From: Erysipelotrichaceae bacterium
GTDB lineage: Bacteria; Bacillota_I; Bacilli_A; Erysipelotrichales; Coprobacillaceae
Assembly: GCA_028698185.1 (NCBI GenBank)
Contig: JAQVDW010000010.1
Span: forward strand, 1 to 32,000
DNA: 32,000 bases
Direction of reading: 5' to 3'
Shown here: positions 1 through 32,000 of the stretch, in pieces
Layout: every line of letters starts with the position of its first letter
How positions within the stretch are numbered: the first letter of the stretch is position 1
The notes under the pieces: model-generated
Databases searched by the model: none
Seen by the model: the letters and a program-made list of their open reading frames with translations, nothing else
What the model was told of the DNA's origin: nothing
Position numbers and translations under genes: made by a program

Positions 1-1
1 T

Positions 2-350
2 TGGTGGAGGTGGGGGGAATCGAACCCCCGTCCAAAGACTGCTCCTCCAAAGCGTCTACAGCTTAGTCAATTGAGAAGATTTAACCAGGCTAAAACCAAC
101 TGACAAGTGTTCACCAGGCGATCTCTGAGATTTTCGAGATCAATGTTCGAGCGCCATTGATCCTTATCCTGTTGGTTATTGGACCAGTAAGCTTACGACA
201 GGAACGTAAACTCGTGGTGCTTTCAGTCTATATTGACTATGCGAAAGCTAAAGATTGATTTCTGTTTCCAGTTATTTGTTTGTGCACTTAACGTATGCCG
301 ACGGCTGCAACTAAGGTCAAACTAGCCCCTGTCGAATCCAGGACACCCCC
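2..350 (-). ncRNA. ssrA: tmRNA (transfer-messenger RNA)
   Basis: The minus-strand read starts GGGGGTGTCCTGGATTCGACAGGGG (350->326) and ends CGGGGGTTCGATTCCCCCCACCTCCACCA (30->2). These are the canonical tmRNA 5' end and the T-arm/acceptor/CCA 3' end. The acceptor pairing GGGGGTG/CACCTCC contains the G3.U alanine identity pair. An internal frame reads ..KQITGNRNQSLAFA-TAG (287->237). The gene lies directly downstream of smpB. Confidence 0.9.
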
Positions 351-351
351 A

Positions 352-798
352 TTAGTAATTCTTTAATGCTTTTTCTATTTCCCGTTTAGCATCACGAGCT
401 TTAAGGTCTTCCCGCTTGTCGTAAAGTTTCTTTCCTTTGGCAATCCCGATTTCAAGTTTTGCCTTGGGCGAATCACCGAAATACATCTTAGTTGCGACCA
501 CTGTCAGTCCACCTTCTTTAAGCTTGGTTTCGATTTTCTTGATTTCTTTGCGATGAAGCAAGAGTTTTCTTGTTCTTGTCGGTTCGTGATTGAAAATATT
601 ACCCATTTCATAAGGAGAGATATGCATGTTGACGATCTCGACTTCATTGTTTTTTATGCGCACGTAGCTATCTTTCAAGTTGACATTGCCCAAGCGGACC
701 GATTTGATTTCCGTCCCTTTAAGTTCGATGCCAGCCTCAAAAGTATCAAGAATAAAATAATCATGATAAGCTTTTTTGTTGTTCGAAATAATCTTCAT
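352..798 (-). CDS. smpB: SsrA-binding protein SmpB
   Basis: The translation [33 protein letters not shown]...[10 protein letters not shown] is typical SmpB. The ATG at 798 is preceded by GAAGGAGGTGA. The longer start in the ORF track (816) is a TTG lying inside that Shine-Dalgarno sequence. Confidence 0.95.
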
Positions 799-852
799 CC
801 ATATCACCTCCTTCAATGTGTATACTATATTGTAGCTTAATTAATCAAATTG

Positions 853-3156
853 TCAAGCCTTGTCCGGTTTTTTTCCTGAACTTTTTCTGCGGCGGTTGAC
901 ATTTTTGGTTGATCCGCCTTTGGCTGGAGCTCCCTTGCCTTTATGGCGGCTTCTAGTCTTGAAGTTGTCCGGTTTCGGTTTTTTCTTGCCGAATTCTTCC
1001 TTGCCTTTATGCTGTTTTTGCGAGCTAGGATTGACCCGGCGTTTCTTGTTCGATTTGATCACCAGTTCAAAGTCAATCCGTTTTTCGGCTTTCGATGCCG
1101 ATTTGAGTTTGACTTTGACCTTTTGCCCCATGCCATAGACACTGCTGGTATGGCGGCCAATGTAACGAAGCTTCACTTCATCAAAGAAGTAGTAGTCATC
1201 AACCATGTCGACCACATGGACCAGACCTTCAATCGTATTTTCCAATTCGACGAACATCCCGAAGTTGGTGACTGAGGAAATGACCCCGTCGAAAACCTGT
1301 CCAACTTTCGCTTCCATGAATTCGGCTTTTTTCATATCTTCGACTTCACGTTCGATATCGATTGCCAACCGTTCATTGTCGCTGGATTTCAATGCCAGAT
1401 CCGGAATGACCGACTCGTAGTGGCGGATCGTCTTCATATCCATCCTGTTTTCAAACAGGTAGGTGCGGATCAGACGGTGAACCAACAAATCCGGGTACCG
1501 GCGGATCGGCGAGGTGAAGTGGGTGTAGAAATCGGCAGCCAGACCGAAGTGGCCCAGACAACTCTGGTCATATCGGGCTTTTGCCATGGAACGGAGCATC
1601 AGTGTCGCGATGACCTGATGTTCGTCCTTGCCCCTACTGTCCTCGATTATGGCAGCCAGCTGGTTTGGATACATGTCATCCAGCGAGCCATGAGGCCGGT
1701 AGCCAAAGGCCGAAGCGATTGAGAAGAACTTGACCAGTTTCTTGACATCGGGATGTTCATGGACCCGGTAAATGAACGGAACTTCCATCCAGTGGAACCT
1801 TTGGGCGATTGTCTCGTTGGCCACAAGCATGAACTCCTCGATAATCCGCTCACTGATACCTCTTGTTCTGACCACGATATCGACCGGGAACCCGGTCTCG
1901 TTTACCAGGACCTTGCTTTCATCGATATCGAAATCGATCGAACCGCGGCGGTCCCGGAATTTGCGGCGGATTGCCGCCAGGTCTTCCATCTGGTAGAACA
2001 TTTCGAGTACATCGTGATACTCGCTCATCAGCTGGGTGTCCCCGGCCAATATCTTGTTGACATTATTGTAGGTCATCCTGTGGGTCGACTTGATGATTGT
2101 CGGATGGATCTCGCTGCGGAGCACATCACCCTTATGGTCGATTTCCATAAAGCACGAAATCGTCAGTCGGTCGACCTGGGGATTGAGCGAACATATCCCA
2201 TTGGAAAGCTTGTGGGGCAGCATCGGAATCACCCGGTCAACCAGATAGATTGAAGTCCCACGTTCCACCGCTTCCACGTCCAGGGGACTGTCTTCAGTCA
2301 CGTAATGGGAAACATCGGCGATGTGGACTCCCAGGTAGTAATTGCCGTTTGGCAACTTTTCCAGTGAAATCGCATCATCCAAATCCATCGCGTCATCACC
2401 GTCGATGGTCACGATGGTCATGTCGGTCAGATCGAGACGGCCCTCATGTTCGGATCTGATAACCTGATCAGGGATGTTTTCAATCTGGTCAAAGACCGCT
2501 TTGGGGAATTCAATGTCCACACCATGGTCATAGACGATCGAGAGGATATCGATACCCGGATCGGTGGCATGGCCCAGGATTTTTACAACGTCGCCCTTTA
2601 AAGGCAGCTTGTAAACCTTGATTTCCACCACGACCTTGTGACCAGGCATTGCCCCATGGGCATGGGCCGCATCGACATAAATCTTTTCCTTGAACCTGGA
2701 GTCATCGCATTCGACATAGAGATGGTTGTGGCTGTTTTTCTTGACCAGTCCGACCACTTTCTTGCGGCCCCGTTCGATAACCCCGACAACCACACCTTCA
2801 GGCCGGCTGGCCCCATGCGCTGTCGTCAGCTTGATCAGGACAACGTCCTTGTCGAAGGCATCCTTGATGTTGCCCTTGTCGATAAAGACATCCTTTTCAT
2901 CCTCACCGATCTTGACGAAGCCAAAGCCCCGTTCATGAACCGACAGCGTCCCTAGACGCATGTCGAGCTGTTCGATCAGGAAGTACTGGTTGAACTTGTT
3001 GCGGTAGATCTTACCCGCCAGTTCAAGTTCGTTCAAAGCTTTGAGCAGTTCGTTGTTGTTGGCTCCCTTGTCGACACTAAAACTCGCTGCTATCTGGTCA
3101 ACGGTCCTAAGCAGATTCGTTTCATCTTTTAAATATTCTAAAATTTTTTCTTTCAT
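853..3156 (-). CDS. rnr: Ribonuclease R (3'-5' exoribonuclease)
   Basis: 767 aa. It has N-terminal HTH/cold-shock-like regions and RNB catalytic motifs (TIDGDDAMDLDDA; HFGLAADFYTHFTSPIRRYPDLLVHR). An S1 domain (GVISSVTNFGMFVEL) and a Lys/Arg-rich C-terminal tail follow. The RBS is AAGGAGGCAATA-ATG. It shows conserved synteny with smpB/ssrA. Confidence 0.95.
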   Translation of the reverse strand: MKEKILEYLKDETNLLRTVDQIAASFSVDKGANNNELLKALNELELAGKIYRNKFNQYFLIEQLDMRLGTLSVHERGFGFVKIGEDEKDVFIDKGNIKDAFDKDVVLIKLTTAHGASRPEGVVVGVIERGRKKVVGLVKKNSHNHLYVECDDSRFKEKIYVDAAHAHGAMPGHKVVVEIKVYKLPLKGDVVKILGHATDPGIDILSIVYDHGVDIEFPKAVFDQIENIPDQVIRSEHEGRLDLTDMTIVTIDGDDAMDLDDAISLEKLPNGNYYLGVHIADVSHYVTEDSPLDVEAVERGTSIYLVDRVIPMLPHKLSNGICSLNPQVDRLTISCFMEIDHKGDVLRSEIHPTIIKSTHRMTYNNVNKILAGDTQLMSEYHDVLEMFYQMEDLAAIRRKFRDRRGSIDFDIDESKVLVNETGFPVDIVVRTRGISERIIEEFMLVANETIAQRFHWMEVPFIYRVHEHPDVKKLVKFFSIASAFGYRPHGSLDDMYPNQLAAIIEDSRGKDEHQVIATLMLRSMAKARYDQSCLGHFGLAADFYTHFTSPIRRYPDLLVHRLIRTYLFENRMDMKTIRHYESVIPDLALKSSDNERLAIDIEREVEDMKKAEFMEAKVGQVFDGVISSVTNFGMFVELENTIEGLVHVVDMVDDYYFFDEVKLRYIGRHTSSVYGMGQKVKVKLKSASKAEKRIDFELVIKSNKKRRVNPSSQKQHKGKEEFGKKKPKPDNFKTRSRHKGKGAPAKGGSTKNVNRRRKSSGKKPDKA

Positions 3157-3178
3157 TATTGCCTCCTTGATTTAGGCC

Positions 3179-3204
3179 AAAAAAAATAGGACAGTATCGT
3201 CCTA
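3179..3204 (-). terminator. Rho-independent terminator after secG
   Basis: The minus strand reads TAGGAC-gatact-GTCCTA followed by an 8-nt T run, starting about 6 nt after the secG stop. Confidence 0.6.
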
Positions 3205-3209
3205 ATTTA

Positions 3210-3437
3210 CTACATTCTTAACAAGATTGCGACCACAAAGAATGCAATCCCCAACACAGTGGTGGCCCGAGTCATAATCAAATCGATGCCTCTTTCCTTC
3301 TGGTCCTGGAACAATGCCGATGACTGCCCAGTCAATGCATTGATGACACCTTCGGATTTTCCACTTTGTAATAAACATAGTATAGCAAGAACGATTGCGA
3401 TGATAAATTCAATTATCTGTAAAAATTCACCAAACAT
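3210..3437 (-). CDS. secG: Preprotein translocase subunit SecG
   Basis: Small two-TM protein, MFGEFLQIIEFIIAIVLAILCLLQSGKSEG...GIAFFVVAILL. The ATG at 3437 is preceded by AAGGAGGTATAGT. The position upstream of rnr matches the Bacillus order. The ORF-track start at 3473 has no RBS. Confidence 0.8.
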   Translation of the reverse strand: MFGEFLQIIEFIIAIVLAILCLLQSGKSEGVINALTGQSSALFQDQKERGIDLIMTRATTVLGIAFFVVAILLRM

Positions 3438-3461
3438 ACTATACCTCCTTCTTGTGTAACA

Positions 3462-3490
3462 AATATAACACAATTTTCATATTTTTTCAA
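3462..3490 (-). promoter_or_regulatory. Candidate sigma-A promoter for secG
   Basis: The minus strand reads TTGAAA - 17 nt - TATATT, with TGT immediately upstream of the -10 (extended -10). It lies about 25 nt upstream of the secG RBS. Confidence 0.4.
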
Positions 3491-3552
3491 CTCAATTAAT
3501 GATACCCCATCTATAAATCAAATACAAGAAATATTTGTTACCGGAGCGGATT

Positions 3553-3984
3553 TTACTGGTCGGACAATTCCTTAACCATAAGCACATGGGGCACATCTTC
3601 ATCGAGATAACTGTCGCCTAGAATCGTGAACCCCAGTTGTTCATAAAATCCCTGGACCCTGACCTGGGCTGAAAGATAAAGCCTGGCCGCCCCAAGACCT
3701 CGGGCATATTCGATTGCACATTTGAGGATCCGGGTTCCGATCCGGTTCTTGCGCCAGGGCTGGATGACCGCAATCCGCCCGACATGCCATGACTTTTCAC
3801 TTGGATCGTAATATACCCTACAGGTGGCAATTGCCACCTTGTCGTGGTACATGACCAGATGATGGGCCCGGTCATCGATCTCATCGAATTCGTTGACAAA
3901 ACTCTGTTCCTCCACAAAAACCTGCAAGCGAATCGCCTTGATGTCCGGCGTCAACTTGTCGTACACTTTTACAATCATTGCCAT
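3553..3984 (-). CDS. GNAT family N-acetyltransferase
   Basis: 143 aa. The acetyl-CoA-binding segment is IAVIQPWRKNRIGTRILKCAIEYARGLGA, in a typical GNAT beta-alpha layout. The start could instead be the ATG two codons downstream (3978), which has better SD spacing. Confidence 0.8.
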   Translation of the reverse strand: MAMIVKVYDKLTPDIKAIRLQVFVEEQSFVNEFDEIDDRAHHLVMYHDKVAIATCRVYYDPSEKSWHVGRIAVIQPWRKNRIGTRILKCAIEYARGLGAARLYLSAQVRVQGFYEQLGFTILGDSYLDEDVPHVLMVKELSDQ

Positions 3985-4158
3985 TACCCCCTTTTAATTT
4001 CTTAAATATTACCAAGTTGGGCGATAAAGTCAATTCATTTGCGCCAACATTCGGAATTAATTTTAAATTATCAAAATATATTTTCATATTTTGAAAATAA
4101 CAACCGTTTCCAGGGATTGGGTATATAATGGAAGTATAAAGACAAAGGAGATCCCAAC

Positions 4159-5256
4159 ATGCACAAATTAGGTATTTCGGTTTACCCTGACAAGAGTGAT
4201 TTAGATGAAGTATACGCATACGTAAAAAGAGCCAGCGAACTTGGTTATACCCGTATCTTCACCTGCTTTCTTTCAGTAGACAAACAAAGCCGATCTGAAT
4301 ATTTCAAAGTCTTCAAGAAGTTCAGCCAATACTGCCACGAATTAGGTTTCGAACTGGCTGTCGATACCAACCCTGAAATCTTTGCGGAAATCGGCGCGAG
4401 CCCTACCAACCTGCAGCCTTTGATCGACCTAGGTGTCGATATCATCCGTCTCGATGGCGATTTCTCGTTGCAGGACAATATCCTTATTTCCCGCAACCAG
4501 GACAATATCAAAATTGAATTCAATGCGAGCATGAATGCCGGACTGGACAATATGATCGCCTCAGGAGGCAACCGTGATGCAATCCAGGTGTGCCACAACT
4601 TCTATCCCGAACGCTATACCGGCCTGGATTTGCAACTGTATCAGGATCTAAACGACAAATGGAAAGACCTCAACCTGGTTACAGCAGCCTTCGTTTCATC
4701 GAACAATGACAACACCATCGGCCCATGGCAGGTGTTCTGCGGTTTGCCAAGCGTGGAAATCCACCGTGGCTTGCCAATTGACTTACAGGCCCGCCATCTG
4801 ATTTCACTAGGACAGCTTGATGACATCTTGATCGGAAATTATCCGGCTACTGACGAAGAGCTTGTGGCCCTGTCAAAGGTCAATTGGCAATATCTCGAGT
4901 TCAAGGTCGATATCGCAGCAGGTATCAGTGATCTTGAAAGGGAGATCCTGCTTGATTTCTTCCCACATATGGACCGGCCCGATTACTCAAGCTTCATGAT
5001 CCGCTCAAGCTATCCGCGGGTCAAATACAAAGGCCAACCGATTCCTCACCGCCCTATTGAAAAGGAATATTTCGAACCGGGCGACATCGTCATCGTCAAC
5101 GACAACCTGGCCCACTACCGCGGCGAACTTCAGATTGTCCTCGATTACATCAAGAACGACGGCGAGCGCAACCTGGTAGCGACCATCCCGGCTGAGGAAA
5201 TGGCTCTTATCGAAGCCTTCAAACCCGGACATTACTTCTATTTCACCGAAAAATAA
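4159..5256 (+). CDS. DUF871 / MupG-like protein (6-phospho-N-acetylmuramidase family)
   Basis: 365 aa. The N-terminus LGISVYPDKSDLDEVYAYVKRASELGYTRIFTCFLSV and the overall length and organisation match my recollection of the DUF871 (MupG) TIM-barrel family. The RBS is AAAGGAGATCCCAAC-ATG. Confidence 0.7.
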   Translation: MHKLGISVYPDKSDLDEVYAYVKRASELGYTRIFTCFLSVDKQSRSEYFKVFKKFSQYCHELGFELAVDTNPEIFAEIGASPTNLQPLIDLGVDIIRLDGDFSLQDNILISRNQDNIKIEFNASMNAGLDNMIASGGNRDAIQVCHNFYPERYTGLDLQLYQDLNDKWKDLNLVTAAFVSSNNDNTIGPWQVFCGLPSVEIHRGLPIDLQARHLISLGQLDDILIGNYPATDEELVALSKVNWQYLEFKVDIAAGISDLEREILLDFFPHMDRPDYSSFMIRSSYPRVKYKGQPIPHRPIEKEYFEPGDIVIVNDNLAHYRGELQIVLDYIKNDGERNLVATIPAEEMALIEAFKPGHYFYFTEK

Positions 5257-5260
5257 TCGA

Positions 5261-5289
5261 AAAGGAACCTGCAGGTTCCTTTTTTCGTT
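5261..5289. terminator. Bidirectional Rho-independent terminator (left repeat copy)
   Basis: AAAAGGAACC-tgca-GGTTCCTTTTTT: a perfect GC-containing stem flanked by an A run and a T run. It follows the mupG stop on the plus strand and lies downstream of the MazG-like gene on the minus strand. Confidence 0.75.
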
Positions 5290-5291
5290 AT
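5261..5291. repeat. Left copy of the 31-nt direct repeat bracketing the DUF2075/MazG islet
   Basis: aaaaggaacctgcAggttccttttttcgtta at 5261-5291 versus aaaaggaacctgcGggttccttttttcgtta at 7711-7741. That is 30/31 identical, and the single difference is in the hairpin loop. Confidence 0.9.
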
Positions 5292-5400
5292 GCTCAAAAA
5301 CAAAGAATAACAGACAATTAATATATGCTATATAATCGGTTTAACATTATCGTCAATTCAAAAGAAAAATATGTTATCAGATAATCAGTTTCTTCAATTA

Positions 5401-5718
5401 CTAGAGCGCATTGTATTTTTTACTGTTACCTTTTGACTTTTCGATTGGATACTTTTCCTCGTTCTTTTTCAATTTATTTGCGACAATTTGCTCCAGATCA
5501 ACATCCAGTTTGGAGGCAAGTAAAATGCTGTAATTCACTATGTCCGCCAATTCTTCGCATACAGCTTCTTTATCATATTCACTGCTCCACTGAAAGCATT
5601 CAAGCAATTCGCCTGCTTCAATGCAAATGCTTTTTGCCAAATTCTCAGGAGAATGGAATTGGTCCCAATCCCTGTCTTCATTGAACCTCATTATTTTTTT
5701 TGTAACATCTTCTAACAT
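5401..5718 (-). CDS. MazG-like nucleotide pyrophosphohydrolase (small all-alpha NTP-PPase)
   Basis: 105 aa: RFNEDRDWDQFHSPENLAKSICIEAGELLECFQW...EELADIVNYSILLASKLDVDLEQIV..KLKKNEEKYP. The ExxE(xxE) and EExxD metal-binding motifs of the MazG/dCTPase-like superfamily are present. Its start overlaps the stop of the upstream gene. Confidence 0.85.
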   Translation of the reverse strand: MLEDVTKKIMRFNEDRDWDQFHSPENLAKSICIEAGELLECFQWSSEYDKEAVCEELADIVNYSILLASKLDVDLEQIVANKLKKNEEKYPIEKSKGNSKKYNAL

Positions 5719-7586
5719 TCTCCTGTACTCCTGTTCAGTCTCATTTTCAAATATTCCCTAAGATTGTCATCTGTACAATAAATATAACAGCCTTTTTGAC
5801 CTCTTGTGAGCAGTGTTCTATATGTGTTCTTGATAAGCAAATCCGCCAATTTCAAAGTGTCTTCAGGATTTTTCTTAAATTGTGTCTTCAAGCCTCTGAT
5901 TGACCTGTCACTCGATGCCCTCTTGAAAAAGTCCGTCGTGATTTTACCATCTTCATAGCGGAGATCATCACCGATAATCACACCCACATAGTCGAATTCC
6001 AATCCCTGGGAAGTATGGATACAGCCAACTTCATTTACTGAATCTTCATCGATAGCCCAAGTCTTAGTTGATTCAAAGTTCCATGACATCTTGAAATCGC
6101 CAATTATGATATCCGGAGAATCGGATTTGTTCCGGGTACTTTTATTCCAGCCCCAACAATACCCGGCCAGAATACGTGATCTGTTGGCCATTTTATTTTT
6201 GTCCATTATTGCATTTTTCAATTCCACCGGATTATCAAATATTTCAATGTCATAATCGATATTCAATTCGTCATTTGCCGATTTTTCGATTTCCATGACA
6301 TTGTCAAGCCATGAAAGGTAGGCATCGCTGCCGTTACATCTAAACTGCGAGACCAATTTATCCTCGTAAACAATTGCATTGAAGTGCTTGCACCATTTTT
6401 TAATTTCCCCTGTAGAACCAATATCGTTGGTAGTGACAATTTGATTATCGTCAACAAAGAAAATAGCTAGTTTCGATGCATTAATAATTTCTTTAATCTG
6501 GTTTTCTCCCAAATTCTGATACCTCCCCGATTTCGCGTTCAATCGGTGTGCCTCATCGACTATTATGCAATCAAAATCATCTTCATTAGCTTCGATAAAT
6601 GACCCGGATCCCTTGAACAAATTGTCAATATAGACTTTCCGGTACCCTCCTTCTGATAGCTTTTTTCGATACACCTCGCGTGGAGCAATATTTTTCGTAA
6701 CATAAATAGTATTCTTTTCCTGGTTGATCATTTCAACCAACATGTTTATTGCAATAACCGTTTTGCCTGTTCCCGGACCGCCATGAATAATGTATACCTT
6801 TTTGCTCGCATAATTCTCTTTTGCCAATTTCAAAGCTTTTTCATAGGTAACTTTCTGCTCATCGAGCAAAACAAACTCCGGTTTCCCCTTGAGCATATTG
6901 CTAAGACTTTCCTGAAGTGATTTGCTAGGCTTGATTTTTCCGCCCTCTATATGACACATTACGTCGGGATTGCCTTTTTTGATATATTTAGCGATGTAAT
7001 TCCCCAACTTATCAGTGTCGCCTCGCGAAAACACAGGCGCCTGCTTCAGGTAGTATTCATAACACAGATCTAGAAGATCATCGTATTCCTTTTTCTTATA
7101 ATTATGCAAATAAGCACATGGATGCAAATCTATTTTGAACTTCCTTACATCTTCGTTGTAATCTCTAATTAAGCTGGCGTATGACCAAGCCTGATATGAA
7201 GGGTGGGTTACCTCGGCAAGTTTCCCGTTCAATAATGTTTTTACAATTGCATCCTTCCCCTCAACCTTTTCAAGACCCTGCCATTGCTTCAATTCAATTA
7301 TTACTGCATTTTCATTGCCATGTTCATCTTCACCACTGACAATAAAATCGATTCTCTTGTTTGAATTTGGAACTTTGTATTCTATTGCAATGTTGCTATC
7401 GCCTGGTATCGATGTGTTCTCGAGGACCTTGTACATGTACTGCATCGAATTCATCCAGGAATTATATTCACTTTGGCCGGTTTTTCTATTCAACCTTTCA
7501 AGCACCAATCTTTGAATTTTCTCATCAATTACGTCGTGGTAGACATCATCCAAAAACTGCGCTTTTGTCTCTTGATACACTATCAT
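5712..7586 (-). CDS. DUF2075-family (Schlafen group-3 helicase-like) P-loop ATPase with N-terminal PD-(D/E)xK-like nuclease motif
   Basis: 624 aa. Motifs are RID80FIV...VIIE98LK100QW (restriction-endonuclease-like), Walker A HGGPGTGKT (aa 268-276) and Walker B CIIVDEAH (aa 340-347). FFVDDNQIV, QFRCNGS, IHTSQGLEFDYVGVIIG and YRTLLTRGQKG are also present. The RBS is GAGGTATAACT-ATG. Confidence 0.85.
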   Translation of the reverse strand: MIVYQETKAQFLDDVYHDVIDEKIQRLVLERLNRKTGQSEYNSWMNSMQYMYKVLENTSIPGDSNIAIEYKVPNSNKRIDFIVSGEDEHGNENAVIIELKQWQGLEKVEGKDAIVKTLLNGKLAEVTHPSYQAWSYASLIRDYNEDVRKFKIDLHPCAYLHNYKKKEYDDLLDLCYEYYLKQAPVFSRGDTDKLGNYIAKYIKKGNPDVMCHIEGGKIKPSKSLQESLSNMLKGKPEFVLLDEQKVTYEKALKLAKENYASKKVYIIHGGPGTGKTVIAINMLVEMINQEKNTIYVTKNIAPREVYRKKLSEGGYRKVYIDNLFKGSGSFIEANEDDFDCIIVDEAHRLNAKSGRYQNLGENQIKEIINASKLAIFFVDDNQIVTTNDIGSTGEIKKWCKHFNAIVYEDKLVSQFRCNGSDAYLSWLDNVMEIEKSANDELNIDYDIEIFDNPVELKNAIMDKNKMANRSRILAGYCWGWNKSTRNKSDSPDIIIGDFKMSWNFESTKTWAIDEDSVNEVGCIHTSQGLEFDYVGVIIGDDLRYEDGKITTDFFKRASSDRSIRGLKTQFKKNPEDTLKLADLLIKNTYRTLLTRGQKGCYIYCTDDNLREYLKMRLNRSTGEC

Positions 7587-7617
7587 AGTTATACCTCATT
7601 AGTGCCTTTCTTTTCAC

Positions 7618-7646
7618 AGTATAACACAGGCCAGGTTTGTAAACAA
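7618..7646 (-). promoter_or_regulatory. Candidate promoter of the DUF2075/MazG cassette
   Basis: The minus strand reads TTGTTT - 17 nt - TATACT with TGT upstream of the -10 (extended -10). It lies about 30 nt upstream of the DUF2075 start, inside the islet and downstream of the right terminator copy. Confidence 0.45.
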
Positions 7647-7710
7647 TAATTTGATTTTAGTTTACTTTATCACCTGTCACATATAGGAAAACCAGTATTT
7701 TCAAAATCAA

Positions 7711-7739
7711 AAAAGGAACCTGCGGGTTCCTTTTTTCGT
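7711..7739 (-). terminator. Rho-independent terminator after the HAD gene (right repeat copy)
   Basis: AAAAGGAACC-tgcg-GGTTCCTTTTTT. On the minus strand the hairpin starts right after the HAD stop codon (7739-7741) and is followed by TTTTTTGATTTT. Confidence 0.7.
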
Positions 7740-7741
7740 TA
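7711..7741. repeat. Right copy of the 31-nt direct repeat bracketing the DUF2075/MazG islet
   Basis: See the left copy. The right end of this repeat (..cgtta) includes the TAA stop (minus strand) of the HAD gene. Confidence 0.9.
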
Positions 7742-8521
7742 GAAGAATTTATTGAGGGCCTTGAGCAGGCCGTCATCCATGAAATCGTCGGTGACATAGT
7801 CGGCGATCTGTTTGAGTTCGTCGACTCCGTTGCCCATGACCACACCACAGCCAACTGCCTTGATCATTTCGATATCGTTGTAGCCATCACCAAAAGCGTA
7901 ACTGTCGCTTATTTTCAGGTTGTAGTAAGCCAGGGTCTTCTCAATCCCCTGGGCCTTGGTGATGTCCTTCGAGTAGATCTCAAAAGCATTGATGGTCCCG
8001 TTGTAATCGTAGTTGAACTTGCCGTCGATCATCTCGATGAATTCATCGGCCAGATGGGCCGGCAGGCTTATTTCCATCTTGATGATCTTGTGGTAGACCG
8101 CCTTGTCGAACTCGCTGATGATATGGTCTTCCTTGATGTTGCATCTTTGGTAGAATTCCCAGAGGTTCGTGAACTGAGCCTTCAAGTAGCCATACTTGTT
8201 GTCCTGGAGGATGTATTCCACCTGATGGCTGTCAAGATAGCTGACCACTTCCTCGACGTTTTCTTGACCGAGGTAGTTCTCAAAGATCGATTTGCCCTCG
8301 ACCATCACATGGGAACCGTTCGCCATTACGAAACCGTCGAAGTCGAGCGATGTCAGGTATTCATTGACAAAGGCGTATGGCCTTCCAGTGGCGATGAACA
8401 GGTGGTTGCCTTTCTCCTTGATCTCATTCAACTTTTCAATAACCGCAGGCGGGATCTTGTCGACGCCCTTGTCGTTTTGGACCAGGGTCCCATCAACATC
8501 GAAAAACAATACTTTACTCAT
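7739..8521 (-). CDS. Cof-type HAD-IIB family phosphatase
   Basis: MSKVLFFDVDGTLV (motif I), IATGRP (motif II) and FGDGYNDIEM (motif IV). The ATG at 8521 has the RBS AAAGGAGAAAATTG. It overlaps the stop of the upstream gene (ATGAGTAA). Confidence 0.85.
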   Translation of the reverse strand: MSKVLFFDVDGTLVQNDKGVDKIPPAVIEKLNEIKEKGNHLFIATGRPYAFVNEYLTSLDFDGFVMANGSHVMVEGKSIFENYLGQENVEEVVSYLDSHQVEYILQDNKYGYLKAQFTNLWEFYQRCNIKEDHIISEFDKAVYHKIIKMEISLPAHLADEFIEMIDGKFNYDYNGTINAFEIYSKDITKAQGIEKTLAYYNLKISDSYAFGDGYNDIEMIKAVGCGVVMGNGVDELKQIADYVTDDFMDDGLLKALNKFF

Positions 8522-9809
8522 CAATTTTCTCCTTTATGATTGCTTTGATAACGCGGTGGTGTTTGACTTCCACCACTTTGATATGGTATTTCCCGATTGA
8601 AAATTCGGGTTGGGTGTTGTCTGCTGGAATCTGTTCGAGATGGTGGAAAATGAATCCACCCATCGTTTCGTAGCTTTCGCTCGCGAAGTTCGTTCCTAAC
8701 ACATCGTCCACGTTCTGGGCCGGGGTCGTACCGTAGACAAGCCATTGCCCTTCCTGGATTTCCTTGATCTGGTTGAAAAGCGATTCCTCGACAAATTCAC
8801 CCACTATTTCCTCAAGCAGGTCCGAGAGGGTGACGATTCCGCTGACCCCGCCGTACTCGTCGAGCACGACAGCCATCTGCTCCTGCTTGATTTTCATCGA
8901 GGCGAACAGGTAGTCGGCTCTCATGTTTTCATAAACGAAGTAGGGCCTTTTGGCTTTTTCAGCCAGGATCCGCTTCTTGTCAAGGGTGCGGTAAACATCT
9001 TTGGCATTGACCACGCCGATGATCGAATCCATCGAACCGTCGACAATCGGATAGAGATTGTGCTCATTGGTATCGATGGTTTCCTTCCATTTGGAAAAAT
9101 CATCGTTGACATCGAGATAGACAACATCGAAGCGATGGGTCAGGATTTCCGATGCGAACTTATCGTCGAACTTGAAGAGGTTGGAGATGATTTCCGCCTC
9201 TTCCACGTCGATTATCCCCTTTGATGAACTTGCATCGACCATCATCAGGATTTCCTCCTCGCCAACATCGGTTGATATGGCGTCGGGATCGATCCTGAAA
9301 AGCCGCAGGGCCAGATTGGTCGAAAGGGTCAATAAGGAGACAAGCGGAGCAAAAATCTTGGCTACGACATTGATGACATTTCCCGCAAAAAGGGCTATCT
9401 CCTGGGCATATTGCTGTCCGATGCGCTTTGGCACCAGTTCGCCTAACACCAGGGTGATGTAGGAAAGTACGATGGTGATCACGATAACCGCGATGTTTTC
9501 TAGCAGTCCTAGATTGTCAGTCACATTAAGCTTGACAAGCAGGTCGACCAACCCCTGGGAAAATGACTGGGCCGCGAAGGCCGAGCCCATGAAGCCCGAC
9601 AGGGTGATCGCCACCTGGATGGTTGCCAGGAACTTGGCGGGATCTTGCAACAGACGGGTGAGCTTGATTGCCTTGATGTTGCCGTCCTTGGCAAGCCGCT
9701 CGAGTTTCGTGTCATTGAACGAAATGACCGCGATCTCGCTCATCGCAAAAAACGCATTAAGTAAAATCAGTGCTAGTTGCAGCAACAGCTGCGAAGTAAT
9801 AGTATTCAT
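8514..9809 (-). CDS. Hemolysin-family / CNNM (DUF21-CBS-CorC_HlyC) membrane protein
   Basis: 431 aa. The N-terminal four-TM DUF21 region contains FFAMSEIAVIS. A CBS pair follows (EILTHRFDVVYLDVN...; YPIVDGSMDSIIGVVNAKD). The C-terminal CorC/HlyC-like region contains GGFIFHHLEQIP. Confidence 0.85.
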   Translation of the reverse strand: MNTITSQLLLQLALILLNAFFAMSEIAVISFNDTKLERLAKDGNIKAIKLTRLLQDPAKFLATIQVAITLSGFMGSAFAAQSFSQGLVDLLVKLNVTDNLGLLENIAVIVITIVLSYITLVLGELVPKRIGQQYAQEIALFAGNVINVVAKIFAPLVSLLTLSTNLALRLFRIDPDAISTDVGEEEILMMVDASSSKGIIDVEEAEIISNLFKFDDKFASEILTHRFDVVYLDVNDDFSKWKETIDTNEHNLYPIVDGSMDSIIGVVNAKDVYRTLDKKRILAEKAKRPYFVYENMRADYLFASMKIKQEQMAVVLDEYGGVSGIVTLSDLLEEIVGEFVEESLFNQIKEIQEGQWLVYGTTPAQNVDDVLGTNFASESYETMGGFIFHHLEQIPADNTQPEFSIGKYHIKVVEVKHHRVIKAIIKEKIDE

Positions 9810-9863
9810 AAGTAACTCATTATCTTTTCAATAATGAACCTTCCTTTCATTTTAATTTGACTA

Positions 9864-9892
9864 ATTATACCATTTTTCCAGTCGAAAATAAA
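9864..9892 (-). promoter_or_regulatory. Candidate extended -10 promoter for the CNNM/HAD operon
   Basis: The minus strand reads TTTATT - 17 nt - TGgTATAAT. The -10 is good with a TG extension, but the -35 is weak. Confidence 0.35.
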
Positions 9893-9920
9893 TCAAACTG
9901 GCCGGCTTTCCCATAATGAA

Positions 9921-9945
9921 AAACAAAAAGGAGCCCGCAGGCCCC
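9921..9945 (-). terminator. Rho-independent terminator after mreB
   Basis: The minus-strand RNA is GGGGCC-UGCG-GGCUCC (one G.U pair) followed by UUUUUGUUU. It starts about 12 nt after the mreB stop. Confidence 0.55.
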
Positions 9946-9957
9946 AGTTCATTGAAT

Positions 9958-10947
9958 TTATTTTACGTAATGGAGGTGCTCCAACATTACGCCACAACCG
10001 TTGGCAACACAGTTGAGTGCGTCTTCAGCGACAAACACCGGAACGTTCAATTCGTCTTCCAATAATTTGTCCATTCCCATAAGCAATGCCCCCCCACCGG
10101 TCAGGAAGATTCCGCGTTCCACGATATCCGCCGCCAATTCAGGAGGTGTCTGTTCGAGGACGATACGGGTTTCCCGCAGGATCCGTTGGCAAGTTTCACG
10201 CAATGAAAGCTCGATTTCATCGGCAGTCAAAGTGATTGTATGAGGCAACCCGGTAACCAGGTCACGCCCGCGCACTTCCATAGTCTTGTCAGACATACCT
10301 TTGATGGCACAACCGATCTGGACCTTGATCTGTTCAGCTGTGCGATCACCGATCAACAACTTGTATTTTTCCTTGACAAACTTGATGATTTCCTCATCCA
10401 TGCGGTCACCCGCAATCTTGAGTGATGAGCTGGTCACTATTTCCCCCAATGACAATACCGCGATATCGCAAGTTCCCCCACCGATATCGATTACCATGTT
10501 CCCTGTCGGTCTTGAGATATCCAGGCCGGCTCCAATAGCTGCAACCTTAGGTTCCTCTTCGATGAAAACTTTTCTAGCTCCACAACGTTGCGCCGCATCC
10601 TTGATCGCCGATTTTTCAATCGAAGTGATGTTTGAAGGGCAGCAGATCAGAATTGTCGGTCTTGTGAAGATCCCCTTTAGGTTTAGTTTGTTGATGAAAT
10701 GAGTCAACAGGATCTCAGTGATCTGGAAATCCGCGATGACACCGTCTTTCAAGGGACGGATGGCTTTGACACGACCAGGTGTCTTCCCCAACATGTCTTT
10801 TGCTTCCTGACCAACCGCCAAAGCGCGTTTGGTTTCCTCATCTATCGCCACAACCGAAGGTTCGTTGACAACAATCCCTTCACCTTTGACATAGATTAAT
10901 ATATTTGCAGTACCTAAATCGATACCAATTTCCTTTGAGAATGGCAC
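9958..10947 (-). CDS. mreB: Rod-shape-determining actin homologue MreB
   Basis: EIGIDLGTANILIYV, DIGGGTCDIAVLS and GIFLTGGGALL are actin/MreB phosphate and adenosine motifs. I prefer the GTG at 10947 because it has AAGGAGGAATTACGA upstream. The ATG at 10980 has no SD and lies within the predicted -10 box. Confidence 0.9.
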   Translation of the reverse strand: MPFSKEIGIDLGTANILIYVKGEGIVVNEPSVVAIDEETKRALAVGQEAKDMLGKTPGRVKAIRPLKDGVIADFQITEILLTHFINKLNLKGIFTRPTILICCPSNITSIEKSAIKDAAQRCGARKVFIEEEPKVAAIGAGLDISRPTGNMVIDIGGGTCDIAVLSLGEIVTSSSLKIAGDRMDEEIIKFVKEKYKLLIGDRTAEQIKVQIGCAIKGMSDKTMEVRGRDLVTGLPHTITLTADEIELSLRETCQRILRETRIVLEQTPPELAADIVERGIFLTGGGALLMGMDKLLEDELNVPVFVAEDALNCVANGCGVMLEHLHYVK

Positions 10948-10978
10948 TCGTAATTCCTCCTTGATTAATTTCCTAATC

Positions 10979-11006
10979 ATTTTACCATGTTTGAAAACTT
11001 ATGCAA
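10979..11006 (-). promoter_or_regulatory. Candidate promoter for mreB
   Basis: The minus strand reads TTGCAT - 16 nt - TGgTAAAAT (extended -10). Confidence 0.45.
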
Positions 11007-11168
11007 TAATTTATTAATAAATTCTTCGATATTTTCAAGCAAATTTTATTTCCGGCATATTTTGGTTTCGTTTTCAAATTAGATTGAATAATCCGACCAT
11101 TTTCAGTTGCGGCTGTCTTGAACAAACCGGGACGCCGGGTCCCGATGTCCGCGGTTTGTTGTGCCAAA

Positions 11169-11366
11169 TTAGAAGTGGATGGTGGTGAAATCGAAGATGA
11201 ATTGCGCCAGGTTGTAGCCCAATACAAGCGAGACTATGATAAACAAAACATAAAACAAACGTTCCTGACCTTTGCGGATCAGATCGTCGAACCGGATTGA
11301 CGAAAGCGAGTACATTGAAATCATGATGCAGATGATATAGGTAGTGAGTTTGATGACTTGATACAT
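11169..11366 (-). CDS. Small two-TM membrane protein, DUF1146-like
   Basis: 65 aa. It has a strong RBS (CCAGGAGGTCACC-ATG) and two hydrophobic helices separated by SIRFDDLIRKGQ. This resembles my recollection of the DUF1146 (YwzB-like) motif. The family assignment is from memory only. Confidence 0.55.
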   Translation of the reverse strand: MYQVIKLTTYIICIMISMYSLSSIRFDDLIRKGQERLFYVLFIIVSLVLGYNLAQFIFDFTTIHF

Positions 11367-11418
11367 GGTGACCTCCTGGATTGTCCGATTTTTAAAGCTT
11401 CAACGACTTAAGTATATA

Positions 11419-11448
11419 TTGAATTTCAGCGTCAAACAATGCTATAAT
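11419..11448 (+). promoter_or_regulatory. Candidate promoter for nadE
   Basis: TTGAAT - 18 nt - TATAAT, about 24 nt upstream of the ATG at 11472. Confidence 0.5.
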
Positions 11449-11471
11449 TGAAAAAAATCGGAGGTAAGACA

Positions 11472-13376
11472 ATGATAGATGGATATATCCGCGTAGGCGC
11501 TGCCAATATCGAGACGGCGATAGCCGATCCGGTAAAAAACAGCACCAGCATAATCGAGACGATCAAGAAAGCCAGCCAGGAAAAATGCCAGATCCTGGTG
11601 TTCAACGAGCTGACATTGAGCTCCTACACCCTTGAGGACCTGATCTTCCAGCATTTGCTGATGCAAAAGTGCGAAGAAGAGCTGATCCGGATCGTCAAAG
11701 CCACCCAGGATGTGGATATGGTCGTGGCCGTCGGTCTGCCTTTGGCACTGACAAACAAGATCTACAATGTCGCCGCCATCATCTTCAAAGGAGAGCTGCT
11801 CGCATTCATCCCCAAGACCCATGTCCCAAATTATCATGAGTTTTATGAGGGACGCCGCTTTGAAAAGGCTCCAGAATTTAATACGACAATCCCCTTTGAT
11901 GGCAAACAGGTGCCTTTTGGCAGGAAGTTTGTCTTCAAGAACAACCTGATGGCCGAGTTCACCTTCGGAGTGGAAATCTGCGAGGACCTCTGGGTGCCAA
12001 ATCCCCCCAGCGCTTCGCTGGCGCTCAACGGTGCCAATGTCATCCTCAACCTCTCGGCTTCCAATGAGATAACAACCAAATGCAACTACCGGCGCGACCT
12101 GGTCAGGATGCAATCGGCAAGCCTTATTTGCGGCTACGTCTATGCCAGTGCGGCGGCGAGCGAATCGACAACCGACCTGGTTTTCTCCGGCCACAACCTG
12201 ATCTGCGAAAATGGCAGCCTGATCAAGGAATCGCCCCTGTTTGAAGGCAGCGTGATCTATGGCGACATCGACCTGCAAAAACTGGTCGGCCAGCGCCTGG
12301 AAATGACAACCTACCAGAACAGCTTCGAATATCAGACCATCGGATTCGACCTGCCGGCAGTCGAACTCGCACTAGACAAGAATTACGCGAAGAACCCCTT
12401 TGTCCCAGGCAACCTTGAAGACCGCCACCTGCGCTGCCAGGAAGTGTTCAACATCCAGATGTACGGACTGATCAAAAGGCTCAAGGCAACCGGCATCGAC
12501 AAGGTGGTCATCGGGATCTCCGGCGGCCTGGATTCGACCCTGGCCCTGCTTGTGTGTTCCTTCGCCTTCAAGAAGATGGGACTCGATTCCAAAAACATCA
12601 CAGCCATCACAATGCCTTGTTTCGGGACCACCAGCCGGACTCGAAACAACGCCCATATCCTGATGGACGAACTTGGCGTGACCAAAAAGGAGATCGACAT
12701 CACCAAAACCGTCCTGTCGCAGTTTGTTGACCTCGAACACGACATCAACGACCACTCGGTCACCTATGAGAATGTCCAGGCCCGGACAAGGACCCAGATC
12801 CTGATGAACACCGCCAACAAGATCGGCGGCCTGGTCATCGGCACGGGCGACCTGTCGGAAGTGGCTCTTGGCTGGTCGACCTACAACGGCGACCATATGT
12901 CGATGTACGCCCTGAACATGGCTGTGCCAAAGACCCTGGTGCGCTACCTGGTCGACTATGTGGCCAGCCTGGTGGAGTCAATCGAACTGGCCGATACGCT
13001 AAAAGACATCCTGGCGACTCCGGTATCCCCCGAACTCCTTCCTGTCAAGGAAGATACGATCCACCAGATCACCGAGGATATCGTCGGACCTTACGAGCTC
13101 CATGACTTTTTCCTGTACCACTTCATACGCTCGCATGACCGGCCCCGCAAGCTCTTGCGCAAGAGTATGCTGGCCTACCAGGACAAGTACGACCGGGAAA
13201 CGATCCTCAAGTGGCTAAGGCTGTTCTACCGCCGCTTCTTCACCCAGCAGTTCAAGCGTTCCTGCATCCCCGACGGTCCCAAAGTCGGAACGGTTTCGCT
13301 TTCGCCCCGGGGTGACTGGCGGATGCCTAGCGATGCGAGCTATTCCCTGTTCGTGTCCGAACTCGACCAACTATAA
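11472..13376 (+). CDS. nadE: Glutamine-dependent NAD(+) synthetase
   Basis: The N-terminal nitrilase/CN-hydrolase domain contains FNELTLSSY, EICEDLW and the active-site region around LSASNE. The C-terminal NAD synthetase domain has the SGGLDST PP-loop. The RBS is CGGAGGTAAGACA-ATG. The ORF-track start at 11448 is a TTG inside the -10 box. Confidence 0.9.
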   Translation: MIDGYIRVGAANIETAIADPVKNSTSIIETIKKASQEKCQILVFNELTLSSYTLEDLIFQHLLMQKCEEELIRIVKATQDVDMVVAVGLPLALTNKIYNVAAIIFKGELLAFIPKTHVPNYHEFYEGRRFEKAPEFNTTIPFDGKQVPFGRKFVFKNNLMAEFTFGVEICEDLWVPNPPSASLALNGANVILNLSASNEITTKCNYRRDLVRMQSASLICGYVYASAAASESTTDLVFSGHNLICENGSLIKESPLFEGSVIYGDIDLQKLVGQRLEMTTYQNSFEYQTIGFDLPAVELALDKNYAKNPFVPGNLEDRHLRCQEVFNIQMYGLIKRLKATGIDKVVIGISGGLDSTLALLVCSFAFKKMGLDSKNITAITMPCFGTTSRTRNNAHILMDELGVTKKEIDITKTVLSQFVDLEHDINDHSVTYENVQARTRTQILMNTANKIGGLVIGTGDLSEVALGWSTYNGDHMSMYALNMAVPKTLVRYLVDYVASLVESIELADTLKDILATPVSPELLPVKEDTIHQITEDIVGPYELHDFFLYHFIRSHDRPRKLLRKSMLAYQDKYDRETILKWLRLFYRRFFTQQFKRSCIPDGPKVGTVSLSPRGDWRMPSDASYSLFVSELDQL

Positions 13377-13384
13377 TTTGAAAT

Positions 13385-13416
13385 AGAAACCTTTTACCAG
13401 GTTTCTGTTTTTTTGT
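13385..13416 (+). terminator. Rho-independent terminator after nadE
   Basis: AGAAACC-ttttacca-GGTTTCT followed by GTTTTTTTGTTT. Confidence 0.7.
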
Positions 13417-13469
13417 TTGGCATTCCTTTTGCCAGGCAGCTTTGATATAATGTTACATGAGGTGAAAAT

Positions 13470-16217
13470 ATGACAAACCTGAACAAGACAACGATAAAAC
13501 GGATAATCCAGGCCAGTCGCGACGAACCGTTTGCGACCTTCCATGTGATTGTCAAAGACAAGCTGGCAATAGAAGAGGCCTTTTTGCACGCCACTTCCAG
13601 CCTGTTCAATATCGAGATAATATCCTATGGCGAACTGATCGCCTATTTCAAGGACCTGTACCGGCTCAACCATCTAAGACTGCCCGATGGCGACGAAAGC
13701 CTGCTTTTTTTAAAGGAATACCTGGAAACCCAGGAGTTTACGACCTTCAAGAACTGCTCGATTGCCACCACCCGATCACTTCTTGATTTCATCAAGATAG
13801 CCCATGACCATAACAGCCACTTCGACCCCGGCAATTTGAGTCTGCTTTCAAAAACGAAGATCAGGGAATTCCACAAGATCTACGAGGCCTTTTTGGACTC
13901 GCTTGACGATTCGACCCGCCTAGGCTTTGAAGACGAGATCGCCACCCGGCTCGACTGGCAAGTGAGCTCAAGCCATTTCTATTTCTGTCTTGAGGAATAT
14001 ACAACCAGACAGGACAAACTGATAAAAGCGCTGGCGACACTGGCGAATGTCGAGATGCTCGAATACTCCAGCTACAGCGATTCGCCTTTGGCAAACCATC
14101 TCGAGACCAACTTTTTTAACGGCGACCAGAAATCAAGCCTGCCCACCCCTTATCACCGGCTTGACCTGGGTGTCGCTTCGATGCAGTACCACCAGGTGGC
14201 TCAGGCCATTTTCCAGGCGCTAAAAAACAATGAGGCCAGATACGGTGATTTTGCGATCGTCACCAACAACCCCGCCGACCAGGAAAAGATGAGCCGGGTG
14301 TTGGAGGACTTCCAGATCCCCTGCAACGGGGCAATCAGCCACAAGAACAACCCCTACCTGGCGGTATTGGCTTTAAGGAACTATCTTATCAACAACGACG
14401 AACAAGCCCTGGTTGCCTTCCTTGCCAACCCTGCTGTAAAAAGCGGGTTTGGACAGTACGAGCTGCTTGAGTTCAAAAAGACCTCAGCGATGCCCGCCAA
14501 CATCCTTGATGGCTTCACTCTTGAACAGCGGTCGCAAGTTGGCAACTACGCCATTAAAATGACCTTGCTGCTTGAGACCCATTTCCAGCCCGGGCCCCAG
14601 GTAAAGGACATAAAAAGCCAGCTGGCCGGATTGAAGCGCCATCAGACAAGTCTGGACCTGGTTGATTTTTTCGATCTTCTTTTAAGCAAGATTGAACCGG
14701 GATGTCAGGCTGGAGCGATCCTCAATGACCATGTCCACCTGATCGATCTCCACAGCCCCTGGCTGGAAATCCTTGAAATCAAACAGGTGTACGTCCTTTC
14801 ATGCAACGAGGACGTCTATCCCAAGAAAATCAAGAACAACCAGATCCTCCTTGACGATGAGTTGCGCCAGCTTGGCCTGCCCACCATCAAGGACCGGATT
14901 GACCGGGAAAACCGCCTGATCCTGAGCCTGCTGGCCAGTTCGGTAAGCAAGATCGTCTTTTGCTGCGGGATGTTCAACCTGAAAAGCGAACCGCTGCTCG
15001 ACGCCTCGGTGCTCAAGAACCTTTTCAAGCGATACCAGTTCCAAAAACAGCCGCTCCAGGCAAAAAGCAATCATCCCCGACTCGTGGCGCCGCTCTATTT
15101 GGACCGGACGTTCGCCACCGAAAAGACAGTGGTCAACTCCCTGATCGAGAAGTACAACACCAGCTCCAACCAGCCCGATATCATCGCGGCCGGGCTTCCG
15201 GTCACAAAGCTTTCGCCATCGCAGATCGAAACGTACAACAGCTGTCCTTTCAAGTACTTTTTGAGCTACCACGGGGCGCTTCGGCCTTTGCCTGAAAGCA
15301 AGATCCAGGCCAACCAGACCGGGACGCTGATCCACCACCTGATCGAACAGAGCCAGGATTTCATCGAAAACTACGATTTCGATGCGGTCGGACCCCATCT
15401 TAAGGTGTTGTGTGAGCAGTTCGCCGACGACAACAGGATCGCCAAGACTAGTTACAACGACCTGCTGCTGCGCAGAATCCAGGAAGACATGGTTGTCACC
15501 CTGGCGATCTTGAACAAGCAACATCAAATATCCCACAGCAATATCCTGGCTACGGAAAAGTACGTTTCCTTGGCCACCGATGAACTCTCGCTCCATGGCA
15601 AGATCGACCGGGTCAACGTGAGCGATGACTATGTGGCTGTGGTCGATTACAAAGGGTCGGCCAAAAAGCTCGACGAGAAATACCTTGTCCTGGGGGTCAA
15701 TATCCAGATGATGGTCTACCTGTACATGATGGCCCGGCAGGATGAAAGGAAACCCGGAGGCGTCTTCTACTTCAACTACGCTCCAATGACTCTCCAATCC
15801 AAGGAACCTCTAAAACAAGCAACCCTCGACCCGGCCGTCTTGCTCAAGGAAAAGCGGATGGTCGGCCTGCTTGACGAGGACTTTGCCGACATGATTGAAA
15901 GTGTCGAGCCCAGCGAAGAGGCCCTCACTTTCAAGGCCAGGAAGCTAAAAAGCGGCAACTGGGCCAGCAACGCTCCGGTAAAAAGCAAGGACCAGCTCTC
16001 AGCCCTGATGAATGAAATCATCTTGTATATCGAAAAGCTTGGCGGCAATCTTGCCACCGGGAAGATACCCATCGCCCCGATCATCTCGGACATCGAGGAC
16101 AAGCAGTTTCTAAAACCATGCACGTATTGCGATTACAAGGCAATCTGCAAGTTCGACCCGTTCTACAACGAATACCGCAATCTGGCCAAGGAGGTAAAGG
16201 AAAATGAATCTAAATAG
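13470..16217 (+). CDS. addB: ATP-dependent helicase/nuclease AddAB, subunit B (AddB/RexB)
   Basis: 915 aa, immediately upstream of addA and overlapping it. The C-terminal nuclease motif is GKIDRVNV...VAVVDYKGS. Four cysteines fit the AddB Fe-S cluster pattern (YNSCPFKYF ... KPCTYCDYKAIC). The RBS is GAGGTGAAAAT-ATG. Confidence 0.9.
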   Translation: MTNLNKTTIKRIIQASRDEPFATFHVIVKDKLAIEEAFLHATSSLFNIEIISYGELIAYFKDLYRLNHLRLPDGDESLLFLKEYLETQEFTTFKNCSIATTRSLLDFIKIAHDHNSHFDPGNLSLLSKTKIREFHKIYEAFLDSLDDSTRLGFEDEIATRLDWQVSSSHFYFCLEEYTTRQDKLIKALATLANVEMLEYSSYSDSPLANHLETNFFNGDQKSSLPTPYHRLDLGVASMQYHQVAQAIFQALKNNEARYGDFAIVTNNPADQEKMSRVLEDFQIPCNGAISHKNNPYLAVLALRNYLINNDEQALVAFLANPAVKSGFGQYELLEFKKTSAMPANILDGFTLEQRSQVGNYAIKMTLLLETHFQPGPQVKDIKSQLAGLKRHQTSLDLVDFFDLLLSKIEPGCQAGAILNDHVHLIDLHSPWLEILEIKQVYVLSCNEDVYPKKIKNNQILLDDELRQLGLPTIKDRIDRENRLILSLLASSVSKIVFCCGMFNLKSEPLLDASVLKNLFKRYQFQKQPLQAKSNHPRLVAPLYLDRTFATEKTVVNSLIEKYNTSSNQPDIIAAGLPVTKLSPSQIETYNSCPFKYFLSYHGALRPLPESKIQANQTGTLIHHLIEQSQDFIENYDFDAVGPHLKVLCEQFADDNRIAKTSYNDLLLRRIQEDMVVTLAILNKQHQISHSNILATEKYVSLATDELSLHGKIDRVNVSDDYVAVVDYKGSAKKLDEKYLVLGVNIQMMVYLYMMARQDERKPGGVFYFNYAPMTLQSKEPLKQATLDPAVLLKEKRMVGLLDEDFADMIESVEPSEEALTFKARKLKSGNWASNAPVKSKDQLSALMNEIILYIEKLGGNLATGKIPIAPIISDIEDKQFLKPCTYCDYKAICKFDPFYNEYRNLAKEVKENESK

Positions 16218-19200
16218 CTGCAACGACAAACAGATCGAGGCGATCATGTCGAGGGACTGTTCCATTCTCGTATCCGCTCCGGCGGGTTCGGGCAAGACCA
16301 AGATCCTCGTATCCCGGATCCTCTCTTTGCTTATCGAAGGAACCAATGTCAACGAGCTCGTTGTCCTGACTTTCACCAAGGCGGCCGCCAGCGAGATGAA
16401 ACAGCGTCTAAGCGAAGATTTGAAAGAGGAGATCATCGCCACTACCGATTTGAAGATCAAGGCCCATCTGACTCGCCAGATCGATCTTCTGCCCCAGGCC
16501 TACATCACCAACTTCCACTCGTTCTGTCTCGAGTTGCTCGAGCAGTACGGTTATCTTATCGACCTGGACAGCAGTTTCACGGTGCTCGCCAACAACACCC
16601 TTTTGAAAAACAACGCTTTCGACATGGCCTTTTCAAACTGGGCCGGTGACCAAAAGTTCCAGGAATTCCTCAAGCGGCGCTACCCGAAATACAATTTCAA
16701 TATCCTCAAAAAGACAATCGAGGCTCTTGAGAGCCTGTCCAACACAATCTACGATTTCGAGAACTATGTAAAAGACGACCTGCCCGGTTTCTACGAACAG
16801 TTTTGCCAGTACCGCCCCGGGCCTTTGAGCGATTCCATCAAGGACCAGCTTCTTGATGCCTGCCTGTGCGGCCTGACCCGGTTGAATCTTTTGGGCACCT
16901 ACTGCAACGATGTCGGGCTGAGCCACTTTTTCGACAAGGAAGACAAGAAGGAATCGGAGCTTAGCCCCTATCACAGCCTTTTGCGCTACTACCAGTCGAT
17001 CAATGAGTGTTTGAAAACCCAGCCCCTCGAGCGGATCATCGAAACCAGCTTCGAGCTTGAAAAACCCTACCGGATGCAATGGAGCAAATGGGGCTATGAT
17101 GAAAGTGTCAAGGCAGGTTACGATGAGCTCTCAAAGGGCATCAAGGACGAATATGTAAAAGTGTTTGACTCTATCGTCACCCCGCAAAAACAGGAACGGG
17201 AGCTGATCGCCGACCACTCTTTGGAGGATCTAGGCTACCTTATCTCCCTGGCGCTGGAATACAAGGCGGTTTACGCCGCGCTCAAGAAAAAGCAGAACTG
17301 CCTCGATTTCAACGATCTCGAACAGTATGCGATCAGGCTGCTCCAGAAGGACGTCGGAGTTTCCTTGAAACTCTATCACAACCTGAAGGAAATCATGATC
17401 GATGAATATCAGGACACCAATCCGATCCAGGAAAACCTGATCGATCTGATCGGCGATGTCCAAGAGCCGGTGCTCAACCGCTTCATGGTCGGCGACATGA
17501 AACAGTCAATCTACCGCTTCCGCGATGCCGATCCCAAAATATTCAAGGGCAAGTACGACACGTTCGCCCTGGCTAAGAATCCCAACAAGCGCATCGAGTT
17601 GAACTACAACTACCGTTCCCACAAGACGGTTCTCGATTGCATCAACTTCATCTTCAACCAGATCATGGATGAAAGCATCGGCGGGCTGGAATATTACCAG
17701 GACCCCAACGCCCAGCTCAACTACGACCTCAAACCCGACCTGTACAAGGTCAAGGACCCGTCTTCGTACCAGTCGCAACTCGACCATAAGACCGAAGTCC
17801 TGCTCGTGGCCAAGGAAAAAGGCAAATACAGCCCATACGAGTATGAGGCCCTGGCGGTCGCAACCCGCATTAAAGGACTCCTCGAGTCCGGCTATGGTTG
17901 CAGCGACATCCTGGTCCTGCTGCGTTCGATGCCCCAGATCATGATTTTCAAGAACATCTTCGACAAGCTGGGCATCGCCAACCAGATTGTCCTTTCCAAT
18001 GGCTTCTACTCGAGCGTCGAGATCACCAGCCTGGTGAGCGTTATCAGGTTTCTTGCCTGTCCCCAGGACGATTTGGCCCTAGGTGCCATCCTGCTCAACA
18101 ATTTCACTTTCAGCCACTTCAAGCCCGACCTGCTTGTGAAAGTCAGGGGTGAGAAATCGCTGTTCGAAAATATCGCCGCCTATCTCGAGGAACATCCCGA
18201 CCAGGAACAACTGCAACAATGCCACGGCTACCTGCTCGATCTTCTGGAGTACAGCCGGATCCATTTCATTGACGAGACTATAAGCAAGTTCGTCGAGGAT
18301 AACGATTACCGCCTGTTCAACGCCGCCTTGAAAAACGGGCAGCAGCGCCTCGCCAACATCGACCTGTTTATTGAGCTGCTCGAGGACTACCGGGAGTTGA
18401 GCCTGATCGAGATCACCGGCGAGATCGAGGCCCTGATCAAAAACGACGGTGACATCGCCCCGGGCAAGATAGCCCAAAGCGACACCGACGCCGTCTCGTT
18501 CATGACCATCCACAAATCCAAGGGACTCGAGGCCAAGGTCGTGATCGTGGCCTCGAGCCACAAGCAGTTCAACAGCGCCGATCAGATGGAGGAGATCCTG
18601 TTTTCAAACAGTCTGGGTTTGACAACCCGGCCGGTTCTTTGGCTCGAAGGCGAAGACCATCTTAGCGCTTCAGTCCGTTATGAAAACAGCTACCACCAGC
18701 TGCTCAAGTCGGCCATCAAGAAGGACATGATCGATGAGGAGATGCGCATCTTCTATGTCGCCTTGACCCGGGCCAAGGAAAAGCTGATCATCACCGGCCA
18801 GATCGCCAGTCCCGAAAAGATCATGGACTGGGCCAAGATCGCCATCCAGAACGACTATTTTATCGACGAAACTGACGAGCATGTCGTCATCAACCGTTTT
18901 TTGGCCCGATCGAACAATTACCTGGACTGGGCGATGATGGCCATCATCCGCCATCCAAGCATCCTCAAACAGCTCAATACCGGGTCCGTGGGCTATCGCG
19001 GCCCGCTTGATTTCGAGGACCAGCTAAAAGGGCAACTAAACAAAATCATGATCTACAACGCCAACAACCAGGCCCTGTTTGCCCAAAGCAACACCCAGGA
19101 CTGCGAATTCTCGCTAACTTTCTTCGAATCGGCCACCCTTGAGGCGCTGGCCCCGGCCGGTCTTCACGAAATCACCCAGCCAGGTTCGATCAGCCTCGAA

Positions 19201-19800
19201 ACATTCGATTTGAGCACCATCAATTCAGGACTGCTTCCCAAAACAGTCGCGGTGACCGGGCTGATCGACCACCCCGACGAACATTACGACCGCTATGATT
19301 TCACCCAGGCAGACGCCCGGCTTGAAGCCACAACCCGCGGAACAATCATCCATCGGGTGCTCGAACTGCTTGAAAAGGACGTCAATATCGATCTTGAAAG
19401 CGAACTCGAGCGGATCAAAAGTGGCGAATTCGCAGGCGACCGGGAAGCCAGCGACCTGATTGACGCGAGCTTCAGCCTGTTTGGCGACTTCGTCAAAAGC
19501 GACCTATTCGGGATGCTTTGTCGCTTCGACCACCTCTACCAGGAAAAGAAGATCACGGCCAAAAGCGGCGACCAGATCGTCCACGGAGTCATCGATGCCC
19601 TGGGAGTATCGGGATCGGCCATCTACATCATTGATTACAAGACCGACCAGGTCAGACGCGATTCCAGCGACCAGGACCTGATCGAAATCCACGAGGCCCA
19701 GCTCAATTACTACCGGAACTTCGTGAAAAGACATTTCCCCGATCATGAAATCGTCAACTGCATCCACTATTTTGCGATCAACAGGACGGTAACCTTCTAG
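16204..19800 (+). CDS. addA: ATP-dependent helicase/nuclease AddAB, subunit A (AddA/RexA)
   Basis: 1198 aa UvrD/Rep-type SF1 helicase. Motifs are VSAPAGSGKTKILV, MIDEYQDTNPIQ, NYRS, TIHKSKGLE and FYVALTRAKEKL. The C-terminal RecB-type nuclease is GVIDALGV...IYIIDYKTD. The RBS is AAGGAGGTAAAGGAAA-ATG. Confidence 0.95.
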   Translation: MNLNSCNDKQIEAIMSRDCSILVSAPAGSGKTKILVSRILSLLIEGTNVNELVVLTFTKAAASEMKQRLSEDLKEEIIATTDLKIKAHLTRQIDLLPQAYITNFHSFCLELLEQYGYLIDLDSSFTVLANNTLLKNNAFDMAFSNWAGDQKFQEFLKRRYPKYNFNILKKTIEALESLSNTIYDFENYVKDDLPGFYEQFCQYRPGPLSDSIKDQLLDACLCGLTRLNLLGTYCNDVGLSHFFDKEDKKESELSPYHSLLRYYQSINECLKTQPLERIIETSFELEKPYRMQWSKWGYDESVKAGYDELSKGIKDEYVKVFDSIVTPQKQERELIADHSLEDLGYLISLALEYKAVYAALKKKQNCLDFNDLEQYAIRLLQKDVGVSLKLYHNLKEIMIDEYQDTNPIQENLIDLIGDVQEPVLNRFMVGDMKQSIYRFRDADPKIFKGKYDTFALAKNPNKRIELNYNYRSHKTVLDCINFIFNQIMDESIGGLEYYQDPNAQLNYDLKPDLYKVKDPSSYQSQLDHKTEVLLVAKEKGKYSPYEYEALAVATRIKGLLESGYGCSDILVLLRSMPQIMIFKNIFDKLGIANQIVLSNGFYSSVEITSLVSVIRFLACPQDDLALGAILLNNFTFSHFKPDLLVKVRGEKSLFENIAAYLEEHPDQEQLQQCHGYLLDLLEYSRIHFIDETISKFVEDNDYRLFNAALKNGQQRLANIDLFIELLEDYRELSLIEITGEIEALIKNDGDIAPGKIAQSDTDAVSFMTIHKSKGLEAKVVIVASSHKQFNSADQMEEILFSNSLGLTTRPVLWLEGEDHLSASVRYENSYHQLLKSAIKKDMIDEEMRIFYVALTRAKEKLIITGQIASPEKIMDWAKIAIQNDYFIDETDEHVVINRFLARSNNYLDWAMMAIIRHPSILKQLNTGSVGYRGPLDFEDQLKGQLNKIMIYNANNQALFAQSNTQDCEFSLTFFESATLEALAPAGLHEITQPGSISLETFDLSTINSGLLPKTVAVTGLIDHPDEHYDRYDFTQADARLEATTRGTIIHRVLELLEKDVNIDLESELERIKSGEFAGDREASDLIDASFSLFGDFVKSDLFGMLCRFDHLYQEKKITAKSGDQIVHGVIDALGVSGSAIYIIDYKTDQVRRDSSDQDLIEIHEAQLNYYRNFVKRHFPDHEIVNCIHYFAINRTVTF

Positions 19801-19820
19801 CGAGGTTGCCGTCTTTTTGT
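19785..19820 (+). terminator. Rho-independent terminator after addA
   Basis: ACGGTAACCT-tctagcg-AGGTTGCCGT (10 bp with one U.G pair; the addA stop is in the loop) followed by CTTTTTGTT. Confidence 0.6.
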
Positions 19821-19912
19821 TATAGCCTGCAGCTATAACCAGCCCCAGTATTTTTGGATTAACACTTCCTTTTGTTTTTGGTTATACTGTTTTTACAAGG
19901 GAGGTATCAGCG

Positions 19913-20914
19913 ATGCTTGAAATCAGAAGCTTATCTAAATCATTTGGCGGCAAGACCGCTTTGGAAAATATCGACATCGAGTTTGTCACCGGCCGGATCT
20001 ACGGCGTGGTCGGTTACTCGGGGGCCGGCAAGTCGACCCTGGTTCGCTGCTTGAACCTTCTAGAAAAACCCGATACGGGCCAGGTGATCTACAACGGCGA
20101 AAATATCGTCAACTTCGACAACGCCCGGTTGCAGTCCGTCCGCAGGGACATGGCGATGATCTTCCAGCATTTCAACCTGTTCAACGCCAAGACCGTTTAC
20201 CAGAACGTGGAAACAGCGATGGCCAACACCACCCGGGACAAACAGGCCACCAAAGCCAAGGTGCTTGAACTGCTCGAACAGGTCGGCATGCTCGAGTACC
20301 AGGACCAGTATCCCTCAAGGCTCTCGGGCGGACAGAAACAGCGGGTGGCAATCGCCCGGGCCTTGGCCACCAATCCCAAGATTCTCTTGTGCGATGAAGC
20401 CACCAGCGCCCTTGACCCCAAGAGCACCCATGAAATCCTGGATCTGCTCAAGCGACTCAACGTCGAGCTGGGGCTGACCATCATCGTCATCACCCATGAG
20501 ATGAATGTCGTCAAGGAAATCTGCCAACAGATCATCTTCCTGGAAAAAGGCAAGGTGGTTGTCCAGGGCGGCCTGGTCGACCTGCTCAACAACCCGAAGA
20601 CTAGAAGCTTCATCAACAGCGACTCCAATCTCGAAAAATTCGACCAGATAAAAGACCAGCTTGGCCTATTTAGTGACGATCTGGTCTACGAATTCACCTT
20701 CAAGGACAAGGCGGTCAACGCCCCGTATATCAACACCTTGATCCGGGACTATGACCTTGACATCACGATCCTACTGGGAGACATCAAGCTTTTCAACGGC
20801 GTTCCCTTCGGCGGGTTGATCGTCAAGGTTGCCGGAACCAATCAGAACATCGAGGCCGGACTGGCCTATCTTGAAAGCCAGGGCATCCATAGCGAAAGGA
20901 AGGTACTCACATGA
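19913..20914 (+). CDS. metN: Methionine ABC transporter ATP-binding protein
   Basis: Walker A GYSGAGKST, signature LSGGQKQR and Walker B ILLCDEATSALD. The C-terminal NIL domain contains GGLIVKVAG. The RBS is AAGGGAGGTATCAGCG-ATG. Confidence 0.9.
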   Translation: MLEIRSLSKSFGGKTALENIDIEFVTGRIYGVVGYSGAGKSTLVRCLNLLEKPDTGQVIYNGENIVNFDNARLQSVRRDMAMIFQHFNLFNAKTVYQNVETAMANTTRDKQATKAKVLELLEQVGMLEYQDQYPSRLSGGQKQRVAIARALATNPKILLCDEATSALDPKSTHEILDLLKRLNVELGLTIIVITHEMNVVKEICQQIIFLEKGKVVVQGGLVDLLNNPKTRSFINSDSNLEKFDQIKDQLGLFSDDLVYEFTFKDKAVNAPYINTLIRDYDLDITILLGDIKLFNGVPFGGLIVKVAGTNQNIEAGLAYLESQGIHSERKVLT

Positions 20915-21564
20915 ACATCATCACCCTATGGCCCGATTTTTTAAAAAGCATCATCGAGACGATCACCATGGTGGGCATTTCAAGCCTGATCGGACTGGCC
21001 ATCGGCCTGGTCATCGGGGTCACCCTGGTGGTGACCAAACCCGGGGCAATCATGGAAAACCCCTGGCTCTATTTTGTCATCGACAAGGTTACCAACTTCT
21101 TCCGCTCGATTCCTTTCATCATCCTTCTGGCATTGCTTATCCCGCTGACCCGGCTTATCGTGGGCAGCGCGATCGGGGTAAAAGGCGCGATTGTCCCGCT
21201 GACTTTTTCCGTGATCCCCTTCTATGCCCGTCAGGTGGAATCGGTGCTCGAATCATTGAACAAGGGGGTGGTCGAAGCGGCCATCTCCCTGGGATTCACC
21301 AATTTCCAGATCATCAGGGTGTACCTTGGCGAATCTTTGCCGGGCATCATCCTCGCGACAACTATCACCATCATCTCGCTGATCGGGCTGTCGACCATGG
21401 CCGGGGCCGTGGGGGCCGGCGGCATCGGAGATTTCACGATCCGTTATGGCTACCAGCGCTCGCTCGAGGATGTGACTATCGTTTGCGTACTGTTTCTAGT
21501 TGTGTTTATCAGTTTAATCCAGAAGATAGGAGATTTGCTGGCAAAAAGGGCCAGCAAGACATAG
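20911..21564 (+). CDS. metI: Methionine ABC transporter permease
   Basis: 217 aa, five-TM MetI-type permease. Its start overlaps the metN stop (ATGA). The loop EAAISLGFTNFQIIRVYLGESLPG is present. Confidence 0.9.
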   Translation: MNIITLWPDFLKSIIETITMVGISSLIGLAIGLVIGVTLVVTKPGAIMENPWLYFVIDKVTNFFRSIPFIILLALLIPLTRLIVGSAIGVKGAIVPLTFSVIPFYARQVESVLESLNKGVVEAAISLGFTNFQIIRVYLGESLPGIILATTITIISLIGLSTMAGAVGAGGIGDFTIRYGYQRSLEDVTIVCVLFLVVFISLIQKIGDLLAKRASKT

Positions 21565-21567
21565 ATT

Positions 21568-22353
21568 ATGAAAAAATTATTGGCATTATTGGCACTTGGC
21601 GTAGCTTTGACCGGATGCGCCTCAAGCTCTAAGGACACGGTTAAAATCGGGGTTGTCGGGGAAAACAACGAAGCCCTTGACGAAGTGGCCCGACTCGCCA
21701 AAGAGGAAGGGATAAACATCGAACTGGTCAACTTTTCCGACTACACTCTGCCCAACCTGGCCCTAAATGACGGCGAGATCGACCTCAATGCCTTCCAGCA
21801 TTACGCCTACCTCGACAACGAAGTGGCGACCAAAGGTTACGACATCACCGCCATCGGCGACACGGTGTTCGGTCCGATGGCCCTGTATTCAAACAACCTC
21901 GACAGCCTTGAAGGAATCAGCGCGGATGCCAAGGTTCTGATTCCCAACGACCTGACCAACGGGGGCCGGGCATTGAAGCTCCTTGAAGCGGCCGGATTGC
22001 TTGCGATCGACCCTGCGGTCGGCTACAGCCCGGAACTAGGCGACATCACCGCCAACCCGCACAACCTGCAAATCAGCGAAGTCGACGCGTCGCTTATCCC
22101 ATCACTGCTAAGCGACGTGGCAATCGGGGTGATCAACAACAACTACGCCTATGACAACAGCCTTTCCCTTGAAAGCGCCCTGTATGTCGAACAGGCAACT
22201 CAGGGAAATCCCTATATCAACATCATCGCCGCCCGCTTGGATGACAAGGACAATGAAACCTACCTCAAAATCGTCGAACTTTACCAGTCCGATGCAGTGA
22301 AGCAGGTGATTCTTGACACGTATGAGGGCTACCAGATCCCGGCCTGGAATTAA
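21568..22353 (+). CDS. metQ: Methionine-binding lipoprotein (NlpA/MetQ family)
   Basis: Signal peptide with lipobox LALGVALTGC. MetQ-like motifs are VKIGVVGEN, DLNAFQH, IPNDLTNGGRAL and NPYINIIA. Confidence 0.9.
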   Translation: MKKLLALLALGVALTGCASSSKDTVKIGVVGENNEALDEVARLAKEEGINIELVNFSDYTLPNLALNDGEIDLNAFQHYAYLDNEVATKGYDITAIGDTVFGPMALYSNNLDSLEGISADAKVLIPNDLTNGGRALKLLEAAGLLAIDPAVGYSPELGDITANPHNLQISEVDASLIPSLLSDVAIGVINNNYAYDNSLSLESALYVEQATQGNPYINIIAARLDDKDNETYLKIVELYQSDAVKQVILDTYEGYQIPAWN

Positions 22354-22404
22354 ACCTTGCTTCTTGGCTGAATTCACTTTATGATTAAAGAAGAGGTGGC
22401 AACA

Positions 22405-23301
22405 ATGACAATCATCCAGTTAGAATATTTAATTACCGTAGCTTCTTCCAATTCGATCAATGAAGCGGCCAACAAGCTTTTCATTTCCCAACCTACCCTT
22501 TCGGCGGCGATCAAGGAAATCGAGAGCACCGTGGGTTTCTCGATTTTCAACCGCTCCAACCGCGGGGTCAAGCTGACTCTCAAAGGCGAGGAGTTCGTCA
22601 CATATGCCAAGCAGGTGCTCGACCAGTACAACCTTCTCGAGGAGAAATTTGTCTCCAAGAACAACAAGCAGTACTTCTCGGTTTCCTTGCAGCACTATAC
22701 GTTCGCCGTAAAGGCCTTTGTCGAGACGCTCCAGTCCCACTCCTTCGACCAGTATGAATTCTCCATTTTCGAGACCCGGACCAAGGACGTCATCGACAAT
22801 GTCAAGAACTTCAAATCCGACCTCGGGGTCATCTACACCACCGCCAACAATGAGCGGATCATCACCAGGATATTGAATGACGCCAATCTCGAATTCGTGC
22901 CCCTGGTGGAATGTGCGCTCCACGTCTATCTCCACCAGGACCATCCGTTGGCGAATTTGTCAAAGATAACGCTCGACATGCTTGACGATTATCCCTGCTG
23001 TGTCTTCGACCAGGGCGACAATTCACTGTTTCTAGCCGAAGAGGTCATCTCCATCGACGACAACAAGAAGATCATCAAGGTGTCCGACCGGGCCACGATT
23101 TTGAATCTCATGATCGGGCTCAACGGCTATACGATATGTTCGGGCATCATCTCCCAGGAACTCAACGGCAGCGAGTATCTGTCGATTCCCCTGGCCGTCA
23201 ACGAGACGATGACGATCGGCTACATCAAGCACAAGAACCTTTATCTAAACGAGATCTGCCAGGAATATATCGGACATCTCAAGGATTATCTCAACCAGTG
23301 A
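22405..23301 (+). CDS. LysR-family transcriptional regulator
   Basis: The N-terminal wHTH is MTIIQLEYLITVASSNSINEAANKLFISQPTLSAAIKEIE, followed by a LysR substrate-binding domain. The ATG at 22405 has the RBS GAAGAGGTGGCAACA. The ORF-track start at 22381 lacks one. Confidence 0.85.
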   Translation: MTIIQLEYLITVASSNSINEAANKLFISQPTLSAAIKEIESTVGFSIFNRSNRGVKLTLKGEEFVTYAKQVLDQYNLLEEKFVSKNNKQYFSVSLQHYTFAVKAFVETLQSHSFDQYEFSIFETRTKDVIDNVKNFKSDLGVIYTTANNERIITRILNDANLEFVPLVECALHVYLHQDHPLANLSKITLDMLDDYPCCVFDQGDNSLFLAEEVISIDDNKKIIKVSDRATILNLMIGLNGYTICSGIISQELNGSEYLSIPLAVNETMTIGYIKHKNLYLNEICQEYIGHLKDYLNQ

Positions 23302-23302
23302 C

Positions 23303-23329
23303 AAGTCGGCCTTTGCCGACTTTTTCTTT
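23303..23329 (+). terminator. Rho-independent terminator after the LysR gene
   Basis: AGTCGGC-cttt-GCCGACT followed by TTTTTCTTT, starting directly after the stop codon. Confidence 0.75.
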
Positions 23330-23411
23330 GCATTAAGACCCGCTTGGGATTACAATGTAATTGGATGGATCCACGTGATCCTTTTAAGGTTTTCAGATTG
23401 GAGGCTGACCT

Positions 23412-24143
23412 ATGGAAAATGTGACCGCGCTGCTCGCTTCGGTGATCTATGTCTTTGGATCACTGATAGTAGTTGTCATCTTCGACAATTTCTCTTCGAG
23501 AAGCAAGGAGCTCTCCCGCAAGATGCTCCATATCCTGACTGGCAACTGGATCCTGATCAGCCTGATGTTCACAGACATCCTGGCTTTGGCCCTTTTGCCA
23601 ACCATGCTGTTGGGTCTCAACCTGCTTTCACTCCGTTTCAGTCTGGTCAAGGCGATGGAACGCGACGACGACAGCTGGGGCACCGTCTTTTATCCCCTGA
23701 GCATCCTGGTGCTGGCCCTGGCCGCCTTCATCCTGGAAATGCCGGCCATTTCCGTCACAGGCATCCTGATTTTGGCTTACGGTGACGGGCTGGCAGCGCT
23801 GGTCGGTGGCAAGTGGGGCAGATGGCGTCCGTTCAAAATAGCCCCGAAAAAAAGCTTCATCGGGACATTGACCGTCGCTATCGCCGGATTGGTCATCACC
23901 GCCGGCGCCATCCTCATATTCCAGGGCAAAACCGCGCCAACAGCCGCCTTCATCATCGCCTTGAACACCGCATTGTTGGCGGCCCTGCTCGAACTGGCAG
24001 ACAAAAAAGGGAGCGACAATCTTACCCTGCCATTGGGCACGGGTCTTTTTGTTGGGGGCAGCCTCTGTTTTTTTGACTGGGTCGCCCAGGCTGTTTTTTT
24101 TGGAGTGCTGGTCATCATCTGGGCACTGGTTTTCAGGAAATGA
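23412..24143 (+). CDS. Polytopic membrane protein of the CTP-dependent diacylglycerol/polyprenol (dolichol/phytol) kinase - CdsA superfamily
   Basis: 243 aa with multiple TM helices. Motifs RKMLHILTGNW, LAYGDGLAALVGGKWGR, KKSFIGTL and SDNLTLP match my recollection of COG0170/CTP_transf_1-type proteins. The RBS is TGGAGGCTGACCT-ATG. Confidence 0.6.
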   Translation: MENVTALLASVIYVFGSLIVVVIFDNFSSRSKELSRKMLHILTGNWILISLMFTDILALALLPTMLLGLNLLSLRFSLVKAMERDDDSWGTVFYPLSILVLALAAFILEMPAISVTGILILAYGDGLAALVGGKWGRWRPFKIAPKKSFIGTLTVAIAGLVITAGAILIFQGKTAPTAAFIIALNTALLAALLELADKKGSDNLTLPLGTGLFVGGSLCFFDWVAQAVFFGVLVIIWALVFRK

Positions 24144-24163
24144 TAACAGGCCCGATTCAGGCA

Positions 24164-24192
24164 TAAAAAAACGCTGGGTTTCCAGCGTTTTA
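24164..24192. terminator. Bidirectional Rho-independent terminator
   Basis: AAAAAAACGCTGG-gttt-CCAGCGTTTT lies between the convergent membrane-kinase-like gene (plus) and the nucleoid-associated-protein gene (minus). Confidence 0.7.
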
Positions 24193-25197
24193 CTTTACCT
24201 TGATTTCTTCGATGTTTTTCAAGATCAGCTCGGTCTTGCCGTCGCTGCCTGTCTGGGTGTTGAAATCGATCAGGTTGAGATACTCGTCAAGAGGCAGCTC
24301 GATTGTGCGGCGGTCGTCGAGAATCAGTTTGCAGCGGGCCATCTTCTCGATCGAGGTCGGAATGTTGACAATCTCGTCATCGGATGTGAAACCCAGATCG
24401 AGAAGGAGCGTCTCCACCTCGGTTTGGGCCTGGTAGTCGCTGGCCATCACCTTCTGGGCAATTTCCAGAGGCTTGACCTTCTCGAAGTTTTCCAGGGCGT
24501 TGATTACCTCCTGCTTTACCAGGACGCCCGGGTCACCAGGGAAGACATTGAGCTGACTGTCGACTTTCTTGACTGCCTTGTTGAGCAGCGACAGTTTCTC
24601 GCGGTCGGACAGTTTCGGTTCACCCTTGATGTACTGTTCATTGAGATAGAAGTCGGCCTTCCCGTCGATTTCGAATTTCTTCTCAATCAGATAAAGGCGG
24701 CCTTTTTCGACATTGACGATGATGGCTTCCTCAACGGCTCCACCTTGGGGTGGCAGACTCTGGATATTGACGACCTTGAGACTCGTCTTGCCATCGGTCT
24801 CTTCGATCTTGATGGTCGGGCTGACCTTGTAGTTGAGCTTGATCATCACGATATGCTTCTCGCCATCGAACTTGCATTCGACAAAAAGGAGGTTGCTGTT
24901 TGGCATCTGCGTTATATGGCTTGCAAGTTCGTAGATGTCCTGGGCAATCTTGCAAGAAACCGTGATGAAGCTTTCCTCGTCAAGAGTCATGTCGCTTGCC
25001 ATGGTAAGCACATGATGTTGACTTGGGACCACAATTTCTTTAATATTACTGTTGGCAAACACTTTTTCAAGCTTCTTGCGATAGTATTCGATCAAAGCCT
25101 CATCGATCGCCACCAGCTGGTTTGAATATGTAATTTTCGAATGTTCCATATCGAGCATATGGAGTATAATCTTGTCTATGATTATCGTATTGTTCAT
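24190..25197 (-). CDS. Nucleoid-associated protein, YejK/NdpA (NA37) family-like
   Basis: About 335 aa. The N-terminus IIIDKIILHMLD, the central LLFVECKFDGEKHIVMIKLNYK and the overall length resemble my recollection of the 37-kDa nucleoid-associated protein family. The ATG at 25197 (MNNT..) has GGTGA 5 nt upstream. An alternative GTG is at 25206. Confidence 0.55.
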   Translation of the reverse strand: MNNTIIIDKIILHMLDMEHSKITYSNQLVAIDEALIEYYRKKLEKVFANSNIKEIVVPSQHHVLTMASDMTLDEESFITVSCKIAQDIYELASHITQMPNSNLLFVECKFDGEKHIVMIKLNYKVSPTIKIEETDGKTSLKVVNIQSLPPQGGAVEEAIIVNVEKGRLYLIEKKFEIDGKADFYLNEQYIKGEPKLSDREKLSLLNKAVKKVDSQLNVFPGDPGVLVKQEVINALENFEKVKPLEIAQKVMASDYQAQTEVETLLLDLGFTSDDEIVNIPTSIEKMARCKLILDDRRTIELPLDEYLNLIDFNTQTGSDGKTELILKNIEEIKVK

Positions 25198-25242
25198 TTT
25201 TATCACCGTTTCATATTATAACACACCAAAGGAGAAAATCCC

Positions 25243-25983
25243 ATGAAAATAATTATCGGCGACGCCAAAACCCAGAAGATGCCAAGGGCATCCCAATCGC
25301 CATTAGAATCCGCCACCCCGGCATTTGCCAGAAAGGCCAAGACGCTGCTGGACCGTTTGAAAAGCCTGAGCCTCGAAGAGCTCGAAAAGCAGTTCAAGGT
25401 GTCAGCGAAGATCGCCGCCACGCTTCACGAGCGCTACCGGGACGAAACGAGGGCGCCCGCCTTCGAACTTTTCGACGGGATGGTGTTCAGGCAGTTCAAC
25501 ATCGATGTCAAACAGGAGTCACTAAACTACTACAACAACCACCTCCGGATCGTCTCGCCGCTATATGGTCTGCTAAGGCCTGGCGACGCCATCTCCTTTT
25601 ACCGTCTGTCGATGGATGATTTTGCCGATCTCGACCTCTACGAGTACCACCATCAAGTCAACGACCTCCTCAAAGACGAGGACTGCTTGATCCTGCTTTG
25701 TTCCCAGGAATTCGCCCGACTGATCGACCATCCAGAAGCGTATTTTGTCGATTTTCTGGAGTTCGACGGCAACAAAGTCAAAAGACCATCGGCCCATATC
25801 AAAAAGGCCCGAGGGCTGATGGTGGCCGCGATGGCCAATGAAAAGATAGCTTCAATAGCCCAGCTCGAAACGCTCAGGGTCGACGGATTTGCCTTCAACA
25901 AGGAGCTTTCAAAGGGCAAAAATCTCGTTTTTAGCCGGAAATTCGCAACTAAAAAAACATTATCCCCAGCAAACCGGCCATAA
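25243..25983 (+). CDS. yaaA: YaaA-family (UPF0246/DUF328) peroxide-stress protein
   Basis: MKIIIGDAKTQ, HLRIVSPLYGLLRPGDAISFYRLSM and KKARGLMV are hallmark YaaA motifs. The RBS is AAAGGAGAAAATCCC-ATG. Confidence 0.85.
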   Translation: MKIIIGDAKTQKMPRASQSPLESATPAFARKAKTLLDRLKSLSLEELEKQFKVSAKIAATLHERYRDETRAPAFELFDGMVFRQFNIDVKQESLNYYNNHLRIVSPLYGLLRPGDAISFYRLSMDDFADLDLYEYHHQVNDLLKDEDCLILLCSQEFARLIDHPEAYFVDFLEFDGNKVKRPSAHIKKARGLMVAAMANEKIASIAQLETLRVDGFAFNKELSKGKNLVFSRKFATKKTLSPANRP

Positions 25984-26491
25984 TCAGGTAGATGCTGGGA
26001 TGGAGGCGCAACCGTCGCGACAGGCCAAACAGCACCCCAAAAAGAACGACCGCCTTGAAATCGACTGACCAGCCGCCACCGTCAAAATCGAAAAACGACA
26101 GCTTCGCGATGCTAAAGAGTGCCGCTAGGATGATTCCGATCACCACTGGCCGCAAGCCGGTAAAAAACAGCTGGACATGGCGGTTGTCCTTGAAATTTTC
26201 CATGCCCCGGGCGATGATCATGATGATCACCCATGACGGGGTAACCATGCCAAGGGTAGCGATCAGGCTGCCCCGGACCCCCATCTGGGAAAAACCGATA
26301 TATGTCGCCATATTGATACCAAGCGGTCCGGGGGTCGCCTGGGAGATGGCAATCATGTTGGCGAACTGGTCGAGGGTCAGCCAACCGTTTTTCAAGACGA
26401 AATCCTGCAAAAGGGGCAAGGCCGCCAGACCCCCGCCGATGGTGAAAAGACCGATCTTGCAGAAATTCAGATAGATGTACAAGTATTCCAT
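25949..26491 (-). CDS. chrA: Chromate transporter family protein (short, C-terminal-half type)
   Basis: 180 aa hydrophobic protein. FTIGGGLAALPLLQ and ISQATPGPLGINMATYIG are CHR-family motifs. The RBS is TAGGAGGGCTT-ATG. It is paired with the adjacent half-size CHR gene. Confidence 0.8.
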   Translation of the reverse strand: MEYLYIYLNFCKIGLFTIGGGLAALPLLQDFVLKNGWLTLDQFANMIAISQATPGPLGINMATYIGFSQMGVRGSLIATLGMVTPSWVIIMIIARGMENFKDNRHVQLFFTGLRPVVIGIILAALFSIAKLSFFDFDGGGWSVDFKAVVLFGVLFGLSRRLRLHPSIYLIMAGLLGIMFF

Positions 26492-26499
26492 AAGCCCTC

Positions 26500-27042
26500 C
26501 TAATCCTTGAGACCCAGGGCGAAAAACGGCGCCAGGACAATGGGGATGATCGGATTGAGACCACCAAAGGCGATGGCTCCAAACACCCCAAGCATAAAGA
26601 TCACAGCCAGGGGCTTTTGCAGCGTCGCCCGGCCCATCTTCATAAGGGAATTGGCGATCAAGACGACAACCATCACCCGGATGCCCGCAAAGGCCTTGAT
26701 GATAATAATGTTGCTGGCGAACTGGGTGAAAAACGTGGCGATGACCATGATGATTATCGTGGGCACGACAATCATCGCCCCCGTTGCGACCAGACTGCCC
26801 AGGATGCCCGCTTGGGTGTAGCCCACCATGGTGGCGGTATTGATGGCAATAATGCCCGGGGTCGACTGGCCGATCGCAAAGTAGTCAAGCAAGGTCGGTT
26901 CGTCAAGCCAGCCCCGCTTCTCGATCAGCTCCCTTTCAAGGAGCGGGAGCATGGCGTAGCCGCCCCCGACACTGAAAGTCCCGATCGCAAAAAAAGCCTT
27001 GGCCAACTCCTTCAGGACCGTAATTCTGTTTCTAGCTTCCAT
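26500..27042 (-). CDS. chrA: Chromate transporter family protein (short, N-terminal-half type)
   Basis: 180 aa. FSVGGGYAMLPLLEREL and IGQSTPGIIAINTATMVGY are CHR-family motifs. The RBS is TTGGAGGAAATGCGATT-ATG. Confidence 0.8.
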   Translation of the reverse strand: MEARNRITVLKELAKAFFAIGTFSVGGGYAMLPLLERELIEKRGWLDEPTLLDYFAIGQSTPGIIAINTATMVGYTQAGILGSLVATGAMIVVPTIIIMVIATFFTQFASNIIIIKAFAGIRVMVVVLIANSLMKMGRATLQKPLAVIFMLGVFGAIAFGGLNPIIPIVLAPFFALGLKD

Positions 27043-27072
27043 AATCGCATTTCCTCCAAGAAAAAAGAGTCC

Positions 27073-28137
27073 TCAGACTCCTTTTTTATTGCAATAATCT
27101 TCCACGAACTCGAGGAATTTGGCCATCTGTTCATCGGTGCCGATGGTAACCCGCAGGAAATTTTCAATCCGGTCCGCCTTGAAGTGGCGCACGATTATTC
27201 CCACCCCGCGCAAAGCGTTGAAAAGTTCCTCAGCCGGGATCGTCCCATGGCTGATGAAGATGAAATTCGCCTTTGAATCGAGAACCTGGAAACCAAGCTC
27301 GCGCAATCTTGCCATGGTGTTGTCGCGGGTCTTGATTATTTTTTGGCATTTTTCCAACATGTCATCGCTGTTCTTGACCGAAGCCACACCGATTTCCTTG
27401 GCGATGGTGTCGATTGGATACGAGTTGAAGGAGTTCTTGATATCGTAGAGCTGTCTGATGACAACCGGGCTTCCGATTGCAGTTCCAAGACGGATGCCCG
27501 CCAGTGAACGTGACTTCGAGAATGTCTGGGTTATCAGCAGGTTCTCGTACTTGTCAAGGAGCGCCAGGGCGCTTTCACCGCCAAAATCGATATAGGCCTC
27601 ATCGACAACAACGATCGAATCGGGGTTGTTTTCAAGCACCTGTTCGATTGCTTCCAACGGGGCAAGAATTCCCGTTGGCGCATTGGGATTCGGGAAGATG
27701 ATCCCGCTGTTTTTCTGGTTGAACTGCTCGAATGGAATCGTGAAATCCTCATTGACGGGAATCGTCTTGTAGCTAAGCTTGTAAAGATCGCAGTACACCG
27801 GATAAAACGAATATGTGATGTCCGGGAACAATATCGGATCCGCCCCGTTGAACAGGCCTAAAAATATCAGAGCCAGAACCTCGTCGGAACCGTTGCCCAG
27901 AAACACCTGCTCCTGTTTTACCTTGTAGTAATCGGCCAGGGCGACCTGGAGTTCATAGCCGTCGCTGTTTGGATATTTCAGCAATATCTCATAATCAAAG
28001 TTCTTCAATACCTCAGCCACCTCTGTACAAGGCGGATAGGGATTTTCATTTGTGTTCAGTTTGATCAGGTTCGCCATTTTCGGCTGTTCGCCCGCCACAT
28101 AGGGCACTACCTGGCGGAATTTGTCTTGAAATCCCAT
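27073..28137 (-). CDS. hisC: Histidinol-phosphate aminotransferase family (class II PLP aminotransferase)
   Basis: IKLNTNENPYPP, VVVDEAYIDF and TFSKSRSLAGIRLG (PLP lysine) are present. The ATG at 28137 has the RBS GAGGATTAAT. The ORF-track start at 28149 is a TTG overlapping the upstream gene. Confidence 0.8.
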   Translation of the reverse strand: MGFQDKFRQVVPYVAGEQPKMANLIKLNTNENPYPPCTEVAEVLKNFDYEILLKYPNSDGYELQVALADYYKVKQEQVFLGNGSDEVLALIFLGLFNGADPILFPDITYSFYPVYCDLYKLSYKTIPVNEDFTIPFEQFNQKNSGIIFPNPNAPTGILAPLEAIEQVLENNPDSIVVVDEAYIDFGGESALALLDKYENLLITQTFSKSRSLAGIRLGTAIGSPVVIRQLYDIKNSFNSYPIDTIAKEIGVASVKNSDDMLEKCQKIIKTRDNTMARLRELGFQVLDSKANFIFISHGTIPAEELFNALRGVGIIVRHFKADRIENFLRVTIGTDEQMAKFLEFVEDYCNKKGV

Positions 28138-28138
28138 A

Positions 28139-28906
28139 TTAATCCTCAACTTTCTTTAATAATTCACTCACGGATGCGACCACCAGATCGGCTTTTTCCT
28201 TGATCTGGTCAAGGCAGTGATGGAAGGTGGCTCCGTGGTCGACGGTCTGGAACATTGAAATATCATTGTAGGAATCGCCGATGCCATACGAGATGCCTTT
28301 GAAATCGAGCATATCCATCAGGGTCTTGGCGCCATAACCTTTGGTCGCCCCCTTGTAGGAGATATCGAGATAGATATCGTTAAGATTGCAGCTGACATCG
28401 TATTGCTCCAGCCGTGAAATCACCTCATAGACGGTTTCCAGCCCGCGGTCGGCCTGGGAACAGTTGATGATTTCGAAATGGCTAGAATCCTTCGCGGTCT
28501 GCCAGAAGTCCGCGTCCACCGCGACAAACTCTCCGTCTTGAAGGATGTGGGTGACGCCTTCTTTTAAAATATAGGTCCTGACGCCATTGTAAAATGAGGC
28601 TTCAAGATTGTCGTAACCCATGATCAGCTCGATTACAGCCAGTCCGGTTTCCCGGTCGATCACATTTTTCATCAGATCGTTGCACTGGCTGTCGATGATA
28701 TGGGCGCCGTTGTTGAGAATCATGTAATCGAAAGGCATCCTGACCTTATTGATAAGCTCCGCCGCCTCGTCGATGTTGCGGCCGGTGTTGATCACAAAGA
28801 TGTTGTTTTCTCTAAACTCCCTGATCTTGTCGATAATGTCAGCCTCGATCAGGCTGTTTTTTTCCACCAGGGTTCCATCAAGGTCGCAAAAAAGTATTTT
28901 TTTCAT
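28139..28906 (-). CDS. Cof-type HAD-IIB family phosphatase
   Basis: MKKILFCDLDGTLV, NTGRN and IGDSYNDISMF are present. The start overlaps the upstream stop (ATGA). The RBS is TAGGTGAACTGCG-ATG. Confidence 0.85.
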   Translation of the reverse strand: MKKILFCDLDGTLVEKNSLIEADIIDKIREFRENNIFVINTGRNIDEAAELINKVRMPFDYMILNNGAHIIDSQCNDLMKNVIDRETGLAVIELIMGYDNLEASFYNGVRTYILKEGVTHILQDGEFVAVDADFWQTAKDSSHFEIINCSQADRGLETVYEVISRLEQYDVSCNLNDIYLDISYKGATKGYGAKTLMDMLDFKGISYGIGDSYNDISMFQTVDHGATFHHCLDQIKEKADLVVASVSELLKKVED

Positions 28907-29766
28907 CGCAGTTCACCTAAAACCCTCTCGTTTATCTTGCCACCAAACTTCAAGTCGAGCACATAGCCGGGATTATCGCCCCCAGTGACAAGGTCGGTGG
29001 CGTAATAGGCCTGCATCAACGATCCGTTGTTGTGCATTGTGACACCCAGTCCATAGCGCCCGGGTGTCCCGTCTTGTGGGCTTTTATCCAGCAAGGCGTT
29101 GAACTCTCCGGCAAGCTCTTCGTACAAAGGGACGCTTTGCACACCAAGATAGCTTGATAACTGTTGGAAGACTATGTTGTTGTCACCCTCAAGCTTCAAT
29201 GCCGCCAGGTCAAGTATGCCATATCGGCTTGTTGCAAGCTCCATGGAACTCGTATCGTTGCCACTGTTGTAGTTGAGTTCGAGTGAATAACCCTGGCCGG
29301 CGACTTCGATGTCGTATTTGGCCATGGCGTAGGCGGTGCTGGTGTTCGTGATCGTCACCTGAGTGCTGGATGCCACAATCATTCCTGCCATTTCGTCAAG
29401 ATATTGGGTAAATCCGTTTTGGAAAGCGGCAAGCTTGCCTGGCAGGACGCTTTCAGGGAAATCGCCCTGATAGGCCTCCATGCTTGTATAGACATACAAG
29501 GGCACCTCATCGGCGTTGATGCTCTGGTCATCAACCAGGCCAGAAAGCCGGGAACTGTTGTTGTACATATTGAAAAATGAAGGTCCAAACACGAAGCCGG
29601 CAATCAGGGAATAGAAAATAATCCGCTGGACAAAGCTGACCCTGCGTCTGGGCGCTTGGGGCCCGGGCTGATTGTTTTCGCTTCGATATCCTAATATGTA
29701 GCCGCAGTGCGGGCATTTCTGGTCCGTATCGGAAATGTCTTTTTGACATCTGGGACATTTTTTCAT
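28903..29766 (-). CDS. Zinc-ribbon membrane protein of unknown function
   Basis: N-terminal CPRCQ..(12)..CPHCG zinc ribbon, one TM helix (IIFYSLIAGFVFGPSFF), then an extracytoplasmic domain of about 220 aa with no motif I recognise. The RBS is GTAGGTGATACA-ATG. Confidence 0.7.
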   Translation of the reverse strand: MKKCPRCQKDISDTDQKCPHCGYILGYRSENNQPGPQAPRRRVSFVQRIIFYSLIAGFVFGPSFFNMYNNSSRLSGLVDDQSINADEVPLYVYTSMEAYQGDFPESVLPGKLAAFQNGFTQYLDEMAGMIVASSTQVTITNTSTAYAMAKYDIEVAGQGYSLELNYNSGNDTSSMELATSRYGILDLAALKLEGDNNIVFQQLSSYLGVQSVPLYEELAGEFNALLDKSPQDGTPGRYGLGVTMHNNGSLMQAYYATDLVTGGDNPGYVLDLKFGGKINERVLGELR

Positions 29767-29774
29767 TGTATCAC

Positions 29775-30269
29775 CTACTTAAATATCTTGGCCATCCAGT
29801 CGTAAAATTCCTGGACGTACACTTCTTTTTCTTTTTTTCTTTCATCTGCGTCGTCCAATTGGTAAAACTCCTTGGACAGATACGTATATTTGGCGACGAT
29901 CTCATCGCCCTTGACCAGGACCATCGTCGGCACCCAGTTAAAATCAAGTTCGGCCTTTAGGATGTCGTAATCCTTCTGGTCGAGCTCGCCCTGGCTGGCC
30001 TTGTCGTGGTATTCCTGGATATTGAAATAGTAAATATAGACTCCCGGGTTGTCTTGAAGGTAGGCTTCCACAATCGGGAAGAATTCGCGGCAGTCCTGGC
30101 AGCTTGGCCGGCCGATAAGCAATGCGAAAGGTTCATTGGCGTCTTTGAGTTCCTGGATGGTCTGGTAGTCGACCTCGGTGATATCTGGATACTGGTCGTT
30201 TTTTTCTATAGCAATAGTGGATGTCTTTTGACATCCACTCAATATCACCATGATTGCCAGGACAACCAA
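29775..30269 (-). CDS. Thioredoxin-fold lipoprotein (CxxC; Bta-like)
   Basis: Lipobox ILSGC, and the redox motif LLIGRPSCQDCREFFP in a thioredoxin-like context. The start codon is uncertain (see findings). The ORF-track start is a TTG without an SD. Confidence 0.7.
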   Translation of the reverse strand: MVVLAIMVILSGCQKTSTIAIEKNDQYPDITEVDYQTIQELKDANEPFALLIGRPSCQDCREFFPIVEAYLQDNPGVYIYYFNIQEYHDKASQGELDQKDYDILKAELDFNWVPTMVLVKGDEIVAKYTYLSKEFYQLDDADERKKEKEVYVQEFYDWMAKIFK

Positions 30270-30274
30270 CAGTT

Positions 30275-31792
30275 TTATTTTAATAATGATTCGCCATCCA
30301 TTTCTTCAGGAATTTCAGTTCCCAAAAGTTGCAGGATTGTCGGCGCCAAATCACCTAATTTACCTTCTTCTTTAAGTTCGAGATGAGTGTTTGTAACAAT
30401 CAAAGGAACCAGGTTTGTTGTATGAGCGGTATATGGGTTGTTGTCTTCATCAAGCAACATTTCCGAGTTACCGTGATCGGCAGTAATCAGCATCGTTCCA
30501 TGGAGTGAAGCCACTTTGTCGTAAACTTTTCCGACACATTCGTCAACAACGCTTACGGCCTTGATTGCCGCCGAGATGACTCCGGTATGTCCGACCATGT
30601 CGCAGTTGGCGAAGTTAACGATGATGACATCATGGATGTCCTTGTCAAGTTCTTCCAACAGTTTTTCAGTTACTTCATAAGCCGACATTTCCGGTTGCAA
30701 GTCGTAAGTTGCCACTTTTGGCGAGTTGACCAGGACGCGGGTTGAACCTTCGATTTCCTTGTCGACCCCACCGTCGAAGAAGAATGTCACATGGGCATAT
30801 TTTTCAGTTTCCGCGATACGCAGCTGTTTGAATCCTTTGGCAGCCAGGTAGTCACCCAATGTGTTGGTAAGCACTGGAAGGGCGAATGCGATTTCCCCGT
30901 TTACTGTGTCCGCATATTTCATCATGCAAACGAAAGTCAGGTTGGCCGGCACGTTTTTGTATTCGTAATCGTAAGCAGTCGGGTTGGTCAGGACTGTCGC
31001 GATCTGGATGGCGCGGTCAGGTCTAAAGTTGGCGAAGATCACCGAATCGTTGGCCTTGATTTGTCCGGCTACAGCAGAGTTGTACCCCGGGATGACGAAT
31101 TCGTCATAAACATCCTTCGCATATGAATCCTGAACGAAAGCGACCGGATCACTGAATGATTCGCCTTCGCCATTGACCATCGCGTTGAAAGCCAATTCGA
31201 CACGGTCGAAACGTTTGTCACGGTCCATCGCATAGTAACGTCCTGAAACCGAAGCCACTTGACCGATTCCGATTTCCGCCATTTTCGCTACCAGTTGCTC
31301 AACGAACATCGCTCCTGAATCAGGCGCCACGTCACGTCCGTCAAGGAATGCATGGACAAAGACATCTTTGACTCCCGCATCTTTGGCAGCTTGGAGCAAT
31401 GCGTAGATATGTTCATTTGACGAGTGGACCCCACCGTCAGAAAGCAATCCCATGATATGTAAAGCGGCGTTGTTTGCTTTGGCGTTTTCGAATGCCTTTA
31501 CGAACTTTTCGTTTGACGCGAACTTACCGTCTTTGATTTTCTTGTTGATCAATGTAAGAGACTGATAAACGACTCTTCCGGCTCCAAGATTCAAATGGCC
31601 TACTTCAGAGTTCCCCATTTGTCCTTCTGGCAATCCCACTTGCTCACCGCTGGCATGCAGCGTAGTTGTCGGGTAGATTGTCATTAGATCATCCAAATTA
31701 GGTGTATTTGCCAGTTTGACCGCATTGCCATCAAGGCGTGTCGCCAAACCGTAACCATCCATAATGCATAATACTATCGGTCTTTTTTTCAT
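30275..31792 (-). CDS. gpmI: 2,3-bisphosphoglycerate-independent phosphoglycerate mutase
   Basis: 505 aa. IVLCIMDGYG, NSEVGHLNLGAGR, ADHGN and other iPGM motifs are present. The RBS is TTGGAGGATTAGTAA-ATG. Confidence 0.95.
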   Translation of the reverse strand: MKKRPIVLCIMDGYGLATRLDGNAVKLANTPNLDDLMTIYPTTTLHASGEQVGLPEGQMGNSEVGHLNLGAGRVVYQSLTLINKKIKDGKFASNEKFVKAFENAKANNAALHIMGLLSDGGVHSSNEHIYALLQAAKDAGVKDVFVHAFLDGRDVAPDSGAMFVEQLVAKMAEIGIGQVASVSGRYYAMDRDKRFDRVELAFNAMVNGEGESFSDPVAFVQDSYAKDVYDEFVIPGYNSAVAGQIKANDSVIFANFRPDRAIQIATVLTNPTAYDYEYKNVPANLTFVCMMKYADTVNGEIAFALPVLTNTLGDYLAAKGFKQLRIAETEKYAHVTFFFDGGVDKEIEGSTRVLVNSPKVATYDLQPEMSAYEVTEKLLEELDKDIHDVIIVNFANCDMVGHTGVISAAIKAVSVVDECVGKVYDKVASLHGTMLITADHGNSEMLLDEDNNPYTAHTTNLVPLIVTNTHLELKEEGKLGDLAPTILQLLGTEIPEEMDGESLLK

Positions 31793-31819
31793 TTACTAAT
31801 CCTCCAATTTTTCTAGTAA

Positions 31820-31848
31820 ATGATATCATTAAATAGCCCTATTTTCAA
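31820..31848 (-). promoter_or_regulatory. Candidate promoter for gpmI
   Basis: The minus strand reads TTGAAA - 17 nt - TGaTATCAT (extended -10), about 27 nt upstream of the gpmI start. Confidence 0.5.
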
Positions 31849-31938
31849 ACTTTTTATCTTAATATTCAAAAATTGTCAATGCCGATTTATCCATTTCATG
31901 ATTTTGACCGATAGTTCTTCTTTTGAAACAATCACTGC

Positions 31939-31967
31939 TTGACTTTTGGGGCAATCCCCTATAATAT
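31939..31967 (+). promoter_or_regulatory. Candidate strong promoter reading out of the window
   Basis: TTGACT followed by TATAAT (15-nt spacer) or TAATAT (17-nt spacer). The downstream transcript is truncated by the window end. Confidence 0.45.
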
Positions 31968-32000
31968 ATGGCTAGACAGTTCGTTTGCACCATCCTGTCT

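Follow-up and report, generated by a model that had tools for sequence, protein, structure and literature searches.

Two conserved genes converge on a small cassette in the 32-kb stretch of DNA analyzed here (the window), which belongs to an uncultured Coprobacillaceae bacterium: mupG, encoding 6-phospho-N-acetylmuramidase (4159..5256, plus strand; Pfam MupG_N 6.6e-76, MupG_C 2.2e-30), and the gene of a Cof-type HAD-IIB hydrolase (HAD; 7739..8521, minus strand; Pfam Hydrolase_3 9.9e-55, NCBIfam Cof-subfamily 3e-48). The cassette measures 2.4 kb, carries two genes and is AT-rich (GC 0.37 vs 0.48-0.49). Both genes lie on the minus strand. The upstream one (5712..7586) encodes a 624 aa Nhi-like nuclease-helicase of the DUF2075 type (Pfam SLFN-g3_helicase 3.2e-104), and the downstream one (5401..5718) a 105 aa MazG-like all-alpha NTP pyrophosphohydrolase (Pfam MazG-like 1.5e-20; PHROG pyrophosphatase) resembling dCTP pyrophosphatase 1 (DCTPP1), or RS21-C6 (PDB 2a3q and 6sqw, E 2.8e-20). 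No Pfam domains other than the DUF2075-type helicase/NTPase and MazG were found inside the cassette. The two genes overlap by 7 nt and thus form an operon. Its 5' region (7587..7710, minus strand) contains a GAGG ribosome-binding site (7597-7594) and a candidate promoter, recognized by eye on the minus strand, with TTGTTT at 7646-7641, a 17-nt spacer and an extended -10 element, TGtTATACT, at 7626-7618. This element (7646-7618) was absent from a consensus scan with stricter rules and is regarded as putative. On the opposite side, 110 nt of AT-rich sequence within the low-GC block (5291..5400, minus strand) separate the MazG-like stop codon from the left hairpin described below. They make up the cassette's 3' untranslated region, and reading by eye revealed no strong hairpin in this spacer.

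Nhi-like proteins have been described as an N-terminal predicted nuclease joined to DUF2075 (bioRxiv 10.1101/2022.05.11.491447; 10.1101/776245). The cassette protein has the same predicted architecture as these anti-phage nuclease-helicases, a D80...E98-x-K100 motif of the PD-(D/E)xK type at the N-terminus being fused to a DUF2075 / Schlafen group 3 SF1 helicase domain, and D80, E98 and K100 are invariant in an alignment of 25 homologues. It differs from Nhi in matching the Nhi models weakly and in being partnered by an overlapping MazG-like gene: PADLOC returned weak matches to AbiO, Nhi and PDC-S41, those to Nhi and AbiO being partial (E about 1e-16) and located in the helicase region. An overlapping MazG-like gene invariably accompanies that of the DUF2075 protein, and in other genomes the pair adjoins either RT and HD-CE genes or NUDIX and PLD-helicase-DUF3427 genes, both of which are defence-island contexts. 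No description of this pairing was found in the literature. Judging from these domains and neighborhoods, the two-gene cassette is probably an anti-phage module. Within the species of the window it is fixed and co-diverging, with 99.4-100% identity in about 10 samples, among which no polymorphism between empty and occupied sites was seen.

The repeat pair at the cassette borders

A pattern search found exactly two copies of a 31-nt sequence in the window, AAAAGGAACCTGCAGGTTCCTTTTTTCGTTA at 5260-5290 and AAAAGGAACCTGCGGGTTCCTTTTTTCGTTA at 7711-7741. They form a direct repeat, identical at 30 of 31 positions, for which 0.00 matches were expected in 100 shuffles, and which is the only direct repeat of at least 22 nt and more than 90% identity in the 32-kb window. 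A scan of the window for GGAACC-N(2-9)-GGTTCC gave no occurrence beyond these two copies. The first-pass annotation had recognized this pair with exact coordinates for the right copy and with the left copy displaced by one nucleotide (5261-5291). It had also placed the single mismatch in the hairpin loop, which is where it lies: the fourth base of the 4-nt loop is A at 5273 (loop TGCA) and G at 7724 (loop TGCG), and the 10-bp stem is unbroken in both copies. The mupG stop codon (5254-5256) ends 3 nt ahead of the left copy. At the other border the HAD stop codon (complement of 7739-7741) forms the final 3 nt of the right copy, in agreement with the same annotation, and the left copy, in which the stem-loop is followed by TTCG and TTA, therefore holds a displaced HAD stop codon. 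The spacer, comprising the hairpin and the HAD stop codon, is thus present on either side of the cassette. Since the two copies with the identical loop difference recur in contigs from about 10 independent samples, the pair is not an assembly artefact.

Fold energies of both copies on either strand range from -14 to -17 kcal/mol (z-scores -3.3 to -4.3), and the stem-loop is preceded by AAAA and followed by TTTTTT, as in bidirectional intrinsic (rho-independent) terminators. Of the four combinations of copy and strand, a simple consensus terminator scan picked out just one, namely the minus strand of the left copy. From the hairpin shape and its position at convergent gene ends, both copies appear to be bidirectional terminators; the left copy is predicted to serve mupG on the plus strand and the cassette operon on the minus strand, and the right copy to terminate HAD and also to shield the cassette from HAD read-through. 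Excision between the repeats, by a site-specific mechanism or by repeat recombination, would give a circular cassette with the junction …TTTTCAAAATCAA + 31-mer + TGCTCAAAAAC… and an empty site reading TAATCG + 31-mer + GAAGAATTT.

Empty and occupied sites in related lineages

The mupG gene is syntenic in all relatives. In the closest relative found (L023; 92.7% nucleotide identity in mupG, 91.3% in HAD) the site is empty, and the mupG stop codon, a single hairpin and the HAD stop codon fit inside 33 nt. Two distant relatives (L017 and L020) likewise have one bidirectional hairpin between convergent mupG and HAD, and the single-hairpin spacer measures 33-75 nt in the sister species and distant relatives. 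These sequence comparisons show an ancestral locus in which mupG and HAD converged on one predicted bidirectional terminator, as had been proposed from the window, and in the present species a foreign AT-rich two-gene cassette, with its own candidate promoter, occupies this mupG-HAD spacer of about 35 nt.

Cargo is present at the site in the window, L010, L026, L028 and L011. In L010 it is a 343-aa ORF with a GC content of 0.31, in L026 a pyruvate-kinase-like gene and in L028 an allele of the DUF2075 and MazG cassette with 81% identity, each of the three being bracketed by two local hairpins. The first-pass annotation had suggested looking for empty sites and for alternative cargo in relatives; both were found, and together they support its view that the cassette was inserted with duplication of the site. 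Different cargo thus occurs between the same conserved flanks in different lineages, as at hotspots or minimal mobile elements, and the finding of an empty site or of other genes at the same spot identifies the hairpin as a recurrent insertion hotspot. By these alignments, the same spot has been struck repeatedly in related species by unrelated cargo, the resident hairpin being left in two copies each time. This picture covers five lineages of the clade, and in one of them (L027/L028) the DNA adjoining the cassette includes an unsequenced gap; a JGI metagenome scan yielded only relatives with 55-61% MupG identity.

Alignment of the junctions indicated that what is duplicated in each lineage is the orthologous hairpin native to it. 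The paired hairpins of L026 and those of L028 have clearly diverged from one another; typing or phylogeny of the hairpins was abandoned as too noisy at 25-35 nt. The two lineages with this cassette family at the site (window and L028) share only about 80% nucleotide identity in their core genes, and their cassette alleles resemble one another no more than they resemble an allele from Thomasclavelia. Where the cassette occurs in other genomic contexts, no repeats flank it.

Junctions and the search for mobility genes

In the window, L010 and L026, the duplicated unit begins at the mupG-side base of the hairpin in the HAD-side copy. How far the mupG-side copy continues differs between lineages: it extends by 7 nt in the window, whereas in L010 it takes in about 100 nt of HAD coding sequence. 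The HAD end is always part of the unit. The duplication consequently measures 31 nt in the window, as first annotated, and about 131 nt in L010, so that 31 nt does not hold as a fixed unit. The left HAD fragment of L010 shares two derived synonymous states with L010's own HAD and later gained three replacement changes at second codon positions. Because it carries the derived substitutions of its own lineage, it was copied from the recipient chromosome and not brought in, and the two shared sites rule out a foreign, element-borne fragment. Between the two L010 copies the hairpin and 29 nt are identical, the adjoining 69 nt differ at 14 sites, and the hairpin-proximal 57 nt are nearly identical.

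Divergence at four-fold sites between the window and L023 amounts to 0.24-0.30 in RNR, mupG, HAD and CNNM, and by eye the last 100 nt of mupG and HAD do not diverge above average. The hairpin itself shows 7 substitutions and one indel in 33 columns. The proportion of differing columns (about 27%) equals the four-fold-site divergence and corresponds to ordinary neutral drift, on which ground an arrival of the window hairpins with the cassette was rejected. With flank divergence uniform and the hairpin evolving at about the neutral rate, the boundaries of the event lie inside the spacer. No imported flanking tract, such as minimal mobile elements leave, is visible up to the hairpin between the window and L023, and this uniform divergence rules out homologous import through the flanks in the window lineage. 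Microhomology at the junctions reaches at best 4 nt (AATC), in an A-rich context, and the junction alignment revealed no conserved inner-flank motif common to the different cargos. The non-coding margins of four occupied sites are 0-230 nt long.

As noted at first annotation for the window, no integrase or transposase is visible, and none was found in any occupied site; nor were terminal inverted repeats. Neither intact nor decayed recombinase genes were found in four occupied sites. There was no integrase-bearing occupant among the five related lineages sampled, no tyrosine recombinase in the annotated parts of the window and related loci, and no ICE/IME remnant in the cassette margins of the window, L010 and L026. 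Some strains do have a large serine recombinase next to the tmRNA gene, the sole recombinase observed in the vicinity. Further copies of the 31-mer or hairpin were detected neither in the rest of the window nor across 274 kb of related loci, and the plasmid, phage and viral-contig collections yielded none either, nor any attP-like related sequence. Searches of viral contigs with the 31-mer, HAD and helicase, of plasmids and phages with the cassette and junction, and of the literature for terminator duplication gave nothing useful.

Several known elements were considered and set aside. A group II intron, whose hallmarks the first-pass annotation had already found missing, is contradicted by the Rfam scan, in which no intron family reached threshold and the tmRNA gene was the only match in the window, by the lack of a reverse transcriptase domain in the cassette and by the presence of a target duplication. 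An IS200/IS605-type element is disfavored by this duplication and by the lack of a transposase domain in the cassette, and IS91 and Xer/dif-module readings were set aside likewise, as no RNA family, reverse transcriptase, transposase, attC-like structure or dif-like sequence was seen. Transposases duplicate their target site, and CRISPR spacer integration duplicates the repeat. Here, likewise, the target, a palindromic unit of about 30 nt, is left as a direct repeat on both sides, but terminal inverted repeats are lacking, as are transposase and cas genes, the two ends of the cassette bear no relation to each other, and the duplication is not fixed in length (31 vs about 131 nt); we know of no transposase duplication approaching the length of that in L010. 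Integron cassettes resemble those described here in being compact and bounded by hairpin-forming sites, and in both cases a recombinase would act in trans. However, attC sites are longer imperfect palindromes with extrahelical bases, whereas the present hairpin, a predicted terminator, forms a short and perfect palindrome whose 4-nt loop alone is unpaired, and the cassettes are single, with a candidate promoter of their own, no array and no IntI seen.

Possible routes of insertion

In Neisseria, minimal mobile elements (MMEs) are variable cassettes between conserved flanking genes, without mobility genes. Many hypervariable hotspots, such as those of Listeria, also lack mobilization genes, and homologous recombination was proposed to facilitate insertions there (PMC3556495). 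As in these systems, whole-gene cargo, defence genes included, varies here between the same two conserved genes. Exchange in Listeria hotspots and MMEs is credited to homologous recombination in the flanking genes, whereas no imported tract reaches the hairpin here, and the hallmark of the present locus is a duplicated intergenic terminator. CIMEs are elements that keep attL and attR and have lost their integration genes (PMC5704250). Like CIMEs and integrase-less islets, the cassette has attL/attR-like direct repeats and no integration or transfer genes, and its site is reused by different cargo. In contrast to CIMEs, no decayed ICE/IME remnants were found in the margins and no cognate integrase-bearing element in the five related lineages sampled, repeat length varies between 31 and about 131 nt, the resident chromosome was the source of both repeat copies, and the cassettes are only 1.2-2.4 kb with minimal margins.

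Site-specific integration, in which the hairpin (two 9-nt inverted arms around a 6-nt CTGCAG center) would be the att core for a tyrosine-type recombinase encoded elsewhere or since lost, is possible but rather unlikely. The cassettes would then be minimal elements mobilized in trans, like CIMEs or integron cassettes, and the 31-nt repeats would be attL and attR, an element-borne copy restoring the HAD 3' end and terminator. Direct repeats that take in a gene 3' end are typical of att sites; unrelated cargo has entered the site repeatedly, and one cassette family has done so twice, the sole mismatch sits in the central spacer, both L010 copies preserve the 57 nt nearest the hairpin, and the unsequenced DNA beside the L028 cassette could hide a recombinase. 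Against this, the occupied sites, with their short margins, hold no recombinase gene or remnant, no inner-flank motif is common to the cargos, the repeat varies in length, both L010 copies stem from L010's own HAD so that neither is foreign and element-borne, and collections yielded no attP-like relative. Large serine recombinases are not known to leave long direct repeats, and the only recombinase nearby is of this kind. Unlikely as well is a Campbell-type, or ends-in, homologous recombination between the chromosome and DNA carrying cargo linked to a local terminator/HAD-end segment, possibly a circle excised from a conspecific between the repeats, with duplication of the shared segment. It would fit the variable repeat length, the origin of the duplicated segment in the lineage's own sequence and the recombination proposed for hotspots devoid of mobilization genes (PMC3556495), and direct repeats allow excision, of which the sister's empty site could be a product. 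It leaves the first linkage of cargo to the terminator segment unexplained, though, and the window's species shows no empty/occupied polymorphism in its approximately 10 samples. A homology of 31 nt is also marginal for RecA-dependent recombination. Slightly more doubtful again is a cassette-exchange system not yet described in Erysipelotrichales, with the terminator hairpin as attachment site, at which a recombinase or structure-specific enzyme encoded elsewhere would insert compact, self-promoted cassettes and duplicate the site; such a system would resemble integrons or CRISPR-repeat duplication, with the difference that its landing pads would be ordinary terminators.

That no duplication accompanied insertion, the cargo merely lying between separate similar terminators or an earlier tandem duplication homogenized by gene conversion, is improbable. 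The divergence between the paired hairpins of L026 and L028 would suit it, and gene conversion is plausible in L010, but in the sister and the distant relatives one hairpin occupies a spacer of 33-75 nt, and the left copies include the HAD stop codon in the window and, in L010, about 100 nt from the coding sequence of HAD. They therefore stem from the HAD end rather than from a separate terminator of mupG. Least credible of all is that the 31-mer belongs to a dispersed family of REP- or MITE-like repeats and flanks the cassette by chance. Relatives do have GGAAC...GTTCC hairpins with A and T tracts at a few unconnected positions (L011 15612-15629, L014 510-525), and unrelated phages carry loosely similar ones, but these match at only 80-85% and have the generic shape of a terminator. 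The window and the 274 kb of related loci contain no further copy, and the hairpin duplicated in each lineage is that lineage's own orthologue. The dispersed copies that, according to the first-pass annotation, would speak against its reading were therefore not encountered in any of the sequences searched.

We tentatively favor, with a probability of about 0.4-0.45, recombinase-independent, illegitimate insertions triggered by the palindrome. A replication intermediate would stall or break at the hairpin, after which foreign DNA would either become its new template or be enclosed as its ends are filled in; rejoining a short, variable distance behind would copy the hairpin and HAD end again, giving one fixed and one variable junction. 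The duplicate hairpins would then be retained because mupG, the cassette and HAD each need a terminator, and the direct repeats could later permit gene conversion, as over the hairpin-proximal 57 nt of L010, and precise loss of the cargo. Some observations sit uneasily with illegitimate insertion. The junctions, with microhomology of at best 4 nt, give no direct sign of template switching or break repair; the presence of the same cassette family at the same site in two lineages hints at a site preference that such a mechanism does not predict; and the cassettes are tidy, with complete genes, a candidate promoter and no gene fragments. As regards gene conversion, the identity of the hairpin and 29 nt in L010 could instead reflect constraint on a recombination site.

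Many defence islets lie in hotspots without a mobility gene, and their arrival is usually left unexplained or credited to flank recombination. The present locus offers an unusually clean natural series, with an empty site, four different insertions, unequal duplications and one fixed edge at a palindromic terminator, which makes the question of islet arrival testable. It also flags the conserved pair of Nhi-like and DCTPP1-like MazG proteins as a candidate two-gene defence module. If terminator palindromes were indeed general landing pads, insertion would automatically provide the newcomer and both its neighbors with terminators, and small foreign operons would thereby gain a low-cost entry into convergent intergenic regions.

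The duplicated hairpin and the cassette between its copies

The direct repeat consists of a left copy at 5260-5290 (AAAAGGAACCTGCAGGTTCCTTTTTTCGTTA) and a right copy at 7711-7741 with one change from the left 31-mer, against a chance expectation of zero for matches of this length. The first-pass annotation had recognized the repeat, with its left copy displaced by one nucleotide. The differing base (A at 5273, G at 7724) occupies the final position of the 4-nt loop and leaves the two 10-bp stems intact, as had been read earlier. No other good direct repeat was found across the 32-kb window, nor did the GGAACC...GGTTCC hairpin recur elsewhere in it, and the same arrangement, including the loop difference, is present in contigs from about ten independent samples. 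Both copies form stable folds on either strand (-14 to -17 kcal/mol) and a simple consensus terminator scan flagged one of the four copy and strand combinations, so that the terminator activity of both copies is presumed from their shape and position. The GGAACC...GGTTCC stem also occurs at an unrelated locus of a relative (L011, 15612-15629) and is, within the clade, a terminator motif of generic type and low copy number. A contig of Coprobacillaceae bacterium CR2/5/TPMF4 (L014) carries a separate 134-nt direct repeat (50-183 and 780-913, 730 nt spacing) in AT-rich non-coding DNA, flanking a GGAAC...GTTCC terminator-like hairpin at 510-525.

A gap of 3 nt separates the mupG gene (4159-5256, plus strand) from the left copy. 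The final three bases of the right copy are the stop codon of the Cof-type HAD gene (7739-8521, minus strand), and a displaced version of this codon is thus present in the left copy. The interval of 2,420 nt that separates the copies is the sole low-GC block of the window (0.374 versus 0.48-0.49 in the flanks) and carries two overlapping genes on the minus strand. The first encodes a 624-aa protein with a DUF2075/Schlafen group 3 SF1 helicase domain (3.2e-104), whose N-terminal region displays a D80...E98-x-K100 motif invariant in 25 homologues. This predicted Nhi-like architecture, a nuclease joined to DUF2075, has been reported for anti-phage Nhi-like proteins (bioRxiv 10.1101/2022.05.11.491447; 10.1101/776245), and the PADLOC models AbiO, Nhi and PDC-S41 match the protein weakly. 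The second gene encodes a 105-aa MazG-like pyrophosphohydrolase nearest to dCTP pyrophosphatase 1/RS21-C6 (PDB 2a3q and 6sqw, E 2.8e-20). A plausible promoter with an extended -10 element was read by eye ahead of the first gene, together with a GAGG ribosome-binding site; a direct reading found no hairpin 3' of the MazG-like gene except the left repeat copy.

The two genes form a conserved pair (window 5401-7586; L029 5001-7185; L037 4758-6945 in recovered contigs), a pairing mentioned in no paper found in our literature search. In other Erysipelotrichales the overlapping pair occurs at 75-78% identity and adjoins RT and HD-CE genes or NUDIX and PLD-helicase-DUF3427 genes, which are defence-island contexts. 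No direct repeats flank it there, so the 31-nt repeat is a property of the target rather than of the cassette. The cassette is fixed within the species and co-varies with its flanks (99.4-100% identity). Between the window and contigs L024 and L025, the cassette (5291-7710) shows 14 SNPs in 2,420 nt and the flanks fewer (10 in 4,404 nt, 0 in 3,239 nt).

Empty and occupied sites in relatives

The locus of this uncultured Coprobacillaceae bacterium was compared with those of five related lineages, recovered via members of the MupG cluster. Its closest relative (L023; about 92-93% nucleotide identity in core genes, four-fold-site divergence 0.24-0.30) has an empty site, in which the mupG stop, one hairpin and the HAD stop all lie within 33 nt. 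Two distant loci (L017 and L020, MupG 55-60% identical) likewise carry convergent mupG and HAD genes with a single bidirectional hairpin between them, which argues that the empty state is ancestral, the arrangement that the first-pass annotation had postulated. The different cargo that it had proposed to look for between the same repeats was also found, in three relatives. L010 (about 87% nucleotide identity) carries an AT-rich 343-aa ORF of unknown family between two identical copies of its own hairpin version, and the mupG-side copy extends through about 100 nt of duplicated coding sequence from the 3' end of HAD. In L026 (about 81%) two diverged members of the same hairpin family enclose a pyruvate-kinase-like gene, and in L028 (about 80%) two diverged hairpins enclose an 81%-identical allele of the DUF2075 and MazG cassette. 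In L011 (about 78%) a glyoxalase-family gene is accompanied by unrelated terminators. The single shared terminator is a recurrent insertion site.

All four cargos in the window (5401-7586), L010 (9234-10265), L026 (7204-8712) and L028 (5001-7185) lie on the strand of HAD, the leading strand according to the GC skew of the window (negative on the plus strand). Contigs L027 and L028 derive from the same sample; non-hairpin DNA follows mupG in L027 (5256-5297) and the DNA outside the left hairpin of the L028 cassette (7241-7291) is not mupG, neither sequence having a match in the other loci. Unsequenced DNA therefore lies between them, on the mupG side of L028, and may hold another cassette or a mobility gene. 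The mupG gene of L021 (6001-7848) encodes a 615-aa protein in which the MupG_N/MupG_C domain set occurs twice, and it contains a perfect 699-nt tandem repeat that reflects either duplication inside the gene or an assembly artefact.

A second, classical variable site is located about 5 kb from the cassette at the tmRNA/smpB flank. The tmRNA gene (2-350, minus strand) adjoins smpB, and the DNA beyond it, upstream of smpB, varies among strains and species: a large serine recombinase and S24 repressor (prophage-like) in L002 and L024, a methyltransferase and DUF6618 in L001, an IS1595 transposase in L023 and VanZ in L026.

Junctions and origin of the duplicated DNA

An alignment of all junctions showed that, in L010, L026 and the window alike, the HAD-side copy starts at the base of the hairpin that faces mupG. 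The end of the mupG-side copy varies: in the window it lies 7 nt past the stem, in L026 possibly at a similar distance, and in L010 it reaches about 100 nt into HAD. The HAD fragment beside mupG in L010 has two derived synonymous substitutions in common with L010's own HAD, which five other lineages lack, so this segment was copied from the recipient chromosome rather than brought in on an element of another species. The fragment has since gained three second-codon-position changes, as expected of a dead fragment. The hairpin and the first 29 nt of the HAD end are nearly identical in both L010 copies (9103-9159 and 10473-10528), whereas the next 69 nt (9160-9229 and 10529-10598) differ at 14 sites, suggesting that a unit of about 57 nt is subject to gene conversion or constraint. 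The flanking genes of the window and L023 diverge evenly as far as the hairpin, which itself differs at a roughly neutral rate. No imported flanking tract was seen in this comparison, and the event was confined to the spacer of about 35 nt. Insertion is accompanied by duplication of the terminator together with a HAD-end segment of variable length, the resident genome being the source of the copy.

How cargo may enter the site

The earlier remark that no integrase or transposase is visible extends to every occupied site, none of which contains an integrase, transposase, reverse transcriptase or terminal inverted repeats; their non-coding margins span only 0-230 nt. The tmRNA gene was the only Rfam match in the whole window. 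Viral-contig, phage and plasmid collections yielded only generic terminator look-alikes and no instance of the 31-mer, the cassette or the junction. A dispersed REP-like element, a case raised in the first-pass annotation, is very improbable: the 31-mer has no further copies in the window or in 274 kb of non-redundant related sequence, and the latter contains no hairpin-containing direct repeats outside the mupG-HAD locus. That two ancestral terminators were homogenized by conversion is also disfavoured, if slightly less so.

We infer the mechanism of insertion from five lineages. Most likely, with a probability of about 0.4-0.45, the palindrome itself provokes the event and no recombinase is involved. 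Replication would stall or break at the hairpin; the intermediate would copy or capture foreign DNA and then rejoin further back, at a short and variable distance, which would cause the hairpin and the HAD end to be copied a second time. Such a sequence of events would explain why one boundary is fixed and the other variable, why the duplication varies in length and why the duplicate is of resident origin. Against it stand the same cassette family at the same site in two distant lineages, the window and L028 alleles being equidistant from a Thomasclavelia allele, the tidiness of the cassettes and the conservation of the 57-nt unit in both L010 copies. These observations fit a trans-acting site-specific recombinase for which the hairpin would be the core site, much as in a CIME or an integron, a reading that we consider unlikely, if the strongest competitor. 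Campbell-type recombination of circles already bearing the duplicated segment is more doubtful still; it would explain the spread of the arrangement but leave its origin unexplained. If the palindrome did provoke the insertions, selection would favour those leaving mupG, the newcomer and HAD each with its own terminator, and the repeats would later permit gene conversion and clean loss of the cargo.

The locus behaves like the integrase-free hypervariable hotspots of other bacteria (PMC3556495), and its cassette is formally similar to a CIME (PMC5704250). Readings of it as a transposon, as an integron cassette, as a group II intron or as a product of flank-mediated cassette exchange were rejected. 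A limited literature search found no description of a comparable arrangement, whose distinctive feature is a terminator palindrome that is repeatedly targeted, with a target duplication of variable length made of resident DNA.

Follow-up and report, generated by a model that had tools for sequence, protein, structure and literature searches.

A two-gene cassette of a DUF2075 nuclease-helicase and a DCTPP1-like MazG protein as a candidate defence module in an Erysipelotrichaceae bacterium

The window, by which we mean the whole stretch of DNA that was analysed (32,000 nt, positions 1-32,000 of contig JAQVDW010000010.1, assembly GCA_028698185.1, Erysipelotrichaceae bacterium), harbors a cassette of about 2.45 kb, in which the gene for a nuclease-helicase is joined to a gene for a small MazG-like protein. 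The pairing of the two genes is real, widespread and independent of gene order. As the best explanation we tentatively propose a nuclease-helicase defence effector together with an accessory enzyme that sanitises modified dCTP, both encoded by a self-contained, horizontally acquired two-gene conflict module; we hold this explanation as a whole to be possible rather than probable. As a system, the helicase-MazG pair seems to have been neither described nor tested so far.

The initial annotation had described ORFs of 624 and 105 aa with overlapping ends, and the ORF listing and the sequence confirmed both of them as well as the position of every motif (Table 1). The overlap probably couples the translation of the helicase and MazG genes, and in related loci the two genes as a rule overlap (-1 to -23 nt) or lie no more than about 20 nt apart. 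The putative promoter of the cassette was missed by a consensus scan because its -35 hexamer matches at only three of six positions. A repeat search revealed that direct repeats of 31 nt (30/31 identical, spacing 2451 nt) bracket the cassette. At the corresponding locus of a sister species the hairpin on the side of the HAD hydrolase gene is unlike that of the window.

Table 1. Features of the nuclease-helicase/MazG cassette in the window.
Feature	Position	Strand	Details
Terminator hairpin, copy 1 of the 31-nt direct repeat	5260..5290		common to the convergent MupG and MazG genes; terminator-like site 5283-5260
Small ORF, MazG-like	5401..5718	minus	105 aa, ATG start; ORF listing
Large ORF, nuclease-helicase	5712..7586	minus	624 aa, ATG start; ORF listing
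Overlap of helicase stop and MazG start	5712..5718	minus	7 nt, ATGTTAG; preceded by GGAG motifs; sequence read
SF1B helicase/ATPase domain	5769..6803	minus	aa 262-606; Walker A K275, Walker B D344/E345, Q382, R416, Q527, R595
Putative N-terminal PD-(D/E)XK-type nuclease core	7107..7475	minus	about aa 38-160; E69, D80, E98-x-K100
Cassette RBS, GAGG	7594-7597	minus	read by eye
Putative cassette promoter	7618..7646	minus	TTGTTT, 17 nt, TGtTATACT (extended -10); read by eye
Terminator hairpin behind the HAD hydrolase gene, repeat copy 2	7711..7741		repeat search and sequence read

The large ORF matched PF09848 (DUF2075/SLFN-g3_helicase) with an E value of 3.2e-104 (349.4 bits vs. a cut-off of 24), and the profile covered the helicase domain over its full length (positions 1-354 of 354). 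Its earlier assignment to the DUF2075/Schlafen group 3 helicases was therefore correct. The motifs HGGPGTGKT (aa 268-276), CIIVDEAH (aa 340-347) and QFRCNGS (aa 414-420) are followed in the C-terminal part by IHTSQGLEFDYVGVIIG (aa 523-539) and YRTLLTRGQKG (aa 589-599). Among 51 relatives with 29-78% identity, the helicase residues G272, G274, K275, D344, E345, Q382, R416, Q527 and R595 are invariant. An AF2 model based on an alignment of 81 sequences reached a pLDDT of 88.4; an earlier run from 17 close homologues (pLDDT 48.9) was discarded. Foldseek searches with this model retrieved the SF1B helicases DSH9, SLFN11, Dna2, RecD2, Upf1 and Dda at E values of 1e-7 to 1e-11. According to the model, the large protein has an SF1B helicase fold with two RecA-like lobes, Walker A and B, and Q and R motifs. 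PDB sequence searches with the large protein and with the family profile gave P-loop-level matches only.

The predicted nuclease motif of the N-terminal part comprises RIDFIV (aa 78-83, with D80) and VIIELKQW (aa 95-102, with E98 and K100), and E69, R78, D80, E98, K100, W102, H128 and P129 are invariant in the same 51 relatives. In the model this part has the topology alpha-beta-beta-beta-alpha-beta; D80 lies close to where strand 2 begins, and ExK falls within strand 3. The domain gave sub-threshold matches to NERD (E 0.012) and PDDEXK_3 (E 0.11), and the NERD+UvrD model of PADLOC matched aa 67-314 of the large protein with 8.5e-6. No fold-library match specific to the N-terminal nuclease domain was obtained, and no PADLOC model matched the large protein or any family member over the full length. 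The DUF2075 branch is very abundant: over 8000 clusters exist at 90% identity, and at 50% identity there are 4444 representatives. In sister branches an S24 peptidase domain of the LexA/UmuD type is present at the C-terminus. Relatives of about 800 aa were considered as MazG fusions, which would have given a Rosetta-stone link, but their extension turned out to be Peptidase_S24, and one relative is a PIF1 fusion.

The small ORF matched PF12643 (E 1.5e-20, 73.6 bits vs. a cut-off of 27) and PF03819 (25.9 bits vs. a cut-off of 22), and it keeps the acidic residues E34, E37, E40, E55, E56 and D59. These results support the earlier view of an intact MazG-type enzyme: by its sequence, the small protein is a MazG-like all-alpha NTP pyrophosphohydrolase with an intact ExxE...ExxD metal-binding motif. 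In 37 partner MazG proteins E37, E56, D59 and K82 are invariant, and F12, R16, W18, F21, H22, E34, F42 and W44 are conserved in at least 90%. Since the alignment of these 37 sequences was too diverse for the pattern scan, a trimmed alignment was substituted. The small protein also matched the pyrophosphatase PHROG 3301. Its closest solved relatives are DCTPP1/RS21-C6 (PDB 2a3q/6sqw, E 2.8e-20), and W18, E34, E37, W44, E56, D59 and Y63 align to W47, E63, E66, W73, E95, D98 and Y102 of these enzymes; all seven are conserved among the partner MazG proteins. The aromatic residues W47, W73 and Y102 presumably bind the substrate, as we take it from the structural literature on RS21-C6. The nearest solved relatives and the conservation of the aligned aromatic residues place the small protein in the DCTPP1/RS21-C6 subfamily. 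DCTPP1, RS21-C6 and the Nudix enzyme Orf135 of E. coli were described as highly specific 5-methyl-dCTP hydrolases (PMC10742078). The sequence of a MazG protein does not reveal its substrate specificity; canonical dNTPs or ppGpp are the substrates of other MazG enzymes.

Co-localisation of the two families, which the initial annotation had proposed to measure, was strong in both directions. Exactly one MazG-like ORF was present within 10 kb in 46 of 80 helicase relatives, always on the strand of the helicase gene, and it abutted this gene in 42 of the 46 loci (upstream in 31, downstream in 11). The paired loci span about 10 bacterial phyla and archaea. In the reverse search the 80 MazG relatives from metagenomes that were closest to the small protein were examined, and about 50 of them abutted a DUF2075 helicase gene. 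The gene order flips between relatives that are 68% and 78% identical, and the genes overlap in either order. Pairwise identities of the partners were correlated (Mantel r 0.36, reached by 0 of 2000 permutations), which may partly reflect shared host phylogeny. MazG is present in 58% of the helicase loci and absent from 42%, and no alternative conserved partner was found in the 34 loci lacking MazG. In five metagenome loci a further gene lies between the MazG and helicase genes; it was considered as ARMT1/DUF89, but it codes for a predicted membrane protein that matched nothing in the PDB.

The cassette is compositionally foreign and mobile. Its GC content is 37% compared to 47-50% in the flanks, its GC3 is 0.42 compared to 0.58-0.71, close relatives (75-78% identity) occupy other genomic contexts, and relatives are present on 98 plasmid records. 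The foreign composition and the differing contexts bear out the horizontal acquisition proposed earlier. Across the family we found the genomic features by which anti-phage systems are generally recognised, namely a conserved operon, mobile and patchy spread, and defence genes as neighbours. Of the defence context that had been suggested, one part held: many defence genes lie near family members across phyla, including mREase_IV, AbiE, PD-Lambda-5, MTases, Qat, DRTs, Old and dGTPase, with type IV mREase models among the nearest neighbours. PADLOC models matched at 1e-10 numbered 253 among 110 near and 117 among 110 distal neighbours, a comparison that has no genome-wide baseline and includes generic models of PADLOC. 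The other part did not hold for this genome, since in the window the cassette stands by itself, flanked by housekeeping genes and outside any defence island, with AddAB at a distance of 6 kb. All contigs sampled from the species carried it, and the sister species has it at the same site. In search of an empty insertion site, the MupG and HAD proteins of the flanks were looked up by exact match; every contig retrieved carries the cassette, and a relative with 81% identity sits at the same site; thus, no insertion polymorphism was found. This fixed state between housekeeping genes is atypical of the flux of defence genes. A role as a phage replication module was also considered and rejected, as relatives turned up in only 15 viral contigs out of 2.9 million, with no more than 36% identity, and in 4 of 50,697 phage records. 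One Microcystis phage record carries a helicase-MazG pair.

Several neighbours point to modified DNA. Genes of the same MazG clade adjoin a gene for a GmrSD type IV enzyme in one locus, a gene for an Mrr_cat nuclease in another, and genes for GIY-YIG-DUF2075 proteins; members of the clade also accompany Y-family polymerase/YolD operons. A module of NUDIX and PLD-helicase-DUF3427 genes directly adjoins the pair in two loci and lies about 7 kb upstream in a third. DUF3427 domains are found in modification-dependent restriction enzymes, often adjacent to DUF2075 proteins (PMC6765204). Phages reportedly escape defence by Nhi-like, a distant relative of the window protein, through loss of a DNA methylase. 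We infer that the large protein may depend on modification of its target DNA.

In the explanation that we prefer, gene 1 would encode the effector, a single-chain nuclease and SF1B helicase that would translocate on invading DNA driven by ATP and cut it, most likely with a preference for DNA with modified cytosine or for phage replication intermediates. Gene 2 would encode a DCTPP1-like MazG enzyme with non-canonical (5-modified) dCTP, and possibly also unmodified dCTP, as the substrate and the monophosphate as the product. The small enzyme would police the dNTP pool and bar modified cytosine nucleotides from incorporation into host DNA, whether these were synthesised by a phage or salvaged from degraded modified DNA. 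Host DNA would remain free of modified cytosines, and the nuclease would spare it. In addition, the small enzyme would starve phages whose genomes are made with modified dCTP.

Alternatively, MazG could be an effector that is triggered by infection: the nuclease-helicase would sense foreign nucleic acid and activate or scaffold MazG, and depletion of canonical dCTP/dNTPs would halt phage replication. Depletion of dNTPs is a proven strategy (dCTP deaminase, dGTPase), PUA-calcineurin-HAD systems occasionally have a MazG-like domain in place of the effector that degrades dNTPs (10.64898/2026.01.15.699771), MazG is among the defence domains predicted by DefensePredictor (PMC13092281), and the gene overlap suggests matched co-expression and possibly a complex. 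We nevertheless consider a triggered MazG rather unlikely, as the small protein is a bare catalytic domain with no regulatory module and the large protein retains an invariant putative nuclease site of its own. Pool sanitation is favoured over bulk depletion because MazG is optional and has no substitute in the loci lacking it, because Nhi-like protects alone, and because the same MazG clade accompanies Y-family polymerase/YolD operons. Its occurrence beside GmrSD, Mrr and Y-family polymerase genes, in the absence of the helicase gene, fits better to a constitutive enzyme.

The company of Y-family polymerase and YolD genes would also suit a module for DNA damage or replication stress instead of immunity, in which the nuclease-helicase processes stalled forks or damaged DNA and MazG cleans the pool of aberrant dNTPs. 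SLFN11 acts at stressed forks. The S24 domain of the sister branches and the fixed position of the cassette between housekeeping genes, not far from AddAB, are in line with such a role, but S24 domains and SOS links are also known from the regulation of prophages and defence systems. Patchy distribution across lineages, foreign composition, differing contexts of close relatives, plasmid-borne relatives, frequent defence genes in the neighbourhood, and homology to a protein with a demonstrated anti-phage phenotype (Nhi-like) all argue against it and make it quite improbable. Tight operon coupling and adjacency irrespective of order would likewise be expected for a toxin-regulator pair, with a potentially lethal nuclease-helicase that is restrained by MazG through destruction of a nucleotide signal or alarmone. 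A precedent is the mazG gene of E. coli, which is part of the mazEF operon and whose product destroys ppGpp. The small protein is, however, closest to dCTP pyrophosphatases of the DCTPP1 type and not to E. coli MazG, relatives lacking MazG are common and have no substitute partner, and the conserved module contains no signal-generating enzyme. We regard this last explanation as very improbable indeed.

A more general reading goes beyond the sanitised-pool explanation and is doubtful: the pair would be an unnamed, widespread two-gene immune module of bacteria and archaea, built from a Schlafen-type nuclease-helicase and a DCTPP1-type sanitiser. As a general rule, attackers of modified DNA would travel with a small (d)NTP pyrophosphatase (MazG, or NUDIX near DUF3427), which bars modified nucleotides from the host genome and denies them to phages, and the pairing of two activities that guard the human genome, those of SLFN11-type helicases and DCTPP1, would have a prokaryotic origin. 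Should the proposed role of the pair be correct, nuclease-helicase immunity would gain a mechanistic layer, with an enzyme that polices the nucleotide pool as the partner and not a methyltransferase or antitoxin. It would explain in a new way how systems of the restriction type keep from harming their own host, and it would be a new means of hitting phages with modified cytosines. A very abundant DUF2075 branch would receive a function, and Schlafen-type helicases and DCTPP1 would gain bacterial models. With a size of only 2.4 kb and no need for further genes, the self-contained module should be easy to clone.

The initial annotation knew of no named system composed of a nuclease-helicase and MazG, and we found none in PADLOC v2 or the searchable literature; the literature searched contained no experimental data on the window family. 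The closest characterised protein is Nhi-like of Bacillus cereus FSL H8-0482 (gene 2729017301, 611 aa), a validated single-gene anti-phage system (Millman et al. 2022). In both proteins a DUF2075 SF1 helicase follows a predicted nuclease of the PD-(D/E)XK type at the N-terminus. The first 399 aa of Nhi-like, used as reference, aligned collinearly with the window protein in hhalign (probability 98.9%, E 2.6e-17, 312 columns), and the alignment takes in the EY..P..RxD / VIExK motif, Walker A and B, and the N-lobe of the helicase. The identity is only about 21%, so the two proteins belong to the same superfamily but to different subfamilies. Nhi-like was cloned as one gene and was active without a MazG partner, whereas the window gene has a conserved MazG neighbour. 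The proposed relation to Nhi thus holds as remote collinear homology to Nhi-like; by the PADLOC model, the window protein falls outside the family of staphylococcal Nhi itself (SERP2475 of Staphylococcus epidermidis; Bari et al. 2022). Nhi also combines a nuclease and an SF1B-type helicase, overlapping DUF2075, in one chain. The PADLOC model of Nhi (PDLC02372) matched only aa 192-465 of the window protein (profile 139-375 of 470, E 2.6e-16) and left the nuclease domain and the C-terminal lobe unmatched; the best E value of this model among 51 relatives was 1.3e-18. Nhi has no MazG partner.

Eukaryotic group-3 Schlafens have a role in antiviral defence and replication stress. The helicase domain of SLFN11, SLFN5 and SLFN13 belongs to the same Pfam family, PF09848, and SLFN11 was the second-best Foldseek PDB match of the window protein (E 1.9e-10). 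The TM scores to Schlafens were low (about 0.35), because the helicase core alone superposes. In contrast to Schlafens, the window protein has a predicted PD-(D/E)XK-type nuclease at the N-terminus instead of the Schlafen-core/AlbA_2 RNase domain. Type IV restriction systems (GmrSD, Mrr, DUF3427 MDREs) share the MazG clade or a NUDIX module as neighbours, but a recognised modified-base reader domain (SRA, PUA, DUF3427 or DUF262) was not detected in the large protein of the window. Defences by nucleotide depletion (dCTP deaminase, dGTPase, the MazG variant of PUA-Cal-HAD) also employ a nucleotide-degrading enzyme in an immune context; the window MazG differs as an optional small accessory that is neither fused to nor paired with a sensor domain. 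DCTPP1/RS21-C6 (XTP3-TPA) matches the small protein over nearly the full length, with metal-binding acidic residues and the three aromatic residues aligned. The mammalian enzymes have a loop insertion of about 10 residues and are extended at both termini; the window MazG lacks these parts and, unlike the mammalian enzymes, is coupled in an operon to a nuclease-helicase.

Both open reading frames (ORFs) of the cassette, with all motifs and residue numbers of the initial annotation, were recovered exactly by an ORF listing and by reading of the sequence. The sequence ATGTTAG was common to the stop of the large ORF and the start of the small ORF. The assignment to the DUF2075 family and the MazG type also held: the large ORF matched PF09848 (SLFN-g3_helicase/DUF2075) over the entire profile (E 3.2e-104), and the small ORF matched PF12643 (MazG-like; E 1.5e-20) as well as PF03819, also above threshold. 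In some strains of the same species (L198, L202, L203), the MazG call is 96 aa long and begins 21 nt past the helicase stop, without overlap, so that the geometry of the coupling is not constant within the species. An extended -10 promoter and a ribosome binding site belonging to the cassette, read by eye, are plausible, and a terminator hairpin is located 3' of the cassette. The copies of the bracketing 31-nt repeat are two near-identical terminator hairpins, and the hairpin on the HAD side is not the same in the sister species. The repeat may be a target duplication, a recombination scar or the result of convergence.

Coordinates of the cassette, of surrounding features and of informative loci of relatives
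Feature	Locus	Coordinates	Strand	Remarks
Large ORF	window	5712-7586	minus	624 aa, ORF listing
Small ORF	window	5401-5718	minus	105 aa, ORF listing
31-nt direct repeat	window	5260-5290 and 7711-7741		either side of cassette; 30/31 identical, 2451 nt apart
tmRNA gene	window	2-350		at window edge; SmpB, RNase R and SecG adjoin
Pair directly after RVT_1 (354 aa) and HD-CE protein (856 aa)	L005 (also L006, L007)	6270-9868		
~264-aa conserved ORF between MazG and helicase	L137 (also L132, L134, L136, L138)	5324-6115		coordinates for L137
GIY-YIG-DUF2075 fusion	L164	5331-7103		confirmed; beside same MazG clade
MazG, then helicase	L209	5648-7863		all genes annotated hypothetical
Mrr_cat restriction nuclease, MazG-like, Schlafen AlbA_2-domain protein	L117	1350-4298		in this order
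GmrSD_N/GmrSD_C/DUF5655 type IV restriction enzyme	L168	152-2911		~370 nt upstream of MazG-like gene
NUDIX + PLD-helicase module	L205	1476-4714		pair adjoins directly
NUDIX + PLD-helicase module	L206	2719-5957		pair adjoins directly
NUDIX + PLD-helicase module	L014	1-2773		~7 kb upstream of pair
IMS/YolD-like loci	L121, L124, L125, L126	~2965-5988		MazG-like upstream of unannotated 220-aa ORF
S24-bearing relatives P0243, P0245, P0247, P0252, P0304, P0333, P0372	L037-L039, L047, L049, L054, L087			

The cassette is flanked by housekeeping genes. On one side these are tmRNA, SmpB, RNase R, a GNAT acetyltransferase and MupG; the other side has a Cof-type HAD hydrolase, a CNNM/CorC transporter, MreB, NadE and AddAB. 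The composition of the cassette is foreign, with a GC content of 37.4% versus 46.5% and 50.4% in the flanks and a GC3 of 0.42 versus 0.58-0.71 in neighbouring genes. Exact look-ups showed the cassette in every contig with an identical MupG or HAD protein, no empty insertion site was found among these contigs, and the same site in the sister species (L204) was occupied by an 81%-identical copy. The cassette is fixed despite its foreign composition. The DNA past the tmRNA gene varied between strains (L016, L017; DUF6618 with an N6/N4 methyltransferase versus a serine recombinase with an S24 repressor), a pattern typical of a tmRNA integration hotspot.

The contexts of close relatives are unrelated. 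The Thomasclavelia copy adjoins genes for a reverse transcriptase and an HD-CE protein, which are probably another defence system; this arrangement lies downstream of a DnaG-like primase. One identical protein sequence occurred beside SNF2-PLD, SbcCD and HIRAN genes or beside metabolic genes, and in another copy the pair directly followed a NUDIX and PLD-helicase-DUF3427 pair. Plasmid records with a relative numbered 98, some of them archaeal; relatives were rare among phage records (4 of 50,697) and viral contigs (15 of 2.9 million). One phage copy (L209) belongs to Microcystis phage Mwe-JY31 (PP438423.1; 22 kb, deposited as a complete phage genome), and its helicase has 48% identity to that of the window. 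The GC difference, the unrelated contexts and the plasmid records supported the proposed horizontal acquisition.

Neighbours across the MazG-positive loci, the 110 nearest (two on each side) and 110 distal ones, were also compared with the PADLOC models at a cut-off of E 1e-10. The nearest neighbours matched 253 models, including type IV methyl-directed restriction enzymes, type II methyltransferases, PD-Lambda-5, AbiEi and several PDC candidates, and the distal neighbours matched 117, including QatAB, AbiP2 and other DRTs, Old, dGTPase and AriA. Since these matches were strong and varied, many copies sit in defence islands, a qualitative statement made without a genome-wide baseline. The defence-island context applies to many relatives but not to the window copy with its housekeeping flanks.

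Among 51 relatives of the large protein (29-78% identity), E69, R78, D80, E98, K100, W102, H128 and P129 of the N-terminal domain were invariant, as were G272, G274, K275, D344, E345, Q382, R416, Q527 and R595 of the helicase signature. A first AlphaFold model from a shallow alignment was poor; a second, from 81 sequences, was confident (pLDDT 88.4, pTM 0.87). In this model the N-terminal core has the topology alpha-beta-beta-beta-alpha-beta, with D80 close to where the second strand begins and E98-x-K100 within the third, the arrangement of PD-(D/E)XK enzymes. Pfam gave only sub-threshold matches for this domain (NERD, E 0.012; PDDEXK_3, E 0.11), and the PADLOC NERD+UvrD model matched at 8.5e-6. 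A PD-(D/E)XK nuclease fold is very likely from the model. Foldseek against the PDB retrieved the SF1B helicases DSH9, SLFN11, Dna2, RecD2, RecD, IGHMBP2, Upf1, nsp13 and Dda, and PDB sequence searches with the large protein gave nothing beyond P-loop-level matches.

A C-terminal Peptidase_S24 domain of the LexA/UmuD type is found in many full-length relatives (35-51% identity, ~785-826 aa), several of which have a MazG neighbour. This domain suggests that a sister branch is under RecA/ssDNA-linked control. Another relative, P0279, is fused to a PIF1-like helicase. At eight loci, mostly of Actinomycetota with some others (L090, L095, L097, L098, L043, L060, L082, L210), a second, divergent DUF2075 paralogue of ~690-730 aa adjoins the first; a Hymenobacter plasmid copy of this group adjoins a restriction-modification pair.

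The best solved relatives of the small protein were mouse RS21-C6 and human DCTPP1 (E 2.8e-20, near full length). E34, E37, E56 and D59 align with E63, E66, E95 and D98 of these proteins, and W18, W44 and Y63 with W47, W73 and Y102, which we take to be the metal-binding and substrate-contacting residues of RS21-C6. In 37 partner MazGs, encoded beside helicase relatives from diverse phyla, E37, E56, D59 and K82 were invariant, and F12, R16, W18, F21, H22, E34, F42, W44, A58, Y90 and P91 were conserved to at least 90%. High specificity for 5-methyl-dCTP has been described for the hydrolases DCTPP1, RS21-C6 and Orf135 (the last an E. coli Nudix enzyme), which act as pool sanitisers (PMC10742078).

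Co-localisation of the two families, a check proposed in the initial annotation, was seen in both directions. Scanning the family alignment against one genome per species gave 80 helicase loci (28-57% identity) from Bacillota, Pseudomonadota, Bacteroidota, Verrucomicrobiota, Spirochaetes, Chloroflexota, Actinomycetota, Saccharibacteria, Omnitrophota and Planctomycetota and from the archaea Methanomethylophilaceae, Methanobrevibacter and Thermoplasmata. In 46 of them an HMM built on the MazG partner had exactly one match, always on the helicase strand (probability ~1e-14 under random placement by our own arithmetic). This match lay immediately upstream of the helicase in 31 loci, immediately downstream in 11 and at a greater distance in 4. 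Pairwise identities of the partners were correlated (Mantel r 0.36; 0 of 2000 permutations as high). Gene order is not constant among close relatives: the helicase precedes MazG in the window, in L204, in the Thomasclavelia copy (78% identity) and in a 75%-identical copy, and MazG comes first, with a 4-nt overlap, in Faecalitalea-type copies (68%). No alternative conserved partner was found in the 34 loci lacking MazG. We concluded that MazG is a frequent (58% of loci) but not obligatory accessory. Five loci may represent a three-gene variant judging from an intervening ORF, whose product has N-terminal transmembrane helices and found no sequence match in the PDB.

In the reverse test, on metagenome contigs of which many were short, a DUF2075-family gene adjoined about 50 of the 80 closest MazG relatives (54-72% identity). 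The complete DUF2075 neighbours comprised 16 of the full-length window type and 22 other DUF2075 helicases. Eight neighbours, members of alignment A5, matched GIY-YIG, which stands in for the PD-(D/E)XK domain in some MazG-partnered DUF2075 helicases; the nuclease head of the MazG partner is interchangeable. Two further DUF2075 helicases (L130, L162) have unannotated N-termini of ~180-200 aa.

Four observations point to an action of the cassette on modified DNA. Phages escape Nhi-like, the anti-phage protein of B. cereus, through loss of a DNA methylase, and its authors conclude that phages are sensitised to it by methylation. The MazG clade also occurs beside the modification-dependent nuclease families GmrSD and Mrr_cat. 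A parallel module, which resembles the MazG arrangement with NUDIX in the place of MazG, combines a small NUDIX hydrolase (128-132 aa) with a 949-aa PLD-nuclease/DEAD-helicase/DUF8090/DUF3427 protein; DUF3427 is known from modification-dependent restriction enzymes, which often adjoin DUF2075 proteins (Lutz et al., PMC6765204). Finally, the small protein falls into the DCTPP1 lineage, of which characterised members prefer 5-methyl-dCTP (PMC10742078).

We tentatively prefer a model, held at somewhat less than even confidence, in which the nuclease-helicase would be the effector and MazG would remove modified dCTP, so that host DNA would stay unmarked and phages needing such precursors would be starved. 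The main rival, triggered dNTP depletion by MazG, finds support in the MazG variant of PUA-calcineurin-HAD systems (10.64898/2026.01.15.699771), but we consider it unlikely: many relatives do without MazG, MazG is a bare catalytic domain, and its clade also occurs in Y-family polymerase/YolD operons, in which close MazG-like relatives (63-64% identity) follow a Y-family polymerase (IMS) gene and a YolD-like gene and no helicase is present. These features suggest a constitutive pool sanitiser and not a triggered depletion effector.

A housekeeping role in DNA damage would fit the S24-peptidase fusions of sister branches and the fixed, core-like position of the window cassette, and appears improbable to us next to the modified-dCTP model. 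That MazG acts as a MazEF-style regulator by destroying a signal seems very improbable.

The lack of a known named system of this two-gene composition, as noted initially, agreed with PADLOC v2.0.0 and with the literature searched, in which neither DUF2075 with MazG, nor Schlafen with MazG in a relevant sense, nor DCTPP1 in phage defence was found. MazG is one of the defence domains that DefensePredictor gives as predicted and unvalidated, but its accessible text does not describe the DUF2075-MazG pairing (PMC13092281). The conserved, cross-domain coupling of a nuclease-helicase to a DCTPP1-like enzyme thus appears unreported. Against PADLOC v2.0.0 the MazG protein had no match at E 0.01 or better, and the large protein matched the AbiO, Nhi and PDC-S41 models only in part (E ~1e-16). 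Since all 51 relatives likewise gave partial matches only, the family of the large protein is absent from that release.

The nuclease-helicase kind itself is already known from Nhi and Nhi-like. The latter, a B. cereus protein that protects against phages as a single protein, combines an N-terminal nuclease with DUF2075 (Millman et al.); its reference sequence, taken from their supplement, comprised 399 of 611 residues. The Nhi-type relationship proposed initially stood at the superfamily level, with a profile match of the window's family to Nhi-like (probability 98.9%, E 2.6e-17) that was collinear from the nuclease motif (EY..P..RxD / VIExK) to Walker B, but not for the staphylococcal Nhi family, outside which the window protein falls. 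Because pairwise identity to Nhi-like is only ~21%, the sequence comparison places the window protein as a distant member of the Nhi-like superfamily, outside the B. cereus subfamily.
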